The notes under the pieces: generated by a model
Databases searched by the model: none
Told to the model about the DNA's origin: nothing
Seen by the model: the letters and a program-made list of their open reading frames with translations, nothing else
Position numbers and translations under genes: made by a program
Source of the DNA: an uncultured Candidatus Saccharibacteria bacterium
GTDB lineage: Bacteria; Patescibacteriota; Saccharimonadia; Saccharimonadales; UBA10212
Reading direction: 5' to 3'
NCBI GenBank assembly: GCA_965231085.1
Contig: OZ246413.1
Location: forward strand, 270,638 to 334,637
DNA length: 64,000 nt
Shown: positions 1 to 64,000 of the stretch, in pieces
Numbering within the stretch: position 1 is the stretch's first letter
Layout: each line of letters opens with the position of its first letter

Positions 1-301
1 CATAGCGTTTCAATATGTCGGCGCCAAAGCCGTTAAAGGTGGCGATCGTTACATCTAGGGCAAGTTTTAGGCTGCATTCAGCTACGCGGTCTTGCATTTC
101 GCCAGCCGCCTTTTCTGTAAAGGTTAGAGCTAAAATGTGTTTGGGATCTACACCCTTTTCTATCAGCTTTAAGATACGTTCGGTTATTACACGGGTTTTT
201 CCGGTGCCAGAGCCAGCAACAACTAGGCAGGGACCGTCTAATATCTCAACGGCCTCGTGTTGAGCGTCATTCAAAGAGATGGGGGCTACATCAGAACTCA
301 T
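1..301 (-). CDS. UvrD/PcrA-type SF1 DNA helicase, N-terminal fragment running off the window start
   Basis: Absent from the ORF track because no stop lies in the window. Hand translation from the ATG at 299-301: MSSDVAPISLNDAQHEAVEILDGPCLVVAGSGTGKTRVITERILKLIEKGVDPKHILALTFTEKAAGEM. It has Walker A AGSGTGKT and LTFTxKAA. Confidence 0.8.
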   Translation of the reverse strand, partial: MSSDVAPISLNDAQHEAVEILDGPCLVVAGSGTGKTRVITERILKLIEKGVDPKHILALTFTEKAAGEMQDRVAECSLKLALDVTIATFNGFGADILKRY

Positions 302-379
302 AAGAATATTATCTCATCTTTAGTTCAGCTGACTAACTATTTACAATAAGGGCATTAAATGCCAATATATACCCCGTGC

Positions 380-392
380 GTTGACTTTTGAC
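380..392. repeat. Left arm of the inverted repeat bracketing GC-rich island A (gttgacttttgac)
   Basis: Pairs with gtcaaagtcaac at 843-854: 12 bp with one bulged T. Confidence 0.6.
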
Positions 393-394
393 GC

Positions 395-826
395 GTGAAG
401 TTGAGCCATAAAAAACGAATTCGATGCCAATCGGGAAAGAGGTGTCGCTTGTTCCACACCTGTAGGGCCAAGAAGCCCGGCAGCTACGAGGTGACGGTCG
501 TAGTCACCGATGCCGTCTACCGCAACATCCAGGAGTATCGCAGGCTCCCGAGCTCAACGAGGGAGAAGGCCTCCTACCCGGTGCCGCTCTTCACCTTCGT
601 GGAGAAGGAGCTGTGCGGAAGGCCGGGTGTCGGGGAGTTCGTGTCTGGCTCGCTCGAGCAGATGCAAGCACTGGTCGGAGGTCGGAACATCGCCTACGCC
701 GACATCTACGTCCCCTTCACTGCGGCCGAAAGGCCGCTCGTCGAGGAGTCGTGGTTCAAGACCTCCCCTCAACAGCTCGAAGAGGCCTTCGGGCGGGCCT
801 TCGTTGCCCGGGCCATGAAGCTCTAG
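395..826 (+). CDS. Hypothetical protein, GC-rich island A (compositionally foreign)
   Basis: Only this frame gives a balanced amino-acid composition; the overlapping frames are R/P/S-rich. About 65% GC on line 541-600. A likelier start is TTG at 449, preceded by AGAGG at 438-442. No family recognised. Confidence 0.55.
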   Translation: MKLSHKKRIRCQSGKRCRLFHTCRAKKPGSYEVTVVVTDAVYRNIQEYRRLPSSTREKASYPVPLFTFVEKELCGRPGVGEFVSGSLEQMQALVGGRNIAYADIYVPFTAAERPLVEESWFKTSPQQLEEAFGRAFVARAMKL

Positions 827-842
827 GCCCTGACGGCCGAAG

Positions 843-854
843 GTCAAAGTCAAC
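843..854. repeat. Right arm of the inverted repeat bracketing island A (gtcaaagtcaac)
   Basis: Reverse complement of 380-392 minus one T. It lies immediately before the terminator hairpin. Confidence 0.6.
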
Positions 855-897
855 GGACTAAGGCGTTGCTCTGCCCGAGCAACGCCTTAGTCCTTTT
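855..897 (+). terminator. Rho-independent terminator after the island A gene
   Basis: Perfect 17-bp stem ggactaaggcgttgctc / gagcaacgccttagtcc with loop tgccc, followed by tttt. Confidence 0.75.
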
Positions 898-918
898 CTA
901 AAGGAGCATAATATAAAT

Positions 919-1479
919 ATGAATAGTGTGGCTGGAGCTCTCAAGAACGTTCCCAGAAGGAACTTTGTACCCGAAGATTATCAGGATCAGGCTGATTGGG
1001 ACGTGGCGCTACCTATCGGGTTTGGTCAAACTATTAGTCAGCCCTATACGGTTGGCCTGATGCTCGAATGGCTGGAGGTTGAAGCCGGTAATAAGGTGCT
1101 AGACGTTGGCTCTGGTTCGGGTTGGACGAGCGCCCTACTGTCTTATTTGGTTGGGCCTAAAGGTAGAGTCTATGCGGTGGAGATTATTCCAGAGTTAGTA
1201 GACTTCGGCCGAGCCAATTGCCAAAGAATAGGTATTAAGAATGCTAGGTTCTATCAGGCGGGCAAAACTTTCGGACTGCCGCGCTTTGCCCCGTACGATA
1301 GAATTTTGGTTGGCGCAGCCGATGGAGTGCCAAAAGAATTGCTAGACCAACTAAACATAGGTGGCAAAATGATAATACCCTCAAAAAATGACATTCTAGA
1401 AATCGAGAAAACGTCTAGCAATAACTACGAAACAATTACTCATCCAGGCTTTGTGTTTGTCCCACTCGTACAGCCATAG
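919..1479 (+). CDS. pcm: Protein-L-isoaspartate O-methyltransferase
   Basis: GFGQTISQPYTVGLMLEWL and the SAM motif VLDVGSGSGWTSALL are typical of the PIMT family. Confidence 0.85.
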   Translation: MNSVAGALKNVPRRNFVPEDYQDQADWDVALPIGFGQTISQPYTVGLMLEWLEVEAGNKVLDVGSGSGWTSALLSYLVGPKGRVYAVEIIPELVDFGRANCQRIGIKNARFYQAGKTFGLPRFAPYDRILVGAADGVPKELLDQLNIGGKMIIPSKNDILEIEKTSSNNYETITHPGFVFVPLVQP

Positions 1480-1507
1480 ACTTTCTATAATTTTGACTAA
1501 AAACAAA

Positions 1508-1531
1508 ACAGGAGCTTTTGAGGGCTCCTGT
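1508..1531 (+). terminator. Hairpin downstream of pcm
   Basis: Stem acaggagc / gctcctgt. The T-run is only distal, so this is a weak intrinsic terminator. Confidence 0.45.
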
Positions 1532-1729
1532 TCTGCTCGCAGTTTTTGCTATTGCTAGCTAGGCTGCTGGCCACCTCACAGTGGTTAGTTTCATAATAGA
1601 TCCAAGTTCTAGTATCGTCAAAAGCTCATGCTTAAAAAAGTGTTGTAATTTATTTAATCCTAATATTTACACTAGAACTGAATCAAACATCAGGCTGGGT
1701 TAGCAAGAAATATATTATAAAAGATGAGA

Positions 1730-1758
1730 GTGAGGAGGGGGTGTTACCCCCTCCTCAC
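1730..1758 (-). terminator. GC-rich hairpin terminator of the island B gene
   Basis: Perfect 12-bp stem gtgaggaggggg / ccccctcctcac with loop tgtta. It overlaps the TGA stop (1755-1757). The minus-sense downstream sequence is U-rich (cucaucuuuuauaau). Confidence 0.6.
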
Positions 1759-2360
1759 CGGATGGTCCGTGCGCGAGCCCTGTCTAGGACTGCCCTTCTG
1801 GCATCGTCGATCGAGACGATGCGAATCTGCCCGTTCTGGATCGGGCGAACCTCAGCTTGGCGGCTGCCGAGATTGATCGAGAAGATCTCGCATAGGCCGA
1901 AGGACAGAACTTCGCCCTTGGCCCCGACCTTGAAGCCTCGATCGTGGTGCGGCTGATGCTGCTCCAGAAGCTCCCAGATCATGCTGGGATCGCCGTCATA
2001 CGGAACCTTGACCTTCATGCAGGTGGCCCGGATGACGCACCTTCCGATGGTCGGAGGCTGAACGATCTCCGGCTTGGTCTGGATCGGCGGGATTGGGACC
2101 GCCATCACTCTTGCGAGCATGGCAGGGTTCGCCATGAGCTGCTTGCGCTTCCAGCGGATGGCGTCGGGGCTGCGCCCGAGCACCTGCGCCAAGATCTTGT
2201 CCTTGGGCCTCCCCTCCTGGACGATCCTGTGGCACTCTTCGTCGGTCCACGGCTTGTTGCCGTTGTTCGGAGAGACAGACGCCAGCGGCGGCCTGGCGAC
2301 GGCTTGGACCCTCGCGTTCCTCCTCACCACTTCTGGCGGTACACGTCTGATTTTGAACAT
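1755..2360 (-). CDS. Hypothetical protein with a Myb/SANT-like helix-turn-helix segment, GC-rich island B
   Basis: KPWTDEECHRIVQEG...LGRSPDAIRWKRKQL resembles Myb/SANT-type HTH. GAGG lies 7 nt upstream of the ATG. About 62% GC on line 2101-2160. Alternative frames are R/G/P-rich artefacts. Confidence 0.55.
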   Translation of the reverse strand: MFKIRRVPPEVVRRNARVQAVARPPLASVSPNNGNKPWTDEECHRIVQEGRPKDKILAQVLGRSPDAIRWKRKQLMANPAMLARVMAVPIPPIQTKPEIVQPPTIGRCVIRATCMKVKVPYDGDPSMIWELLEQHQPHHDRGFKVGAKGEVLSFGLCEIFSINLGSRQAEVRPIQNGQIRIVSIDDARRAVLDRARARTIR

Positions 2361-2437
2361 TCGCGGGCCTCGTGGTAGGTTACAGGACTAGCATATAGTA
2401 ACAGATAAATGTAAAAAAACAAGACTGCTCTAAGATG

Positions 2438-3109
2438 TTATTCAGTCTTGTTTTTGTATGAGCCGCTGCAAACGTCAGGGTATTGTGATTTGTATTGCCA
2501 GGTGGAGCTATCGTAGATAGCCTGAACCGATTTCCGTGATGCCTCGTCAAAGTATGTCATAGGACAAAGCCTGTCAGTAATTATACTCGGGGTCCCAAAC
2601 TCCCAATGAATCTGGTAACCACCTACTTCGTTGTGAAGTTTAGGATTAGCTGGATGTCCCAAAAAGTCGCCAACTTTTACATGGGAGCCCTTTTTAAGAT
2701 TGGTGTTATATGTCTCCATCTCCTTATAACGGATAATATATGGCCAGCTACTAACATCAATTTCCCATTTGGGCCATTTGTCCGTCACTAGGCCAATGCT
2801 ACTAATTACTCCGTTTGATGATGAAAGCACGTTACCATCTGGTCCGGACCATTGAAAATCAATACCAGGATGACCACCGGGTGCGTTGGGGTGATAAATC
2901 TTCTCACCCATCGGTATGAGATTGATTGGCGGTGAATTCAAGTCGTATGGAGCATGGATTACTATCCGTTTGTGAGGTAAGAATGTGTCTGGCCTAACAA
3001 GAAAAAAAGAAGCTCCCAAAATAGCAATACCAATCGTTAGTAATAAGGTTTTTAACCAGTGGAGTTTTAGCCACTTAAGCATAAGCCTATTGTACAGCAG
3101 GCTGAGCAT
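2438..3109 (-). CDS. Membrane-anchored M23-family (LytM-like) peptidase
   Basis: N-terminal TM segment. GGHPGIDF matches the HxxxD motif, and a C-terminal YQIHWEFG histidine motif is present. Confidence 0.6.
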   Translation of the reverse strand: MLSLLYNRLMLKWLKLHWLKTLLLTIGIAILGASFFLVRPDTFLPHKRIVIHAPYDLNSPPINLIPMGEKIYHPNAPGGHPGIDFQWSGPDGNVLSSSNGVISSIGLVTDKWPKWEIDVSSWPYIIRYKEMETYNTNLKKGSHVKVGDFLGHPANPKLHNEVGGYQIHWEFGTPSIITDRLCPMTYFDEASRKSVQAIYDSSTWQYKSQYPDVCSGSYKNKTE

Positions 3110-3137
3110 TGATAGTAATACGTAAATATATTATAAT
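3109..3137 (+). promoter_or_regulatory. Sigma70-like promoter candidate upstream of the island C gene
   Basis: TTGATA (3109-3114), 17-nt spacer, TATAAT (3132-3137), about 125 nt upstream of the ATG at 3262. Confidence 0.4.
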
Positions 3138-3175
3138 ATTGCAATCTTTGTTGAGTCTCTAGAAGCTCCGAAGAA

Positions 3176-3185
3176 GTATCTGAAG
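3176..3185. repeat. Left arm of the inverted repeat bracketing island C (gtatctgaag)
   Basis: Perfect reverse complement of cttcagatac at 3726-3735. Confidence 0.55.
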
Positions 3186-3261
3186 CAGTTTTGCAGGCGC
3201 ATTGCCCTGTCCAAGTCCTAGCTAGATCGAACTGTCGTAGACAAGCATCGAGAGGAGAATC

Positions 3262-3711
3262 ATGGATTTCCCCAGCTATAGCCGGACCTTCAAGGGTGGC
3301 TCGGCCAACGTTCGGCTGTTCGGCTTCACGGACGTCTCCGCCGATCACAGCTTCTGCACCTATCTGGTTCAGGCCATGATGACCTGCATCGACGATCTCA
3401 AGCAGAAGCTCGAGGCGTCGTTCGCCAAGGCTCACGCTGCGGATGTCGTCGAGGTCACCTTTGCCGAGCGAATCAGCATCGGCGGTCGGCAGGTCGTCGA
3501 CGTGTTCTACACGGTCAAGACGGCGGCCTACATCGACGAGGCGGAGTTGCGCAAGCTGATGGCGGCCCATCTCAAGGGCGCCTCGGTCTCGGCGCACACC
3601 CTGTGCCTCATGGCCGAGGCCCCCAGGGGCGCTGTGATCATCGTGCTGCGTCGACCGAACGGGATCGAGTACGACGTCCCGACAAGCGAGGAGATGACCG
3701 GCCGGCTCTGA
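3262..3711 (+). CDS. Hypothetical protein, GC-rich island C (compositionally foreign)
   Basis: SD GAGAGGAG lies upstream of the ATG. By my hand count about 85-90% of codons end in G/C. About 63% GC on line 3301-3360. No family recognised. Confidence 0.6.
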   Translation: MDFPSYSRTFKGGSANVRLFGFTDVSADHSFCTYLVQAMMTCIDDLKQKLEASFAKAHAADVVEVTFAERISIGGRQVVDVFYTVKTAAYIDEAELRKLMAAHLKGASVSAHTLCLMAEAPRGAVIIVLRRPNGIEYDVPTSEEMTGRL

Positions 3712-3725
3712 GTCGGCACTGACAT

Positions 3726-3735
3726 CTTCAGATAC
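3726..3735. repeat. Right arm of the inverted repeat bracketing island C (cttcagatac)
   Basis: Reverse complement of 3176-3185. It lies between the stop codon and the terminator hairpin. Confidence 0.55.
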
Positions 3736-3739
3736 AAAC

Positions 3740-3772
3740 GGGCCCGGGGGCGCATCATGCGTTCCCGGGCCC
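3740..3772. terminator. GC-rich hairpin between convergent genes (island C gene and the DEAD-box helicase)
   Basis: Stem gggcccggg / cccgggccc with an inner cgca/tgcg stem. Confidence 0.5.
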
Positions 3773-3792
3773 TTCCCTTATCTAGAGTTTGT

Positions 3793-5010
3793 TTATTGAG
3801 CCATGCGGTCTTCGACAAAGGTCAAAGCTTCGCCAGTTTTACCGGCTCGCCCAGCTCGCCCAATTCGGTGAATGTAATCCTCGTAAGTCTGAGGCAAGTC
3901 ATAGTTTATTACGTGTGTTATTTCTTTAACGTCAATTCCACGAGCAGCTACGTCGGTTGCTACTAGTATGTTTACATGCCCGGCCTTAAAGTTTTCCAGG
4001 GCGCGCTTGCGCTGGCCTTGGCTTTTACCACCGTGCATGTATTCAACTTTGAATCCCTTGGATTTTAGTTCATTACCTAATCTCTCAACGCCGTACTTAG
4101 TCTTACCAAAGATTAGAACCTTACTGACCTCAGGCTTGGATAGTACTTCCTCTAGTTTGCGCATTTTCATGAATTTGTCGTTGTAGCGTATAACGTCTTG
4201 GTTAACATTTTCACTGGTCTCACCAACCTTAACGTTTATCACAACCGGTTCATGGGCAAACGTATTAATAAGTCTGCTGATTTCATCGCTTAGGGTCGCG
4301 CTAAAAAAGAAGGCTTGGTGTTCAGCTGGGAACTTATCTAGAATAAACCTGACATCGTTAATAAAACCCATGTCTAGCATGCGGTCGACTTCGTCCAGAA
4401 CAACCATATTAAACTGACTCAGGTTTAATGTGCCCTGGTTCATATGGTCCTTAATGCGGCCTGGAGTACCGATAACTAGTCGAACACGACCTTTTAGCTG
4501 AGTCTTTTGTTTACCATCAGGCACGCCACCAATTAGAAGTATCGGCTGCAAGCCACTGTTTTTAGCAAAAATTCTAGCTTGATCTTCAATCTGCATAGCC
4601 AACTCTCTGGTTGGTGCAATTACCAAACCTTGAGTTTCAGGATGACGTAGCAAACTATTTAGTATGGGCAAAATGAAGGCTGCAGTTTTACCGGTTCCGG
4701 TGTTGGCAATACCAACAATACTCTTACCTTGTAGTCCCAGGGCTATAGTTTTGTCCTGGATTTCGGATGGATTGATGTAGCCTTTTTGGGCGACATTACT
4801 CTTTAAAAGGGGGTGCATCGCAAAGTCAGCAAACGAGTTTGTTGCAATGTACTCTGTTTGAACAGCTGTTGGCTTAGCCGCCTTAACAAACATAGCCGGA
4901 TGCATGTTAGAGGCTTTAGCCGGTTTCTTAGACGAAAAAGATCGTCTGTTGCTATAAGATTGGGTGCCTGGGCGTCTTGGCCCACGGCGGTATGATGAAT
5001 TTTGATACAT
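3793..5010 (-). CDS. DEAD-box ATP-dependent RNA helicase
   Basis: Motifs present: ANTGTGKTAAF (motif I), PTRELA, DEVDRML (motif II variant), SAT and HRIGRAGRAG (motif VI). Confidence 0.9.
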   Translation of the reverse strand: MYQNSSYRRGPRRPGTQSYSNRRSFSSKKPAKASNMHPAMFVKAAKPTAVQTEYIATNSFADFAMHPLLKSNVAQKGYINPSEIQDKTIALGLQGKSIVGIANTGTGKTAAFILPILNSLLRHPETQGLVIAPTRELAMQIEDQARIFAKNSGLQPILLIGGVPDGKQKTQLKGRVRLVIGTPGRIKDHMNQGTLNLSQFNMVVLDEVDRMLDMGFINDVRFILDKFPAEHQAFFFSATLSDEISRLINTFAHEPVVINVKVGETSENVNQDVIRYNDKFMKMRKLEEVLSKPEVSKVLIFGKTKYGVERLGNELKSKGFKVEYMHGGKSQGQRKRALENFKAGHVNILVATDVAARGIDVKEITHVINYDLPQTYEDYIHRIGRAGRAGKTGEALTFVEDRMAQ

Positions 5011-5315
5011 AAAAAAAGAATCCTCGTGGTTATTAATAGTTATTCTAATGCTCTAGTGAAGCCTTGTTTAACTATTTATAAACCTGGATTCAATACGAAC
5101 AATAAGTATATTTTAGCACAAGTGTAATAAAAGCGCCAGCCCTAGTGGTTTTACCCCCGAGTCTATGATCTTTATCACTGTTAATTCATGGTTTGTGTTT
5201 TAAAAATATAAACAGCGAGCAACATGCAGCACTTAAGAGTTAACTCAAGTGCTTGCTAAGCAGCTAAATTGATACTAATCTTGAAGCAGTAATAAGCATA
5301 AAGGAGATACTGGTC

Positions 5316-5822
5316 ATGGAGCAGTTAAATAAATTAGAGGCTAGACTAGAAAGTGTGTTCAAAGGGGCGCCAAAGTTACCGGAGAACGCTGTAAAGACAA
5401 TAGTCAGCTGGTTACCTTGGATTAACTTAGTACTGGGTATATTTAGTCTGTGGGCGGCCTATGCGTTATGGCATTGGGCGCACCAAGTAAACAGCTTGGT
5501 CAATTACCTAAACGGACTTTCTGCTGCTTACGGTGGTTCGGCCACAACTGCAAGCAATATGACAGCTGGACTTTGGTTGGCTTTAATAGTCATAGCTTTT
5601 GAAGGTGTCCTGTTTTTGATGGCCTTTCCAGCTACTCAGGCTAAGTCAAAAAGAGGCTGGAGCTTAATGTTCTATGCGGCACTGGTTAACTTAGTTTACG
5701 GAATAGTATTGCTGTTCACAGATTACGGCTCAACTGGCAACTTTTTAGGTTACTTGGTTGGAACAGTGTTGGGACTTTGGATACTTTTCCAAATCAAGCC
5801 AAAATACGTTGGTTCTAAGTAA
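5316..5822 (+). CDS. Hypothetical integral membrane protein
   Basis: SD AAGGAG upstream. Several hydrophobic spans such as WLPWINLVLGIFSLWAAYALW. Confidence 0.6.
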   Translation: MEQLNKLEARLESVFKGAPKLPENAVKTIVSWLPWINLVLGIFSLWAAYALWHWAHQVNSLVNYLNGLSAAYGGSATTASNMTAGLWLALIVIAFEGVLFLMAFPATQAKSKRGWSLMFYAALVNLVYGIVLLFTDYGSTGNFLGYLVGTVLGLWILFQIKPKYVGSK

Positions 5823-5849
5823 CATCTAACTCAAGTTCTTCTTATGAGG

Positions 5850-5875
5850 CCGGCTGCAAAAAAGCAGCCGGTTTT
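5850..5875 (+). terminator. Rho-independent terminator (bidirectional position)
   Basis: Stem ccggctgc / gcagccgg with loop aaaaaa, followed by tttt. Confidence 0.65.
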
Positions 5876-5876
5876 G

Positions 5877-6311
5877 TTATCGAGTAATTCTGAGGTATGG
5901 CTTTCGGACGCTAAAAATCAGTTTGGTATTTTTGCCCGTTAGTTTAATCAAATGGGTATGCAAATGAATTACTGTCTTTCGGTTTGAGCCAGGTGCTCGG
6001 GAATATATGTTATAGCCGCTAGCCTCATATTTTGTTAATAATTTTACGTACTCAATTAATTGTTTATCGTTCAGGCTAGCTAAGCTATCAATATGTTGTT
6101 TTGGTACTATCATCAAGTGGTCGGCTACCTTTTGGCTATCCCAAAGTGAATACGGAAAAATGTTCTTAACTACAAAAAAATTATCGGTTGCTTCAACTAC
6201 CTCAGCTGGGCGATCTGTAAAGTTACAGAACTCACATACCGACCTGTCGGTCTTAGAGAGGTGTTTATGATAAATCAACGTTTCTTTTCTAGACCGAGGT
6301 GCAGTCATCAA
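5877..6311 (-). CDS. HIT-family (histidine triad) nucleotide hydrolase/transferase
   Basis: C-terminal histidine triad VIHLHTHLI (HxHxHxx). Confidence 0.75.
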   Translation of the reverse strand: MMTAPRSRKETLIYHKHLSKTDRSVCEFCNFTDRPAEVVEATDNFFVVKNIFPYSLWDSQKVADHLMIVPKQHIDSLASLNDKQLIEYVKLLTKYEASGYNIYSRAPGSNRKTVIHLHTHLIKLTGKNTKLIFSVRKPYLRITR

Positions 6312-6328
6312 TATCTATCACTCCTCTA

Positions 6329-6889
6329 CTAACCGCGGTTTTTTGGAATCAGTATTAAGGCCGAGGTCCAGGCAATAACTGCAAGCCAAGCGACTACCAC
6401 CAGATTAGCGTATACACCAATTCTATCTTCGTAAGGCTTTAGTGATTGGCCGGCAATAACAAATCCATTATCTGGACTCTTGCCGTAGGTAGTAGCATAT
6501 ATTGCTGAGCGAACAGCCGCCTTTGGTTGCCATGTAACTTTGTCGGTTTGGTGCTCACTAGTATATTCAAAAACTCCTTCCGGTGGCAGCGGGGTCTTGC
6601 CGTCAAGAACTGCTGAACTCGCCAGAACATGACGCGAACTGTCAGTAATGATAACAAAGCTATTATTGTTACTATCGATGCTTATTTTACGGGCGGACAC
6701 TACATCCTGTGGTATAGAACCGTTCTCAAGGTCGGACTTAGTTTGTTGAGCCAGAGATAGGGGGATGTCATTAGCCGATAATCTTGTCGATTGTTGGGCT
6801 ATCACATAACCAGCAAGTAGCACCAAAGTAGAGCTACCAACTATTGCTAGCCAGAGTCGAATATGGGTTTTGGCCAGTATTTCCCTCAT
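6329..6889 (-). CDS. Hypothetical bitopic membrane protein
   Basis: The track ORF is 6329..6958. The likelier start is the ATG at 6887-6889 (MREILAKTHIRLWLAIVG). TM segments at both ends. Confidence 0.55.
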   Translation of the reverse strand: MREILAKTHIRLWLAIVGSSTLVLLAGYVIAQQSTRLSANDIPLSLAQQTKSDLENGSIPQDVVSARKISIDSNNNSFVIITDSSRHVLASSAVLDGKTPLPPEGVFEYTSEHQTDKVTWQPKAAVRSAIYATTYGKSPDNGFVIAGQSLKPYEDRIGVYANLVVVAWLAVIAWTSALILIPKNRG

Positions 6890-6960
6890 ATATTTAAATT
6901 GTATCAAATAAACACAAGCAATCCTGGCAAAAGGCCAAAACCTAGTCATAAAAAACAAGA

Positions 6961-6990
6961 TTTACAGTGCAGGCTGCAATGTTGTATAAT
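6961..6990 (+). promoter_or_regulatory. Sigma70-like promoter candidate for the GC-rich RNA
   Basis: TTTACA (6961-6966), 18-nt spacer, TATAAT (6985-6990). Confidence 0.5.
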
Positions 6991-7327
6991 ATGCCGGCAC
7001 GCTTGAGGTCCTGCCCCTGGGGCACGATGCTTGAGCACCGCAACAAGGACGCGGGAGCTATTCTCCCGTTCAATCTCGGACCTCGAAAGTGAGGATCGAA
7101 TGAAACGGTCGCAGGAGAGCACCACGGGCTAGCAAGGCGAGCACCATGGCTGATGGTCTAGTCGCAAGACGGAACCCCGCACACAGCGGAACTAGGCCAT
7201 GGGGGCTCAGGGCTTCGAGGCCTGCCTCGACCCTGGGCCCCCGCCCAACTCTAATCACCTCGTACACCAGTTTTTGTACCGCGATCACTCGCGACTTAAA
7301 CCGGCATCTGCGAGGTGCTTTCTATTC
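6991..7327 (+). ncRNA. Unassigned GC-rich structured RNA candidate (~330 nt)
   Basis: About 60% GC and no frame shows GC3 skew. Stems: 6991-6997/7301-7307; 7052-7057/7063-7068; 7077-7084/7091-7098; a 10-bp stem 7153-7162/7191-7200; a long hairpin 7201-7242; 7280-7284/7289-7293. Three G-U pairs work only in plus sense. A terminal hairpin at 7304-7318 is followed by uuucuauu. Confidence 0.5.
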
Positions 7328-7821
7328 TAGGCAGGTTTTCTACTCAGGATAACAAAGGTGTAGTTATAGGCGTTTTTAGCGTCTGCTAGGTGCGGTTCCC
7401 GGCTCTGCTCTTGCCAGTTATCGGGGTTGAACCTAAAATATTTATCACCTTCAATCTCAGCATCAACTTCTGTCAGATAGATACGCTCAGCTATGGGTAG
7501 CGCTAGGTTATATATTGTTTCACCGCCAATTATAAATATTTCGTCCGAGCCGGGTGATTGCCTAGCCAGTTCAATAGCGTCATTCAGCGATGAGGCGCTC
7601 AGGCAACCTTCGTATTTGGCGCCAGGCTCTCTGCTTATAACTATGTTGGTTCTATCTGGCAGGGCTCGACCAATTGATTCATGAGTTTTGCGCCCCATAA
7701 TAATTGGGTGCCCAGTGGTAGTGCGTTTGAAGAACGCCATTTCAGATGGTAGCTTCCACGGCAGCCCATTTTCTTTACCTATAACTCCGTTTTTTGCAGT
7801 CGCAACAATGATCGATAACAT
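7327..7821 (-). CDS. folA: Dihydrofolate reductase
   Basis: MLSIIVATAKNGVIGKENGLPWKLPSEMAFFKRTTTGHPIIMGRKTHESIG; lies downstream of thyA. Confidence 0.9.
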   Translation of the reverse strand: MLSIIVATAKNGVIGKENGLPWKLPSEMAFFKRTTTGHPIIMGRKTHESIGRALPDRTNIVISREPGAKYEGCLSASSLNDAIELARQSPGSDEIFIIGGETIYNLALPIAERIYLTEVDAEIEGDKYFRFNPDNWQEQSREPHLADAKNAYNYTFVILSRKPA

Positions 7822-7836
7822 GGGCTGTACTCCTTA

Positions 7837-8772
7837 TTAGACTGCGATAGGCGCTGAAATTGCTGGATGTGACTGATAATCTTCGAGCTTTATATCATCA
7901 AATTTAAAGTCGAAGATATTCTTTATTTTTGGGTTAAGCCATAGCTTTGGTAACGGATAAGGTTCGCGAGACATCTGAAGTTCAGCTTGGTCAAAATGAT
8001 TAACAAACAAATGGGCGTCACCAAAGGTATGTACAAAATCTCCGGGTTTTAGGCCAGTTACTTGGGCCATCATCATGGTCAGCAGTGAATAAGAGGCAAT
8101 GTTAAATGGAACACCCAGGAAGGTATCGGCGCTTCTTTGGTACAACTGACAACTCAGTTTACCGTCGGCTACATAGAACTGAAAAAGTGTGTGGCAAGGC
8201 GGCAAGCCAGCTTTAGCCATCTCGTCAATATCAGCTACATTCCATGCCGAGACGATTATACGCCGCCCACTCGGGTGATTACCATCAGCTTTAACGGCAT
8301 TTATATTCTCAACAGCCTTAGCAATTTGGTCGATTTCTTGCCCATTAGGTGTTCTCCAGTGTCGCCATTGGTAACCATAAACTGGCCCAAGCTCACCCCA
8401 TTTTTTGGCAAACTTTTCGTCAGTTTTAATCTTTTCGGTAAACTCCTTAATTCCAGTCTTCCATTCATCGCTGCTGGAGTTTGGCACTGCCTTGCCCTGC
8501 TCTTGCAGATAATGCCTATAGGGCCATTCATCCCAAATATGAACATCATTATCTACTAGGTACTTAATATTAGTTGAACCCTGTAGGAACCAAATAAGCT
8601 CGTGAATGATCCCCCTCATAAATAGTTTTTTGGTAGTCACGGCCGGAAATCCCTGACTTAAATCGAATCTCATCTGGCGGCCAAAAACACTAGCTACATC
8701 GGTTCCCTGACGAGTTTTTTTGTGTGTCCCGTTTTCCTTTATGTCTTTAAGTAGGTCTAGGTATTGCCTCAT
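7837..8772 (-). CDS. thyA: Thymidylate synthase (ThyA type)
   Basis: [11 protein letters not shown]...; active-site region [12 protein letters not shown]; also [12 protein letters not shown]. Confidence 0.92.
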
Positions 8773-8840
8773 AGTTTTTACATTATATCGCCATACTGTT
8801 GCCTTGCGCGTTGTATTTTAGTCACGTAAGCTAAAGAGGT

Positions 8841-10493
8841 ATGGAACAGTTGGTGGAAAAACTAAAAACAAACAAATTCAGCGGCGAACTTGACTCCACG
8901 GCTGATACCCTGGAGTTTTATAGTCATGATGCCTCGCTTTTTGAACTAAGACCAAAACTAGTTGTCTTTCCATCAAATAGTCGAGACCTACAGACTCTGG
9001 TTAAAACTGTTGTTGAACTGCGACCTAAGCTACCAGGACTTTCCCTAACGGCAAGGAGCGGTGGAACCTGCATGTCCGGTGGAGCCATTAACGATTCGAT
9101 TATTATTGATTTCAACAAACATTTTACAAAAATTGAAAAAGTATCCAGCACATTGGCTCAAGCCCAACCAGGCGTTTTTTATCGAGATTTCGAGAAGGCT
9201 ACCTTAGCCAAAGGCGCTCTAATGCCAAGCTTTCCGGCCAGTCGAGAACTGGCTACGGTTGGTGGTATGGTGGCCAACAACGCTGGTGGTGAAAAATCGT
9301 TGGAATTTGGTAAAACCGAGAATTTTGTGCGAGAGCTCGAAGTTATTTTAGCCGATGGCAACAAGTACACCCTAAAGGCCCTAAACAAACGAGAGCTTAT
9401 AGCCAAGATGGGCCAAAAAAACTTTGAGGGCCAAGCCTACAAGCAACTATTTGAAATATTAGAAGATAATTATGAGTTGATTAAAGCGGCTAAGCCTCAC
9501 GTTACTAAAAACTCCATGGGTTACAACCTATGGGATGTATGGGACAGGCAAACGGGCGTCTTTGATCTAACTAAGCTTTTTGTTGGGTCACAAGGAACTT
9601 TGGGTCTAATAAGCGATATAAAGTTTGATTTGGTTCATAACAAACCTCATTCCGGTGTTTTAGTCGTGTTTATGCGTGATATTAAACAGCTTGGCGAAAT
9701 TATAAACACTGTTCTAACGCAAAGACCGGCTAGTTTTGAATCTTTTGATAATTACACCTTAATGTTGGCAATTAAGTTCTTTCCATACTTTAGAAAAACT
9801 CTGGGCTGGCTGGGTCTGATTAAGCTAGGATTTCAGTTAATACCAGACGCCCTAGTTTTATTCCGTGGCGTCCCAAAACTAACCCTATTAATTGAGTTTA
9901 CTGGCGAGACTCCCCAGGTTGTGGCTCATAAAATCCGCAAGATGAAGGAAATGCTGGAGCCTTTTCCGCTTGAAGCCATGGAGGAGGATTCTACCGAAGC
10001 CAAGGCCTGGAAGTTTAGAATTATCCGGCGCGAAAGCTTTAACTTGCTACGTAAAAAGGTCAAAGACAAACACACGGCGCCGTTCATCGACGATTTTGTT
10101 GTACCGCCCAAACACCTGGTTGAATTTTTACCTAAACTCCAGAAGATTATCAAAAAGTACAAATTGCTAGCCACTATTGCTGGGCATATGGGCGACGGCA
10201 ATTTTCATGTCATACCACTCATGAAAATTGAAGAACCTAAAGAGCGGGCCAAAATCCAGCCAGCCATGCGGGAGGTTAATGAGTTGGTGCTTAGCTATGG
10301 TGGCAGTCTGAGCGGCGAGCATAACGATGGTCTAATTCGCGGGCCGTGGCTAGAAGATATGTACGGCCGAAAAGTCTATGAACTATTTAAGCAAACTAAA
10401 CACATCTTTGATCCCGATAACATTTTTAATCCTCACAAAAAGACCGACGCCACCTGGGACTACTCAATGTCACATATCAGAAAAGAATTTTAG
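8841..10493 (+). CDS. FAD-linked oxidase (GlcD / D-lactate dehydrogenase family)
   Basis: FAD-binding PCMH-type region ARSGGTCMSGG...VGGMVANNAGGEKS and C-terminal GGSLSGEHNDGLIRG. Confidence 0.8.
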   Translation: MEQLVEKLKTNKFSGELDSTADTLEFYSHDASLFELRPKLVVFPSNSRDLQTLVKTVVELRPKLPGLSLTARSGGTCMSGGAINDSIIIDFNKHFTKIEKVSSTLAQAQPGVFYRDFEKATLAKGALMPSFPASRELATVGGMVANNAGGEKSLEFGKTENFVRELEVILADGNKYTLKALNKRELIAKMGQKNFEGQAYKQLFEILEDNYELIKAAKPHVTKNSMGYNLWDVWDRQTGVFDLTKLFVGSQGTLGLISDIKFDLVHNKPHSGVLVVFMRDIKQLGEIINTVLTQRPASFESFDNYTLMLAIKFFPYFRKTLGWLGLIKLGFQLIPDALVLFRGVPKLTLLIEFTGETPQVVAHKIRKMKEMLEPFPLEAMEEDSTEAKAWKFRIIRRESFNLLRKKVKDKHTAPFIDDFVVPPKHLVEFLPKLQKIIKKYKLLATIAGHMGDGNFHVIPLMKIEEPKERAKIQPAMREVNELVLSYGGSLSGEHNDGLIRGPWLEDMYGRKVYELFKQTKHIFDPDNIFNPHKKTDATWDYSMSHIRKEF

Positions 10494-10993
10494 GGCAGTT
10501 TGATCCAGCGCTGTTTGATGGTCCAGAGTGGCTTAGAGCTGGTTGTTAGTATCCCAAACAGAACTAAGAAGTAGATAAAGTGTTCGTCAACGCCTGGCGA
10601 ATTAGCTGGCCACAACAAGGAGCTCCACATTAAAGCCATTAAGATCATGCCAGCTACAGCCGCTGACTTAATCCATGTCCCAAACAATAGGCCCACCCCA
10701 ATAAAGAGTAATCCGAGCATAAAAGCCCAATCTACAAACACATTACCAGCCAAGTGGTGGTAAAAATTAGCAAATGGACCGGTTACGGCATTGCCTAAAA
10801 ACCCTTTTGTTGGTGATCCGCCATGTATCCATGACTGAGAGCAAGCTAGGTTAATTGCTCCGGCTTTATCCTTGCAGGTAGCAAAACCTAAGCCTAAAAG
10901 TTTATCAAAAAAGGCCCACAAGAAAATGTAGCCTAGCCCTAGTCTTGCGATTGACCAGCCATATGAGTTTGGATCGTGTTTTGATTGTGCCAT
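10490..10993 (-). CDS. DoxX-like small membrane protein
   Basis: Four hydrophobic spans. The N-terminal RLGLGYIFLWAFFDKL resembles DoxX/DoxD. Weak call. Confidence 0.5.
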   Translation of the reverse strand: MAQSKHDPNSYGWSIARLGLGYIFLWAFFDKLLGLGFATCKDKAGAINLACSQSWIHGGSPTKGFLGNAVTGPFANFYHHLAGNVFVDWAFMLGLLFIGVGLLFGTWIKSAAVAGMILMALMWSSLLWPANSPGVDEHFIYFLVLFGILTTSSKPLWTIKQRWIKLP

Positions 10994-11064
10994 AGTATTT
11001 TCCTTTTTAATTCTTATGCTTTTATAGTATCCCCAGAAAAGCCTATTGGCAAACGCGTGTTTGG

Positions 11065-11748
11065 TTATTTATTAGATTCTATCTCGTACATGTCGGCCCA
11101 CTCTATAAACCACCAGCCTAAAATAATCATCTGTGAGTACTGCATATAAACAGCGATGTCTTCTATGGCACGGTTTTCGTAAAACGATCCCAGACCCAAG
11201 AAAATAATAAACAGAACTGCTGCTAGGGCAGCAAATATGCTAACCAACCTTAGCCTCATGCTAGCCAGGCGCTTAGCATAAAGCCAGCTTGCCAGCGGTA
11301 GTAATAAGATACAAAAACCTATGGCAACACTACTGTATATATGCCGGGGTAGTACTAAATGGTTAATATCAAGTGTTGCTGGTACGCTGCAGGCTTTATC
11401 TAAAATATTCGTGCATGGCAGCGGTACCAGAGCATCAATAATATTAAAAATGCCAAAAGCCACACCACCCAGGGCAATTATCTTGCCTAATTGTTGTTTT
11501 TGCTGGAGTCTAAACAGCACAAAACAGATCAAAATTATTAACAATCCAGCCAGAATATCTAACGACCGAAACACATAGTGATGTGGTTGCGAAAGAGCGC
11601 TAAAATCACTAATTGAACCCCTGTGGTATAAAAGCTTGGGGTTAAAAATGAGAGCCAATATCCAATTGTTAACAGTTATCGCAAACAACCAAAGTGAATA
11701 TTTGGACTTTATTACAGCGGTTATGCTCATCACAAAGTATAATAACAA
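11065..11748 (-). CDS. Hypothetical polytopic membrane protein
   Basis: Multiple TM spans; no recognisable motif. Confidence 0.5.
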   Translation of the reverse strand: MLLYFVMSITAVIKSKYSLWLFAITVNNWILALIFNPKLLYHRGSISDFSALSQPHHYVFRSLDILAGLLIILICFVLFRLQQKQQLGKIIALGGVAFGIFNIIDALVPLPCTNILDKACSVPATLDINHLVLPRHIYSSVAIGFCILLLPLASWLYAKRLASMRLRLVSIFAALAAVLFIIFLGLGSFYENRAIEDIAVYMQYSQMIILGWWFIEWADMYEIESNK

Positions 11749-11757
11749 CTAGTTAAT

Positions 11758-13461
11758 ATGCAGCCTAGCGCCAGGATAAAATTAAACCTTGTAGCCTCTC
11801 TTGTATTTTTAAGTGGAGCCATAACTCTTTGGAGCATTCTTTTATCTTTTTTGCATGCTAAAAACTTAAGAATTGTGGTTGCTGATGCTCGGCTAACAGT
11901 TATAGCCGGCATAAGCCTTGTGTATCTGGCCACATTATTAAAGCGCGGCAAGTACAATGCCTGGCTAATTGCTATTGGAGTGTACGGATTTTTAATTGTT
12001 CGGAACATCGAGCACTATATTATTGACCACCGGCCGGGCCACAGAATTATTCTGGCCGTTATTAATATCACCATTCCAGTTCTAACTATCACTCTGCTCC
12101 TTAGTTTCAAAAAACTTTTCAGGGTTAAAAGCGAGCCACGCAGCTTTGTTGTAGCCACTAAACGCTCGGCACTAATAATTTCTATTGCGTTTATTTATGG
12201 CGTGGTTGGATTTCAGCTCTTCGATAGGCGAGATTTTAATCAGGAGATATCCTTACCGGCTGCCGCCCACTTTACGGTTGATCAATTTGGTCTTACAACA
12301 CAAAAAGAATTAGTTGCTAACACAAAACGAGGAGTCTTTTTTGTTGATTCACTTGCGGCAATTAGTGTTACGTCGTTAGTCTATGTTGGCATTGCTTTCT
12401 TCTCGCCAATTCGTTTTAAATTAACTCACCGCGATGCCGATACCCTGGCTGCCCTTGAAATTGCTAAGAAAAAATCAAAAACCAGCGAGGACTTTTTTAA
12501 ATTTTGGCCGAAGGATAAGGCATATTTTTTAAACGAACAAAAAACAGCCTTTCTAGCTTATAGAGTAGTTAGGAGCGTGGCGCTTGTGGTTGGCGACCCA
12601 ATTGGTAGCGATAAGGACGTATATCTGCTTATAAAAAGTTTTTGCGAATACTGCCGTCTAAACGATTGGGCGATTGCCTTTATTCATACCGATGGATCGC
12701 TCACTTCCCTTTACAACCGGCTTGATTTTGACGAACAAAAAATTGGTGAGGAGGCGATTGTTGACGTTGATAAGTTTATTAAAGAAGTTGCTGGCAACAA
12801 ATATTTTAGGCATATAAATAATAAATTCACCAAGCAGGGCTACAAGTGTGAGTTGGTGTCGCCACCTTTTTCTGACGAATTATTTAATAAAATCAGCAAA
12901 ATATCTGAAGATTGGCTAAAGCAACCAGGTCGTGCTGAGCGGGGCTTTATGCTCGGCTATTTTAGTCGAGATTACATGAATCAGTGCAAACTAATGCTTG
13001 CCTATGATGAATCGGGTAATATCAAAGCCTTTATCAACCAAATACCTAGCCTAAGAGAGGGCGAGGCTAGCTATGACTTCCTCCGACAGTCCAATGATAG
13101 CTTGGGCAATATCAACGATTATCTTATGGTCAACTTTATTAGAGCCCTACATGACCAAGGCTATAGGCAGTTAAATATGGGGCTATGCCCTCTTTCGGGC
13201 TTAAGCGCTGAAGATGAAAAAGATCGGGGGCTAATGGACGGAGTTCTAAACTTTGTTTATTCCAATGCCGGGCGCTTTTACTCTTTCCAGGGTCTCAGAC
13301 GGTTTAAATCAAAATACGAACCCGACTGGCAGCCCAGATATATTGTTTACAGGGGTGGCCTACCAGGGTTGACCCGCTCGGCTAATGCCTTGCTCAGAGC
13401 CATGACTCACTATAATAGCTGGGAGAAGCATGGCAATAGTCTGGATTTGAATGCCAAGTAA
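11758..13461 (+). CDS. MprF-like protein (membrane N-terminus plus a lysyl-phosphatidylglycerol synthase-like C-terminal domain)
   Basis: The TM-rich N-terminus is followed by FFKFWPKDKAYFLNEQKTAFLAYRVV...VVGDPIG and a C-terminal FQGLRRFKSKYEPDW, as in the LPG-synthase C domain. Confidence 0.65.
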   Translation: MQPSARIKLNLVASLVFLSGAITLWSILLSFLHAKNLRIVVADARLTVIAGISLVYLATLLKRGKYNAWLIAIGVYGFLIVRNIEHYIIDHRPGHRIILAVINITIPVLTITLLLSFKKLFRVKSEPRSFVVATKRSALIISIAFIYGVVGFQLFDRRDFNQEISLPAAAHFTVDQFGLTTQKELVANTKRGVFFVDSLAAISVTSLVYVGIAFFSPIRFKLTHRDADTLAALEIAKKKSKTSEDFFKFWPKDKAYFLNEQKTAFLAYRVVRSVALVVGDPIGSDKDVYLLIKSFCEYCRLNDWAIAFIHTDGSLTSLYNRLDFDEQKIGEEAIVDVDKFIKEVAGNKYFRHINNKFTKQGYKCELVSPPFSDELFNKISKISEDWLKQPGRAERGFMLGYFSRDYMNQCKLMLAYDESGNIKAFINQIPSLREGEASYDFLRQSNDSLGNINDYLMVNFIRALHDQGYRQLNMGLCPLSGLSAEDEKDRGLMDGVLNFVYSNAGRFYSFQGLRRFKSKYEPDWQPRYIVYRGGLPGLTRSANALLRAMTHYNSWEKHGNSLDLNAK

Positions 13462-14362
13462 GCTACAATACCTCGCAATGAAGCTATCTAAACTTAATTT
13501 CTACCAACTCATTGGAATTGTTGGAGTGATTTTTTGCTTAACTATTTTTGTAAGAGAGCCAAGCTTTCCCACTCCGGATAAGTTGGTTATTTTTCTAACC
13601 TTTGTTTTTCTAATTTTTGGGCAGGCAAAAAGCATGCTAAAAAGGTTACTCCCGTTCGTGGCTTTACTGCTCGTCTACGAATCATTTAGAGGTATAGCCG
13701 ACTCGCTGAATTCTCACGTTAACTATACGTTTGCACCAAGCTTTGATAGATATATTTTTGGCAAACTACCTACAGACTATTTACAGCAGTGGTTATGGAC
13801 CGGTAGCGCCAAATGGTTCGATATCGTTCTCTACATTCCCTACCTTCTGTTTTTTATAGTCCCGCTTGCCCTAGCCTTAGCTGTTTGGAAAACTCGCGAT
13901 AGCTATTATTGGCGAGTTGTATCAACCTATATAACCGTGTTCTTTGGTGGTTTTATAACCTTTCTGTTGTTTCCGGCTGCCCCGCCCTGGCTTGCCTCAC
14001 AGAATAACTATATAGAGCCAATCACAAGAATCAGCAGCCATGTTTGGGCTAGGTTAGGTCTGCATGATTTCCCTTCGGTTTATGATAAGATTTCTCCTAA
14101 CCCAGTGGCGGCAATTCCATCCTTGCACTCCGCCTGCTCGACCCTTTTTGCAATATTTGTATTTAAGATTTACGGCAAAAAGTGGGGTCTAGTCTCGTTA
14201 ATTTATCCGGCGATGATTTATGTTGGTGTAATTTACGAGGGTGAGCATTACTTCTTTGATGTTGTGGCTGGCATAGCCTATGCTATTGCCGGCTACTTTA
14301 TCGTTAAGTTTTTATATCCAAGAGTTGAGGCCGAGCTAATCTACCGCAAGTTGATTCGCTAG
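13451..14362 (+). CDS. PAP2-superfamily membrane phosphatase/transferase
   Basis: PAP2 motifs PSLHSA and GEHYFFDVVAG near the C-terminus; polytopic. Confidence 0.65.
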   Translation: MPSKLQYLAMKLSKLNFYQLIGIVGVIFCLTIFVREPSFPTPDKLVIFLTFVFLIFGQAKSMLKRLLPFVALLLVYESFRGIADSLNSHVNYTFAPSFDRYIFGKLPTDYLQQWLWTGSAKWFDIVLYIPYLLFFIVPLALALAVWKTRDSYYWRVVSTYITVFFGGFITFLLFPAAPPWLASQNNYIEPITRISSHVWARLGLHDFPSVYDKISPNPVAAIPSLHSACSTLFAIFVFKIYGKKWGLVSLIYPAMIYVGVIYEGEHYFFDVVAGIAYAIAGYFIVKFLYPRVEAELIYRKLIR

Positions 14363-14961
14363 AGCGTACTCCAGTAGTACCAGAATCGCTTTAGGATTAG
14401 GGCAATAACAATTACAAACCAAAGCACCACCGCGTCGGTATGGTGCCTGATGGCAAAATCTACAAATCTTTTTATTCTTTTTGGAACCTTTATGTTTCCT
14501 TCTCGGATATTGTAAACAAGTGTGTACCACGACATTGGTATAGTTACGGCCCAAACAATCATGCAGAAAATGCAGAGTGAGCCAATATCATAAAGAGTTT
14601 CGTATATCAGCCAGTGCAAGAAGGCTGTGGCAAAAACTAGCCCTCCCATAAATAACTGCCAAAATCTCTTGCTAAGTTTAGCTCCTGCCAACATTACTGC
14701 GCCAACTGTAGCAATAGCAGCGTATCCAGCAATTCCCAGATAGTAGTTCGGAAAGCCAAAGGCATGTGATTGCGTGCTGTCGGCCACGCTAGTACAACTT
14801 AAAATTGGGCTAAGATTACAAACAGGTATATAGTTTGGGTCTTTAAGACGTTGGTAAACTTCGACAGACAGAGCAATCGAGGCGATAGTGGCGATGATTC
14901 CGCCAACAAGTAGTATCCAGGGCAAGGCTTGTTTGAGAGTTAAGTTTTTAAACATTGTCAT
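14359..14961 (-). CDS. Vitamin K epoxide reductase (VKOR) family protein
   Basis: Loop cysteines CNLSPILSC and a CxxC motif (CIFC) in a TM helix. Start moved to the ATG at 14959-14961 (MTMFKNL). Confidence 0.7.
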   Translation of the reverse strand: MTMFKNLTLKQALPWILLVGGIIATIASIALSVEVYQRLKDPNYIPVCNLSPILSCTSVADSTQSHAFGFPNYYLGIAGYAAIATVGAVMLAGAKLSKRFWQLFMGGLVFATAFLHWLIYETLYDIGSLCIFCMIVWAVTIPMSWYTLVYNIREGNIKVPKRIKRFVDFAIRHHTDAVVLWFVIVIALILKRFWYYWSTL

Positions 14962-15098
14962 CGGTATAAGTTTAACATGTGTCGGTAGAGGCGGTAGACC
15001 TATTTGCAGCACAGACACTTTAGAGGTCTGCAAAATGACTATTGCTAAGCTTAACCATAACCTTGAAGTTAGTTTAATAATATGCTATAAGTATGCCA

Positions 15099-15847
15099 TG
15101 ACAAAAGAAGTTGCAGGTGTAAATCTTAGGGATCTTGAGGCCCCGATTTATGATGCATTAACTCGATTCTCTGAAGAAACTGACGGACGCGTTCTTTTTG
15201 GCTACCTAGAGCAAGCTGCACAACTTGAGCTTACTCCCGATAAGCCAAATTCGGCCAGAAGCAGCGTGCCCGTATACCATGAGTACGAAGAGGCTGGAAC
15301 ATTGCATGTAATTGCATTTGCTCCCCACGATGCTACTGGCGATGATAAAACATATACTGCGGATCGACTAGTTAACAGACATTTTCCCGATGATCCTAGA
15401 TACTATCCTCGGAGCAAGGCGAACGCACACGCCGAAGCTCACTTATCTATTCTTTCCCAGAGAATTGAGTCACACGATGACCCGGTCCTATTTGCCGGTC
15501 ATCTTAGCCTGTTAGGCATATTCAAACGAGATTACTTTGGTACTGAGGAAAATCATCTGGTTGAGATTGGTTATGTTGGTATGGAATCGCATTCGTTCGC
15601 ATCAGCAGTACGTGATGGGCGCAGCGGCACAAAACCTCGCGCGACACTTACTACTGGTTATAGAGGCGAGTTGGAACATCCAGAAGCTCCAGGTGAGCGA
15701 TTCGGTGATCCACATGCCTTATTGAACAGAAGCGGGCTGGCCGTCCAGGTCGCGGGATTTATTGCCATATCGCCGGAGGCCGCACCAAAACATCTTGAGG
15801 TTCTTAGACAGCTCAAGGCCAGAGAACCGTTTATTGGCGATTTCTAG
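15099..15847 (+). CDS. Hypothetical protein (249 aa)
   Basis: The track ORF starts at 14888 but overlaps VKOR. The ATG at 15099 (MTKEVAGVNL) is likelier. No motif recognised. Convergent with the OLD operon. Confidence 0.5.
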
Positions 15848-16018
15848 TTATTTTTTCAGGGATTTTAGGACTTCGATGAGTTCGTCGATTTTAAGGTCTA
15901 CATAGCCTGATGTATCTATATAAACGTGTTTGCCGTCTTCGCTGGTGTGCAGATCCATCCACTCGCCGTTAAGGGCGGGTATTCGGGTTACTTTGAAGGG
16001 TTTGGTTTTTGCGGGCAT
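15848..16018 (-). CDS. Small hypothetical protein (56 aa) downstream of the OLD-family gene
   Basis: Below the ORF-track size cutoff. Hand translation: MPAKTKPFKVTRIPALNGEWMDLHTSEDGKHVYIDTSGYVDLKIDELIEVLKSLKK. SD AAGGAG lies about 7 nt upstream. Confidence 0.4.
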   Translation of the reverse strand: MPAKTKPFKVTRIPALNGEWMDLHTSEDGKHVYIDTSGYVDLKIDELIEVLKSLKK

Positions 16019-16057
16019 ATGGGGCTCCTTTATGGTTATAGTTTATATGGTTGGGGT

Positions 16058-17728
16058 CTAGTTGCCGCTACTATTCCAATTATCTATCTTCCTGCACAGT
16101 TTTTTTATGTGACCAAGTAAGACTTCGTCTTCTTCTAACATCTCAAGTGTAATATGCTCGCATACCTGCTCAGCAAAAAGAACTTTTGATTTGAGGAAGA
16201 CTTTTCCATAATCTGGTTTAGCTTTATTAACGTATTCTTCGAATGGTTGAAATTTTCCGATTGGTTTTAGATTAGGTTTGTTGAAGAAAGCCCTTAGAGC
16301 CTTGAGCGGAATACTGTTTTCAATTTCAGAACCATCAGTGACCCACACGTAACCTTTTACCTTCTCAATCTCTTTTTTCATACGTAATTTTGTTTTATTG
16401 ATCTGTTTAGTTTCGGCTTTTTTGTCGCTATCCATAATCAAACAAGAATGTCGATTCAACTTCAGCAGGCTAGGGTGCTCACTATTTTTTGGATCTGCTG
16501 TGAGACGGGCAAGGAGACGCCCTCCGTAAAACATGCATTGGTAATGAGCACCTTCTCTGATGTTCTCGTCAGAGACAAGGGAAATAAAATGGTTGATGTA
16601 TACTCTGTCCGAAGGCCCTTCGACCCATATGACACCGTTTGACTGTAGTATGTCGCTTGCCCTGACATCAAGATCATCGAGTAGCCCTGTCCTATCCCGG
16701 TACTCAGATACAGTATTGACGTGGGCAGTCTTTTTATCATGGCTAATGTGCAATATTTGGGCGTTGCTATCGGTACTAAAAAGGTCAATGACTACATTGG
16801 AATGTGTCGTTATAAAAATTGATACGTTATTTTCGACAGCAAGGTCGCGTAAGTATCCAAAAAGTCTTCGTTGAAGTCCAGGGTGAAGGTTATTCTCCAG
16901 CTCTTCAAAGCCAAAAACGTATGAATTTAGTTCTCTTTTTTCGAGCACTGGTATGAGCAGGGTTTGTGCGAGAACAATTAGTATTGTCTTCAGCCCACTG
17001 CCTGAATCTGAGAGAGCTATGGTACCTTTATGGTCCTCCTCTAGGTAAACCTCCCATTCATTAGTCGTTGTTAGCCGTTTAGCCTGGATTCTGGTGAATG
17101 TTGTATCCGACTGGAAGATCTTATTCAACGCGTTCAGTAACTTAACTTCGACCATTTCTTGGTCGGCTGAAGATTCGTGCAAAAAGTATTGTATAAGGTT
17201 AGATACCCCTGTACCGTCGGAGTTTAACATTGGAGGACCTTCTGACTCTGGGGCTATATTTCTTTCTGCAATCACACGTTTGAAAAGAAGCCCATTGAAT
17301 GGATTTTGGATTGATTTAGCGAGCTCTTGATTAAACTGGGGGTGAGTTTCTGGGTCTAGGTGGACGTATGTTTGCCTTCCATCTTGCGAAAGTTCCACAG
17401 TTATAATTTTATCGAGCCAAGCTCTCCCGTATTGATAATAGTCGCCTCCAATGGGACCGCCACTTGTACCCTCAGGAAATACACGTTTAATTGTCAATTC
17501 ATCCAGTGGCGCTGAAAAGTAGACTTTGGGGATTCTGCCTCGATGTCCGTATTTAGATATGTCATGTATGTTTGTCATAAAATCGACGATGTCAAGAAGA
17601 GCTGACTTACCAGAATTATTTTTGCCTATAATAATATTTATCGGGGCAATATTGTTAAATCCTTGTAATTCGCTACCGAAGGATTTGTAATTATTAAACC
17701 TCAGACTGACGTTATTGGTGAGACCCAT
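16058..17728 (-). CDS. OLD-family ATP-dependent nuclease (ABC-type ATPase plus Toprim), class-1-like
   Basis: Walker A GKNNSGKS; signature-like SDSGSGLK; Walker B region FGFEELENNLHP; TTHS. C-terminal Toprim-like VIWVEGPSD and MDSDKK (DxD). No adjacent UvrD-like helicase. About 32-38% GC on two sampled lines. Confidence 0.75.
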   Translation of the reverse strand: MGLTNNVSLRFNNYKSFGSELQGFNNIAPINIIIGKNNSGKSALLDIVDFMTNIHDISKYGHRGRIPKVYFSAPLDELTIKRVFPEGTSGGPIGGDYYQYGRAWLDKIITVELSQDGRQTYVHLDPETHPQFNQELAKSIQNPFNGLLFKRVIAERNIAPESEGPPMLNSDGTGVSNLIQYFLHESSADQEMVEVKLLNALNKIFQSDTTFTRIQAKRLTTTNEWEVYLEEDHKGTIALSDSGSGLKTILIVLAQTLLIPVLEKRELNSYVFGFEELENNLHPGLQRRLFGYLRDLAVENNVSIFITTHSNVVIDLFSTDSNAQILHISHDKKTAHVNTVSEYRDRTGLLDDLDVRASDILQSNGVIWVEGPSDRVYINHFISLVSDENIREGAHYQCMFYGGRLLARLTADPKNSEHPSLLKLNRHSCLIMDSDKKAETKQINKTKLRMKKEIEKVKGYVWVTDGSEIENSIPLKALRAFFNKPNLKPIGKFQPFEEYVNKAKPDYGKVFLKSKVLFAEQVCEHITLEMLEEDEVLLGHIKKLCRKIDNWNSSGN

Positions 17729-17989
17729 AACTTAAATTAAACAGCAACGAACGAATATATAACAGCATAACCATTTTAAGTGATTCGACCTACTCATAAT
17801 TCTTCTGCTGGGGTCGAGGGATATCGCTTCTCCTCGGCTAAAGTCTCGGTCGCTCCTTCCTGCGATGCTCGGCAAAAATATGTAAACACATTCTTGCCTT
17901 CGCTTCTCGTTCGCCGAACCATGTATGGTTCGTACCCTCCGTCTCAATTATAGTTCAACCAGCCCACCTGTGGTGAGCTTGTCGAACCA

Positions 17990-18064
17990 TGGCTGGGACG
18001 GTAGGATTCGAACCTACGAATGCTGGTACCAAAAACCAGTGCCTTACCACTTGGCGACGTCCCA
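17990..18064 (-). tRNA. tRNA-Gln (anticodon UUG)
   Basis: Cloverleaf read by hand: acceptor tgggacg/cgtccca, anticodon arm ctggt-ttttggt-accag, T-arm gtagg-ttcgaat-cctac, encoded CCA. Confidence 0.85.
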
Positions 18065-18327
18065 TCGTCGAAACTCGAACTCTGTAATCGTCGGGCGGCT
18101 TTTTTAGAACTAGCCTTCCGACTTCATTTTACATTCGGTTTCTCCTCTCAAAATGAAATGCAGATAAATCTTGGCCTTTCATTTTGGGTAGAACATTAAG
18201 AACTATGCTGGGCTGCTCTTTTCCCTTTAGGAATAAAGCCAACAACCCCGTTATTATAGCGTATTTGGGGCGTTATATACATTATTTTACAGATAAGCCA
18301 ACTATACCTATAATTGCTTACTAGAGT

Positions 18328-19275
18328 ATGCCTAATCAAAATTTCAATGCGGAAGATTACATCTTTCCACTTAATATCAATGGCCTTCGCGGCCGGGTGA
18401 TGCATATACCGTCAACCAAAGGTAAGAAGCGCGAGATACTACTGATATACGGCCACCACTCTAGTTTGGAGCGGATTGGCGGGGTTGCTGAGTTTCTTTC
18501 GGCCTATGGCAATGTTACCGTCCCTGACCTCCCAGGCTTTGGTGGTATGGATTCGTTTTACAAAATTGGCGAGAAGGCCAGCCTCGATAATATGGCCGAT
18601 TATCTAGCCTCATTTATCAAGCTTAAATATAAAAACAAACAGGTTACAATTGTTGGTTTGAGCCTAGGTTTTATGATTGTTACTAAAACACTTCAGAAGT
18701 ATCCGGACATTGCCAAAAGGGTGAATCTTTTGATCAGTGTTGTTGGTTTGGTAAACAAAGAAGATTTTGTTTTTAGTAAACGAACTTATCTAATGCTGCG
18801 TTGGGGCTCATCACTATTTTCTCACCGGCTTACCGCTGCATTTGTAAAATATTTTATTCTAAGAAAAACTCTTATCCGAATAGGCTATGCTCTGGCTGAA
18901 GGCGTCTTTATAAAAGACGAGCACTCGAAGGTCAGAAACATAGATAAAGAAGAGCGAAAACACCGCATTAATTTTGAGATTGGCTTGTGGCAGTCCAACG
19001 ATGTACGGACCTACATGAACATGGGCCTGACCATGTTTACGCTAAATCTGGCCGGTAAACATGTTGACCTGCCGGTCTACCATGTTCTTCTAGACGGCGA
19101 TCGCTACTTTGACAGTACCAATGTAGAGGTTCATATGCGCCAAATTTACAAGGATTACAAACCTATAAAAGTTGAGGCACCAAACCACGCACCATCTGTT
19201 GTAGCCGAGGCTAGCGAGATAGCGCACTATATACCGCCGGCCTTGCGCAAACTTCTAAATAAGGACCCAAGTTAG
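18328..19275 (+). CDS. Alpha/beta-fold hydrolase
   Basis: LLIYGHHSSLERIGG and the nucleophile-elbow-like motif GLSLG. Confidence 0.65.
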   Translation: MPNQNFNAEDYIFPLNINGLRGRVMHIPSTKGKKREILLIYGHHSSLERIGGVAEFLSAYGNVTVPDLPGFGGMDSFYKIGEKASLDNMADYLASFIKLKYKNKQVTIVGLSLGFMIVTKTLQKYPDIAKRVNLLISVVGLVNKEDFVFSKRTYLMLRWGSSLFSHRLTAAFVKYFILRKTLIRIGYALAEGVFIKDEHSKVRNIDKEERKHRINFEIGLWQSNDVRTYMNMGLTMFTLNLAGKHVDLPVYHVLLDGDRYFDSTNVEVHMRQIYKDYKPIKVEAPNHAPSVVAEASEIAHYIPPALRKLLNKDPS

Positions 19276-19294
19276 GGTATACTGATATCAATAT

Positions 19295-20539
19295 ATGAAA
19301 ATCGGCTTAGTTTGCCCACATAATATGTTTGAGCATCCCGGCGGAGTTGCCGAAGTAGTGCTCAACCTGGCCACGGGGCTAGAAAAACGTGGTCATACAG
19401 TAAAAATAATTACTTCACGACCAGCTACCTATAAAGGGCCAATCCCCGAGGATTACATAGTGGTAGGAACTGTCAGGAACTTTAGTGGTGGTTTTGGCAC
19501 CAAAGGTTCTTGGGGCAGCGCCTACAACGTGGCGGAAATTAAACGCATTCTTGAAGAAGAAAAATTTGATGTTATTAATTTCCACGAGCCATGGATACCA
19601 ATGATAGGCATGCAGTTTCTGCTGTTCTCCGATGCGGCACACGTCGGCACATTCCATGCTAACTTGATGGATACTGCGGCGGGCAAGTTCTGGATTAATA
19701 CTTTTTACCCAATCGGGCGACCTTATTTTAAAAAATTCCATATTTTAACGGCACCGTCTAAAGTTCCGGCAGCAATGTTAATAGATAAGGCTAGCGACAA
19801 CGAGCACCACAACTTCTTAGTTAATAACTTTAGATTTATTCCAAACGGTATTAACCTTGCTAAATTTCGGCCCGTTAAGAAGCGAAAGCCTTTAAGTGGG
19901 CCAAACACTAAAACCATTGTTTATGTTGGGAGGCTAGAAAAACGCAAAGGTGTCGATCATTTGCTCGAAGCATTTGACCTTCTGGTAAAAGAAATGCCCA
20001 ATGCCCATTTAATTATTGCCGGCAAGGGTGCTAAGCGCAAAGAACTCGAAAAAATTGTTAAGACCAATGGCACGCCAAATGTAAAATTACTGGGCTTTGT
20101 AACAGATGAAGAAAAAGTAGATTTGTTTGCCAACGCCGATTTGGTTTGCGCTCCGGCGATGTTCGGTGAAAGCTTTGGGATAGTACTAGTTGAAGCCATG
20201 GCCACAGGGGCGCCGGTTATTGGTGGTGCTAATCTAGGCTACAAGAGTGTTATGACTGGCTATGGTCGTCTTGGTTTGGTTGATGCCGAGTCAACAGATG
20301 ATTTTGCTAACCGTCTGGCGGTATTTCTCAACGAGCCAAGTATTAATAATGCAATGAGACAGTGGGGCATTCAGGAGTCCAAACAGTATGAGTACGAAAC
20401 CGTAATCAAGGGTTACGAAGAAGCCTATCGAGCTGCCATTGACCGTAAAAAACACATGGAAGCCAAGAAAGAAAGTAAGAAAAATGGCAGAAAAATCACA
20501 AAAATTATCAATCGGGTTGGTCTACGACGACACTCTTGA
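19295..20539 (+). CDS. Glycosyltransferase family 4 (GT-B)
   Basis: C-terminal motif ESFGIVLVEAMATGAPVI; RLEKRKGVDHLLEAF. Confidence 0.85.
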   Translation: MKIGLVCPHNMFEHPGGVAEVVLNLATGLEKRGHTVKIITSRPATYKGPIPEDYIVVGTVRNFSGGFGTKGSWGSAYNVAEIKRILEEEKFDVINFHEPWIPMIGMQFLLFSDAAHVGTFHANLMDTAAGKFWINTFYPIGRPYFKKFHILTAPSKVPAAMLIDKASDNEHHNFLVNNFRFIPNGINLAKFRPVKKRKPLSGPNTKTIVYVGRLEKRKGVDHLLEAFDLLVKEMPNAHLIIAGKGAKRKELEKIVKTNGTPNVKLLGFVTDEEKVDLFANADLVCAPAMFGESFGIVLVEAMATGAPVIGGANLGYKSVMTGYGRLGLVDAESTDDFANRLAVFLNEPSINNAMRQWGIQESKQYEYETVIKGYEEAYRAAIDRKKHMEAKKESKKNGRKITKIINRVGLRRHS

Positions 20540-21635
20540 TAGCAGCGATGGTGTTGCTCAATACGTCAAAGAGTTAGGTGCATGGCTAAGTTCTCGCGGC
20601 CATAATGTTTTTTATATGTGCGGCGAAACCAAAGCTACTAGCTGGGCTGGCGGCAAGATTTATAGTTTGTCAAAGAATTTGAAGGTTAAATTCAACGGTA
20701 ACGAGCCTAGTATGTCGCTGTTCTCGAAGGCATCTGACATTAATAAGGTACTAAGACAAGAAAAACCAGACGTTATTCATGTAATGATGCCCTACTCACC
20801 ATTTATGGCCCAAAGAGTTATCAAGCGGGCCTACAAGCAGTCGGTGGTGGTTAGTACTTTTCATATTTTTCCATCAGGTTTAGTGGCCAGGGCTGGCACC
20901 AGGTTGCTAGGTTTATTCCAGCACCAAAGCGTTAAGAAAATCAATAAATACCTGGCTGTTAGCCAGGCGGCCCAGGACTTTGCCAAACAAACATTTAAGA
21001 TTGAGACCCAGGTTGTGCCTAACATGGTTGATATTTCAAAATTTTTAACTAGTCCGCAACCAAAAAACTCGGCTAAAAGAATAGTTTTCTTAGGCCGTCT
21101 GGTTGAGCGCAAAGGCTGCCGTCAGCTAATCGAGGCGTTTGAGATAGTCCATAAAGATCTTCCCGATGTTCAGTTAGTTATTGGTGGTAAGGGCCCCGAG
21201 CAAGCCAAGCTAGAGGCCTTGGTTAATAGTCTTGGGCTGAGTGATTCGGTACAGTTTCTAGGCTACGTAGACGAGCAAGTTAAGCCTAAGTTACTAAACA
21301 GCGCCGATGTGGCTTGTTTCCCTTCCCTTTATGGCGAATCATTCGGCATTGTACTAATTGAGGCAATGGCTGCCGGATCCAAGGTTGTGCTTGGCGGTAA
21401 TAATCCAGGCTACAGTAGTGTTCTTGATCCCCAGCCAAAAACCTTAATTGATCCTACTCATCAAACTGAGTTTGCTAACAGACTCATAGAACTTTTATCT
21501 GATAATGATCTGGCTAATACGCTTCACGCTTGGCAGGAACAGTATGTTAAGCAGTTTGACACCAAAGTGGTTGCGAGCACAATCGAGAAGATATATTTTG
21601 ATTTAATTGATAAGAAGCAGCTAAATGAGGCATAA
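20484..21635 (+). CDS. Glycosyltransferase family 4 (GT-B), second copy
   Basis: ESFGIVLIEAMAAGSKVV; RLVERKGCRQLIEAF. Start taken at the ATG at 20484 (MAEKSQKLSIGLVYDD). Confidence 0.85.
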   Translation: MAEKSQKLSIGLVYDDTLDSSDGVAQYVKELGAWLSSRGHNVFYMCGETKATSWAGGKIYSLSKNLKVKFNGNEPSMSLFSKASDINKVLRQEKPDVIHVMMPYSPFMAQRVIKRAYKQSVVVSTFHIFPSGLVARAGTRLLGLFQHQSVKKINKYLAVSQAAQDFAKQTFKIETQVVPNMVDISKFLTSPQPKNSAKRIVFLGRLVERKGCRQLIEAFEIVHKDLPDVQLVIGGKGPEQAKLEALVNSLGLSDSVQFLGYVDEQVKPKLLNSADVACFPSLYGESFGIVLIEAMAAGSKVVLGGNNPGYSSVLDPQPKTLIDPTHQTEFANRLIELLSDNDLANTLHAWQEQYVKQFDTKVVASTIEKIYFDLIDKKQLNEA

Positions 21636-21643
21636 TATTGGTT

Positions 21644-22762
21644 ATGAGTGATTCTGATAAATCGCAGAAGGTCGTAGTTAGCCTTACAAACAGAACAATT
21701 ATTAGAACTATCCTGTGGGTCGTGGTAGCTGTCATTGCCTATAAGATGTTTTTCCGTATCGGGCATATACTAACTCTGATATTTGCCGCCTTCTTTCTAG
21801 CACTTGCACTCAATCCAGTTGTCAGCTGGACCACCAGACGTCTTAAGATAGATAGCCGAGCCAGGGCAACCGCGGCTGCCTATGCCATGGTGATTACTGT
21901 ACTTATAGCGCTCTTTGCCTTGGTTACACCTCCACTTATTAGTCAAACCCGCGATTTTATTAATGAAGTTCCAAAACTTGTTGATGATTTTCAAAAACAA
22001 GATAGTGGGTTAGCCAGAACCGCAAAGCGCTACAATCTGGACGAAAAGATATCTACTAGTGCTAGAGACTTTGCTAAAAATTATGGCAACTTCGGTAGCA
22101 CGATCCTTGATACCGGTAAACGAGTGGCCACAATTATAGCCGAATCAGTCGCGGTTATTGTTATGGCCTTCATGATGCTTGTAGAGGGGCCGTATTGGAT
22201 GGCCTTAATCTGGGGCTTTGTTCCTAAAAAGGACCGAGCTCACGTTAAGGGCCTAGCCCACGAGATGTATAAGGGCGTCAGTGGCTTTGTTAACGGCCAA
22301 GTCATAATCTCGCTGGTTGCGGGGATGTTTACCTTTATCGCACTAACTATTGCAAGTCATATACTTGGAGTTAGTGTTAACGCAGCAGCACTAGCCGGAA
22401 TTGTGGCTGTTTTTGGGTTGATTCCACTCTTCGGAAACCCCATATCCTCCACCATAGTTTTGCTATTCTGTCTGTTAAGCTCGGTCCACCTTGCCATAAT
22501 TATGGCTATCTATTTTGTAGTGTATTACTTTGTGGAAAACCACACCTTCCAGCCATACATTCAGTCTAGGTTAAATAAACTTACAGCGCTGTCAGTCTTT
22601 GTTTCGGCGCTACTAGGTATTGGTTTAGCCGGTTTCATGGGTGCAATCGTTGCCATACCGGCAGCCAGCGCAACTAAAGTTCTTGTAGAAGATTACTTTA
22701 AACGCAGTTCGGGTTCTAACCCACCTTCTACTAAAGGCATAGATACATCTAGCGCTGTTTAA
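21644..22762 (+). CDS. AI-2E family transporter (PerM/UPF0118-like permease)
   Basis: Polytopic membrane protein of about 370 aa with the typical AI-2E layout. ATG at 21644. Confidence 0.65.
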   Translation: MSDSDKSQKVVVSLTNRTIIRTILWVVVAVIAYKMFFRIGHILTLIFAAFFLALALNPVVSWTTRRLKIDSRARATAAAYAMVITVLIALFALVTPPLISQTRDFINEVPKLVDDFQKQDSGLARTAKRYNLDEKISTSARDFAKNYGNFGSTILDTGKRVATIIAESVAVIVMAFMMLVEGPYWMALIWGFVPKKDRAHVKGLAHEMYKGVSGFVNGQVIISLVAGMFTFIALTIASHILGVSVNAAALAGIVAVFGLIPLFGNPISSTIVLLFCLLSSVHLAIIMAIYFVVYYFVENHTFQPYIQSRLNKLTALSVFVSALLGIGLAGFMGAIVAIPAASATKVLVEDYFKRSSGSNPPSTKGIDTSSAV

Positions 22763-24174
22763 AGGCTAAACCAAACAACACCTGCTGGAGTGTCTCGCAA
22801 ACCTATTCTCTGACCAATTAACTCATCTCGTAGCTTGTCAGAAGTGGCCCAGTCCTTTTGGGTCCTGGCTGCCTCGCGCCTGGCTATAACCTGCTTCTGC
22901 TCGCTCGTTATGTCCTTGGTTGAATTCATCAAATCTAGACCAAGTAGGTCGTCAATAAAGCTCAGCCAATTTGTGTAGTTATCAAGGCTATGCTTTTGCA
23001 CACCAAAGTTCTCAACTTGCTCTAGTGTAGAATCAATAGCGGTCAGGATTTGGGGAGTATTAATGTCTTGCTGAGCCTGCTCTAGGATATCAGCCTTGCT
23101 TTTATCAAACGATATAGCTTGTGCTGCTTCTGTACTGGCGGTTGGCTGGAATCTTAGTTCAGCAACGTTTTTAAACCGTCTGAGACGATTTTTAGCTGCA
23201 TCGAGAGCCTCCCAGGTAAAATTAGTTTGATTTCGGTAGTGGCTCTGTAAAACTAGTAGTTTAAAGTCCATCGGGCTGTAGCCTTTTTGCTGAAGATCCT
23301 GCAACCTAAGGCCATTGCCTAGGGACTTACTGATTTTCGTGCCGTCTACCATCATGTGATTGTTGTGTAGCCAGTATTTTGATAGTTCGTGACCAAAAGC
23401 TGCCTCGGTTTGAGCAATTTCATTAGTGTGATGTGTGCCAATATGATCGATCCCACCAGTATGTATATCAATTGGGTCACCTAGAAGAGCGTGGATAATA
23501 GCCGAACATTCTATATGCCAACCTGGGAAGCCCTCACCCCAGGGGCTCGGCCAGTGCATCTCATGATTAGCAAATCGCCCAACGGTGAAAAACCACAGGG
23601 CAAAATCTTGAGGATGATGTTTGGCTGCGTCGGTTACAACCTCATTTCGGGCGCCAACTTCTTTGTCGGATAGTTTTTGGCCAGTTAATTTCCCGTAGTC
23701 CTCAAGCTTACTAGTTTCAAAGTAGATTGCCGCTTCAGTCTTGTAGGCGAAACCTTTATCCACTAATTGACGGATTATGCCAAGTTGCTGATCTATAAAG
23801 TCCGTAGCATTAGCTATCTTGGCTGGCTCTACAAGGCCGAGGTTTTTGAAGTTAACCAAAAAGTCATTGGTATAAAAGTCAGCAACCTCTCGTGGACTCT
23901 TACCTTCCCTTGCTGCACCTTTTTCTAATTTGTCTTCGCCTTCGTCTCCATCGCTCACTAAATGACCGACGTCGGTGATATTCATGACACGATTAACCTT
24001 GCAATCCAGTAGCCTAAGAGTTCGTACTAAAATGTCCCAGTAAATATAGCCGCTATAGTTACCAATATGCTGATAATCATAGACAGTTGGTCCGCATGTA
24101 TATATTTTAACTTCGTCGTCACTAAGTGGCTTAAATTCTTGTTCTTGTCGTGCGAGGGTATTGTATAGAATCAT
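22759..24174 (-). CDS. cysS: Cysteinyl-tRNA synthetase
   Basis: [15 protein letters not shown] (HIGH region) and KISKSLGN (KMSKS). Confidence 0.92.
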
Positions 24175-25178
24175 TTCTTTTCGATACCATCCAGTAGCTC
24201 AGCTGCGACTTTAATTGTTTCGGTTTTGACTTCGTCTAATGGTCGGCCGTCCTGTAATTTAAATCCGGAGGCATAAGGGTGCCCGCCACCGCCAAAATGT
24301 TCAGCTAGTTTATCGCCAATCCCTTTGCCATAGTTGCAGCGAATTTTACCGGTTATCTTACCGTCTTTATAAACTTTGAAACAAATTGCTACGTCGGTGT
24401 TTTTAGCTAGTCGCATGTCATCGATTACTAGCATAGGTGGATTATAGAGTGGGCTATATTTTTCAATCTCCTCCCAAGGGATAACAACAGTTGCGATTCT
24501 ATCGTCAGCACTAAACTCAACGCGTTTTAGAAGTTCACCCTTGTAGTGAATTAGTTCTGGCTCACGGCGCATAGTTTCGCGTCTAGCACTCTCTAGGGCT
24601 GCAAGACTAACACCAGCTTCAACCAGTTCAGCAATTATGTGTATCGAGCGAGCCGATGTTGCTTCAGATGTTAGGCCTAGGCTGTCGCTCATTATGCCCA
24701 TGGCTAATAGTTCGCTGGCTGGCAAATCGATCTTCCAGCCAAGTTGGCTAGCCAACTCATAGATAACTTCAGCAGTGGCTACCGCTGGGTGGTTACAGAT
24801 AACTTGGGCGTAATCAATTGTTGCGTCAGTTGCATGGTGGTCAAGTATGATAACAGGTTTAGCTGCTAACCAGCCCTTATAACCCTTAATACTTAGTTGC
24901 TCGAGCAATGACTCGGAACTAGTATCAACGATAACCCCAGCGTCAAAGTTGTTGGGTAGCTCATTAACAACCCTATCGGCACCTGGGAAGTAAGCCAGGT
25001 AAGATGGCAGATCAACTCCGCAGTACATCACTACCTCTTTGCCTGCTTCGCCTAGAATTGCCTCCAAGGCCAAGGAGCTGGCCAAACTATCGGCATCTGG
25101 ATTGTCGGCCTGAATCACAACAATCTTGGACGATTGATCAATAATCTTGGCTATTTTTTCAGTTTCTGGGTATTTCAT
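24171..25178 (-). CDS. DHH-family phosphoesterase (NrnA-like)
   Basis: DNPDADSLAS, ILDHHAT (DHH) and GGGGHPYASG (DHHA1). Confidence 0.75.
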   Translation of the reverse strand: MKYPETEKIAKIIDQSSKIVVIQADNPDADSLASSLALEAILGEAGKEVVMYCGVDLPSYLAYFPGADRVVNELPNNFDAGVIVDTSSESLLEQLSIKGYKGWLAAKPVIILDHHATDATIDYAQVICNHPAVATAEVIYELASQLGWKIDLPASELLAMGIMSDSLGLTSEATSARSIHIIAELVEAGVSLAALESARRETMRREPELIHYKGELLKRVEFSADDRIATVVIPWEEIEKYSPLYNPPMLVIDDMRLAKNTDVAICFKVYKDGKITGKIRCNYGKGIGDKLAEHFGGGGHPYASGFKLQDGRPLDEVKTETIKVAAELLDGIEKK

Positions 25179-25206
25179 TGTTTTTATTGTATCCGAATAT
25201 CAGGCA

Positions 25207-25818
25207 CTAAAACAGAGTCTGTCGACCTTCGAGAGCGCGAGTTAATGTAATTTGGTCGGCGTATTCAAGATCGACTCCAACAGGTAAACCTCTAGCCAGC
25301 CTAGTAATTTTTACGGGATAGTCGCTAACTGCCTGGGTTAGGAGTAGAGCCGTACTCTCACCTTCTACGCTACCATTGGTTGCTAGTATTAGTTCCTTAA
25401 CCTTATCATTCTTAATTCGTTTAATAAGTTCTTTAATATGCAACTGCTCAGGGCCAATGCCATCTATCGGTGAAACCAGGCCACCGAGCACATGATAAGT
25501 ACCCTTAAAACTGTTAGTTTTCTCTAGTGCAACAATATCAAAGGGGTCAGCCACAACCGCCACAATTGTTTTGTCTCGTCTTGGGTCGCTATACAGCGAG
25601 CTGACCTTTTCGCTAGAATCAATCAACGCAAACGTAATAGGACAGAACGTAATTTTTGTGTGTATATCCTTAAGGTTGTCGACTAATGAAGCTGCTCGAC
25701 TTTTGTCGGCCTTGAATAGAAAATAAGCATATCTCTCAGCTGTTCGCGGTCCAACTCCGGGGAGCTGCCTAAGAGATTCAATAAGTTCTAGTAACGGCTC
25801 TGGAACGACGGAACCCAT
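25207..25818 (-). CDS. recR: Recombination protein RecR
   Basis: LIESLRQLPGVGPRTAERYAYF (HhH) and a Toprim-like C-terminal half. Confidence 0.88.
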   Translation of the reverse strand: MGSVVPEPLLELIESLRQLPGVGPRTAERYAYFLFKADKSRAASLVDNLKDIHTKITFCPITFALIDSSEKVSSLYSDPRRDKTIVAVVADPFDIVALEKTNSFKGTYHVLGGLVSPIDGIGPEQLHIKELIKRIKNDKVKELILATNGSVEGESTALLLTQAVSDYPVKITRLARGLPVGVDLEYADQITLTRALEGRQTLF

Positions 25819-25822
25819 TGTT

Positions 25823-26116
25823 TTAGAGACCCAAGCTACCTAGAGAACCCATCAGAGGTTGCATTTTCTCGGCAGCCAATTGCTGACTTTTTACAATCGC
25901 TTCTTTAACCGCTTCCTCTACCCAGCCTTCAAGCTGGCCAATATCGTCTAGGTCTACATAGTCTGGGTCGATGTGGATGTGCTTTATCTTTTGCTCACCA
26001 GATATCTCAACCTTAACTGCACCGTTCCCAGCCTCAACAGTGATAATTTCCTTTTGTAGCTCTTTTTGTAATTTGCGTGCCTTCATTACAAGCTTAGCTT
26101 GGTCAAATTTACTCAA
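25823..26116 (-). CDS. YbaB/EbfC-family nucleoid-associated protein
   Basis: Size (97 aa), MKARKLQKELQK...AGNGAVKVEISG, and the conserved dnaX-ybaB-recR neighbourhood. Confidence 0.85.
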   Translation of the reverse strand: MSKFDQAKLVMKARKLQKELQKEIITVEAGNGAVKVEISGEQKIKHIHIDPDYVDLDDIGQLEGWVEEAVKEAIVKSQQLAAEKMQPLMGSLGSLGL

Positions 26117-26140
26117 TTTATCTCTCCCTTTTATACTCTG

Positions 26141-27319
26141 TTATTTTAGCACGTATACCGACTTGGTAGATACCGTGTGTGGCCAAGCCACAAGAGAGTA
26201 TTTTAGGCCGTAATTAATGCTAGCAACTCCAAGCAGTGCAATCAGCAGAATTGCTAAGCCTCGCGGTATTGGATTCCGCGGGAAAACTCCTTGCCACTCG
26301 ATATATAAATATCGTAGGCCAGCTGCTGCCAGCAAGCAGGTCACTATTAAGGTAATTAACAGAGCAGAGTAATTATTTGTTAAGCCACTGCCAATTACGC
26401 CAATGGCCATAATAACTAGCATCCCAATTAACTTAAAACGAGCTCGAGACCATAGAGCATATATACCAAAAATAGATAATACAACTTGAGCAGCGTTAAG
26501 TAGTGGCAAGTAATCTATTTGAAATATAGAGTGATCTTGACTGTGCCAGCCAAGGGTCAAAAAGCTCCAAACTATATTCTTTACAGTATCAAGGTTTGGT
26601 AAATGCTGAGGCAAAAGCAGCAAATCCTTAATCAGGTCTGGATGTCGGGTTAGCCCCATGATCAAAGGTGTAAGTATCAGAAGAACCACCAAGGCAGCAG
26701 CTGCATTAATTCTGCGAGAGTAAAGCATAATTATAGGTTTAATATTAGAGCGAATAGAAAACAAAGAGGCTGCAAGCAACCAAATCATACCGGGGGTGTA
26801 AAGGCTTAGCGCACCAATAGCGGTAAGGCTTAGGTAAACCTGCCAATTTGGTTTATCCATTCTGGAATACCAAAAATAGGCTGCTCCAACTGCCAATGGG
26901 AATAAGAACATAATATCTGCACTGGCGCTTCTTCCAATTAATATCAATGATGGGGTCATAGCCATTAAGAGTGTCGCTACAGTAGCAATCATTCTTCCAA
27001 ACCAGTGTCGGGCAATCTTGTAGAAACAGGCTAAGAAAACTACCGCCAAGATAGCTGAAACTAGTCTAAAATATAATATTTTTTCTAGGCCAGTCTTATG
27101 GACCAAATATAACAGCAATGAGTGAGGAGCGTTGATCGGATCATTAATAATCGAATGTATCGAAGCGCTATTTTTTATAGCTGAGCCTTCAAGAGCGCTA
27201 AAACCAGGCGTTAATTTAGTCAGATGCCAAAAGAATGTAACAAAAATTAGTGAAACACTAGAAAATATCAGCACAAACTGTCTATCAAGCTCCACTCGGG
27301 GTCGTTTAAGGTCAAGCAT
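26141..27319 (-). CDS. Polytopic membrane protein, possibly a GT-C-type glycosyltransferase
   Basis: About 10 TM spans; weak resemblance to ArnT/PMT-like proteins only. Confidence 0.4.
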   Translation of the reverse strand: MLDLKRPRVELDRQFVLIFSSVSLIFVTFFWHLTKLTPGFSALEGSAIKNSASIHSIINDPINAPHSLLLYLVHKTGLEKILYFRLVSAILAVVFLACFYKIARHWFGRMIATVATLLMAMTPSLILIGRSASADIMFLFPLAVGAAYFWYSRMDKPNWQVYLSLTAIGALSLYTPGMIWLLAASLFSIRSNIKPIIMLYSRRINAAAALVVLLILTPLIMGLTRHPDLIKDLLLLPQHLPNLDTVKNIVWSFLTLGWHSQDHSIFQIDYLPLLNAAQVVLSIFGIYALWSRARFKLIGMLVIMAIGVIGSGLTNNYSALLITLIVTCLLAAAGLRYLYIEWQGVFPRNPIPRGLAILLIALLGVASINYGLKYSLVAWPHTVSTKSVYVLK

Positions 27320-27342
27320 TATTAGTTAGTATAGCAAAAAAG

Positions 27343-28704
27343 CTAGTCAAAAGGCTGGTCGTGAGCTGCATCGAGATCTCTAAATATTTGTTTCTGCCTA
27401 TCGAAGTAGATGTCGATATTTTTTGTTGGTCCGTTTCGATGCTTTTTTACTAAAACCTCCATAATATTCTGTTTTTCGGTATTCGGGTTGTAATACTCTT
27501 CTCGGTATAAAAAGGCTACCACATCGGCGTCTTGCTCGATCGATCCGGATTCACGCAGATCAGCTAGTTGCGGGATTTGCGGGGTTCTGCTCTCTACCGA
27601 TCGGCTAAGTTGAGATAGCGCCAGTACTGGCACGTTAAGTTCCCTAGCCAAGATTTTTAAGTTTCGGCTGATTTCCGATATTTCCTGAACTCGATTAGAA
27701 GTAGAGGCAAATCTTGAGCCACCACTCATTAACTGTAGATAATCCACCACTATTAGAGCCAAGGGGTGTTGATGATGTAGCCGTCTAGCCTTGGTTCTCA
27801 TGTCGCTAACCGTAATTCCTGACGTGTCATCAATAAATATTGGGGCCTCTGCTAGTTTTCCCATACCTGCACTTAGCTTCTCAAAGTCCTTGTCGGTCAA
27901 ACCTTCACCGGTTCGAAGCTTCCAGGCATCCACACCAGCTTCTGCCGCCAGCAGACGGTCTACTAGCTGTTCTTTACCCATTTCGAGACTGAATAGCAAT
28001 ACGGAGCCTTGTTTAGCCTTTGTGGCTACGTTTAACGCAATATTAAGCATCAGAGCAGTCTTACCCATGCTTGGGCGGGCTGCCAGTACAATAAGGTCAG
28101 ATCGTTGGAGACCGGCCAGCAGCTTATCTAGATCTCTAAGTCCAGTCGGGATACCTCTAATTCCGCCTTTGTGGCGATGTAAATCGTCTAAGCGATCAAA
28201 GCTATCCCCCAATATAGATTCAAGACTGGTGATATCTTGTCGAACATGGCGGTTACTAACCTCGAATAACCTAGTTTCGGCTTCCTCGATCAATTCTTGT
28301 AGTGTTTTAGACTCGTCCGAACCAATCTCGGAAATGTCCTTAGAAGCGGAGATTAAGCGTCTTCTAATGGCCTTGTCGGCTACTATCTCGGCGTATTGCT
28401 CAAGGTGCGATGCGGTTGGTACGGTATTAGTTAATTCGGTTAAGTAGCTCGCGCCACCAATCGCTTCCAATTGGTCGCTTGATCTAAGCTGCTCACTTAA
28501 TGTCAAAATATCTATGGGGCTTCGCTTATCATGCAGAATACGCATTGCAGCAAATATTGCCTTATGACGGCTATCATAAAAATCATCTTGTCTAACAACG
28601 TCAGCAATCTTAATAAACGAATCACTATCTATTAATAGGCTGCCTAGTAGACTGGCCTCTATATCAATATTCTGCGGGACAGTAGATGCATTGCTGTTTG
28701 CCAT
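27343..28704 (-). CDS. dnaB: Replicative DNA helicase DnaB
   Basis: VPQNIDIEASLLGSLL; Walker A ARPSMGKTAL; VVDYLQLM; IEQDADVV. Confidence 0.92.
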   Translation of the reverse strand: MANSNASTVPQNIDIEASLLGSLLIDSDSFIKIADVVRQDDFYDSRHKAIFAAMRILHDKRSPIDILTLSEQLRSSDQLEAIGGASYLTELTNTVPTASHLEQYAEIVADKAIRRRLISASKDISEIGSDESKTLQELIEEAETRLFEVSNRHVRQDITSLESILGDSFDRLDDLHRHKGGIRGIPTGLRDLDKLLAGLQRSDLIVLAARPSMGKTALMLNIALNVATKAKQGSVLLFSLEMGKEQLVDRLLAAEAGVDAWKLRTGEGLTDKDFEKLSAGMGKLAEAPIFIDDTSGITVSDMRTKARRLHHQHPLALIVVDYLQLMSGGSRFASTSNRVQEISEISRNLKILARELNVPVLALSQLSRSVESRTPQIPQLADLRESGSIEQDADVVAFLYREEYYNPNTEKQNIMEVLVKKHRNGPTKNIDIYFDRQKQIFRDLDAAHDQPFD

Positions 28705-28719
28705 ATTACCCTTTGCTTA

Positions 28720-30147
28720 TCATGATTCTAGCATCTCGGCATTGCCAAAAATATTGCTTATGGTATTAATAACTTCTGGTTTGGCACTGGCTAAAGCTGG
28801 CTTATTATCGGTGTTGCCAGGGGCGTCCTGGCTAACCACGGCCTCAATTATGAGCTTTTGACCTGTAATCTCAGAAACTACCTTGCTTATTAAGTCTTTG
28901 TGTTGGGCCTGATTTATCTTTTTTTGGTGTAGGGGGAACTTAAAGGCAAGAATCAACTTATCATCAGAAACACTCGGTTTCGCCAAACGAAGAGCTGTAT
29001 AAATGGATGCAGCCTGGTTCTTAACCTTGTCTGTAATTTCATCCCAGGTGGTATCGTTGAACTCTCTGATCGACGCTGATTTTTTAGTTTCGGTGGGCCT
29101 GGCTTTATTCACCTTGGCCTCGGTCGCTGGGTGGTATTGTTCCTTAGGAGGAGCAATTATATTTTCATCCTTGGCTGGTGTGCCAGAGCTAGGGTTGTTA
29201 AGAGCTGCCTCAACAAGAATTATCTCTAGCAGTCGCTCCGGATTAGGGCTGGCCGCTATAGTCAGGAGCTCTCTTAATAGTTTCAGCTGTTCTGGGCCCC
29301 CAGAATTTTTTATAAATTCCTGACGCACAGTTTTTGCTATTTGATTGGATAAAACTGTGGCATTTGAGCCGTAGGCAAACATATCGCCCAAATGCTCAAC
29401 AACTCGTTGTGGGTTGCCTTGGTTGATGGCGTCAATAATTTGATCGATACTCTCCTGGTTCGGAAGGCCCAGGAATTGGCTAATTTGACTCTCATCAATC
29501 TCGCCGGCTGAACTAGAGCGCAATTGATCGAGCAAACTAATACTATCTCTAAAACTGCCCTGTCCATGTTCTGCGATTAATCCTAAAGCCTTATCGCTAA
29601 CCGTAATCTTTTCTTTATTTGCGATAGTTTTAAGCTGCGAGACGGCATCGGCAACTGATATCGGCTTGAATTCAAATTTCTGTGTTCTGCTGGTGATAGT
29701 CTCAGGTAATTTATGTGATTCGGTCGTTGCTAATATAAAAATGCAGTGAGCTGGCGGTTCCTCAAGAGTTTTCAGTAGAGCGTTAAAGGCCTCGCGCGTT
29801 AGCATATGAACCTCGTCAATTATGTAAACTTTGTACTTGGCGCTAGTTGGGCTGATATGTACTTTATCTCTAAGGTCGCGAATTTCATCTATACGTCGGT
29901 TGCTGGCGGCATCGATCTCGATTATATCTAAATGAGTTGATTCGTCGTCATAATCTAGGTCGTTAACTGCATGAGCCAGAATCCTGGCAATACTAGTCTT
30001 ACCAACGCCCTTGGGGCCTGTAAAAAGGTAAGCATGGCTAATCCGACCAGACTTAATAGCCGATTCCAGTGTGTCGGTTATGTGTTTTTGGCCAACCGCA
30101 TCAGCAAACGACTTTGGCCGATATTTTCGATACAATGCCTGTCCCAT
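28720..30147 (-). CDS. dnaX: DNA polymerase III subunit gamma/tau
   Basis: YRKYRPKSFADAVGQ; GPKGVGKTS; YIIDEVHML; TLEEPP. Confidence 0.9.
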   Translation of the reverse strand: MGQALYRKYRPKSFADAVGQKHITDTLESAIKSGRISHAYLFTGPKGVGKTSIARILAHAVNDLDYDDESTHLDIIEIDAASNRRIDEIRDLRDKVHISPTSAKYKVYIIDEVHMLTREAFNALLKTLEEPPAHCIFILATTESHKLPETITSRTQKFEFKPISVADAVSQLKTIANKEKITVSDKALGLIAEHGQGSFRDSISLLDQLRSSSAGEIDESQISQFLGLPNQESIDQIIDAINQGNPQRVVEHLGDMFAYGSNATVLSNQIAKTVRQEFIKNSGGPEQLKLLRELLTIAASPNPERLLEIILVEAALNNPSSGTPAKDENIIAPPKEQYHPATEAKVNKARPTETKKSASIREFNDTTWDEITDKVKNQAASIYTALRLAKPSVSDDKLILAFKFPLHQKKINQAQHKDLISKVVSEITGQKLIIEAVVSQDAPGNTDNKPALASAKPEVINTISNIFGNAEMLES

Positions 30148-30248
30148 AGCCTATTAATTATACGTTTTATGTTGTGTCATTGCTGTTGTGAAATCAGTTT
30201 ATCAACCCAGCAATGTAATATGTTTTATCAGGAAGCGAAGAGTAGCCG

Positions 30249-30809
30249 CTAAAGTGCGGCTTCGAGCGCGGCCCATTCGGCATCAACCGAGGGGTCCTCT
30301 GGTATATTTACGCTAACTTGGTCGCCTGGCTTGGCTTTAAAGTAAGTAACACTGGCCAGTAGTACGCGGTATACCTTGCCGTCTACATCAACGGTATAAT
30401 GGCCATCATTTTGCTTCAACACGCCAACTACTTGCCGTCTTGGGACGGGGCCAATTTGCTTGTACATAAACGCTCCATCGTCAGCAATAGTAAGTTTTAG
30501 AATGTCGCCCTGAACTAACTTGGACTTACTGGCGTAATTAGCTGGAACTGGGTATGTCTTGCCATCACTGCCAACCATGTTCTGTCCGTCAAAGACTCCT
30601 TCAATAATTTTACCCAGGGATTGATCTTTAACTTTTTCAGATAAAACAGGATCTTCGCCAACAATACTAACTAGCAGCTCTTTAGTGGCTGCTAATGCAG
30701 TTTCGGCTTCGGCAATCAATGCTCGCAGTCTTTTGATTTGTTTTTCTGGAATATCTGCCATTTTGTTTTCACTCCCCTTATTGACGGTATTTGTTTGGTC
30801 AATATTCAT
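30249..30809 (-). CDS. Hypothetical protein
   Basis: Predicted coiled N-terminus; no motif recognised. The start may be the internal MADIPEKQ. Confidence 0.45.
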   Translation of the reverse strand: MNIDQTNTVNKGSENKMADIPEKQIKRLRALIAEAETALAATKELLVSIVGEDPVLSEKVKDQSLGKIIEGVFDGQNMVGSDGKTYPVPANYASKSKLVQGDILKLTIADDGAFMYKQIGPVPRRQVVGVLKQNDGHYTVDVDGKVYRVLLASVTYFKAKPGDQVSVNIPEDPSVDAEWAALEAAL

Positions 30810-30878
30810 CCCAAACGTACCATATAGGGAGACTCAAGTCAAAAAGTAAAGTCAAAGTTGTGGATAACCAACTAAAAA

Positions 30879-30901
30879 CTGCTCAAAAATAATTTGAGCA
30901 G
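30879..30901 (-). terminator. Rho-independent terminator after rplL
   Basis: Stem ctgctcaaa / tttgagcag; the minus sense is followed by uuuuu. Confidence 0.65.
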
Positions 30902-30926
30902 TAATTAGTTGCGCCTAAAGTCTTGC

Positions 30927-31331
30927 TTAGGCTAGTTCAACTGTAGCGCCAGCCTCTTCAAGGGCTTTTTTAGCGGCTTCAGCGTCTTCTTTGTTAGCTT
31001 TTTCCTTAACGGCCTTTGGAGCACCGTCAACAATTGCCTTTGCTTCACCTAGTCCAAGACCGGTGATGTCTTTAACGGCCTTGATTACAGCTACTTTTTG
31101 AGCACCGGCATCCTTAAGGATAACGTCGTACTCGCTTTTCTCTTCAGCTGCAGCGGTTTCGCCGGCAGCAGCAGGAGCAGCCATAGCAACAGCTGGTGCT
31201 GCAGCACTGACGCCCCAGTACTCTTCTAGGAACTTAACGAACTTGCTGATTTCTAGCGCACTTAGTTTGTCTAGTTGTTCAACTAGAGTAGCGAACTCTT
31301 TTGGTACTTCTACCTTGTTTTCATCTGCCAT
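30927..31331 (-). CDS. rplL: 50S ribosomal protein L7/L12
   Basis: Ala-rich hinge and C-terminal [27 protein letters not shown]. Confidence 0.92.
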
Positions 31332-31342
31332 TTTAATTCTCC

Positions 31343-31876
31343 TTAGTTGCCCATGCCATCGGCACGAGCGGTTAATACATTTAGTAATCCTCGAACATTA
31401 CCTGCCATCACATTTACAAATCCGCTAATTGGAGCAGCGATAGTGCCAACCAGTTGGGCGCGTAATTGATCCTTGCTTGGTAGGCTTGCAAGAGCCTTGA
31501 TGTCGTCAGCTGTTAACATTGTTCCATCGACTGATATGCCACCAACAAACACGACCTGTGGTTCATTTTTTGCAAAATTAGCCAAGGTTTGTGCTGGGGC
31601 TACTTCGTCAGTAGAGTTAAAGGCATACATTAGCTGGCCTTTTAGAAGGCTTAGGTCTAGATCCTTCAGGGAATCATTTGACTCAAGCGCCTTCTTAAAC
31701 AAGCGGTTCTTAACAACAATTATCTGTGTGCCGTTATCTTTGGCGCTTTTCCGTAAAGCCTGCATAGACTTAACTGAAGTACCTCGGTATTCGGCAAACA
31801 CTGTTAGTTTAGAACTAGCTAGTAAGCTAGCAACCTCATCGACAATCACGGCTTTCTTATCTTTTGTTAAAGCCAT
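31343..31876 (-). CDS. rplJ: 50S ribosomal protein L10
   Basis: Immediately upstream of rplL; size and N-terminus ([15 protein letters not shown]) are typical of L10. Confidence 0.88.
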
Positions 31877-32125
31877 AGTTTATTCCTTCGATTAGTTTGT
31901 TAATTTAATTTGTTAACGAGCTTCTTGGTCGACAAAGTTATAAAAAATCTCTGCGCCATATTCTAGCCAGAGACATAATTAACAATCTTGATGAATCGTT
32001 ATTACCTTGGTAGCTTTTCTGGGAGTTCCCAGGCGATTAAGCTTGATTCAAGCAGCTACTGTCTTTGGCTAAACTAGCCACAATTGTAACACTTGTTAGG
32101 TTAATCGGCAAGAGTTTATAAGAGG
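31877..32125 (-). promoter_or_regulatory. Possible rplJ (L10) leader
   Basis: A 249-nt untranslated gap upstream of rplJ containing the palindromic hairpin ctgggagttcccag. Assigned by position only. Confidence 0.3.
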
Positions 32126-34045
32126 TTATTTTTTCTTTTTACGGCTTGGTTTCTTCTGCGAAGTTACTCGATCTAACCTAGAAATAATTTCAGCAGCAAT
32201 TGGATGAACTTCCGACACCTTCTCAATCAGTGAATCAACAATTCCCGCGTCAGTAGTATCTCGAGTTGTTCTAAATAGCTCTCGTAGGTAGCCTAGCGAA
32301 CAAACAATCTGAAACCGCGATTTGTGGCCTAGCATAACGCCGTAAACTGCAGTCTCCGGAGTGTTCGTTGATTGCAGTATGCTATAAAGCTCCAGTGATT
32401 TGTCGAATATGTTCAGGTACTCGTCTAAGGCTCCAATTTTTTCAATAGATTCAGGAACTTCGTAACCATATCGTGGGGTTGGCGCCTGAACCTGAATAGT
32501 GTGGTATAGACTAGACTTGTCTAGCTGGATCAAAGCACTGCGTTCCGACGTAACATCAAACTTATAGGTAAGCTGCTCGGGTAGGCTGTTTTTGTTGCCT
32601 AGTATGGCTAAAGTTAGCGCCTCGACTTTTTGCTTATAGGAAAGTTTATCGATTTGATCGGCAAGCTCAGCTCTGGGTAGGTCGCTTTTAGGATAAATAA
32701 CATCAATTAGGGCTTTAAACTCGTTTCTCGGGCTGGCATCGAGGAGTTTAACAGCCTCACCTACTGATGAAAGGGTTTGTGGTACATGATCGTTAACAAT
32801 CCGTTTAATAATAGCCTCTATTTTTTCTGGTTCGTTAGCCGCCAAACTGTGTTGAGCTGATTTAATTTTTCGGCCCCAACTTTTGCTAGAGTGTCGGTTA
32901 ATCTCATCTAGTAGAGCATCAGCCTCTGGCAGGTTAAGACTAACTAGTTTTTCGGCCAGGCTAGTTGCATCGGAATAATCTAGGTTAAGTTGGTAGCTCC
33001 CAAAGGCTGCTAGAGGAGTGCTTGGTAGAGATAGATCTCTCGGCAGATCGTTAACCCTGATCTTTTTATCAAGCTTTCTCCGGTTGGCAATAATATCTTC
33101 CATGATGAACCTTAGCTTATTCTGTGTCTTTTGAGCCAATCCCTCAGGGACATAGTAGCCATAGTTGTTACCCGGCCAATTTTTATCAATATTGTTTTTA
33201 GGAAGCCAGGCTCTAATTTCTTGCGCAAGCAGCAAGCTGATATTTCGTGATATGACAATCTCGGTCTGTTCACTAGTTTGTTGCTCATTAGGGGCTGCAG
33301 TTGTACTTGTATCGGATAAATTGACTGTAACGGGATGGCCGGCGTTCGTGGCTGGTCTCGGTGGTAGAGCAGGTTGAATTATCTCCCAGATGATATTGTT
33401 AATCTCAGGAATAGTCATTAGCTGGTTGTCTCTCATGCAGTCAATGGCTTTAAAATCATTTGGGAATATCTCGCACAGCAGGTCGTAGGTTTTAACTGAG
33501 TTTCGGAGATGTTCTAAATCCTTCTCATGCTGGTCGCGACTTTCGCTAGTGTAGGATCTAGCTTGCTTCTTACTAATCAGATCAAATGACGTTTCTGCCG
33601 GTACTCTTAGGAAAATATTTAAATTAGGTCGTGGCAAGTTAAGCAGTTGGTATTCTAAGCTATCCTCCCAAACAAAAAAACTTCGTTGTTCCATTGGGTC
33701 CCTCAACTTTGAACCTTGGTGTGCCATGTTTGATCCGACATAACGATTTGAAAGGACAATCTTACCATCTCTGAGGGCTTGTCTGATTCGGCCAGAAGCT
33801 TCATATCGATCGAGTGCAAAGAATAAGGAGGCAGTGTAAGGGCTAATTTGATTAGCCGGTCCTAACTCACCATTCAGATATTTTTTAACAAAGAAGCTAG
33901 AGTCGCTCTCGTACTGTGGAAAATCAAAGACCTCAACTTCGTAACCAACAGCCTTCAAGCGTTCGGTTAGTAACTTGAACTGAGTTCCCTTACCTGAACC
34001 GTCAGCGCCTTCTAGGACTAAAAATGTACCAGTTGGGTTTTGCAT
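32126..34045 (-). CDS. tmk: Thymidylate kinase fused to a ~430-aa C-terminal domain of unknown function
   Basis: N-terminal LVLEGADGSGKGTQFKLL (P-loop) and SNRYVGSNMAHQG are typical of dTMP kinase. The C-terminal 430 aa are unassigned, with a faint ThyX-like stretch (AVYGVMLGHKSRFQIVCSLGYLRELF). Confidence 0.7.
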   Translation of the reverse strand: MQNPTGTFLVLEGADGSGKGTQFKLLTERLKAVGYEVEVFDFPQYESDSSFFVKKYLNGELGPANQISPYTASLFFALDRYEASGRIRQALRDGKIVLSNRYVGSNMAHQGSKLRDPMEQRSFFVWEDSLEYQLLNLPRPNLNIFLRVPAETSFDLISKKQARSYTSESRDQHEKDLEHLRNSVKTYDLLCEIFPNDFKAIDCMRDNQLMTIPEINNIIWEIIQPALPPRPATNAGHPVTVNLSDTSTTAAPNEQQTSEQTEIVISRNISLLLAQEIRAWLPKNNIDKNWPGNNYGYYVPEGLAQKTQNKLRFIMEDIIANRRKLDKKIRVNDLPRDLSLPSTPLAAFGSYQLNLDYSDATSLAEKLVSLNLPEADALLDEINRHSSKSWGRKIKSAQHSLAANEPEKIEAIIKRIVNDHVPQTLSSVGEAVKLLDASPRNEFKALIDVIYPKSDLPRAELADQIDKLSYKQKVEALTLAILGNKNSLPEQLTYKFDVTSERSALIQLDKSSLYHTIQVQAPTPRYGYEVPESIEKIGALDEYLNIFDKSLELYSILQSTNTPETAVYGVMLGHKSRFQIVCSLGYLRELFRTTRDTTDAGIVDSLIEKVSEVHPIAAEIISRLDRVTSQKKPSRKKKK

Positions 34046-34055
34046 AGGTTAACCA

Positions 34056-34781
34056 TTACTTTTTCCCACCGCGCTTAGTTTTGCTAGCTAATCCATTGAT
34101 TTTAATTGGCATGGCCCGACTATCCTTATAGGCCCGAGGTAGCATCTGTTCTGGTGCCCAGTTTTTGATTAGGGCATCGAGGTCGTCACTTGAGCCAGTT
34201 TGGTACTTACCACTGAGTTTCTTATACTCGCCGTCTACAGGGCCGGTTTCGTGGAAAACCATCTGGGCAATTCGTTCGCCGATTGGCAGAACGACGCTCT
34301 CATGTTGGTTCATATTATAAATCTCAAGAGTCCAGCGGTTAATATAACCGGGGTCTCCCCAGCCAGCGTCAAGACAAACTGCAACACCGTTTCGGCCCCA
34401 TGTACTACGGGCCTGAAGGGTGCTAGTACCAGGCGCCTTAATGCCGATAAATTCATGTGTGTGCGCCAGAATTCTCTCGTTAGGCCTTAGCACAATAATT
34501 GGGTGCTTGGGTGGAATGCCTACGAACAGCTGACGTCCATTAGTCTTGGCCCATTCCTCGTGAGTTTGCGCCTGGTATGGCCCATCAAAATATCGAGATA
34601 CATCTTCCTTATCGAAAGGGTTGTAGAAGCCACTGCTACCGGTTCGCTCAGTTCTATAGAACCAGTCCCCAAGAGTTACGTCTATACTAGTCCCGGCAAT
34701 GTTTCCTGGATTTAATGGGTGACAAATTATATGCCCAGCCTCGATTGCGACCTGTATTTGTATGTTACTGTAGACGCCCAT
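34056..34781 (-). CDS. dCTP deaminase / dUTPase-superfamily protein (long form)
   Basis: SIDVTLG, ARSTWGRNGV, LDAGWGDPGYINRWTLEIYN and RIAQMVF match the dCTP deaminase family. At 241 aa it is longer than a typical Dcd. Confidence 0.7.
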   Translation of the reverse strand: MGVYSNIQIQVAIEAGHIICHPLNPGNIAGTSIDVTLGDWFYRTERTGSSGFYNPFDKEDVSRYFDGPYQAQTHEEWAKTNGRQLFVGIPPKHPIIVLRPNERILAHTHEFIGIKAPGTSTLQARSTWGRNGVAVCLDAGWGDPGYINRWTLEIYNMNQHESVVLPIGERIAQMVFHETGPVDGEYKKLSGKYQTGSSDDLDALIKNWAPEQMLPRAYKDSRAMPIKINGLASKTKRGGKK

Positions 34782-34847
34782 TAAATCTCCTCTACATATA
34801 GTTTACAGATATGTAGTTGACCAATCAAATAGCAATATGTTGTAGTA

Positions 34848-35783
34848 TTAGCTCCGCGAGTTTATATCGACTTTAATACCAGGGCCCATGGTTGTTGTAA
34901 CGGTAATAGCTTCTATGAAGTTACCTTTAATGCTGCTTGGCTTAGCATTTCGAATACTGGTCATTACTGCCTCAGCGTTTTGCATAAGTTTGTTAGCCCC
35001 AAAACTTACCTTGCCTATACCAAGATGGATTATTCCAGCTTGGTCTACGCGGTATTCAACCTTACCGGCCTTTAACTCCTTGATAGCTGTAGAAAAGTCG
35101 GCAGTCACCGTTCCGCTTTTTGGGCTTGGCATCAGTCCCTTAGGTCCAAGAAGTTTAGCGTACTTACCCAATTTTGCCATTAATAGAGGTGTTGATACTA
35201 ATAGATCAAAATTAATATCTTCCTTATCTAGCAAAGCAATAACCTTATCAACGCCAGCAATGTCAGCTCCAGCTGCCTTAGCCTTCGCCTCATCATCAGC
35301 TTCTACAAACGCTGCAATTCGAACTGTCTTACCAGTGCCTGCCGGTAGCGACAAGGTATCGCGAATGTTTTGGTCAGCCTGCTTTGGATCTACGCCAAGG
35401 TTAATGTGAAGCTCAACGGTAGAATCAAACTTAGTAGTGCTTGTTTTTGTAGCAAGCTCCAGAGCTTCGGCTAGGCTATAAATTTTGTCTTTTTCCAATA
35501 ACTTGGCAACCTCTCGATACTTTTTGCTCGAGCGCTCCAGTTTAGTTCTGGTTTTAATAGTCGTTTTAGGCTTAGCAGTGTTGGAGTCAGCCTGTTCGGC
35601 CTTTTTGGACTCCTTGGCTACTTTGGCTTCAGCTTCGGCAATTGCTTTAGCACTTCGTTTACCGGCTTTAGCCGTTGCTTTAACTTTAGGTGCAACTGTG
35701 TCCGATACAGCAGCCACTACTTGTGGTTCTATATCTACAGTATTGTCTACTTTTGCTTCTCCTTTAGTTTTTTTATCGGTCAT
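34848..35783 (-). CDS. rplA: 50S ribosomal protein L1 with a ~80-aa Lys/Ala-rich N-terminal extension
   Basis: The L1 core (FDSTVELHINLGVDPKQADQNIR...GTGKTVRIAAF) is preceded by a KAKA-rich tail. Confidence 0.9.
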   Translation of the reverse strand: MTDKKTKGEAKVDNTVDIEPQVVAAVSDTVAPKVKATAKAGKRSAKAIAEAEAKVAKESKKAEQADSNTAKPKTTIKTRTKLERSSKKYREVAKLLEKDKIYSLAEALELATKTSTTKFDSTVELHINLGVDPKQADQNIRDTLSLPAGTGKTVRIAAFVEADDEAKAKAAGADIAGVDKVIALLDKEDINFDLLVSTPLLMAKLGKYAKLLGPKGLMPSPKSGTVTADFSTAIKELKAGKVEYRVDQAGIIHLGIGKVSFGANKLMQNAEAVMTSIRNAKPSSIKGNFIEAITVTTTMGPGIKVDINSRS

Positions 35784-35844
35784 CTTAATCTCCTTTGTGG
35801 TGCTATCGACTGTTTAAGAACATATCTCCCACAGCAGTTAGTTG

Positions 35845-36270
35845 TTATTCGATCTCTATCCCCATGCTTCGGGCAGTACCAGCCACCATTTTTTTAACAG
35901 CTGGAATATCATCTGTATTCATGTCTATGGCCTTCGCCTCGGCAATTTCAGTTACCTGCGCGTCTGTAAGTTTTTTGGTCAGTTTTTCACTATTTGGCTT
36001 ACCAGAACCCTTATCTACTTTGAGAGCAGCGAGGATACGCTCGTCGGTTGGCGTGCCAACAACTCGCCAATCCATTGTGCGGTCATCGTAGATTGTGATG
36101 TGGACAGTCACAACCTGGCCCATTCGATCCTTAGTTTGCTCGTTAAACGGATTTATAAAATCCATCATATTAACGCCGTGCTGGCCGAGACTAGAGCCAA
36201 CTGGTGGTCCTGCACTAGCTTGCCCGGCACGAATTTTCATCTTCAAATTTGCTTTAACTTCTTTTGCCAT
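35845..36270 (-). CDS. rplK: 50S ribosomal protein L11
   Basis: KMKIRAGQASAGPPVGSSLGQHGVNMMDF. Confidence 0.92.
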   Translation of the reverse strand: MAKEVKANLKMKIRAGQASAGPPVGSSLGQHGVNMMDFINPFNEQTKDRMGQVVTVHITIYDDRTMDWRVVGTPTDERILAALKVDKGSGKPNSEKLTKKLTDAQVTEIAEAKAIDMNTDDIPAVKKMVAGTARSMGIEIE

Positions 36271-36279
36271 AATATTCTC

Positions 36280-36534
36280 CTATAATCGCTCTCTTTTACA
36301 TATAAATCTCGCTACCTGTACGGAGTCTGGTTCAACACTGTACATCCCACCGTCTTGCTCGAGTGGGTAGAGTTCGAATTCGGCCGAACATCCCGGTACA
36401 TCGCAGCTAGCTATCAGCTGCCCTGTTTCTTTATCGGCCTCAACTACTGACCCTGCTACCCGCTCCAGAGTTCCGCCGTTAATCGGTGATACAAGGCCAA
36501 TTTCCAGTGATCTTTCAATAATACATTCAGCCAT
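36280..36534 (-). CDS. Small hypothetical protein (84 aa) between nusG and rplK
   Basis: Intact ORF on the operon strand; no motif recognised. Confidence 0.4.
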   Translation of the reverse strand: MAECIIERSLEIGLVSPINGGTLERVAGSVVEADKETGQLIASCDVPGCSAEFELYPLEQDGGMYSVEPDSVQVARFICKRERL

Positions 36535-36539
36535 TTTTT

Positions 36540-37082
36540 TTAAACCCTCTTTACCTGTAGGCCGTCTAGCTCAACTGGCGTTTCACGGCCAAACATGTTA
36601 ACTAACACTTTAAGCTTGCCCTTTTGAGCATCAATTTCATTAATTGACCCGTCGAAGCCTTTAAATGGCCCGTCGATGATATTAACAACCTCACCAACCT
36701 GGTAATCAAACTTGTGTTTAGGCTCTTCACGACCCATTCGCTTCATAATTTTAGCAATTTCATCAGCGCTAACCGGTGTTGGTTCAGTACCCGTTCCGAC
36801 AAAGCCGGTTACGTTAGGTGTGTTTCTAACAATAAACCATGCGTCTTCAGACAGTTTCATCTCAACTAATACGTAACCTTGAAAAATTCGTTTTTCAACA
36901 ATCTTTCGCTTACCATTCTTAATCTCAATCATCTTCTCCTTAGGAACTAGGACCTGAAAGATCTTGTCACCCATATCAAGGCTGTCCGCACGTTGGCGGA
37001 TACTCTCGGCAACCTTTTCTTCATATCCACTGTAGGTGTGAATGGCATACCATTGTTTACTCGAATCGTATCGTCGGCTCAC
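36540..37082 (-). CDS. nusG: Transcription termination/antitermination factor NusG
   Basis: KQWYAIHTYSGYEEKV (NGN domain) and a C-terminal KOW (GEVVNIIDGPFKGFDG). Confidence 0.9.
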   Translation of the reverse strand: MSRRYDSSKQWYAIHTYSGYEEKVAESIRQRADSLDMGDKIFQVLVPKEKMIEIKNGKRKIVEKRIFQGYVLVEMKLSEDAWFIVRNTPNVTGFVGTGTEPTPVSADEIAKIMKRMGREEPKHKFDYQVGEVVNIIDGPFKGFDGSINEIDAQKGKLKVLVNMFGRETPVELDGLQVKRV

Positions 37083-37092
37083 TTTAACTCCT

Positions 37093-37452
37093 TTACTTTA
37101 GAACAACTTTTTTGAAGAATTCATCCAAACCTTTGTCCACAATTGCCACCGCTAATCCAAACACAGTTGCGAATATAAACACAGCAAGAGTCAGGCGCCG
37201 TGTCTCTCTACCAGAGGGCCAGGTAACCTGTCTAACTTCTCTCCAGGCGTTAACAAAATACTTTGGTACTAATAGCTTTAGGAACCAAATAATTTGTTTA
37301 ATACCCGGTAGCTTTGAAATGTGCAATTTTGACAGGGGCAAACGTCTACTTTTTTCAGAAATAGCCTTAACTTCTGGCTGCAAATTTTCGTTAATTGCTT
37401 TAGCTAATTTACGAACTCGAGGTGCAGCAGCTCGCTTCTTTTTTGTAGACAT
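37093..37452 (-). CDS. secE: Preprotein translocase subunit SecE
   Basis: C-terminal REVRQVTWPSGRETRRLTLAVFIFATVFGL plus position upstream of nusG. Confidence 0.75.
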   Translation of the reverse strand: MSTKKKRAAAPRVRKLAKAINENLQPEVKAISEKSRRLPLSKLHISKLPGIKQIIWFLKLLVPKYFVNAWREVRQVTWPSGRETRRLTLAVFIFATVFGLAVAIVDKGLDEFFKKVVLK

Positions 37453-37467
37453 CTTTTGATCCCCTTT

Positions 37468-37497
37468 ACAAAATAAAACCTACTATGAATAGTAGGT
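37468..37497 (-). terminator. Terminator after the DUF45-like gene
   Basis: Stem acctactat / atagtaggt; the minus sense is followed by a U-rich run. Confidence 0.5.
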
Positions 37498-37544
37498 GTC
37501 TGTAGTCAATAGTACCTTAGTTTACTCTGTTAAGCAAGCGTTAT

Positions 37545-38252
37545 TTATCTGTCGGCCGGATAGATCTGTGGTTTATGTTTGCTGAGCTCTCTTCTTAATT
37601 CCTTGGCCTTTGGCAGTATAGACTCGACCCTAGTCCAAAAGTCGTGCCCATGGTGCATATGTTCAGTATGAGCCAGCTCGTGTATTAATACATAATCAAT
37701 GAGATTCCACGGTAGCTGTATGAGGTATAAGCTGAGAGATATTTCTTTTTTTGCCGAACAGCTTCCCCAACGAGAGGTCAATCTTTTGATGCGAAGATCC
37801 TTGTAGTAGAAGTTATTAGCCTTAGATAATTGGTCAAGTCGTTGTTTAAGTAGTACATACGATTCGTGTTTTAAGGCTTTTTCTGTGGCGGTAGTCACCT
37901 TCTTTTGTAGCATTGGGTTGCTTATCTCTTCTCTCGTATAGATATTTATGGTGCTGCCAACCAGTCTTGTTCTTGTGATTGGGCTACTAGATGCATTAAA
38001 GTTGAGCCGCAACGATTTACCGACCCGGTCACCGTTCATCAAAAGAGCAGGCCTAGCTTTACTAGAGTGCGAAAGAACCCAGGCGCGTTGCTTATGGATA
38101 AAACTTAGTCCAGTGCTGTACGGTGCCCAGATCGGGATGGTTACCCTAATAAGCCCACTATGATCAACGCTTAGTTTAAGGTTGCGCACACCACGTCGTT
38201 TATAAACTTTAACTCTGCCGATATCAGGTATATCAAAGGTTTTTACTGCCAT
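37545..38252 (-). CDS. YgjP/DUF45-like zinc metallohydrolase
   Basis: C-terminal HELAHTEHMHHGHDFW (HExxH). Confidence 0.7.
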   Translation of the reverse strand: MAVKTFDIPDIGRVKVYKRRGVRNLKLSVDHSGLIRVTIPIWAPYSTGLSFIHKQRAWVLSHSSKARPALLMNGDRVGKSLRLNFNASSSPITRTRLVGSTINIYTREEISNPMLQKKVTTATEKALKHESYVLLKQRLDQLSKANNFYYKDLRIKRLTSRWGSCSAKKEISLSLYLIQLPWNLIDYVLIHELAHTEHMHHGHDFWTRVESILPKAKELRRELSKHKPQIYPADR

Positions 38253-38259
38253 TCATTAA

Positions 38260-38913
38260 TTATAGGACAGATATGTTCCGGTAACCCTCTTGTCCGGCCG
38301 GATGGCTGGGGACCAGGTTAATCAGGTCAGGCCTAGTAACTGATTGCTGGATAGTATCGCTGTTTATATGACCAATCTGATAGAGCTTATTAAATATTGT
38401 GGCTTTTTGACTATTGAAGGAGTGCTTACCGCTAACCACCAAGTAACTCTCGTCGCTAGGATTCTGCATATGGCTCATAAGGTCGTTAAAACTACGTCTG
38501 GTGTGAGATTGGGCAAAATGATCATCAGCGGTCCGTTTATCTCGTTTTAAAGTTCTGGAGTAAGCTGTTTCTGGATCAATCTGAATCCATATGAGCATGT
38601 ACCCAGCGCGGTGCTTACTAGCCAACTCACGAAGCTGCTTTCGCTGGGTAACTCTTAGAGAATTTGCGTCATAGATTACACTTACCCCTGCTGATAAAAA
38701 CTCATCAGCCATGTAGTTCATTAGGTGCAGTATTATTGAATTTTCTTGAGCAGTATATTGCGGGTTCTTAAATAGTTCACCGCGAATACGATCGGCGCTA
38801 ACGTGAGCAATATGGAGGTGTTCGGCTAAATTTCGAGCAATGTATGATTTCCCGGATCCTGGAAATCCATACAACGTTATTAAAATCGGTTTATTTAAGG
38901 CCGTTCTGCTCAT
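38260..38913 (-). CDS. P-loop kinase-like ATP-binding protein (AAA_33/zeta-like)
   Basis: Walker A GFPGSGKSYIARNL; small size. Confidence 0.55.
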   Translation of the reverse strand: MSRTALNKPILITLYGFPGSGKSYIARNLAEHLHIAHVSADRIRGELFKNPQYTAQENSIILHLMNYMADEFLSAGVSVIYDANSLRVTQRKQLRELASKHRAGYMLIWIQIDPETAYSRTLKRDKRTADDHFAQSHTRRSFNDLMSHMQNPSDESYLVVSGKHSFNSQKATIFNKLYQIGHINSDTIQQSVTRPDLINLVPSHPAGQEGYRNISVL

Positions 38914-38997
38914 AATTTGATAATACGCACCTACTCTTTAGTAGAAAAGTGGCTACGCTTATTTACAATGATCTATAAATATGACTGTTGCTTATTC

Positions 38998-39073
38998 TGG
39001 CAGGGGAGACAGGACTCGAACCTGCGACCCTCGGTTTTGGAGACCGATGCTCTACCAACTGAGCTACTCCCCT
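38998..39073 (-). tRNA. tRNA-Trp (anticodon CCA)
   Basis: Hand-folded: acceptor aggggag/ctcccct, anticodon arm tcggt-ctccaaa-accga, T-loop ttcgagt, encoded CCA. Confidence 0.85.
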
Positions 39074-39180
39074 AAGATATATAAGCCAATTTATTATCGC
39101 TCGAGCAAAAAATGTGATTTTCTGCTCGGGATATCTTTTCCCCTTATGGGAACTTAATTGATTATATCTTAAAACAAAGA

Positions 39181-39384
39181 TTATTTGCGAGGTTTGACTT
39201 CGTTGCGACCAAGATTCTTTTTTGTCTCAAGCTGTTCAGCAGTAGCCCGCTTAACTGGACAGAATTTTTTTAGGCTAACTTTGTCTGGAGTATTCATAGT
39301 GTTCTTGCTGGTATAGTAATGCCGCTGCCCGCATGCGTCGCATACTAGCCCGATAAGTTTTCGTTTGTCGCCTTTTTTAGCCAT
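39181..39384 (-). CDS. rpmG: 50S ribosomal protein L33
   Basis: KRKLIGLVCDACGQRHYYTSKNTMNTPDKVSLKKFCP. Confidence 0.85.
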   Translation of the reverse strand: MAKKGDKRKLIGLVCDACGQRHYYTSKNTMNTPDKVSLKKFCPVKRATAEQLETKKNLGRNEVKPRK

Positions 39385-39550
39385 GATTATAAACTAATAT
39401 AACAGATACGCACCTTCTTATCAAGTTATTATCGGGGCCCCCGCAAAACACATGTTTTGTGGGGAGAGGAGGAAACATGAAGACCCAGGCACGAATATTC
39501 GGCAATTTATTTACCGAATATTTTGACAGGGTCGAAATGATAGACGACGA

Positions 39551-39625
39551 TGGAGCCGTCGACGAGAGTTGAACTCGTGACCCCCTCCTTACCATGGAGG
39601 TGCTCTACCACTGAGCTACGACGGC
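39551..39625 (-). tRNA. tRNA-Thr (anticodon GGU)
   Basis: Acceptor gccgtcg/cgacggc, anticodon arm cctcc-atggtaa-ggagg, T-loop ttcaact, encoded CCA. Confidence 0.85.
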
Positions 39626-39653
39626 ATTAACAGATGTATTTTACTAGAGAATG

Positions 39654-40643
39654 TTAATTTTCTGAAATGGCACTTTTAACCTGAGAGAGTGCGTGATCAA
39701 TATCCTTAGCCTTAAGCTGGGCCCCTGCAGCTGGTTTGTGGCCGCCTCCGCCCAATTTCTTGGCTATTGATGCGACGTCAATCTCACCGGGCGTAGATCG
39801 GAATGAAACCTTATAGTCACCCTCGCTGCCGTTGGCGTCCTTGTATACCAAAAAGCCACTCTGTCGTTTGTCTACATTCCTTAGATAATTATGCATAAAT
39901 GTATCGGCTGCCTGTTTTACAGCCTGAAAATTCACACTATCTACAACCTTATCTTCAAGATATGTATAACTAAAGTCTTTGTAGCGACTCATATTTTTTA
40001 TTAGAATAGCCAGAATTTCGATAGCGTCAGAGCTAATCTTGCTTAAATTATTGGAAACTTTCTCGATATTTACACCAGCATCAACCAGCTCACTAACAAT
40101 TTTAAGTGTTAATTTATGGTCGCCAGATAAGTACTTAAAGCCACCCGTATCAGAATATATGCCGATCATTGCTAATTCTGCAAAACCATTTGGCTTTTTT
40201 AATTTCAACTGGTTAAAACAAAGGTCGTAGATATCCTGGGTCACAGCGGGGCTGTTTTGATTTATATATACATCCGATTCGTCTTTATCAACTGGTTCAT
40301 GATGATCGATTATCGCGAGTTTAACATCAGACAATACCTTCGATACTGATTCAGGATCGCGCGTGCATCTTGTAATGTTATTTGCGTCCACAATAATTAA
40401 AAGATCCGGCTTAAAACCTTTAACTGCATTAACAAGCGGTGAAATTTTAATGCTATTAAAGCCTTCTATAAAACCTAGGCCGTATGAGACTTCTTCTAGA
40501 ACAACATTAATTTTTTTATTAGTATAGTTTTCTGCCAACGTGTTTTTAAGAAGCAGGCCTGAGCAAACAGCGTCAGGGTCAGCGCCAAGGTGGGATGTTA
40601 TTAGAATTCTATGAGAATTTTGTAGTAGTTTTTGTAGCATCAT
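39654..40643 (-). CDS. DHH-family phosphoesterase (second NrnA-like paralogue)
   Basis: HLGADPDAVCS, IIDHHEP (DHH) and GGGGHKPAAGA (DHHA1). Confidence 0.7.
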   Translation of the reverse strand: MMLQKLLQNSHRILITSHLGADPDAVCSGLLLKNTLAENYTNKKINVVLEEVSYGLGFIEGFNSIKISPLVNAVKGFKPDLLIIVDANNITRCTRDPESVSKVLSDVKLAIIDHHEPVDKDESDVYINQNSPAVTQDIYDLCFNQLKLKKPNGFAELAMIGIYSDTGGFKYLSGDHKLTLKIVSELVDAGVNIEKVSNNLSKISSDAIEILAILIKNMSRYKDFSYTYLEDKVVDSVNFQAVKQAADTFMHNYLRNVDKRQSGFLVYKDANGSEGDYKVSFRSTPGEIDVASIAKKLGGGGHKPAAGAQLKAKDIDHALSQVKSAISEN

Positions 40644-40647
40644 TACT

Positions 40648-41139
40648 TTAAGTGGCTAAGGTTAGTTTTCTGGTCGCAACATAAGCTTTGGTACTTTCTT
40701 TTCGGGCGTTGAAGTCAAATGCCGGCAGAGCTGACTCTATAACAGAAATATCTGCTGTTACTCTATCTTCTAATGACCGATCTGAATCTTCGGGTAGATA
40801 TAAATAGGGGGCCAGGAGATCTGTTTTTCCAGCGGAATAATCATGAAGGTGCCTAAGTGAGAAGGTTAAACCATCCTCTATAAGTTCTAGATCTCCAACT
40901 CTGGTGACATAAGGACTCGAGGCGTCTTGCCTTGCCAATTTGTACCATTCAAGCTGAGCTCTTGTATCATTGTACCTATTCCGCCGTTTTGTAACTCTAC
41001 GAGGCTCAAGTCCAAGAAAGTTTCGTCGGCCAATTAGGTTGATATCTGCTCTAAGTAATGAGTCTAGGCTAACTCTAAGTTCATCTCCTTCAAATGAGAT
41101 GACATGCGCATTGAATTCGGGAGCTACATATATATCCAT
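40648..41139 (-). CDS. Hypothetical protein (163 aa)
   Basis: Intact ORF 4 nt downstream of the DHH gene; no motif recognised. Confidence 0.45.
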   Translation of the reverse strand: MDIYVAPEFNAHVISFEGDELRVSLDSLLRADINLIGRRNFLGLEPRRVTKRRNRYNDTRAQLEWYKLARQDASSPYVTRVGDLELIEDGLTFSLRHLHDYSAGKTDLLAPYLYLPEDSDRSLEDRVTADISVIESALPAFDFNARKESTKAYVATRKLTLAT

Positions 41140-41149
41140 ATTTTATAGT

Positions 41150-41235
41150 TGGTGCAGAGGGAGGGATTCGAACCCCCGAAGGCGAATGCCACTTGATTTA
41201 CAGTCAAGCGTGTTTAACCACTTCACTACCTCTGC
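41150..41235 (-). tRNA. tRNA-Tyr (anticodon GUA), long variable arm
   Basis: Acceptor gcagagg/cctctgc, anticodon arm cttga-ctgtaaa-tcaag, 14-nt variable arm, T-loop ttcgaat, encoded CCA. Confidence 0.85.
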
Positions 41236-41621
41236 ATACTAGTTGTTATCAATCGGTATGATTGATATTTACTATGCTCGATACTTATTTCATTCCTAAT
41301 TTTTAATTTGCTCCACGGGATTAGGTACTGCTGTCCTTTAGCTGTGTGAACAAACAATAGATCGAATGCTATGTCTGAATACTTCTTCGCATAATGAAAT
41401 GATTGGTTGCCTCCTGTTATGCGAAGACCAGCCTTACATTGGTTACCTCTACTATACAGCCCAGCATATTTTACCTGCACTCTACTTAGTATATTGTCCT
41501 TTTCGACAATAAGATCGTAATCTCTCTTATCGCCAATAGGTAGACAAACCTCATAGCCCTCCGAGATAAAGTATTGGATTGCCATTCCAGCGGCAATATC
41601 TCCCTTTTGCTTGGTAAGCAT
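41226..41621 (-). CDS. Small PD-(D/E)XK-like nuclease-fold protein
   Basis: From the internal ATG at 41621: MLTKQKGDIAAGMAIQYFISEGYEVCLPIGDKRDYDLIVEKDNILSRVQVK. The GD...DLIVE...VQVK pattern resembles small Hjc-like PD-(D/E)XK endonucleases. The 3' end overlaps tRNA-Tyr by about 10 nt. Confidence 0.45.
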   Translation of the reverse strand: MLTKQKGDIAAGMAIQYFISEGYEVCLPIGDKRDYDLIVEKDNILSRVQVKYAGLYSRGNQCKAGLRITGGNQSFHYAKKYSDIAFDLLFVHTAKGQQYLIPWSKLKIRNEISIEHSKYQSYRLITTSMQR

Positions 41622-41717
41622 AACCGCAGTATAGCAGAGTATAGTGCGGTTAGCTAACCATGTAACACCCACCTAAACTACACCTAATTTGAGTGTCCTC
41701 GCAAACACAATCAAATT

Positions 41718-41793
41718 TGGAGCCGACGGAGGGAGTCGAACCCACGACCCGCTGTTTACAAAACAGCCGCTCTGGCCACTGAGCTACGTCGGC
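41718..41793 (-). tRNA. tRNA-Thr (anticodon UGU)
   Basis: Acceptor gccgacg/cgtcggc, anticodon arm gctgt-tttgtaa-acagc, T-loop ttcgact (one U-U mismatch in the T stem), encoded CCA. Confidence 0.8.
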
Positions 41794-41857
41794 ATAAACG
41801 CACAATTAGAACACTCCAATTCTATCAAAACAGGGGTAATTTAACAACAGAATATGC

Positions 41858-42511
41858 TTATATAACTACTCGGCGGGGCCTAAATACTTTTTTGCTTTTT
41901 GCCGATGGCAAGGCAAACTTATCTAGTTTTTTTTGTGATTGTCTTGCTTCATCGTCTAATCCCTGAGACTCATAGGCCTTCGTCAGCAGAGCGTAGGTTT
42001 CGCGATTAGGTTCAAGTTCGGCGGCCTTTTCTAGTTCTTGAATCATTAGCTTATCGTTGCCTAATTTTTCTTGAACCTTGGCGTAGGCTATATGTCGGGC
42101 TGCTAGATCATCTTCCAACTTTAAGGCTTGCTCAAAGGCTGTTGAAGCTTTGTGATAGTTCTCGGTCTCATAGTAGATTAGGCCCAAATTGTGCAAACTA
42201 GATGCACTAGGTTCTATGGAGCTAGCTATCTCAAAACAGTCGATTGCATCTTTGTATTCCCTTTGTTTGGCATATAGGATACCCAGTCGGTTGTAGGCTG
42301 GCGCATTTTTCTCATCTATCTTAAGAATAGTTAAAAGCGCTTTCTCTGCTCGCAATAGTCTATTCTCGCGCATGCCATGATGAGCAATTTCCCAGAGTTT
42401 GCTAAGTCTATCGCCAATACGTCTCGGGATTACTATCATTTCATGTTCGGTCTTTTGGCCGTGTCTAAAAACAACCAATGCTAGTAATAGAATAAAGATA
42501 AGTGAGTACAT
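41858..42511 (-). CDS. Membrane-anchored TPR-repeat protein
   Basis: N-terminal TM segment followed by repeated A..Y..LG..Y......A...F..A TPR-like units. Confidence 0.7.
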   Translation of the reverse strand: MYSLIFILLLALVVFRHGQKTEHEMIVIPRRIGDRLSKLWEIAHHGMRENRLLRAEKALLTILKIDEKNAPAYNRLGILYAKQREYKDAIDCFEIASSIEPSASSLHNLGLIYYETENYHKASTAFEQALKLEDDLAARHIAYAKVQEKLGNDKLMIQELEKAAELEPNRETYALLTKAYESQGLDDEARQSQKKLDKFALPSAKSKKVFRPRRVVI

Positions 42512-42530
42512 TAGGCTTATTATACCAGAG

Positions 42531-43403
42531 CTAGGTCCTTAGCTTTAGGGCCGCCTCGAGAGCGGCGAGTCTGACCGATACATTGTTTTCAAGAGCTGAA
42601 TTTACTGTCAGGATCATTCTGCGGTTCTCGAGCATTTTTTTACTAGCCGATATTTTGCCGGATCGTAGACTCGATAACTCTATGGCTTTAATTGCCGAGT
42701 CAAGTGTGTCTAGAACACTTATTAAAGCGTTTTTATCTTGCGATAGCTTATCAAGTAGCACTATTCGGCCATACTTATTAGAGGTAAGAATATCTTTTGC
42801 TTGCTTAGCGTTATTAAACTCCTTGGAGTCATAATTAGTTATTAGTTCATCAAGTAATTTCGCCGCACCTCCGCTAAGATGCCACGCAGACAGCACCCTA
42901 GCCTTTTCAACACCAGAATAGTTTTGGTATGCCTGATTAATGCTTATAGGTAGTACATTGATCCTAGCGCACCTGGAGACTACTGTCGGTAGCAAATTAG
43001 CAATGCTTGAGCTAAATAGTACAATGTGGGTGTTTTTTGGAGGCTCCTCGAGAGACTTTAGTAGGGCATTTTGTGCCTCGTGGTTCATGGTCTGGGCATT
43101 GTTTATCAGAACTACACGCCGCTGCTTAGGACCAGATCCCGAGCTTAGTTTTAGAGTAGATTTAAGTTGCCTAATATTATCTACGGTAATATTTTGCTTA
43201 TCATCAGATTTCTCAACAATCATTAATTGGCCAGACTTTAAAACTCGGTCTGGGTCGACACCCAGTAGTTCAGCCGCTATATCCAGGGCTAGTAAATCAG
43301 CTCCGGAGTGTTTTTTACCGTAAACTAATACTGCCTGGGTTGGGTTCGATAAATAGTCAGCAATCTCTTTAGCTGTTTTTGGGTTTACTAGGACACTATT
43401 CAT
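42531..43403 (-). CDS. holB: DNA polymerase III delta-prime subunit
   Basis: VVLINNAQTMNHEAQNALLKSLEEPP and LLPTVVSRCARINV. Start taken at MNSVLVNPKT; the track ORF extends to 43457. Confidence 0.75.
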   Translation of the reverse strand: MNSVLVNPKTAKEIADYLSNPTQAVLVYGKKHSGADLLALDIAAELLGVDPDRVLKSGQLMIVEKSDDKQNITVDNIRQLKSTLKLSSGSGPKQRRVVLINNAQTMNHEAQNALLKSLEEPPKNTHIVLFSSSIANLLPTVVSRCARINVLPISINQAYQNYSGVEKARVLSAWHLSGGAAKLLDELITNYDSKEFNNAKQAKDILTSNKYGRIVLLDKLSQDKNALISVLDTLDSAIKAIELSSLRSGKISASKKMLENRRMILTVNSALENNVSVRLAALEAALKLRT

Positions 43404-44271
43404 ATAGAAACTCATTAAATCTTTTTGGTACGTCTGTATCGAAGATTTTCCTTTCACTAGATGGCAGGGTAATTTCTAGTTTCACAGCGTGCAATAATAA
43501 TTCTCCAGAATCTTTACCGTAGACATTATCGCCGACTATTGAGTGACCGATATAGTTCATATGCACCCGAAGCTGGTGAGTTCGCCCGGTTTTTGGACTA
43601 AGTTGCAGGTATGTATAGTCCTTGCCACCCTTGGTTAAATGTTGGAGTACCATGTACTCAGTAATTGCAGACTTACCTGACGAGTCGACCTTAAATGTTT
43701 GTGGTTTGGCTGGGTTACGTAGGATAGCGGCATCGATAATCGCATGATCTGGAGAAACACGCCCGTGAACAATAGCAATATACTGTTTCCTGGCTTTACG
43801 TAGCGAGAACTGCTTTTGTAGCTTTGATAATGCGTTGGTATTTTTGGCTGTAATAATTATCCCGCTTGTGGCTCTGTCTAGTCTATGAACAATTCCAGCC
43901 CGATTATTGCTTAGAGCAAAGTTTTGAAGCTTAGGTTTTATAAAGCTAGCTACGGATGCCTCTGTATTCAGCGAGCCCTTAGCATGAGTTAAAATACCCT
44001 CCGGTTTGTTGATAACCAGAACATCCTCGTCTTCGTATATAACTGGGAGCTCTAGATCAGGGGGTAGCTTAGACAAAAGCGTTTCATCGACGTTAATTTT
44101 ATCGCCAACATGCAGTTTATGCGATGCTTTTACTGGTTTACCATTTAAATGGACGTGGCCCGCATCAAATAACTTTTCTAGAGACGATCGGCTAAATTCT
44201 GGGTATTTATTGCTAATTACTATATCAACCCGCTTGCCGCTGTCTGATTCACCAATTCTGAAACTTGTCAT
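43396..44271 (-). CDS. rluD: RluA-family 23S rRNA pseudouridine synthase (RluD-like)
   Basis: N-terminal S4-like domain; catalytic HRLDRATSGIIITAK; TGRTHQLRVH. Confidence 0.85.
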   Translation of the reverse strand: MTSFRIGESDSGKRVDIVISNKYPEFSRSSLEKLFDAGHVHLNGKPVKASHKLHVGDKINVDETLLSKLPPDLELPVIYEDEDVLVINKPEGILTHAKGSLNTEASVASFIKPKLQNFALSNNRAGIVHRLDRATSGIIITAKNTNALSKLQKQFSLRKARKQYIAIVHGRVSPDHAIIDAAILRNPAKPQTFKVDSSGKSAITEYMVLQHLTKGGKDYTYLQLSPKTGRTHQLRVHMNYIGHSIVGDNVYGKDSGELLLHAVKLEITLPSSERKIFDTDVPKRFNEFLYE

Positions 44272-44272
44272 A

Positions 44273-45313
44273 TTAGCTAGCGTTTGATCTGAGCCCTACA
44301 GCAATTTGTACTGACAGTAAACGTCTGTTAGCAATTAAATTCATAGTTGTTTCATCGGTTTTTAGCTTATTTTCGAGCTTAGTTGAATCAACGTCAGATA
44401 GATTCCTATGCAACGTAGATAAAAATTGACTTACTTCCTTTGCAACCGCTTGCTTTAACTCACCATAACTACTTTTTCCCTGCCATTCCTTAGTAACACG
44501 ATCGTGACTAGTGTTTGTGAGTAGGGCAAGTATTTCCAGTAGGTTGGTGACTCCCGGCTGTTTTTCCCAGTCGTAAGCTATCGCTCCGATTGAGTCGGTA
44601 GTTGCAGAAAGCACTTTTTTAGCTGCCGTCTCAGGTGTGTCGCTTAGCATAATTGTACCCGCTGGGTCGTCTACAGATTTACTCATTTTTTTGTCTGGGT
44701 TTCTGAGCGATCGAATTCGTACTCCACGCTCTAGCCCGGCAAACTCAAGCTGTTTCTTCCATTCGTAGGGAACCTCGAATACATCGCCGAACTTATTGTT
44801 GAGTCTAAGTGCAAGATCCCTAGCTAGCTCAATATGTTGTTTTTGGTCATCACCAACGGGTATGTAGTGTGCTCCGTAGAGTAGGATATCTGCGGCCATT
44901 AAAACTGGGTAGTTGAATAACCCTACGGTAACTCTATCGACACCCACTGATTTGGACTTATCCTTGAACTCTATCATCCGGCTAGCCTCGCCAAAACCAG
45001 TAAAGCAATCCAAAATCCAGGTTAGTTCAGAGTGAGCTGGCACAAAGCTCTGTCTGTATATGTACGTATCGGGGTTATTTATATCTAGCCCAGCAGCTAC
45101 AAATATTTTTAGGTTTTGAAGTGTCTGCTCATACAATTTTCCATGTTCTATAGGAGTTGTAAAGCTGTGAAGATCCGGAACAAACATATTGAGTTGGTAT
45201 TTTCCAGCATGCTTCCTTTGAAGTTCAACCATAGGTAAAATGGCCCCTAGGTAGTTACCTAGATGAAACTCGCTGTTTGATCTAAGACCTGTCAGTATCA
45301 CTTCCTTAGTCAT
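44273..45313 (-). CDS. trpS: Tryptophanyl-tRNA synthetase
   Basis: TGLRSNSEFHLGNYLGA (HIGH-like) and KMSKS. Confidence 0.92.
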   Translation of the reverse strand: MTKEVILTGLRSNSEFHLGNYLGAILPMVELQRKHAGKYQLNMFVPDLHSFTTPIEHGKLYEQTLQNLKIFVAAGLDINNPDTYIYRQSFVPAHSELTWILDCFTGFGEASRMIEFKDKSKSVGVDRVTVGLFNYPVLMAADILLYGAHYIPVGDDQKQHIELARDLALRLNNKFGDVFEVPYEWKKQLEFAGLERGVRIRSLRNPDKKMSKSVDDPAGTIMLSDTPETAAKKVLSATTDSIGAIAYDWEKQPGVTNLLEILALLTNTSHDRVTKEWQGKSSYGELKQAVAKEVSQFLSTLHRNLSDVDSTKLENKLKTDETTMNLIANRRLLSVQIAVGLRSNAS

Positions 45314-45359
45314 TAGTAAAATTATACCTTATTCTGGACTCATTAAAGACATGCTCAGC

Positions 45360-45569
45360 TTATAGATCGACTACAAATTCTGGACGACCTTTGCGGCTAA
45401 CTGGCATAGGTAGCGCCTTAGACGGAGAATCGTCAAACTCACCAGTCGAATCGTCATGTTCAGCCCGAACCGTCACTGCTCCAGCGCAACGGGCAACGTT
45501 ACTACGAGTTAATTCTATTAGTGCTTGTCTCTCTGCCTCGGTTATTCCTAAAATATCTGGACTTGGCAT
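45360..45569 (-). CDS. Small hypothetical protein (69 aa)
   Basis: SD AAGGAG upstream of the ATG; no motif recognised. Confidence 0.4.
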   Translation of the reverse strand: MPSPDILGITEAERQALIELTRSNVARCAGAVTVRAEHDDSTGEFDDSPSKALPMPVSRKGRPEFVVDL

Positions 45570-45596
45570 TATGTTCTCTCCTTTATTATTTGAGTA

Positions 45597-45624
45597 TTAA
45601 AAAAATCCGCCGTGATGGCGGATT
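45597..45624 (-). terminator. Rho-independent terminator after the 45752-46480 gene
   Basis: Stem aatccgcc / ggcggatt; the minus sense is followed by a U7 run. Confidence 0.65.
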
Positions 45625-45751
45625 CTTCAGTATTCTCGATATTTATTAGTTTACGAACGCACAGAAAAAGCCGTCATCGTGGTGAATGTAAACCAAAAAC
45701 CAAAATACGAGTGCAGCTTATTCATCGGAGCTAATTCTAGCATTGTGACGG

Positions 45752-46480
45752 TTATTCATCAAGTAGGCTGTCGGTGTCTCCTGAGCGACGCTTATTAAAT
45801 GGATTAGAGTCTAGAGATTTTTTGGTAGTTGCTGTCCATCTGGTATTATTCGTATCTATTACAGCCCTAACTCGTTCGGCTGAAGGTGGCAATATCCCAA
45901 GATCGTGGGCAGCAAGCATTTGTCGTTCCCTTTCACTAATTCTTAAGGCCAGGCCTTGCGTATCCCACATAATCCGGTCGTGCTCATTTGAGGTTAACAG
46001 CACAGGATTTAGCCCTAGGGATTTGATATGTTCCATAGCGATTTCGTGATTACCGTGGTCAGACGCAACCGAAACACCAAGTTGATAGTTCATTGCACAG
46101 TGGACAATAGCTATTTGACCTAATGCTAGTCCATATTCTTCCAGATGTTTTGCTACACGAATACTCTCGGCCATCACACTGCTGTGAAGGAACAAAACCG
46201 TATTATCCTTGGGTGTTATGTTGGCCTGAAGGGCATGTTCGGGGTGAGCAGTCCAGTGGACTAGCGCAGATTGATCAAACACTCCCTGGGTAGTTTCTGT
46301 ACGTACAGACAAGGGTTCGTCTCTAGAAGTTCTCAGCCAGGGGTTTATGCCTCTTTTAGCAATTTTATACTGAAACGGGTCAAAACTGACTACATTAAAG
46401 CCGGCTTTTTTTGCTTGCAGCTCTAACTTACTGCCTAGCTCACCAACACCAACCACCCCGATGGTTTCGGGATTTGCCAT
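45752..46480 (-). CDS. NAD(P)-binding Rossmann-fold dehydrogenase (prephenate-dehydrogenase-like)
   Basis: N-terminal IGVVGVGELGSKL (GxGxxG). Family assignment is tentative. Confidence 0.45.
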   Translation of the reverse strand: MANPETIGVVGVGELGSKLELQAKKAGFNVVSFDPFQYKIAKRGINPWLRTSRDEPLSVRTETTQGVFDQSALVHWTAHPEHALQANITPKDNTVLFLHSSVMAESIRVAKHLEEYGLALGQIAIVHCAMNYQLGVSVASDHGNHEIAMEHIKSLGLNPVLLTSNEHDRIMWDTQGLALRISERERQMLAAHDLGILPPSAERVRAVIDTNNTRWTATTKKSLDSNPFNKRRSGDTDSLLDE

Positions 46481-46486
46481 AGAATA

Positions 46487-46888
46487 CTAACGCTTAGTAA
46501 ACTGCCTTTGCTTGCGAGCGCTCTTGAGGCCAAATTTCTTGCGTTCCTTTTCGCGAGGATCGCGTCCAAGCAACTCGGCTTTTCTAAGAGTTCCTTTGTA
46601 GTCCTCGTTAAGTAGCACCAGTGCTTTTGCTATACCTAATCTGATAGCATCAACCTGGCTGGCATGACCACCGCCAACAACCTTAGCGCTGACTGTAAAC
46701 TTAGCTGGGTCAAGTTCAAGAACTGTGAATGCTTTGTTCAGGTCGTGTAAAAGACTTTTGTTATCCGCAAAATAATCAGTTGAAGTTTTAGAGTTAATAG
46801 TAAACTCTCCCTTGCCGGATGTTAGGCGTACCCGAGCGGTTGCACTTTTACGACGCCCTAGTGCATAAAAGTAGTTATTGGCTGCCAT
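46487..46888 (-). CDS. rpsI: 30S ribosomal protein S9
   Basis: GGGHASQVDAIRLGIAKAL and the C-terminal RKQRQFTKR. Confidence 0.92.
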   Translation of the reverse strand: MAANNYFYALGRRKSATARVRLTSGKGEFTINSKTSTDYFADNKSLLHDLNKAFTVLELDPAKFTVSAKVVGGGHASQVDAIRLGIAKALVLLNEDYKGTLRKAELLGRDPREKERKKFGLKSARKQRQFTKR

Positions 46889-47325
46889 TATTTATCTCCA
46901 GTCTTCGTTATTGGATAATTCTTGGGTTGCTGAGGAGCGTGGTTGTGCTCGTTACCTGTGTATACCTTGAGTCTAGCTAACCTAGCATCACGAAGTTTGT
47001 TTACAGGCAACATACCGCGAATAGACTTTGTCAGAGCTTCGGTAGTTGTAATATCACCCAATGTCCTAGTTCTCAGACCTCCAGGAAAACCACTATGGTT
47101 TTGGTATAGCTTCTGGTCTTTTTTATTGCCTGTGAATTTCATATTATCGGTGTTGATAACGATCACGTAATCTCCGCCGTCCATGTGGTCAGTAACGGTT
47201 GGCTTGCCTTTACCGATTAACAGGGAGGCAGCAACCGTGGAAACGCGGCCCATAGAAATATCAGTCGCGTCAATAACGTACCATGCTCGGCTAATTTCGC
47301 TAGGTTTTTGGCTGTATGTCTTCAT
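46888..47325 (-). CDS. rplM: 50S ribosomal protein L13
   Basis: WYVIDATDISMGRVSTVAASLLIGKGKP. Confidence 0.92.
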   Translation of the reverse strand: MKTYSQKPSEISRAWYVIDATDISMGRVSTVAASLLIGKGKPTVTDHMDGGDYVIVINTDNMKFTGNKKDQKLYQNHSGFPGGLRTRTLGDITTTEALTKSIRGMLPVNKLRDARLARLKVYTGNEHNHAPQQPKNYPITKTGDK

Positions 47326-47798
47326 TATTTAGCCTCCTTGGCAGGCTTAGTCACTGGTTTTTTAGCTGATTTTGCAACGGTCTTCTTGGCGGCCGTTTTC
47401 TCGGGCTTAGCCTCAACTTTAGTCTTGGTTTTCGCAGACAGATCATCAACGAAGCTAACAGTAGCTAGTTCGGCATTATCTCCTCGGCGAAACCCAGCTT
47501 TTTTAATCCTAAAGAAGCCGCTACTTCGATCAACTAGTATTGGGGCTATGTCGTTGAATAACTTGTCAGCAGCCTCAATTGTTGAAAGACTACTGATTAT
47601 TTGGCGACGATTGTGCAGCCCGCCTTTTTTAGCCTTTGTCACAAGCTTCTCGGTATACGATACAACTTCCTTAGCCTTAGGTAGAGTGGTTTCGATTGAT
47701 TCATTCAAGATCAAGGATTCAGCTAAACCTTTAAGAAGGGCTCGACGTTGATCGCGCTCTCTGCCAAACTTCCTTCCTTGATATCCGTGACGGTGCAT
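47325..47798 (-). CDS. rplQ: 50S ribosomal protein L17 with a Lys/Ala-rich C-terminal tail
   Basis: MHRHGYQGRKFGRERDQRRALLKGLA, followed by a KTKVEAKPEKTAAKK tail. Confidence 0.9.
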   Translation of the reverse strand: MHRHGYQGRKFGRERDQRRALLKGLAESLILNESIETTLPKAKEVVSYTEKLVTKAKKGGLHNRRQIISSLSTIEAADKLFNDIAPILVDRSSGFFRIKKAGFRRGDNAELATVSFVDDLSAKTKTKVEAKPEKTAAKKTVAKSAKKPVTKPAKEAK

Positions 47799-47819
47799 TT
47801 ATTTATCCTTAATCTTTCC

Positions 47820-48767
47820 TTAAAGCTCTAGCTCAGCTATTTTATCTTTTACTTCGTCGAGGGCTTTATTGCCAAAACCTTTAAGGTCGCGTAGTTCGGC
47901 CTCTGACAAGCTCAAGAGGTCTTTGATGGTGTGAATGTCGTTATTTACCAATGCATTAGTTGTTCTAGCACTTAGGTTTAAGTCCTCTATAGAGGTCATT
48001 AGCTCAGCCGGTTCGTCACTGTCTGGACCCTCAGCTTCAATAACACTGTTAGCAGTAAGTGGCGCTCCAGCTTCAACAGTTGTTTGGCCAGCGAGTGCAG
48101 TGTACTGGTTTACCAGTATAGCTGCCGCTTCTTCAAAAGCTTCTCTTGGTGAAATAGAACCGTCGGTATCAACGGTTAGGAGTAGCTTGTCTAGGTTGGT
48201 CATTTGGCCAACACGCGTGTTCTCAACCTTGTATCGAACACGTATCACAGGGGTAAACAAAGCGTCCATAACAATTAGATCGCTGGCTTTTCGGCCACTT
48301 CCAGTCTCGTCTAGGGGGCGGTAACCGCGACCTGTTTCAACAACAAGCTCGATGGTAAGACTGGTTTTGTCATCATCGACTGTGCAAATCAGATGATCAG
48401 GGTTGACTAGTTCGACATCAGCATTAAGAGTTATGTCCTTACCCTTAACAACTCCCTTCCCTTTTTTGGTTAGGGTTATTGTCTGTGGTTCGTCGCTATA
48501 CACCTTAAAGCGCAGACCCTTAAGATTGAGCATGATAGCTACAACGTCTTCTTTTACCCCTTTTACGGTGGTGAATTCGTGTGTCACTCCGCTAATCCTA
48601 AAGCCTGTTACAGCTGCCCCAGCTACGCTGGACAAAAGGACTCGTCTTAGGCTGTTGCCTAGAGTCATCCCATAGCCTGGATGTAGGGGTTCAATAACAA
48701 AGGTAGCGCTTGTGGCCCCGTGGTCATTGATACTGGCTAGTGTTGGTGTGTGAATTAGTTTGCTCAT
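47820..48767 (-). CDS. rpoA: DNA-directed RNA polymerase alpha subunit
   Basis: GYGMTLGNSLRRVLLSS and a C-terminal domain LNLSARTTNALVNNDIHTIKDL. Confidence 0.92.
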   Translation of the reverse strand: MSKLIHTPTLASINDHGATSATFVIEPLHPGYGMTLGNSLRRVLLSSVAGAAVTGFRISGVTHEFTTVKGVKEDVVAIMLNLKGLRFKVYSDEPQTITLTKKGKGVVKGKDITLNADVELVNPDHLICTVDDDKTSLTIELVVETGRGYRPLDETGSGRKASDLIVMDALFTPVIRVRYKVENTRVGQMTNLDKLLLTVDTDGSISPREAFEEAAAILVNQYTALAGQTTVEAGAPLTANSVIEAEGPDSDEPAELMTSIEDLNLSARTTNALVNNDIHTIKDLLSLSEAELRDLKGFGNKALDEVKDKIAELEL

Positions 48768-48786
48768 ATTGATTTACCCGCCTCCT

Positions 48787-49404
48787 TTAGCGTGAATAAT
48801 ATTCTACGATTAATTGCTCTTTGATATCTGGTTCAGCATCTTCGCGAGTCGGTACGGCGCTCACTGTGATGGTTAGCTTCTTGCGATCAACTTTTAGCCA
48901 AGCCGGTATTACACTTGGTGCTGGACTAACATCGTCAATTCGCTTGAAATAATCAGTGTTTTTGCTGTGGTCTCGTATAACTATAACGTCACCGACCTTA
49001 ACCCGAACTGAGGGGATGTCTACACGCCGGCCATTAAGTGTAAAATGCCCGTGAGTTACAAGCTGTCGCGCTGCTCTTCGGCTAACAGCCAGCCCTGAGC
49101 GATAGACAACGTTATCTAGGCGTCTTTCTAAGAACTCCAGAAGAGTTGAGCCTGATTGACCACGAGTTCTTGATGCTTCAGACATAAGTTTGGTAAACTG
49201 ACGCTCTAAAAGCCCATAAAGGCGCTTAACCTTCTGTTTCTCGCGTAACTGAACAGAATATTGACTAGCTTTTCGGTTACTGTATCCAGTGTTTTGCTGC
49301 CCTGGTAGTGCTGTGCGCTTGACTAGTGCCTTATGAGCCTTCGGGTGAAGCGCGTAGCCTTCGCGACGTGACTGCTTAACAATTGAACTAACGTTTCGTG
49401 CCAT
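48787..49404 (-). CDS. rpsD: 30S ribosomal protein S4
   Basis: RLDNVVYRSGLAVSRRAARQLVTHGHFTLNGRRVDIPS (S4 domain). Confidence 0.92.
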   Translation of the reverse strand: MARNVSSIVKQSRREGYALHPKAHKALVKRTALPGQQNTGYSNRKASQYSVQLREKQKVKRLYGLLERQFTKLMSEASRTRGQSGSTLLEFLERRLDNVVYRSGLAVSRRAARQLVTHGHFTLNGRRVDIPSVRVKVGDVIVIRDHSKNTDYFKRIDDVSPAPSVIPAWLKVDRKKLTITVSAVPTREDAEPDIKEQLIVEYYSR

Positions 49405-49406
49405 AA

Positions 49407-49865
49407 TTAATTCCTCTTAGGCTTTCTAGGTCGTACTCCACCGTGGGGAATGCCAGTTATATCTCTGACGCTCTCTACCTGTATCTTCTGACTAATAAGC
49501 GAGCGGACTGCAGCCTCTCGGCCTAGACCGATACCTTTAACGAAAACATCTGCCTTTGAAATACCGTAATTTTGCTTAGCATCAGATACAGCTTTCTCGG
49601 CAGCAATTTGGGCAGCATAAGCTGTACCCTTCTTGGAACCTCTAAAGCCCGAGGCACCAGCGCTACCTGTGGTTAGGGTATTACCCTTGTCGTCAGATAC
49701 AGTAATAATCGTGTTGTTAAATGTTGCTAGCACATGAATATGAGCATGCGACACGGCGCGCTTAGCCTTTTTACGTTTGACTACTGGCGCTGGTGCTGTA
49801 GTAGGTTCTGCAGCAGCTGTAGTCACTTCTTCTTTGATAACTTCCTTGTTTGGTTCTTCAGTCAT
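49407..49865 (-). CDS. rpsK: 30S ribosomal protein S11 with an N-terminal extension
   Basis: HAHIHVLATFNNTIITVSDDKGNTL...GSRKGTAYAA. Confidence 0.92.
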   Translation of the reverse strand: MTEEPNKEVIKEEVTTAAAEPTTAPAPVVKRKKAKRAVSHAHIHVLATFNNTIITVSDDKGNTLTTGSAGASGFRGSKKGTAYAAQIAAEKAVSDAKQNYGISKADVFVKGIGLGREAAVRSLISQKIQVESVRDITGIPHGGVRPRKPKRN

Positions 49866-49875
49866 AATTTATACC

Positions 49876-50262
49876 TTAAGTCTTAGAGACTGCCTTCTTA
49901 GCAGTGCCACCAACAGTAACCTTCTTTCCTCGGCGAGTTCGGGCATTGGTTCTGGTTCGTTGGCCACGAGTTGGTAAATTATTCTTGTGGCGCATACCAC
50001 GGTATGAATTGATCTCACGTAGTCTCTTAATATTTCCTGTTACTACTCTCTGCAATTCACCTTCAATGGTGTAATTGGCTGTAATAAAATCCTGGATACG
50101 GGATAATTCAGCGTCTGTTAGGTCTTTTACTCTAACCGTTGGCTCAACTTTGGCTGCCTTTAAGGTATCTTGGCTAAACTTTGGACCTATGCCATATATA
50201 TAGGTAAGAGCAATCTGAACTTGCTTATTATCTGGAATAGTTACGCCCGATAATCGTGCCAT
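49876..50262 (-). CDS. rpsM: 30S ribosomal protein S13
   Basis: MARLSGVTIPDNKQVQIALTYIYGIG. Confidence 0.92.
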   Translation of the reverse strand: MARLSGVTIPDNKQVQIALTYIYGIGPKFSQDTLKAAKVEPTVRVKDLTDAELSRIQDFITANYTIEGELQRVVTGNIKRLREINSYRGMRHKNNLPTRGQRTRTNARTRRGKKVTVGGTAKKAVSKT

Positions 50263-50266
50263 ATAG

Positions 50267-50383
50267 TTAACCCTGCCTCTGCTTATGCTTTGGCTTTAGC
50301 TTATTAATAATATATACGCGGCCTTTACGGCGTACAACTATATCATCTGGACTTATTTTCTTTACGCTAGCACGCACTTTCAT
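50267..50383 (-). CDS. rpmJ: 50S ribosomal protein L36
   Basis: Below the ORF-track cutoff. Hand translation: [38 protein letters not shown]. Confidence 0.88.
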
Positions 50384-50426
50384 GCGGATCATCTCTCCTT
50401 ATATGTGTTGATGACACACTGCTTAA

Positions 50427-50648
50427 TTAATTTTCGCGGTAAGTTATCCGACCCTTTGTAAGATCATAAGGTGTCAATTCTACCTTAACGCGGTCCCCTG
50501 GCACAAGCCGAATGTAATGCTTCCGCATTCTGCCGGCGACGTGAGCTATTATTCTATGGCCATTTTCGAGTTCTACGACAAACTGGGTGCCTGGTAGAGC
50601 TTCTACCACCACTCCAGCCAGCTCGATTACCTCTTTATCTTTAGCCAT
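50427..50648 (-). CDS. infA: Translation initiation factor IF-1
   Basis: [43 protein letters not shown]. Confidence 0.92.
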
Positions 50649-50728
50649 AAAATATAACTAGGAAAGTATATCAGATAGCCTAAGGTGTTGTAAAGGGTAT
50701 TTATCGCCAGACAATAACTGTCAGTTTA

Positions 50729-52255
50729 TTAGCGACGAAGTTTGGGTAATTTTGGACGATATTTTAGTATTCGAGCGCCCATTCCTGCAATCGCTGGTGG
50801 ATTATCAGACTCATAAAAGTAGTCTGGTTGTTCATACTGGTCATAGGTTATCATCATAGCTCTAGATTCAACTTGGCGGAGTGTCTCAAGCGACACGGAA
50901 ACAAGGATAAGGATGCTGGTTCCGCCAATAGCAATATTCTGACTAAGTTTAACCTGAGCCAAAATTGGTAGAACTGCTAAAAATCCAAGGGCTATGGCGC
51001 CAAATAAGGTTAGGCGGTTGACCACTTTTGATAAGTATTTTTCAGTTTGCTTACCAGACCTAATGTCGGCAATAAAGCCACCCTGTTTCTGAAGATTCTC
51101 GGCTATTTCCTTGGAGTTAAAGGTAACACTGGTATAAAAATAGGTAAAAATAAACACCAGACTAAAGTAGGTTATTGGGTAAACCCACGGATGCCAGCCT
51201 CCAGCCGCAAATGTAGCGGCACTAGGACTTTGAAATAGTTGAGACAAGCTAACTCCAATGTGCTCCCATTGCGTATGAGCCACAATAGCCGCACCCTTAC
51301 CATGGGTGAGTAATTGGCCTATAAAGCTTGGTACCGACAGGAAGGCTACAGCAAAAATGATCGGAATGACACCAGCTGTAATAAGCTTCACGGGCAAGGT
51401 TGTGGTTACGCCGCCGTAGGTTCTGTTACCTTGGACACGTTTAGCGTAATTTACCGTCAATTTTCTGGAGGCTTCGTTCAGTTTAACAACTGCCCAGGTT
51501 ACAAAAATCACCGAGAATAGAACAATGCCGAATATCATAAGTCCATGCTTAGAGAAATCGCGGTGTAGCCAATGAAGTTTGTCGGATACTTTCATAGAAT
51601 TAGTCCAGTATGATCCATTCCAAAGCTCGGTAGCCAGGCTTGGTAATCGACTAACTATTCCAACTGTAATGAGCAAAGATATGCCATTGCCTACAGATCT
51701 CTCGGTAATCAGCTCGCCTAACCACATTAGTATCATCGAGCCGCCCACAAGAGCCGAGATCATCAGTAGCCACTGAGCAGATGTAGTATTGGCTGTAATA
51801 TCTCCTAGGCCTCCAATACTCTGGGCCTGTTGTCTAATGAGATAGATCATGCCTACAGATTGAACGATTGCCAGCGGAAAAGTAAGCATTCTGGTGTACT
51901 GATTTATTTTTTTGCGTCCAAATTCACCCTCTTTATTAAGGGCCTCGAGCTTTGGTATGGCCTTGGTTAAAAGCTGCATTATGATACTGGCGTTAATGTA
52001 GGCCCCTAAGCCAACCAACATTATCGAAAAGTTAGCCAGCGCTCCACCTGAAAGTACATTTAAGAACCCTAGCAGCTGATTGGAATTAGATTGTTCAAAT
52101 AGATTTTGGAGAACCTGCTTTAGGGTGTGCGGGTCAGCCAGTGGTACCGGGATGTGGGCCAGTATTCTAAATACTAGAAGCATTCCAAGGACAGCCAAGA
52201 TACGCTTGCGCATCTCGCCATGGCTAATAGATTTTAGTATTATTCCCCAGTTCAT
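50729..52255 (-). CDS. secY: Preprotein translocase subunit SecY
   Basis: Ten-TM layout, LGIMPYI-like region and position after rplO. Confidence 0.9.
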   Translation of the reverse strand: MNWGIILKSISHGEMRKRILAVLGMLLVFRILAHIPVPLADPHTLKQVLQNLFEQSNSNQLLGFLNVLSGGALANFSIMLVGLGAYINASIIMQLLTKAIPKLEALNKEGEFGRKKINQYTRMLTFPLAIVQSVGMIYLIRQQAQSIGGLGDITANTTSAQWLLMISALVGGSMILMWLGELITERSVGNGISLLITVGIVSRLPSLATELWNGSYWTNSMKVSDKLHWLHRDFSKHGLMIFGIVLFSVIFVTWAVVKLNEASRKLTVNYAKRVQGNRTYGGVTTTLPVKLITAGVIPIIFAVAFLSVPSFIGQLLTHGKGAAIVAHTQWEHIGVSLSQLFQSPSAATFAAGGWHPWVYPITYFSLVFIFTYFYTSVTFNSKEIAENLQKQGGFIADIRSGKQTEKYLSKVVNRLTLFGAIALGFLAVLPILAQVKLSQNIAIGGTSILILVSVSLETLRQVESRAMMITYDQYEQPDYFYESDNPPAIAGMGARILKYRPKLPKLRR

Positions 52256-52269
52256 ACGGCTACCGCCTT

Positions 52270-52329
52270 ATGAGACACCCTTTCAGGGTTTCTCATCGCG
52301 CCGGGCGCGGAATGAATCCGACGCTCGGA
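52270..52329 (-). promoter_or_regulatory. Three consecutive GC-rich hairpins in the secY 5' leader
   Basis: Hairpins 52270-52296 (atgaga..ccc/ggg..tctcat), 52297-52309 (cgcgcc/ggcgcg) and 52317-52329 (tccga/tcgga). They lie in a 162-nt rplO-secY gap. Confidence 0.3.
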
Positions 52330-52417
52330 CTGCTCTTCCCAATATATAAACCTCAACATCTTGAAGTTATTATACAGGAAGTAGCTGACTATAGATGTTG
52401 TCAGCTAGATAACAAAT

Positions 52418-52882
52418 TTATTTGTCTTTTTTTGAAGAAACTCGGGCAAGTCTGTCAGTTTGTTCAAATTTGCCACCAGCAGCTTCTAGGCTCTTTATAG
52501 CAGACTTACTGGCTCTAAATAATTTAACAGTCTTTTTGGATTTCATTGAGTCACTTCCAATAAGTTTGACCGCGACATGTGCGTTAGAGATCAGTCCAGC
52601 CTCAGCAAGTACACCGGTGTCAACAATAGCTGGCTTAATGGCATCGATCTGTGATACAGATACAGTCTCAACCACGTCTCGTTTACTCTTAAAGCCACGA
52701 AGCTTAGGCAGCCTCATATAGATTGGCATCTGGCCGCCCTCAAAGCCAGCTTTGGTTGAGCTCTTTCGGGCACCTTGGCCTTTAGTTCCTCGGCCGGCTG
52801 TTTTACCACCGCCAGCGCTAATACCACGACCAACGCGTTTTGGTGCAGTTTGTCTTGGTGCAGTTAGTTCATTAAATTTCAT
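52418..52882 (-). CDS. rplO: 50S ribosomal protein L15
   Basis: RVGRGISAGGGKTAGRGTKGQGAR. Confidence 0.92.
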   Translation of the reverse strand: MKFNELTAPRQTAPKRVGRGISAGGGKTAGRGTKGQGARKSSTKAGFEGGQMPIYMRLPKLRGFKSKRDVVETVSVSQIDAIKPAIVDTGVLAEAGLISNAHVAVKLIGSDSMKSKKTVKLFRASKSAIKSLEAAGGKFEQTDRLARVSSKKDK

Positions 52883-53439
52883 TATTTTGTCTCCTGAACT
52901 TTCTTGGCTGGTTTTGTAGTTCGTTTATTGAACTGAGTGGTAATCCATTTGTCAGATGTCTGCATTTTAGACAATGCCTCAATCGCAGCGTAGGCGGTAT
53001 TGATTCTATTTGATGAACCATGTGATTTAGACAGTGCGTTTTCGATACCTGAAACCTCAAGTACGGTACGGACCACTCCCCCGGCAATCAAACCGGTTCC
53101 TGGTGCGGCCGGCTTTATGAGTATCTTGGCGCCGGCAAATTTGGCATCAACCTCGTGAGTTAACGTACCTTTATAGATAGGTATCTTAACTACATGCTTC
53201 TTAGCTACCTCGGTTGCCTTAGTTACTGCCGTTGATACATCTGCTCCCTTAGCTATACCTAGTCCGACCTTGCCTTTGTGATCGCCTAGAACTACTAATG
53301 CCTGGAAACGGAAGCGGCGTCCACCGCTTACTACACGTGCCACACGGTTAACAAATACGACTCGCTCGTCGTACATTTTTTCCTCTACGGGTCTTGGGGC
53401 TCGGTTGTCTCGAGGTTTTCGTTTATTATCTGGGTTCAT
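52882..53439 (-). CDS. rpsE: 30S ribosomal protein S5
   Basis: VVFVNRVARVVSGGRRFRFQALVVLGDHKGKVGLGIAKG. Confidence 0.92.
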   Translation of the reverse strand: MNPDNKRKPRDNRAPRPVEEKMYDERVVFVNRVARVVSGGRRFRFQALVVLGDHKGKVGLGIAKGADVSTAVTKATEVAKKHVVKIPIYKGTLTHEVDAKFAGAKILIKPAAPGTGLIAGGVVRTVLEVSGIENALSKSHGSSNRINTAYAAIEALSKMQTSDKWITTQFNKRTTKPAKKVQETK

Positions 53440-53442
53440 ATC

Positions 53443-53796
53443 TTAAAACTCCAATCCGTTTTCTCGAGCTGCATCAGCTAGAGCTTTTATGCGACCGTGG
53501 TATTTTCTGAATGAACGATCAAAAGTAACTTTTGTAACTTTAGCTTTCTTAGCCCTAGCAGCGATGTCCTTACCTACCCAGACAGCATTCTCAGTCATGG
53601 TTCCGGTTAGTTTTTGGCCAATCGTTGTAGAGTAGGCGAGAGTTTTGCTGGACGTGTCATCGATAATCTGAGCTGTAATATGCATATTGCTGATGTGCAC
53701 TGCTAGGCGTGGACGTTCGCTTGAGCCACTAACAACAGCTCTCACTCGGTTAGAGCGGCGATCCTGATTATTCTGTTTGCGAATTAGGTTATTCAT
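53443..53796 (-). CDS. rplR: 50S ribosomal protein L18
   Basis: RPRLAVHISNMHITAQIIDD...FDRSFRKYHGRIKALADAARENGLEF. Confidence 0.92.
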   Translation of the reverse strand: MNNLIRKQNNQDRRSNRVRAVVSGSSERPRLAVHISNMHITAQIIDDTSSKTLAYSTTIGQKLTGTMTENAVWVGKDIAARAKKAKVTKVTFDRSFRKYHGRIKALADAARENGLEF

Positions 53797-53799
53797 ATT

Positions 53800-54336
53800 C
53801 TATTCTTTACCACTCTTACCTGATTTGCGAATGATACGTTCGTCTGAGTATTTTATTCCTTTACCCTTGTACGGCTCTGGTTTTTTCAATGATCTGATCT
53901 CGGCAGCAACTTGACCCACCTGCTGTTTATTTATGCCGCTAACTGTAATTACGTTCTGATCAATAGCTGCTGTAACACCTGCTGGCATTTTGTAAATTAC
54001 ATCGTGGGAGAACCCAAGATTAAACTTAAGATCAGTACCCTGAGCAGCAACTCGATAGCCAACCCCGTTGATCTCTAGTTTCTTTTCAAAACCTTTACTA
54101 ACGCCAGTTATCATGTTGGCTACTAGCGTTCGCATAAGACCGTGAAAGGCTCTGGTCTTGGCCTCCTCGTTTTCTCGCTTCACTAGCACCTGCTGGTCCT
54201 CTTGCACAACCTTAATACCAGGGACATTGAACTGCTTTAACGTGCCCTTACTACCGTTTACGGTAATAAAATCATCGTCGACAGTGATTGTCACACCGGA
54301 TGGTAGGCTAATCGGTAGTTTTCCTATACGACTCAT
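53800..54336 (-). CDS. rplF: 50S ribosomal protein L6
   Basis: MSRIGKLPISLPSGVTITV. Confidence 0.92.
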   Translation of the reverse strand: MSRIGKLPISLPSGVTITVDDDFITVNGSKGTLKQFNVPGIKVVQEDQQVLVKRENEEAKTRAFHGLMRTLVANMITGVSKGFEKKLEINGVGYRVAAQGTDLKFNLGFSHDVIYKMPAGVTAAIDQNVITVSGINKQQVGQVAAEIRSLKKPEPYKGKGIKYSDERIIRKSGKSGKE

Positions 54337-54345
54337 ATTATCTCC

Positions 54346-54756
54346 TTAATAAACTTGGCAAATTAATTCGCCGCCAACCTTCTTGGCTTTAGCTTCTGTG
54401 CCTGTCATAACCCCACGGCTAGTGGACACAACAACAATTCCACGGCCTCGTTTTACCGCTGGAATCTCGTCAGCCTTTACGTAAACTCTACGTCCTGGAC
54501 GACTTAATCTCTTAATTTCGGTAATTTTGGCTGGTTCGTTGTCGGCGTTGATTACGATTTCAAGATTTTTTCGTGGACCGTCGGCAACGGCTTTAACACT
54601 TGCAATATAACCGTAATCGGCCAATATCTTCGCCACAGTTTCCTTGTTATTGGAATGCGGCATAGTAACAACTGACTTGTTTACAGCAATCGCATTACGA
54701 ATGCGCGTAAACATATCTGATATTGGGTCGGTTGAAATTATTACAGTTTGTTTCAT
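54346..54756 (-). CDS. rpsH: 30S ribosomal protein S8
   Basis: DPISDMFTRIRNA. The ATG at 54754-54756 is preferred over the TTG at 54768 used by the track. Confidence 0.9.
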   Translation of the reverse strand: MKQTVIISTDPISDMFTRIRNAIAVNKSVVTMPHSNNKETVAKILADYGYIASVKAVADGPRKNLEIVINADNEPAKITEIKRLSRPGRRVYVKADEIPAVKRGRGIVVVSTSRGVMTGTEAKAKKVGGELICQVY

Positions 54757-54761
54757 ATCTA

Positions 54762-55031
54762 TTACCAACTCGCCTTCGTTACGCCCGGTATCTCGCCCTT
54801 ACTGGCGTGATCTCTGAAAGCGATTCTTGATAGTCCGAACTGGCGCATGTATGCTCGTGGACGACCAGTTTCGCTACACCGGTTGGTCTTTCTAGTTGGG
54901 CTAGAGTTGCGTGGTAGCATCGCTAGACCCTCTAGATCGCCGGCAGCTTTAAGCTCCGCTCGTTTAGCGGCATACTTTGCAATCATCTTTTCTCGCTTTA
55001 GATCACGAGCTAGAATGGATTTTTTAGCCAT
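54762..55031 (-). CDS. rpsN: 30S ribosomal protein S14 (long form)
   Basis: [24 protein letters not shown] and the C-terminal [21 protein letters not shown]. Confidence 0.92.
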
Positions 55032-55615
55032 TACTTATTCTCCTTCTCGAAAGGCATTCCGAATTTAATTAATAGTGCTTTTGCATGTTCTGGTTTCTGG
55101 GAGCGGATAGTAAAGATAACCTGTAGGCCGTGAGCCGTAGCAGTATCTTCGTAGGTTAGCTCTGGAAAGACCGATTGATCAGTTAGGCCGATACTGTAAT
55201 TGCCCTGGCGATCAAAGGCCTTGTTACTGACGCCGTGAAAGTCGCGCAGTCGCGGCAATACTAAGTTTATGAAACGATCAGCAAATTCGTACATTTGTTC
55301 ACCACGAAGAGTAACCTTGACGCCAATTTTGTTACCTTCACGAAGCTTAAAGCTTGCGATTGATTTCTTTGAAATCGTCTCGACAGGTTTGCGCCCGGTT
55401 ATTTTAGTTAAGGTATTGGCAGCAACCTCTAGAAGTCGCTTCTCGTCTTTGGCTCGTCCTAGTCCAACGTTGAGAGTAATTTTTTCTAGTCGCGGTGCCT
55501 CATTGATATTGGATAGTCCTAGCTCCTCTTTAAGAGCTGGGGCAATTTCATTCTGGTAGGCAGTTTTTAGCCGTGCGACAATCATGGTTTTTTGGGCATT
55601 AGCTGGAGCGCTCAT
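55031..55615 (-). CDS. rplE: 50S ribosomal protein L5
   Basis: [14 protein letters not shown]...[21 protein letters not shown]. Confidence 0.92.
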
Positions 55616-55947
55616 TACTTAATCTCCTTACCGCTTGATTTTGCGACGCGCGATTTGGTACCGTCTTTAGCTATTTTATAGCCAATTCTAGTGGCCTTTT
55701 TGGCTACAGAATCATACAGACCAACCTTACTGACCCAAATTGGTTTAGTAAGTTCAGTTATTCCACCTTGTGGATGCTCGCGAGTAGGCTTCATGTGTTT
55801 TTTAACAATATTAATTCCCTCAACTGTGACCTTGTTTAGTTGTGGGTGAGTAGCTATAACCTTACCAGTCTGGCCCTTGTATTTGCCGGCGCGAACAACA
55901 ACTGTATCGCCCTTTTTCAGTCTAATTTTATATACAGGCTGATTCAT
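55615..55947 (-). CDS. rplX: 50S ribosomal protein L24
   Basis: KKGDTVVVRAGKYKGQTGKV (KOW). Confidence 0.92.
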   Translation of the reverse strand: MNQPVYKIRLKKGDTVVVRAGKYKGQTGKVIATHPQLNKVTVEGINIVKKHMKPTREHPQGGITELTKPIWVSKVGLYDSVAKKATRIGYKIAKDGTKSRVAKSSGKEIK

Positions 55948-56318
55948 TATAGAACCTCCGGAGCTAATGAAATTATTCGACTATATCCCTTATCACGAAG
56001 TTCGCGGGGAACTGGCCCGAAAATACGGGTACCGCGAGGAGTTTTGCCATCCTCGGCCAGCAACACAGCCGCATTGTCATCAAATCTGATACTAGAGCCG
56101 TCCTTGCGCAAAATCGGGCTACTAGTCCTAACAACGACAGCTCTGACTACACTTTTTCGCTTAACAGCTCCTGTTGGATTTGCTGTCTTTACACTGGCAA
56201 CAATAACATCACCAACACGAGCATAACGTCGGCCAGAGCCGCCCAATACTCTAATGCAAAGTAGGCTCTTTGCGCCGCTGTTATCTGCAGCCAGTAGCAT
56301 TGATTCTTGCTGAATCAT
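55947..56318 (-). CDS. rplN: 50S ribosomal protein L14
   Basis: [27 protein letters not shown]. Confidence 0.92.
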
Positions 56319-56641
56319 TACTTGCTCTCCTTATCATCAACGTCTTTTGCAACAACCTCTTCAGGAATATCAGCAACAGCATCAGTCTCTTCAAACCTAG
56401 CACCCGCCTTATTAACAACCTTGCTTAGCTTAAAGCGCTTTCTTGCGCTTATGGGTCTGGTTTCAGTAATGATTACTAGATCTCCAAGTTTGGCTTCGTT
56501 GTTTTCATCATGAGCCATAAACTTAGTATTAACAGTGTACTGTTTCTTATACAAAGGATGGGTTTTGCGCTCGGTAACAGTGACAACGATAGTCTTATCG
56601 GACTTATCGCTAGTAACTGTACCTGTTAGTGATTTAGCCAT
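56318..56641 (-). CDS. rpsQ: 30S ribosomal protein S17
   Basis: [29 protein letters not shown]. Confidence 0.9.
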
Positions 56642-56841
56642 TAGATGCTCTCCTTCTGTAGTTGTTCAGCTAGAACTGTTAATACGCGGGCTAGGTCCTT
56701 GCGCTTATTTCTAATTACTCTGGTATTTTGAACCTCGCCACTGTAAAGACGTCGGCGCAGCTCTGCAATTTCCTCTCGCAGATCGGTGCTTCTCTTTGCA
56801 AGCTCATCGGTTTTGAGTTTACGGATTTCAGCAATTTTCAT
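56641..56841 (-). CDS. rpmC: 50S ribosomal protein L29
   Basis: MKIAEIRKLKTDELAKRSTDLREEIAELRR. ATG at 56839-56841. Confidence 0.88.
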   Translation of the reverse strand: MKIAEIRKLKTDELAKRSTDLREEIAELRRRLYSGEVQNTRVIRNKRKDLARVLTVLAEQLQKESI

Positions 56842-56842
56842 C

Positions 56843-57259
56843 TTAAGCCTCCTCCTTAACCGCAAACGAAGTTTTGATAGGCAGTTTGTGCCCGGCTAGT
56901 CTCATAGCTTCGCGGGCAACTTCTTCAGTAATTCCGTCCATCTCAAACATGACAGTGCCTGGCTTGACCTTAGCTACAAAGAATTCTGGGTTGCCTTTGC
57001 CGCTACCCATTTTTACGTCCTGGGGCTTACGGGTAACTGGAGTATGAGGAAAAATTCTAATCCAAATTTGCCCACCACGCTTTACGTAACGGCTCATTGC
57101 TTGACGAGCTGCTTCAATTTGGCGGCTCGTAATTCGCTCGGATTCCTGAGCTACTAGTCCGTAACGTCCATAGGCAATGGTGTTTAATGACGTAGCTGTG
57201 CCGCCATTAATCTTACCCTTGCGAACCTTGCGGAATTTAGTACGAGAAGGCATTAACAT
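56843..57259 (-). CDS. rplP: 50S ribosomal protein L16
   Basis: [18 protein letters not shown] at 57257-57259. Confidence 0.9.
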
Positions 57260-57260
57260 C

Positions 57261-57890
57261 TTACTTTTCTCCTCGGTAAATCCAAACTTTAACGCCAATT
57301 ATGCCAGCACCTGGATACTGAGCTCGAGCCTTGGCAAAGTCAATGTCGGCTCTGATTGTATGTAGTGGAACAGACCCTTCAACGACTTTCTCGCGACGAC
57401 TCATTTCGGCACCTCCAAGACGCCCAGCTACCTCAATACGAATACCTTTGGCTCCGGCACGCATGGTAGACGCAGCAGTAGACTTAACGGCTCTTCGGAA
57501 TGAAATACGTCTCTCAAGCTGATGCGCTACGTTCTCGGCCACCAATTTGGCTTGCAATTCTGGCCGCTTTATCTCTTCAATATTTACTCGTACTGGTACG
57601 CCGTAAATTTTCTCTATCTCAGATTTTAATTCGCTGGCGCCCGAACCACCACGGCCAATAACCACGCCGGCCTTGGCTGTCTGAACAGTTACAGTTACAA
57701 GGTTTGGTGAACGTTCGATATCAACCTTGCTGATTGCTGCGCGTGAGCCAAGCTTTGTCTCTATCATTCGTCGTACTGACAAATCTTGTTTTAGATAATT
57801 AGCATACTCTCGTTTACCAGCAAACCATTTTGATCGCCAGTCCTTATTCACCTGAAGACGCATGCTGATTGGATTTACTTTTTGACCCAT
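57261..57890 (-). CDS. rpsC: 30S ribosomal protein S3
   Basis: [24 protein letters not shown] and a KH domain. Confidence 0.92.
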
Positions 57891-58255
57891 TACTTAGTCT
57901 CCTTAGGTGCCTTAATTTCGCGTTTATCTCCGTCGACAACGACTCTGATATGACTTGTTTTACGTTCAAACGGCAACGCACGTCCGCGAGCAGCTGGGCG
58001 ATACCGTTTAAATCGTGGGCCATGGGTTACAGAAATTTCGGTTATAACGAGGGTAGCGGGCTTATAGTTATGGTTGTGCTCCGCGTTAGCCCGGGCAGAC
58101 TTAATTGTGTCGGCTACAGCCTTGGCTGATCGGCGTGGAGTATGCTCTAGGATCGTTAGTGCGTCTGCAACAGTCCGGCCGCGAACCAAATCAGCAACTA
58201 CGCCCACTTTGCGTGGACTCATTCTGACTCCTTTAGCGATTGATATAACGGCCAT
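57890..58255 (-). CDS. rplV: 50S ribosomal protein L22
   Basis: RMSPRKVGVVADLVRGRTVADALTILE. Confidence 0.92.
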   Translation of the reverse strand: MAVISIAKGVRMSPRKVGVVADLVRGRTVADALTILEHTPRRSAKAVADTIKSARANAEHNHNYKPATLVITEISVTHGPRFKRYRPAARGRALPFERKTSHIRVVVDGDKREIKAPKETK

Positions 58256-58257
58256 AA

Positions 58258-58542
58258 TTAACCTCTTGTCTCCTGAGATTTAGCTAATTTTCCACCATGA
58301 CCACGGAACTTACGAGTCGGCGAAAATTCGCCAAGCTTGTGACCTACCATATTCTCGGTAATGAATACTGGTACATGAACCTTACCGTTATGAACGGCAA
58401 CCGTCCGACCAACAAAGTCTGGCGAGATAGTACTGGCCCGTGCCCAGGTTTTAATCACTGTGCGGTCATCGTTACCAAGAGCAGCAATCTTCTTAGCTAG
58501 CTTAGGGTCAACGAATGGTCCTTTTTTAAGAGATCTGCTCAT
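58258..58542 (-). CDS. rpsS: 30S ribosomal protein S19
   Basis: [15 protein letters not shown]...[16 protein letters not shown]. Confidence 0.92.
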
Positions 58543-58543
58543 C

Positions 58544-59380
58544 TTATTTCCTCTTTCCTAAGTGTCGGCTTCTTACAATAAATTTATTAGACTTACGGCG
58601 AGTTCTAGTTTTGTAGCCAAGAGTCTTTTGACCCCATGGCGTTCGGGGATCTTTAGCAGTACCGTGACGTCCACCATCTCCACCACCGTGTGGATGGTCG
58701 ACTGCGTTCATAACTACACCGCGAACTGCCGGACGAATACCCATGTGTCGCTTACGTCCAGCTGAGCCAATATTGATGTTCTGGTGTTGTTCGTTGCCAA
58801 TAACACCAATCGTAGCCATGCAGTTGACGTTAATCATTCTAACTTCGCCGCTTGGCAACCGTACTTGTGCGTAATCTTCTTCCTTGGCCAGCAATTGAGC
58901 ACTGGTGCCAGCTGAGCGGACTAACTGGGCCCCTCTACCAACCTGAAGCTCAACAGCGTGAATCTGGGTACCAGTCGGGATGTTTTTTAAAGGTAGGCGG
59001 TTTCCGGTTTCGATTGAAGCTTCATCGGATACCTTAATTTTTGTACCTGGTTTCATGCCTTTAGCTGCTAGAACATAGTGATACTTGCCCTTAACATCCT
59101 TAATCCTAGCGATTCTAGCACTTCTAATTGGGTCGTATTCAATGTGCTCTACAACTGCTTCAAGACCATCGGTTAAGCTAAAGCTAACCAATCGGTAGTA
59201 TTGTCGGACACCACCACCGCGGTGTCGGGTAGTGATTCGGCCCTGATTATTTCGACCACTATTAGCCTTTCTGATGCGGATAAGGCTCTTAACTGGCTTA
59301 TTCGTAGTAATGCCATCAAAATCCTGAGTGGTCATGCCTCTGCGAGCAGGGGTAGTTGGGTTATAAGCTTTAATAGCCAT
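58544..59380 (-). CDS. rplB: 50S ribosomal protein L2
   Basis: [16 protein letters not shown]...[10 protein letters not shown]. Confidence 0.92.
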
Positions 59381-59718
59381 TACTTCTTCTCCCTAGCTGG
59401 CTTTTCAGTAGATTCGGCTTCAACAGCAGCAAAAATTGGTAGTTTTTGGCCTTCTTCAAGTGTTACGTACGCCTTACTGACATCGTTGCGAGTAATTGCT
59501 AGCGCTCGGCCCCGCTTTTTGTAGCTCCGTTTGCTTTTACCAGCAATGTTGGCAATTCTTACAGATTTGACCTTCACACCAAATTGAGTAGCCACGGCTT
59601 CGCCGACAGACTGCTTGTTAGCGCTAGCCGGTACATCAAACACATACACATTCAGCGCCTCGCTAACAGCGTAGGTTTTTTCACTCATTCGGGGACTAAT
59701 CAGCATAGTATTACTCAT
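59380..59718 (-). CDS. rplW: 50S ribosomal protein L23
   Basis: LISPRMSEKTYAVSE...YVFDVPASANK. Position between rplD and rplB. Confidence 0.9.
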   Translation of the reverse strand: MSNTMLISPRMSEKTYAVSEALNVYVFDVPASANKQSVGEAVATQFGVKVKSVRIANIAGKSKRSYKKRGRALAITRNDVSKAYVTLEEGQKLPIFAAVEAESTEKPAREKK

Positions 59719-60352
59719 TCTTTGCTCCTAGCCAGTCGTGCACCATCTCTAGTGCTTTTTTGCTAATAACAATGCAATCTGCATTCATTACATCAAACAC
59801 GTTCAGATACTTAGCTTGTACGGCCTTAACCTTTAGCAGATTGCGAGTAGCTCGTTCAACCAGATTATCTTTGTCAGACACAACTAAAAGCACGTTGCCC
59901 TCGGCCTTGATTTTATTGAGTAAGGTAACCGTTGGCTTAACTTTGCCCTCTGGGCACTCAAATGTCTCAATAACCATAATCCGATTTTCGCTAGAGGCGA
60001 GACTCAATGCCTGCTTCAATGCTTGGCGCTTAGCGCTTACGTTAAGTTTGCGAGTATAGTTCTCGTCGCCAGTTGGGCCAAAGGCAGCTCCACCCTTTCT
60101 CCAAATTGGGTTGCGACTAGAACCGAACCGAGCCCGGCCAGTGCCCTTTTGACGCCATGGCTTAATACCGCCACCGGATACGTCACCCCGAGTCTTAGCT
60201 ACAGCCAAATTTGGTCGTTTATTAGCCAGATATGCAAGATAGGCGTCCTTTAGCAATTGATGATTTTTGACTTCAACACCAAAAACATCCTTGTTTAGCT
60301 TGGCAGGAGTAGTAGCTTTAGCGCCACTCTTCGTATAAGTTGCTACTGACAT
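59711..60352 (-). CDS. rplD: 50S ribosomal protein L4
   Basis: GGGIKPWRQKGTGRARFGSSRNPIWRKGG. Confidence 0.92.
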   Translation of the reverse strand: MSVATYTKSGAKATTPAKLNKDVFGVEVKNHQLLKDAYLAYLANKRPNLAVAKTRGDVSGGGIKPWRQKGTGRARFGSSRNPIWRKGGAAFGPTGDENYTRKLNVSAKRQALKQALSLASSENRIMVIETFECPEGKVKPTVTLLNKIKAEGNVLLVVSDKDNLVERATRNLLKVKAVQAKYLNVFDVMNADCIVISKKALEMVHDWLGAKNE

Positions 60353-60963
60353 TACTTAGCCTCCTTAACTAAAACTGTGCCTTTTCGAGGTCCAGGCACA
60401 GCTCCAACAACACCAATCACATCAAGCTCAGTATCCACTAGCGCCACCTTTAGACGCTTACTGGTAACCTGCACATGGCCCATCTGACCGGACATCTTTT
60501 TACCTGGGAAAATTCGCTGTGGGTATTGTGAGCCAATCGATCCAGGGCGGCGTAAACTTTTGCCACCGTGAGTTTTACGGCCACGCTTAAAATTATGGCG
60601 CTTAATCGTTCCGGCAAAACCCTTGCCTTTAGTAATACCGGTAACATCTACAAGATCGCCAACATTAAAAACGTCGGCGCTTAACTTGTCGCCGACCTTT
60701 GTTTCATCTGTTATTTCACTAACGCGGAATTCACGAACAATCTTTGGAATAATTCCTGCAAGTTTAAATTGACCCTGTGTACTCTTACCAGCCTTCTTAT
60801 TTTCACCGTAACCTAGAGCAACGGCCTGATAGCCATTTACTTCATCGGTTTTAATACTCGTAATAACGTTAGGTGTGGCAGAAAGCAAGGTAATACCAAC
60901 AGCTGAGCCATCATCCGAAATGATGCTCGTCATGCCAATTTTTTTCGTTACAAGTGCTTTCAC
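60352..60963 (-). CDS. rplC: 50S ribosomal protein L3
   Basis: VKALVTKKIGMTSII...GKGFAGTIKRHNF. The GTG at 60961-60963 with AAGGAA 7 nt upstream is preferred over the track start at 61002. Confidence 0.9.
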   Translation of the reverse strand: MKALVTKKIGMTSIISDDGSAVGITLLSATPNVITSIKTDEVNGYQAVALGYGENKKAGKSTQGQFKLAGIIPKIVREFRVSEITDETKVGDKLSADVFNVGDLVDVTGITKGKGFAGTIKRHNFKRGRKTHGGKSLRRPGSIGSQYPQRIFPGKKMSGQMGHVQVTSKRLKVALVDTELDVIGVVGAVPGPRKGTVLVKEAK

Positions 60964-61112
60964 TTCTAATTCCTTACGTTTTAGCTGATAAAGCTGGCCC
61001 ACATTTGTTTGTTGGCTTGCAATCTAAAAGCCTTGGTAATAGCAGTTTCTACCCCTGTTAGCGGTGCAGACTTGCTATCAAGCCAAGACCATAAATTTGC
61101 TTTACTCCGAAC

Positions 61113-61142
61113 AGATTACCACAAAAGCCCAACCCCTGTCAA
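61113..61142 (-). promoter_or_regulatory. Strong sigma70-like promoter restarting rplC and the downstream genes
   Basis: Minus sense: TTGACA (61142-61137), 18-nt spacer ending in TGg, TAATCT (61118-61113). It begins about 20 nt after the RT stop. Confidence 0.55.
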
Positions 61143-61163
61143 TCCGCTGTAAATATTACAAAA

Positions 61164-62240
61164 TTAGAATGGGATGTCGTCGTCAAATGATAGTTGATTT
61201 GGGTGAATAGCTGTTCTCCCAAGCCATCTATTGAAAATAATCCTATCGTTCCAGAAATACTCTTCGTAACTTACTCTGTCTAAGGTCAACTCATCATCGG
61301 GCTCAATTACGTTGTAGCTATACGCGGCTTTATTAGCCATTACTTCTTGCACAAGCTCTAGCAGGATTCGTTCGTCTCTAGAGAGTCTACGTAAAACCGT
61401 TCGACCACTAGATGGTTTGGAATCTGGGTCGATTGTTACGTTTAATAAGCCGTTGATCCCACTAGCGTATTGGTACGGGTCCCCAGCACTTCCATCAAGG
61501 TGGCTAATTTTACGACGTAGCTCATTACGAAAATTTCTTAGAAGTTGATTTCGTAATTGAATCCTACCACCGGGGTTGATTTGTATTCCCGTCACATTTA
61601 TTGGGCCATGCTTGATGTCCTGAACTCTGGTCTTAGATTCATTAATCTCAAACATGTACTGAGCAATTATCTCTCTTATATCTCGACGTTTTCGTTTACC
61701 GATTGAATCTGTAGCTAATTCTCCGGTGTCGGGACTTGAGAACACTAAATCATCCATATACCGGGTATAAATTATCCCAACCCTTCTACAATAGTCTGCT
61801 ATAGCAAGGTCCATATCTAGGCAGTATGCATTGAATAGGCGCGGTGAGCTTGGTCCTCCCATTACCAAACCAGCTCCGTCAGGTGATAAGCAAGACTCGT
61901 TTAATATTTTTAATATTGTTTCGTGGTCAAGCGGCTCGTTAATCGCAAACTGCAACCTGAAAAGTCTATCCGCTAAGACAGGCATATCCACCTGACCATA
62001 CGCTCTGGCTAGATCAATCTGAAAAAAATAACGCGAGCCAGAGTGTCGTAGGGCATTCTCGGCAATATTATTCCCTCTTAGCCCTCCAGTCGCATAATCA
62101 AATTCAATGCCGGTTTTATCAAAGTAATGATTGATGACCTCATGCTCCTCTCGCATCAGGTCATTAGGCGCCCAAACACGCCTGTTACCGGCGTACATTA
62201 AGTGCCACGCGCTAGTCTCACTTGAGTTTGCTTTTGTCAT
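61164..62240 (-). CDS. Retron-type reverse transcriptase
   Basis: NALRH (aa 62-66, NAxxH); FFQIDLARAY (motif A, D76); GLVMGGPSSPRLFNAY (motif B); RYMDDLVFS (YxDD, aa 161-164); INESKT; NVTGIQI (VTG, aa 216-218). There is no maturase/endonuclease domain. Length 358 aa. Confidence 0.8.
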   Translation of the reverse strand: MTKANSSETSAWHLMYAGNRRVWAPNDLMREEHEVINHYFDKTGIEFDYATGGLRGNNIAENALRHSGSRYFFQIDLARAYGQVDMPVLADRLFRLQFAINEPLDHETILKILNESCLSPDGAGLVMGGPSSPRLFNAYCLDMDLAIADYCRRVGIIYTRYMDDLVFSSPDTGELATDSIGKRKRRDIREIIAQYMFEINESKTRVQDIKHGPINVTGIQINPGGRIQLRNQLLRNFRNELRRKISHLDGSAGDPYQYASGINGLLNVTIDPDSKPSSGRTVLRRLSRDERILLELVQEVMANKAAYSYNVIEPDDELTLDRVSYEEYFWNDRIIFNRWLGRTAIHPNQLSFDDDIPF

Positions 62241-62327
62241 AAATATAAATTAGCGATGAAATATCAATTCCCTAAACCCCGAAGGGCAAGAGATGTTTGA
62301 TATTCCACCGCATAGGGGCGCGTCAGG

Positions 62328-62567
62328 GGGGATCTTGGGGACCCCTGGTGTCAGGAGTTGTTTACCCGACGCTCCTCGGCTCACCAGCGCGGTCAGTGCA
62401 CATCCAGTCGAACCCATAGCTGCCTGGAGTCACCGTTCTCTGCGCCTAGATACCTCAGATCACTTGTGTCTTAGCTTTGTATGAGCTAAGCCGAGCCGGA
62501 ACTCCCTATCCCGAAGGATTAGCAGTCCCCGCACTGTTGGTTGATGTTATGCATCCCCAAGATCCCC
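62328..62567 (-). ncRNA. Retron msr-msd-like non-coding RNA candidate, closed by a1/a2 inverted repeats
   Basis: Lies directly upstream of the RT on the same strand. The 14-bp perfect IR ggggatcttgggga (62328-62341) / tccccaagatcccc (62554-62567) encloses about 240 nt. About 63% GC on line 62341-62400. Internal hairpins are present; see the findings. Confidence 0.6.
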
Positions 62568-62625
62568 TCATGCTATACAAGCAGCACCTGCTCATGATGT
62601 TCGAGCAGCTGACCACCTAGCTGTG

Positions 62626-62655
62626 AATATACCACAATATTTAACCCCGGGTCAC
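62626..62655 (-). promoter_or_regulatory. Promoter candidate for the ncRNA-RT unit
   Basis: Minus sense: GTGACC (62655-62650), 18-nt spacer, extended -10 TGgTATATT (62634-62626). Confidence 0.35.
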
Positions 62656-62673
62656 GTTGTTGTCCACGTTATT

Positions 62674-63117
62674 CTAGTAAATTATTTTGTGTGTCTTTGC
62701 GATATCAAGTGCCTTGTCAATCTGCGAGTGAAGCGGCGTTGGCAAATTTGATATATTAAACCAACCAATTTCATCGATTTTGTCCGGTTCACCGATTTTT
62801 ATTTTATCTGGGTCAAGAAGTACGCTATGCAGTAAGGCGACCCAGTGAGTCGGCCGGCCATTGTGCTGGCGATGCGCCTCATAAGCTCCAAGAAAATCTA
62901 TCTTTAGCGGCTTTGTCAGATACTCCTCTGCTATCTCGCGAGTTACTGCCTGTTCCATAGTCTCACCAAATTCGACAGCTCCACCACCAATATCCCACTT
63001 TCCTTGCTCGTCCCTGGCCTTAGCTCCACGTTTTTGTAATAGGATCTTGCCTGAGCCGTCGTGTGCAATAAAACACACTGTGACTCCTATAAAGTTAATT
63101 CCTCGCTGCTTATCCAT
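62674..63117 (-). CDS. Nudix hydrolase
   Basis: Nudix box GGAVEFGETMEQAVTREIAEEY matches Gx5Ex7REUxEE. Confidence 0.85.
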   Translation of the reverse strand: MDKQRGINFIGVTVCFIAHDGSGKILLQKRGAKARDEQGKWDIGGGAVEFGETMEQAVTREIAEEYLTKPLKIDFLGAYEAHRQHNGRPTHWVALLHSVLLDPDKIKIGEPDKIDEIGWFNISNLPTPLHSQIDKALDIAKTHKIIY

Positions 63118-63127
63118 ATACCGCTTT

Positions 63128-63556
63128 TTAACCTAATATACTGTGCAGTTCCACAGACGGAAGCCCGGTTTTATAATCTAGACCTGCATCACGGCAATCA
63201 GCGATTAGTCCGACAAGATCAATAACTAGCTCCTCGTCTATTCTGCCTATGCTAGGCCCATGGGATCTGGCGATGTCCAGCAAGTCATCCTTACAATCAC
63301 GGACTTTAGCTATTTCGGCGTCATATAAATCGGTAGTGGCGCTTCGGTCCGATCGCTCAAATTCAAGTCTTGATATTAAATCTGCAATTGCAGCCTTCAT
63401 AGCAATGACTGCCGGAGATTCTGGGCTTGTCTCAGACACAGCCGGCGAGGCTACGCCTTCGCGACCGGCTAATGGGAACGATTCTGCAAATGCAACTAGA
63501 TCAGACATATCTGTGTAATCTCTACCTTCTTCAACTGGGTGTTCTGGAACCGACAT
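63128..63556 (-). CDS. Acidic hypothetical protein (142 aa)
   Basis: SD AAGGAG lies 8 nt upstream of the ATG. D/E-rich; no motif recognised. Confidence 0.5.
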   Translation of the reverse strand: MSVPEHPVEEGRDYTDMSDLVAFAESFPLAGREGVASPAVSETSPESPAVIAMKAAIADLISRLEFERSDRSATTDLYDAEIAKVRDCKDDLLDIARSHGPSIGRIDEELVIDLVGLIADCRDAGLDYKTGLPSVELHSILG

Positions 63557-63592
63557 AGCGTTAACTCCTTATATAAAAACCATATTAGCACG

Positions 63593-63614
63593 AAAAAACC
63601 GCCGAATGGCGGTT
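63593..63614 (-). terminator. Rho-independent terminator immediately after rpsJ
   Basis: Stem aaccgcc / ggcggtt with loop gaat; the minus sense is followed by U6. Confidence 0.7.
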
Positions 63615-63637
63615 TAATCAACTTTATTGTCCTTAAG

Positions 63638-63967
63638 TTACATCTTTATTTCGGCGTCGCAACCTGCAGGCAGAGATAGGTTCATTAAACTATCAATTGT
63701 CTTAGGAGTTGGATCGGTAATATCAATCAACCTCTTGTGGACTCTCATCTCAAACTGCTCACGACCTTTTTTGTAGACATGCGGGCTTTTGACTACTGTG
63801 AATGTGCTTTTGCGAGTCGGCAGAGGTATAGGACCGGCAATTTTAGCGCCAGTCCTAAGCGCAGTTTCTACAATCTGTTTAGCCGATTGGTCGATAACTT
63901 TGTGATCGTACGCCTTTAGACGGATACGAATGCGCTGCTTTACTTCTGCTTCTTTTACTTCTGCCAT
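63638..63967 (-). CDS. rpsJ: 30S ribosomal protein S10
   Basis: [41 protein letters not shown]. Confidence 0.92.
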
Positions 63968-63968
63968 G

Positions 63969-64000
63969 TTATTTTACGATTTTTGTAACAACACCGGCGC
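63969..64000 (-). CDS. tuf: Elongation factor Tu, C-terminal end (runs off the window end)
   Basis: Hand translation ...AGVVTKIVK*, with the stop 1 nt before the rpsJ ATG. tuf-rpsJ synteny is typical. Confidence 0.6.

Follow-up and report, generated by a model that had tools for sequence, protein, structure and literature searches.

A GC-rich insertion beside folA in a Saccharibacteria genome is a candidate structured non-coding RNA gene

A GC-rich, non-coding block of approximately 330 nt was found between folA and a membrane-protein gene in the genome of an uncultured Saccharibacteria bacterium (order Saccharimonadales, candidate phyla radiation). The block is real and well delimited, and we give about an even chance to its being a recently acquired, independently transcribed structured non-coding RNA encoded on the plus strand. 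It is filed here as an unconfirmed candidate for a stand-alone bacterial structured RNA gene, represented by a singleton. Coordinates refer to the window, that is, the whole 64-kb stretch of DNA that was analysed.

Results

A lineage-specific insertion in the folA/membrane-gene spacer

The locus was compared with 14 related Saccharimonadales loci, in which the gene order FAD-oxidase, thyA (or thyX), folA and membrane-protein gene is kept. The spacer between folA and the membrane-protein gene measures 437 bp here versus 12–53 bp in the relatives, one of which (L041) has a spacer of about 175 bp whose sequence does not resemble the block. None of the 14 carries the block at the corresponding site, and the difference in spacer length identifies it as a lineage-specific insertion. 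From the spacer comparison, the extra DNA extends over positions 6915–7326, both edges being approximate, and comprises an AT-rich promoter segment and the GC-rich body. It is bounded on one side by the folA stop codon (7327–7329) and on the other by the extended −10 element of the membrane-protein gene.

This extended −10 element, TGATACAAT (6901–6909, minus strand), is located 8 nt before the ATG (6889–6887), and its equivalents in L163, L164 and L165 are TGATATACT, TGTTATACT and TGGTATAAT (near position 5985). An extended −10 (TGnTAnAnT) is present 7–10 nt before the start of the membrane-protein gene in all the genomes compared, which suggests that a leaderless mRNA for this gene is conserved in Saccharimonadales. 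With a conserved −10 beside its ATG, the gene does not depend on the block for a leader.

The folA of this organism is at most 62–71% identical to other Saccharimonadales folA, and the exact folA protein is confined to this one organism, in a small number of Logan and NCBI assemblies; the metagenomes in which the organism occurs are SRR14271372 and SRR14271366. The available assemblies of this genome are 100% identical and consequently provide no polymorphism.

Two further observations were made on the related loci. In L163, a 537-residue Thy1 (ThyX-type) gene located on the opposite strand (3789–5402 of that locus) replaces thyA, and folA is retained; enzymes of the ThyX type are generally considered to reduce the requirement for folA, and the pairing is unusual. 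In L165 (ENA ERZ25039539 contig_17841), the GC content rises from approximately 45–50% to 65–80% over the last 4 kb (8600–12564), which carry glycosyltransferase genes, a shift explained either by extensive transfer of DNA from a high-GC organism or by chimerism of the assembly.

Composition and coding capacity

The GC content of positions 6991–7310 is 61% (0.60–0.61 over 7000–7300), compared to 44% for the window and the genome. By codon phase it is flat over the whole block (0.66/0.59/0.58), in agreement with the initial annotation of this DNA, which had described the block as GC-rich and non-coding. Locally, phase GC is uneven at 6991–7080 (0.57/0.53/0.77) and at 7111–7230 (0.77/0.53/0.57). 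The locally periodic frames are interrupted by several stop codons, and no frame of the block holds the GC3 of 0.81–0.87 typical of the neighbouring GC-rich ORFs. The longest ORF, of 72 aa on the minus strand, gave 0 matches among 1.84 billion representatives in a full HMMER search, and no match in Pfam or PHROG.

The short direct repeats listed previously were found in their places, with the sole correction that the first copy of gagcacca starts at 7118 and not at 7117; the second is at 7139, and the two copies of gcttgag are at 7001 and 7029. The block contains three plus-strand copies of the 7-mer GAGCACC (7033–7039, 7118–7124 and 7139–7145), and the sequence GGUGCU, complementary to it, lies within the 3' arm of the predicted terminator hairpin (7314–7319). 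By a rough estimate, the chance that some 7-mer appears three times in 320 nt is approximately 0.02–0.05. These repeats could allow an alternative pairing with the terminator or constitute a repeated binding site.

Promoter and terminator signals at the edges of the block

A promoter scan detected a sigma-70 promoter, TTTACA-N18-TATAAT, at positions 6961–6990 of the plus strand, with 11 of the 12 consensus positions matched. The promoter directly borders the GC-rich block on its left side and is directed into it, as had been proposed, and transcription from it would be expected to start at around position 6997. Three sites with at least 11/12 matches are present on the two strands of the 64-kb window, the other two being located upstream of the ORF at 3262 (promoter at 3109–3137) and 14 nt upstream of the gene at 18328. 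As composition-matched shuffles yield 1.8 such sites per window, it is the position of the promoter that is informative and not the number of sites; from this shuffle rate, the chance of finding a random site of this quality within 40 nt of the block edge on this strand is about 6 x 10−4.

At the opposite edge, an intrinsic terminator is predicted on the plus strand (7256–7327), formed by a compound 63-nt hairpin at 7256–7318 (−25.3 kcal/mol, z = −5.45) that is followed by CUUUCUAUUCU, with an interrupted U-rich tail, CUUUCUAUUC. Its end coincides with the folA stop codon; read on the minus strand, the same hairpin lacks a U run after it. A plus-strand hairpin with a U-rich tail had been noticed before and is indeed present, but the small hairpin at 7303–7319 is weak by itself (−6.8 kcal/mol, z = −1.1). 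On the minus strand, a weak terminator-like hairpin (6920–6942, z = −1.6) followed by GCUUGUGUUU was detected within the extra DNA, immediately before the promoter of the membrane-protein gene. As read from the sequence, the block carries on a single strand a promoter, a non-coding body and an intrinsic terminator, the arrangement of a generic independent sRNA gene. What the analysis establishes is the anatomy of the block, its status as an insertion and its lack of a match to any known family, and its transcription, strand, ends and function are inferred.

Predicted folding of the block

Compared with dinucleotide shuffles, the whole block folds with z = about −3.8 on either strand, and by folding energy its two strands are indistinguishable. 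The strongest values correspond to two sub-domains, at 7150–7245 (−56.6 kcal/mol, z = −5.7) and 7250–7330 (z about −5.5), for each of which 0 of 200 shuffles was as good; the 5' domain (6997–7098) is less extreme, with −40.3 kcal/mol and z = −2.4. Among all the regions tested, the block also had the lowest positional entropy (z = −2.1) and ensemble diversity (z = −1.9), measures in which the plus strand is slightly ahead of the minus strand. For comparison, native genes gave z values of about 0 and the GC-rich coding islands described below gave values from +0.5 to −3.2. As one coding island reaches −3.2, the z value of the whole block may partly reflect a foreign high-GC composition, and its folding stability is less diagnostic than first appears. 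The values of the two sub-domains (−5.5 to −5.7) are beyond that of any coding island.

The initial annotation had depicted the block as densely structured, and every hairpin that it named was recovered (7012–7024, 7052–7068, 7077–7098, 7153–7200, 7201–7242 and 7280–7293). In the predicted plus-strand fold, together with the repeat analysis, the 5' domain (6998–7091) consists of a helix between 6998–7011 and 7078–7091 that surrounds the hairpins at 7012–7024, approximately 7026–7041, and 7052–7068; the 7077–7098 hairpin is present in the sequence. It is followed by a hairpin at 7153–7200 with a 10-bp closing stem (7153–7162/7191–7200) that contains one G-U pair (U7157-G7196) and encloses a GUC-GCAA-GAC tetraloop hairpin at 7161–7170. 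Immediately adjacent, an 18-bp GC-rich hairpin with a CCUG loop, a 2-nt bulge and one G-U pair occupies positions 7201–7242, as seen in the sequence, as an inverted repeat and in the fold. The hairpin at 7280–7293 is of 5 bp.

Two of the structural arguments made earlier required modification. The perfect 7-bp inverted pair that had been interpreted as an end-closing stem (ATGCCGG at 6991–6997 and CCGGCAT at 7301–7307) exists, but its 5' arm begins one base past the −10 hexamer and lies mostly upstream of the expected transcription start, so that the stem and the promoter are not jointly usable as described. Regarding the G-U pairs that had been taken to indicate the plus strand, a hand count over shared helices gave four valid only in this sense against one valid only in the minus sense, a difference that is not significant.

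Searches for homologues and known families

No match within the block was obtained when the whole window was searched against Rfam 15 at the gathering score, and a search of 6850–7450 at E<=10 with lax filters returned nothing beyond miRNA-like matches, at chance level, in the 42-nt hairpin (7201–7242). ARAGORN detected neither a tRNA nor a tmRNA in the block. The absence of the housekeeping-RNA signatures that had been remarked on the sequence was thus upheld at both Rfam thresholds. In the rest of the window, the Rfam matches at the gathering score were an L10 ribosomal-protein leader (31933–32086, minus strand) and five tRNAs, all on the minus strand (17993–18064, 39001–39073, 39554–39625, 41153–41235 and 41721–41793); no gene for RNase P RNA, tmRNA, SRP RNA or 6S RNA was reported by Rfam in the 64 kb.

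Conservation, whose absence the initial annotation had named among the grounds for refutation, was not found in the data searched. An nhmmer search with positions 6960–7340 against 162 folA-anchored genome and metagenome loci recovered identical self copies alone, and a single-sequence covariance model of 7108–7250 run on 30 sources recovered only itself, so that neither method detected a homologue of the block in the 171 loci fetched. Distant-mode blastn against phages and plasmids gave nothing meaningful, and two exact-pattern scans of viral contigs gave no match to the block. These results, together with the absence of the block from the 14 relatives, leave no homologue with which covariation could be assessed. 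A second copy of the block was absent from the window and from the 9 kb upstream of it.

Several known classes were considered individually and rejected. RNase P RNA, tmRNA, SRP RNA and 6S RNA gave no Rfam match at E<=10, and ARAGORN found no tmRNA. The signatures that we take to be diagnostic are, for RNase P RNA, the P4 core GGAAAGUCC/ACAGAA, for SRP RNA, the GGAA motif of its core, and for tmRNA, the tRNA-like ends. The sequence GACUUAAACCGGCAU in the block partly resembles the 3' strand of CR-V/P4, but the motif of the 5' strand of P4 is absent, and Rfam reported no RNase P match. The sequence GUACCGCG is common to the block and the T-box consensus; however, a T-box is rejected by the lack of both an Rfam match and a co-directional gene downstream. 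Similarly, no riboswitch or other cis-regulatory leader was matched in Rfam, and what lies downstream on the plus strand is folA in antisense; a leader on the minus strand is rejected because the downstream membrane-protein gene has its conserved promoter 8 nt before the ATG. Finally, the block is not a MITE, as no inverted repeat joins its edges at about 6915 and 7326 and there is no target-site duplication.

A retron-type reverse transcriptase elsewhere in the window

The initial annotation had pointed out that no partner gene lies next to the block. None is adjacent, but a retron-type reverse transcriptase gene is present in the window at 61164–62240. This enzyme, encoded on the minus strand, shows NAxxH, YMDD and VTG motifs and scores 4e-27 with PADLOC RT_II-A and 7e-29 with the NCBIfam retron St85 model, the latter below its cut-off. 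Just upstream of it, a non-coding stretch of approximately 350 nt (62250–62620, minus strand), preceded by an extended −10, folds well on the minus strand alone (z = −3.2 versus −0.3 on the plus strand). This stretch, for which Rfam gave no report, is probably an msr-msd RNA.

The block resembles retron msr-msd RNAs in its length of a few hundred nucleotides, in the short inverted repeats at its ends and in its long stable hairpin. In a retron RNA, a1/a2 inverted repeats lie at the two ends of the transcript, with a branching G beside a1. The 7-bp pair at 6991–6997/7301–7307 was considered in this light; its 5' arm lies right against the −10 hexamer and would probably not be part of an RNA made from that promoter. 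Assignment of the block as a retron RNA was rejected, as the only reverse transcriptase of the window is 54 kb away and has its own structured upstream region (62250–62620), to which the block shows no sequence similarity.

A cluster of GC-rich insertions

Neither the insertion nor its clustering had been noted in the initial annotation: with the block included, a 7-kb stretch contains four GC-rich insertions. A scan of the window for GC >=0.57 revealed three GC-rich islands, each with an orphan ORF, at 395–826 (plus strand), 1755–2360 (minus strand) and 3262–3711 (plus strand). These ORFs have a GC content of 0.61–0.63 and a GC3 of 0.81–0.87, a clear high-GC coding signature, and the islands are inserted among conserved backbone genes in a genome of 44% GC. 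On manual reading, each ORF is followed by a hairpin resembling a terminator, and no clear promoter was seen for the first two islands; only the third has a promoter detected by the scan (3109–3137). Each island is apparently a self-contained gene unit.

The island proteins gave no match in Pfam, PHROGs, PADLOC, NCBIfam or PDB, no tblastn match in phages or plasmids and no relatives in viral contigs, and two of them are single-member clusters in a collection of 15 billion proteins. No end motifs common to the four GC-rich islands were found, nor did the 9 kb preceding the window contain further GC-rich islands. The hosts of Saccharibacteria are high-GC Actinobacteria, and the cluster looks like a hotspot at which DNA was recently acquired from a high-GC donor or from several.

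Discussion

Resemblance to known RNA genes

The closest parallels are the stand-alone structured RNA genes recovered by Klein and Eddy and by the searches of the Breaker laboratory. Like these, the block is a GC-rich island without an ORF in an AT-rich genome, has its own sigma-70 promoter and an intrinsic terminator, and folds well beyond its shuffles. Candidates of that type rest on conservation and covariation, whereas the block is a one-lineage singleton among acquired high-GC DNA.

Ms1, an actinobacterial RNA of approximately 300 nt that binds RNA polymerase, is of high GC content and poorly conserved in sequence, and sequence searches for it fail across distance (PMC9130861). The block is alike in size and GC content and, to judge from its sequence, looks strongly expressed. 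However, 6S and Ms1 RNAs form a single long rod with a central bubble, and the block has two or three predicted domains and no end-to-end rod. Both its minimum free energy and centroid folds are predicted to be multi-domain and no Rfam match to 6S or Ms1 was found at E<=10, for which a 6S/Ms1-like RNA was rejected.

In Patescibacteria, some tRNA genes contain group I introns at position 35/36 (PMC13011429). Such genes share with the block a length of approximately 300 nt, a high GC content, their escape from standard annotation and the phylum, and the 7-bp end stem of the block resembles an acceptor stem. They were rejected because neither a T-arm nor a T-loop directly precedes the 3' arm (with 7 unpaired nt in between and a UCAC loop), a D-arm is missing, ARAGORN found nothing, and neither Intron_gpI nor tRNA was matched at E<=10.

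Alternative explanations

The alternative that survives best is that the block is inert or decaying horizontally acquired high-GC DNA, either a pseudogene remnant or the non-coding flank of a cassette like those of its three neighbours, with its structure as a by-product of GC content and any transcript functionless. We consider this unlikely, though a serious contender. The three insertions of like GC (0.61–0.63) within the same 7 kb are in its favour, as is the fact that the block is absent from all the relatives and without homologue in the searches made. The coding sequences of the islands also out-fold their shuffles, down to z = −3.2, but the sub-domains of the block surpass them (−5.5 to −5.7). 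Likewise, hints of 3-base periodicity at 6991–7080 and 7111–7230 would fit a coding remnant, but no frame keeps the GC3 of the neighbours and the periodic frames contain several stops. Inert DNA would, moreover, not be expected to have a near-consensus promoter and a terminator exactly at its two edges, and small, gene-dense genomes are expected to shed useless DNA quickly. In any case, a recent insertion need not be functional.

It is improbable, in our estimate, that the block represents a functional and undescribed class of structured RNAs of about 330 nt, derived from a high-GC donor together with the three orphan genes. The donor could then be the actinobacterial host or the mobile elements of this host, and the RNA, expressed from the strong promoter, might act by sequestering a protein or in the interaction with the host.

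Slightly more doubtful still is that the minus strand is the functional one, the block serving the thyA-folA mRNA as a structured 3' UTR, as a terminator or as a stabiliser, or else forming a barrier in front of the membrane-protein gene. The block does follow folA immediately on this strand, the folA stop codon is not succeeded by a U-tailed terminator, and a weak minus-strand terminator is present at 6942–6920. The minus-strand fold is also as stable as that of the plus strand (z = −3.7) and includes a 7-bp stem with a GUGA tetraloop. However, 14 relatives dispense with any such element, the membrane-protein gene keeps its own conserved promoter beside the ATG and so requires no leader, and the strong plus-strand promoter and U-tail would be left unexplained.

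A transcript that encodes one or several very small proteins, such as a type I toxin-like peptide, is very unlikely: type I toxin loci typically have highly structured mRNAs with 5'-3' pairing, and the candidate ORFs include one of 10 codons (7100–7132) with a GAGGA Shine-Dalgarno sequence (GAGGA-N4-AUG at 7092–7102), one of 21 codons (7027–7092) and the 72-codon minus-strand ORF, in which GC1 > GC3 > GC2, but no peptide is hydrophobic in the manner of type I toxins, a 68-codon plus-strand ORF crosses the terminator, the 72-aa product lacks the database relatives sought above, and the public assembly has no gene call here.

A possible mechanism

Our preferred reading, a plus-strand structured RNA, supposes that a self-contained transcription unit was acquired in this lineage and inserted into the 12–53-bp spacer between folA and the membrane-protein gene. 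The strong sigma-70 promoter at 6961–6990 would drive a non-coding plus-strand RNA of about 330 nt, whose fold would begin with a branched 5' domain, continue with a pair of large neighbouring hairpins and close with the long terminator hairpin and its U-rich tail. Because no convincing, U-tailed terminator of the thyA-folA operon precedes the block, the mRNA of this operon probably continues across it in antisense, as far as the weak terminator at 6942–6920. The plus-strand RNA would then be fully complementary to the 3' extension of the thyA-folA mRNA, over approximately 300 nt. In the most concrete mechanism that we can offer, the block would act as a convergent antisense RNA or as an insulator that keeps thyA-folA and the membrane-protein gene apart; a role in trans, through binding of a protein or of another RNA, is equally open.

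Implications

Extremely reduced genomes are thought to shed non-essential DNA, and to our knowledge almost nothing has been described of the non-coding RNAs of extremely reduced bacteria. Should the block be only a remnant, it would serve as a warning that horizontal transfer from high-GC donors confounds the search for RNA genes as GC-rich islands in AT-rich genomes. A genuine RNA would represent a rare recent gain of a large structured non-coding RNA by an extremely reduced genome. The four high-GC insertions bear on how Saccharibacteria take up and domesticate foreign DNA, the donor of which may be their high-GC host.

What the first reader, a model, noticed from the sequence alone, without database searches (positions are those of the whole stretch)
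62328..62619. Candidate msr-msd RNA: a 14-bp perfect a1/a2 inverted repeat enclosing ~240 nt with UUCG-capped hairpins
Seen directly in the sequence. ggggatcttgggga (62328-62341) is the exact reverse complement of tccccaagatcccc (62554-62567). In minus (RT) sense the RNA reads a1 GGGGAUCUUGGGGA, then a hairpin GGGACU..AUCC-UUCG-GGAU..AGUUCC. The outer stem of that hairpin needs a G-U pair that exists only in minus sense. Next come a perfect 7-bp hairpin CUUAGCU-cauacaa-AGCUAAG (plus 62465-62485) and an interrupted hairpin CUGGUG..AGGAG-loop-CUCCU..CACCAG (plus 62345-62387) that abuts a2. An extended -10 promoter candidate lies about 55 nt upstream of a1. GC is about 63% against a 40-50% background. 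These features match the retron ncRNA layout: terminal a1/a2 duplex, msr hairpins and an msd stem. The branching G cannot be assigned by eye.
Basis: seen in the sequence. Interest (0 to 1): 0.75.

Follow-up and report, generated by a model that had tools for sequence, protein, structure and literature searches.

The report
Orphan retron-like RNA in Saccharibacteria
The flagged stretch is very probably the structured non-coding RNA of a retron-type reverse transcriptase encoded just downstream, in a little-known lineage from ultrasmall (CPR) bacteria that has no recognisable toxin partner and whose enzyme ends in a copy of the SSB protein docking tail.

Summary
The 14-bp perfect inverted repeat (62328-62341 / 62554-62567) is real and beyond chance. 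It lies 87 nt upstream of, and on the same strand as, a 358-aa reverse transcriptase (61164-62240, minus). By sequence, motifs (NAxxH, VTG, YMDD) and predicted fold, that enzyme groups with retron RTs.

Five related loci (RT 38-49% identical) carry a terminal repeat of 12-14 bp in the same place. Their arms differ in sequence but stay fully complementary, and a2 ends 86-105 nt before the RT start. A hairpin, in two loci a canonical terminator, lies between a2 and the RT. Tetraloop counts and folding energies favour the RT-sense strand. Rfam has no match and the region does not code for protein.

I read it as a retron-type msr-msd RNA. msDNA, the branch G and the internal hairpins remain untested.

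The element is cargo in an rpsJ-NUDIX-[variable]-rplC hot spot of Saccharibacteria. NUDIX is a resident gene, and no known effector is present. The RT ends in ...SFDDDIPF, the SSB C-terminal motif. A Parcubacteria relative ends in DDDDDVPF, and 11 of the 150 sequences in the RT set carry a DnaG zinc ribbon.

Verdict: a new variant of a known kind.

The parts
62626..62655 (-). Candidate sigma-70 promoter with an extended -10 (GTGACC-18-TATATT, TG before the -10).
   Evidence: Found by the scan. TGnTAWWAT is also present upstream of a1 in L169 (TGGTATATT), L003 (TGATAATAT) and L004 (TGTTATAAT), read directly. Activity is inferred.
62568..62619 (-). About 52-nt 5' leader between the predicted start site and a1. 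It holds a local hairpin and a 19-nt imperfect tandem duplication.
   Evidence: direct repeat D1 (62567-62585 / 62591-62609, 79% identity) and inverted repeat I4. L004 has a leader of similar length; L169 and L003 have only about 20 nt between the -10 and a1.
62554..62567 (-). a1, the 5' arm of the terminal duplex (GGGGAUCUUGGGGA).
   Evidence: The core YUKGGGRGA is shared with L003, L169, L009 and L175.
62498..62529 (-). Hairpin 1, GGGACU..AUCC-UUCG-GGAU..AGUUCC, a cUUCGg tetraloop with one G-U pair. Candidate msr hairpin.
   Evidence: Pair probability 0.94-0.97. Present in the MFE and centroid folds.
62470..62490 (-). Hairpin 2, a perfect 7-bp stem CUUAGCU-cauacaa-AGCUAAG.
   Evidence: I7. 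Pair probability 0.97.
62391..62434 (-). Hairpin 3, an imperfect stem of about 12 bp (GGUGACUCCAGG...CACUGACC).
   Evidence: Present in both the MFE and centroid folds. No comparative support is available.
62342..62390 (-). Segment abutting a2 and candidate start of the reverse-transcribed (msd) part.
Evidence: The msd role is inferred by analogy with retrons (PMC7736814).
62328..62341 (-). a2, the 3' arm of the terminal duplex (UCCCCAAGAUCCCC).
   Evidence: It ends 87 nt before the RT start, against 86-105 nt in L169, L003, L004 and L175 and 90 nt in L087.
62320..62327 (-). CCUGACGC motif immediately 3' of a2.
   Evidence: Identical in L003. L169 has CUUCGGACG instead.
62253..62311 (-). Hairpin after a2: a 15-bp stem enclosing a cUUCGg-capped inner hairpin, followed by an AU-rich tract and the RT ATG with no Shine-Dalgarno sequence.
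   Evidence: I2; -31.4 kcal/mol. A hairpin occupies the same place in L169, L003 and L004. In L175 and L009 it is a canonical intrinsic terminator. No canonical terminator is called in the window.
61164..62240 (-). Retron-class reverse transcriptase, 358 aa. Motifs: D76, NALRH 62-66, YMDD 161-164, VTG 216-218.
   Evidence: Pfam RVT_1 at 2.8e-16. The best PADLOC matches are retron RT models. NCBIfam retron_St85_RT scores 7e-29, below its cutoff. The top PDB sequence and fold hits are all retron RTs. Invariant residues are listed.
61167..61403 (-). C-terminal extension of the RT (aa 280-358), absent from all relatives. Its last 8 residues, SFDDDIPF (61167-61190), copy the SSB C-terminal motif.
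   Evidence: No relative aligns beyond about aa 280-300. AF2 gives pLDDT below 50 for aa 318-358. Tails are listed. DDDIPF is the conserved SSB-Ct hexapeptide (PMC5872125 abstract).
63128..63556 (-). ORF142, an acidic protein with a disordered N-terminus and a 4-helix bundle. Possible accessory protein; association uncertain.
   Evidence: It has a single homologue among 5.8 billion proteins (P0153, 39% identity), and that homologue lies in L169, which also carries the ncRNA and RT. No Pfam, PADLOC, NCBIfam, PHROG or PDB-fold match.

Best explanation
Window 62328-62567, read on the minus strand, is the core of a retron-type (msr-msd) non-coding RNA. It belongs to the reverse transcriptase encoded 87 nt downstream (61164-62240, minus).

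Proposed steps:
1. An extended -10 promoter (62655-62626) starts a transcript of about 380 nt of non-coding RNA that runs into the RT gene. The promoter sequence is conserved; its activity is inferred.
2. The RNA closes on itself through the 14-bp a1/a2 duplex. This encloses a 212-nt multi-hairpin domain that includes a cUUCGg-capped hairpin and a 7-bp hairpin. The duplex is supported by cross-locus compensation; the inner hairpins are predicted only.
3. A hairpin between a2 and the RT start codon (62311-62253) probably attenuates read-through, so that the RNA outnumbers the RT message. Two relatives have a true terminator at this position. This step is inferred.
4. By analogy with characterised retrons, the RT binds the RNA and primes from the 2'-OH of a G next to the inner end of a1 (U-G follows a1). 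It then copies the segment 5' of a2, from about 62342 inward, into a branched msDNA. This step is inferred and not testable here.
5. No toxin or effector gene accompanies the element, so it is an 'orphan' retron. Its output is more likely coupled to other proteins through the RT's disordered tail ending in the SSB motif DDDIPF, and possibly through ORF142. This step is speculative.

The element is cargo in an rpsJ-NUDIX-[cargo]-rplC variable site of Saccharibacteria.
For: RT class:
- The best PADLOC hits are retron RT models, 4e-27 and weaker.
- NCBIfam retron_St85_RT scores 7e-29, against Drt2 at 5e-10 and group II at 1e-6.
- The top 14 PDB sequence hits are all retron RTs.
- The top 18 Foldseek hits are retron RTs, from a model with pLDDT 85.7.
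- NAxxH, VTG and YMDD are present (sequence). NAXXH and VTG are described as hallmarks in PMC7736814.

RNA:
- The inverted repeat is exact and exceeds every shuffle.
- The four closest loci (window, L169, L003, L004) each have a 14-bp perfect repeat. L175 has 12 bp and L090 has 13 bp.
- The arms of the four closest loci differ at 4-7 of 14 positions yet stay fully complementary.
- a2 ends 86-105 nt before the RT start in five loci.
- A hairpin or terminator follows a2.
- The extended -10 is conserved.

Strand and coding:
- cUNCGg loops are 12 sense against 0 antisense, and the sense MFE is lower in 8 of 8 loci.
- No protein-level conservation exists across loci.
- No Rfam family matches.
Against: - No msDNA, branch point or transcript data exist.
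- Internal hairpins have no comparative support. The interiors are unalignable, and no shared internal motif rises above shuffles.
- The RT fits no type-specific retron model well. Its best score is 93.5 bits, spread over types II-A, XI and XIII. A control RT (P0002) scores 195.6 bits on RT_II-A.
- No third component is recognisable.
- More distant relatives (L007, L008, L093) show no significant perfect repeat.
- L175 does not show the strand bias.
Confidence: 0.72

Rival explanations
1. It is an RT-associated structured RNA that is not a classical msr-msd. The RT would use it as a scaffold or as a template for a different product, without a 2'-5' branched msDNA. Examples would be DRT2-like repetitive cDNA, or a replication- or repair-linked cDNA.
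For: - The RT lies outside all type-specific retron models.
- No long msd stem is predicted.
- No effector is present.
- The family recruits replication-type modules: the SSB-Ct tail twice and a DnaG zinc ribbon in 11 of 150.
- DRT2 and G2L4 RTs appear among the weaker structural matches.
Against: - Retron RTs are clearly the closest class by sequence and fold, at 1e-13 against 1e-6 for Drt2.
- NAxxH and VTG, linked to initiation and msr recognition (PMC7736814), are conserved.
- The terminal a1/a2 duplex next to the RT is the retron signature.
Confidence: 0.15
2. It is a cis-regulatory 5' leader or attenuator of the RT mRNA. It would control RT expression and would never be reverse transcribed.
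For: - The RNA is co-oriented with the RT and sits directly upstream of it.
- The hairpin after a2 lies just before a start codon that has no Shine-Dalgarno sequence.
- Terminator-like elements occupy that place in L175 and L009.
Against: - A closed domain of 170-450 nt with rapidly changing interior but strictly compensated terminal arms is not what a simple attenuator needs.
- In L175 the terminator separates the RNA from an RT that has its own Shine-Dalgarno sequence, so the RNA is a unit of its own.
- Every characterised RT of this class uses its upstream RNA as template (PMC7736814).
Confidence: 0.08
3. It is a chance inverted repeat, or a decayed remnant of another retroelement such as a group II intron or a DGR.
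For: - Both strands fold about equally well by z-score.
- CPR genomes carry many DGRs (own knowledge).
Against: - The shuffle tests exclude chance.
- The repeat recurs with compensation in independent loci.
- The RT ORF is intact with all catalytic residues.
- No group II intron Rfam hit appears even at E<=10.
- The group II RT model scores 28 bits against a cutoff of 300.
- The first DGR RT appears only at fold rank 28.
Confidence: 0.03

Closest known systems
Orphan retrons of the Retron-Eco5 (Ec107) branch (Mestre et al. 2020, PMC7736814)
   Same: - An ncRNA plus RT cassette with terminal inverted repeats.
- An RT with NAXXH and VTG.
- No specifically associated effector gene.
- Location among chromosomal housekeeping genes rather than in a prophage.
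- PADLOC RT_Ec107-like matches at 5.2e-23.
   Different: - The match is no better than to other retron types, so membership of that branch is not shown.
- The host is a CPR bacterium.
- The RT has an 80-aa extension ending in the SSB-Ct motif.
- The ncRNA is longer (240 nt between the outer ends) and multi-branched.
Retron type II-A / St85 (Sen2) family
   Same: It gives the best profile matches: PADLOC RT_II-A at 4e-27 and NCBIfam retron_St85_RT at 7.2e-29. The layout is the same, with the ncRNA upstream of the RT.
   Different: - The score is 101 bits against a curated cutoff of 235.
- PADLOC found no retron accessory-protein model in either upstream neighbour. ORF142 had no match, and NUDIX had only a weak PDC-S07 match.
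- A true II-A-like control RT (P0002) scores 195.6 bits.
Retron-Eco8 (PDB 9p4k, 9lp9)
   Same: It is the best structural match to the predicted RT (Foldseek 4.4e-15, TM 0.64). Eco8 is the retron whose activation involves an SSB protein (abstracts).
   Different: - Eco8 has an OLD-family nuclease effector and senses phage SSB through its msDNA.
- Here there is no effector, and the SSB element is a C-terminal tail motif on the RT itself.
- Sequence identity is only 17-18%.
DRT2 (UG2) RT-ncRNA systems
   Same: A single RT with a large structured upstream ncRNA and no separate effector gene.
   Different: - RT similarity is much weaker: 5e-10 and 39 bits against a cutoff of 390, and PDB 9e-7.
- From my own knowledge, DRT2 ncRNAs are not closed by an a1/a2 duplex and the RT lacks the retron motifs.

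Membership tests
Retron (RT + msr-msd ncRNA) | The reverse transcriptase belongs to the retron clade by sequence and fold. | tested here: met
   All best hits are retron RTs; the next classes (Drt2, group II) are 4-7 orders of magnitude weaker.
Retron (RT + msr-msd ncRNA) | NAXXH motif (region X) and VTG triplet (region Y), with an intact YxDD catalytic site. | tested here: met
   N62-A-L-R-H66, V216-T217-G218, Y161-M-D-D164 and D76 in the translation. H66, D76, D163 and D164 are invariant, and G218 is nearly invariant. NAXXH and VTG are defined as hallmarks in PMC7736814.
Retron (RT + msr-msd ncRNA) | The ncRNA lies directly upstream of the RT on the same strand, and its ends pair through inverted repeats a1/a2. 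| tested here: met
   Searches cover the window. Searches cover L169, L003, L004, L175 and L090, plus borderline L009, L088 and L087, all with compensated arms.
Retron (RT + msr-msd ncRNA) | One to three msr hairpins and one long stable msd stem-loop inside the a1/a2 closure. | tested here: inconclusive
Two hairpins after a1 have p>0.9. Covariation cannot be tested because the interiors do not align.
Retron (RT + msr-msd ncRNA) | A branching G at the inner end of a1, a 2'-5' RNA-DNA link, and msDNA production. | not testable with these tools
   A G lies 0-3 nt after a1 in all eight loci listed. That is weak evidence, because G is common.
Retron (RT + msr-msd ncRNA) | A third component: an associated effector protein or an RT-fused effector domain (the tripartite system). 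| tested here: inconclusive
   No known effector is present. PADLOC finds nothing for ORF142 and only a weak PDC-S07 match for NUDIX. NUDIX is a resident gene that occurs at this site without an RT in L170-L174. ORF142 co-occurs with the RT in 2 of 2 loci. No partner is shared among nine other relatives' loci. Orphan retrons are known.
Retron types I-XIII (Mestre 2020 / PADLOC models) | A strong, type-specific match of the RT to one type's model. | tested here: not met
   The best score is 93.5 bits, nearly tied among II-A, XI, XIII and III-A. The relatives P0003-P0012 behave the same way. The control P0002 reaches 195.6 bits on RT_II-A.
Any Rfam RNA family | A covariance-model match at or near the gathering score. 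| tested here: not met
   (gathering score, whole window). (E<=10, 62150-62750) gives only mir-105 at 15.9 bits against a gathering score of 68, and that hit is in the leader.
DRT2 / UG-Abi RTs | The RT matches the Drt2 or UG models at the curated level. | tested here: not met
   Drt2 scores 39.1 bits against a cutoff of 390, and Drt3a scores 18.7 against 200.
Group II intron | An intron-encoded RT/maturase plus intron RNA domains. | tested here: not met
   TIGR04416 scores 28 bits against a cutoff of 300. No intron RNA family appears even at E<=10. At 358 aa the RT is short for an intron-encoded RT/maturase (own knowledge).

The most novel reading that the evidence does not exclude
This would be a lineage of retron-like elements specific to CPR bacteria that does not work as a toxin-antitoxin sensor. 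Instead, the RT-RNA(-msDNA) particle would plug into the host or phage SSB interaction network or the replisome. The window RT and a Parcubacteria relative end in the SSB docking peptide (DDDIPF, DDDDDVPF). About 7% of the closest RTs carry the DnaG primase zinc ribbon. The elements sit among replication, repair and translation genes without any effector. The particle could be an SSB-mimicking decoy or sensor for proteins that bind the SSB tail, or a domesticated priming or repair device.
Probability: 0.2. Interest if true: 0.85.

Novelty: new variant of a known kind. Interest (0 to 1): 0.6.

Why it matters
- Retrons are known as tripartite anti-phage systems and as genome-editing tools. Their presence, form and role in the ultrasmall CPR/Patescibacteria is absent from the literature I could search.
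- This locus and its relatives define a divergent retron-like lineage. The RT is at most 49% identical to anything in 1.8 billion cluster representatives. It has its own ncRNA architecture, no effector, and recurrent fusions to replisome-type modules.
- If the RNA is reverse transcribed, it adds a compact RT-ncRNA pair from a new part of the tree.
- If the SSB-tail link is functional, it would show a new way for a retron to connect to cellular or phage DNA metabolism.
- It also marks rpsJ-NUDIX-[cargo]-rplC as a variable cargo site in Saccharibacteria.

Tried and rejected
- NUDIX as the retron effector: rejected. It has 342 homologues at E<=1e-20, and several are named by their sources as Candidatus Saccharibacteria proteins. 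It sits right after rpsJ without any RT in L170-L174. It is 76% identical between the window and L169, while the RT is 45% identical.
- ORF142 function: no Pfam, PADLOC, NCBIfam or PHROG hit. The AF2 model is a 4-helix bundle with no PDB fold match at E<0.001.
- Word-indexed protein search and the single-protein genome scan for the RT found almost nothing. The exhaustive HMMER search and the alignment-based scans were needed.
- MAFFT alignment of the ncRNAs aligns only a1, a2 and their flanks. The k-mer search found no internal motif above shuffles. I therefore built no covariance model and ran no R-scape-type test of the inner helices.
- Hidden protein-coding in the ncRNA region: six-frame fragments from five loci share nothing above 21 bits.
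- Strand assignment by folding z-score alone does not discriminate. Tetraloop counts and MFE comparison were used instead.
- L167 and L168 are the same strain, 100% identical, so they give no variation.
- Group II intron, DGR and DRT2 readings were rejected; see the membership rows.
- Exact look-up of the RT found no contig, and P0004 had no retrievable DNA.

Full report
**Observation**

The inverted repeat is as described: 62328-62341 GGGGATCTTGGGGA and 62554-62567 TCCCCAAGATCCCC, 14 of 14 complementary, with 212 nt between the arms.
- Perfect 14-mers with arms up to 400 nt apart occur only twice in the 64-kb window. Block shuffles give 0.1 on average. The other case is a plain terminator at 855-893.
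- In the 600 nt upstream of the neighbouring gene, none of 100 dinucleotide shuffles reaches 14 bp.

For the minus-sense RNA, pair probabilities are 0.94 for a1/a2, 0.94-0.97 for the UUCG-capped hairpin at 62498-62529, and 0.97 for the 7-bp hairpin.

Four details needed correction:
- The 7-bp hairpin is at 62470-62490.
- GC of a1-a2 is 56.7% against 44.2% for the window.
- The 'interrupted hairpin' at 62345-62387 has about 0 probability as RNA, while CUCCUG/CAGGGG has 0.72.
- Whole-region z-scores do not separate the strands.

**Surroundings**

All genes here are on the minus strand. In order:
- rpsJ, 63638-63967
- ORF142, 63128-63556
- a NUDIX hydrolase, 62674-63117
- the non-coding stretch
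- a 358-aa ORF, 61164-62240
- rplC, 60352-61002, and the rest of the S10 operon

The 358-aa ORF is a reverse transcriptase (Pfam RVT_1, 2.8e-16). The evidence puts it in the retron class:
- Its best PADLOC matches are retron RT models: II-A at 4e-27, then XI, XIII and III-A.
- NCBIfam gives retron_St85_RT at 7e-29, against Drt2 at 5e-10 and group II at 1e-6. All are below curated cutoffs.
- The 14 best PDB sequence hits are retron RTs, followed by Drt2.
- An AF2 model (pLDDT 85.7) has retron RTs as its 18 best Foldseek matches.
- It carries D76, NALRH (62-66), YMDD (161-164) and VTG (216-218). H66, D76, D163 and D164 are invariant and G218 is nearly invariant among relatives. NAXXH and VTG are the retron RT hallmarks in Mestre et al. 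2020 (PMC7736814).

**Relatives**

The word-indexed search found almost nothing. An exhaustive HMMER search found 760 proteins at E<=1e-10, the closest 49% identical.

The most informative is L169, found through the only homologue of ORF142. It has the layout rpsJ end, ORF154, NUDIX, non-coding stretch, RT (316 aa), rplC leader. NUDIX is 76% identical to the window's, while the RT is 45% and ORF142 is 39% identical.

Each of the four closest loci has a perfect 14-bp repeat upstream of the RT:

| Locus | a1 |
|---|---|
| window | GGGGATCTTGGGGA |
| L169 | GGGGACTTGGGAGA |
| L003 | GGGGTCTTGGGGAC |
| L004 | GGGGCGAGGGGAAA |

- Each of these repeats exceeds all 100 shuffles.
- The arms differ from one another at 4-7 of 14 ungapped positions, and the partner arm always compensates.
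- L175 (Parcubacteria) has 12 bp, GGTTCTGGGAGA / TCTCCCAGAACC.
- L090 has 13 bp (exceeds all 100 shuffles). L009, L088 and L087 have 10-11 bp (p 0.03-0.08).
- L007, L008 and L093 show none, and L006 is cut off by the contig end.
- a2 ends 87, 94, 105, 100 and 86 nt before the RT start in the window, L169, L003, L004 and L175.

Between a2 and the start codon each of these loci has a hairpin. In L175 and L009 it is a canonical terminator with a U-run. The extended -10 TGnTAWWAT precedes a1 in the four closest loci.

**Strand and coding**

- cUNCGg tetraloop motifs number 12 on the RT-sense strand and 0 on the other, across eight loci.
- The sense MFE is lower in 8 of 8 loci. L175 is an exception.
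- Six-frame fragments of the non-coding stretches share no protein similarity across loci.
- Rfam has no match.

**What could not be shown**

- The interiors between a1 and a2 range from 170 to 446 nt, do not align, and share no motif above shuffles. The inner hairpins therefore rest on thermodynamic prediction only.
- No long msd-type stem is predicted.
- msDNA, the branch G and the transcript ends need experiments.

**Context and partners**

NUDIX is a resident gene. It has 342 homologues at E<=1e-20, several of them named by their sources as Candidatus Saccharibacteria proteins. In L170-L174 it follows rpsJ with other cargo, and no RT, before rplC. The site is therefore rpsJ-NUDIX-[variable cargo]-rplC, and the ncRNA plus RT is cargo.

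rplC keeps its own conserved promoter and leader.

Other relatives also sit among housekeeping genes:
- L007 lies between fusA and tuf.
- L006 lies before rplC.
- L175 lies between tgt and uvrBA.
- L088 lies next to HU and RNase Y.

They share no partner gene. ORF142 co-occurs with the RT in both loci where it exists, but its function is unknown. Orphan retrons such as the Ec107 branch are already described.

**The RT tail**

- Residues 280-358 have no counterpart in any relative. Residues 318-358 are low-confidence in the model.
- The protein ends ...SFDDDIPF. DDDIPF is the conserved SSB C-terminal hexapeptide that docks many DNA-metabolism proteins, DnaG among them (PMC5872125 abstract).
- P0079, a Parcubacteria RT 38% identical, ends ...LDDDDDVPF.
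- Eleven of the 150 sequences in the RT set, and the L009 RT as well, carry a C-terminal DnaG-type CHC2 zinc ribbon.
- By my estimate a random protein would end in DDD[ILV]PF at a frequency of about 1e-7, so two cases in 150 is not chance. This is an inference.

**Conclusion**

This is the ncRNA of a retron-class RT, with a compensated a1/a2 closure on the RT strand.
- It fails assignment to any of the 13 described retron types.
- It has no effector.
- It belongs to a CPR lineage that I could not find in the literature.

I rate it a new variant of a known kind, with confidence 0.72 for the retron-type mechanism and interest 0.6.

Noticed in passing
window 61167-61190 (RT aa 351-358); L175 5967-5990: The RT ends in SFDDDIPF, the SSB C-terminal docking motif. 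P0079, an independent Parcubacteria RT 38% identical, ends in DDDDDVPF. The 80-aa extension that carries the tail is unique to the window RT.
   Followed up: partly
L009 4917-6191, and 11 of the 150 sequences in the RT set (P0039, P0046, P0087, P0116, P0120, P0122, P0132, P0148 and others): Retron-class RTs fused at the C-terminus to a DnaG-type CHC2 zinc ribbon only (Pfam PF01807, best 1.7e-33). Two literature checks found no retron with this fusion: a retron+CHC2 search and a term search of the UG/Abi paper.
   Followed up: partly
window 61003-63637; L169; L170-L174: In Saccharibacteria, rpsJ and rplC are separated by a resident NUDIX gene plus variable cargo. The cargo is the retron here and in L169, cupin plus M29 peptidase in L172, and two unknown proteins of 212 and 668 aa in L170. 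This looks like a cargo hot spot inside the ribosomal superoperon.
   Followed up: partly
window 61003-61163 (minus); L169 3431-3610; L172, L170 and L006 upstream of rplC: A strongly conserved TTGACAGGGGT-(17)-TAATCT promoter and an rplC leader of about 100 nt are shared by five loci, with blocks CTTGG...ATAACAGRGGTAGAAAC. This may be an unannotated ribosomal-protein leader. Rfam has no hit.
   Followed up: partly
L007 4926-6014; L006 397-1308: Related RTs sit at other junctions of the same str/S10 gene neighbourhood: between fusA and tuf in L007, and just upstream of rplC in L006.
   Followed up: no
L169 1130-1560: A stretch of 59% GC lies between ORF154 and NUDIX in an otherwise roughly 43% GC locus. 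It has a 115-aa reverse-strand ORF with no Pfam match. The window has no equivalent stretch.
   Followed up: no
window 62567-62609: The 5' flank of a1 is an imperfect tandem duplication: 19 nt, 79% identity, 24 nt apart. This accounts for most of the longer leader in the window compared with L169 and L003.
   Followed up: no
L040, about 4400-4560: In a Verrucomicrobia retron locus, the ORF ending just upstream of the RT finishes in ...DDELPF, another SSB-tail-like end.
   Followed up: no
window 31933-32086 (minus); five tRNAs at 17993-18064, 39001-39073, 39554-39625, 41153-41235 and 41721-41793 (all minus): Ordinary Rfam hits: the L10 leader at 51.2 bits and five tRNAs.
   Followed up: no
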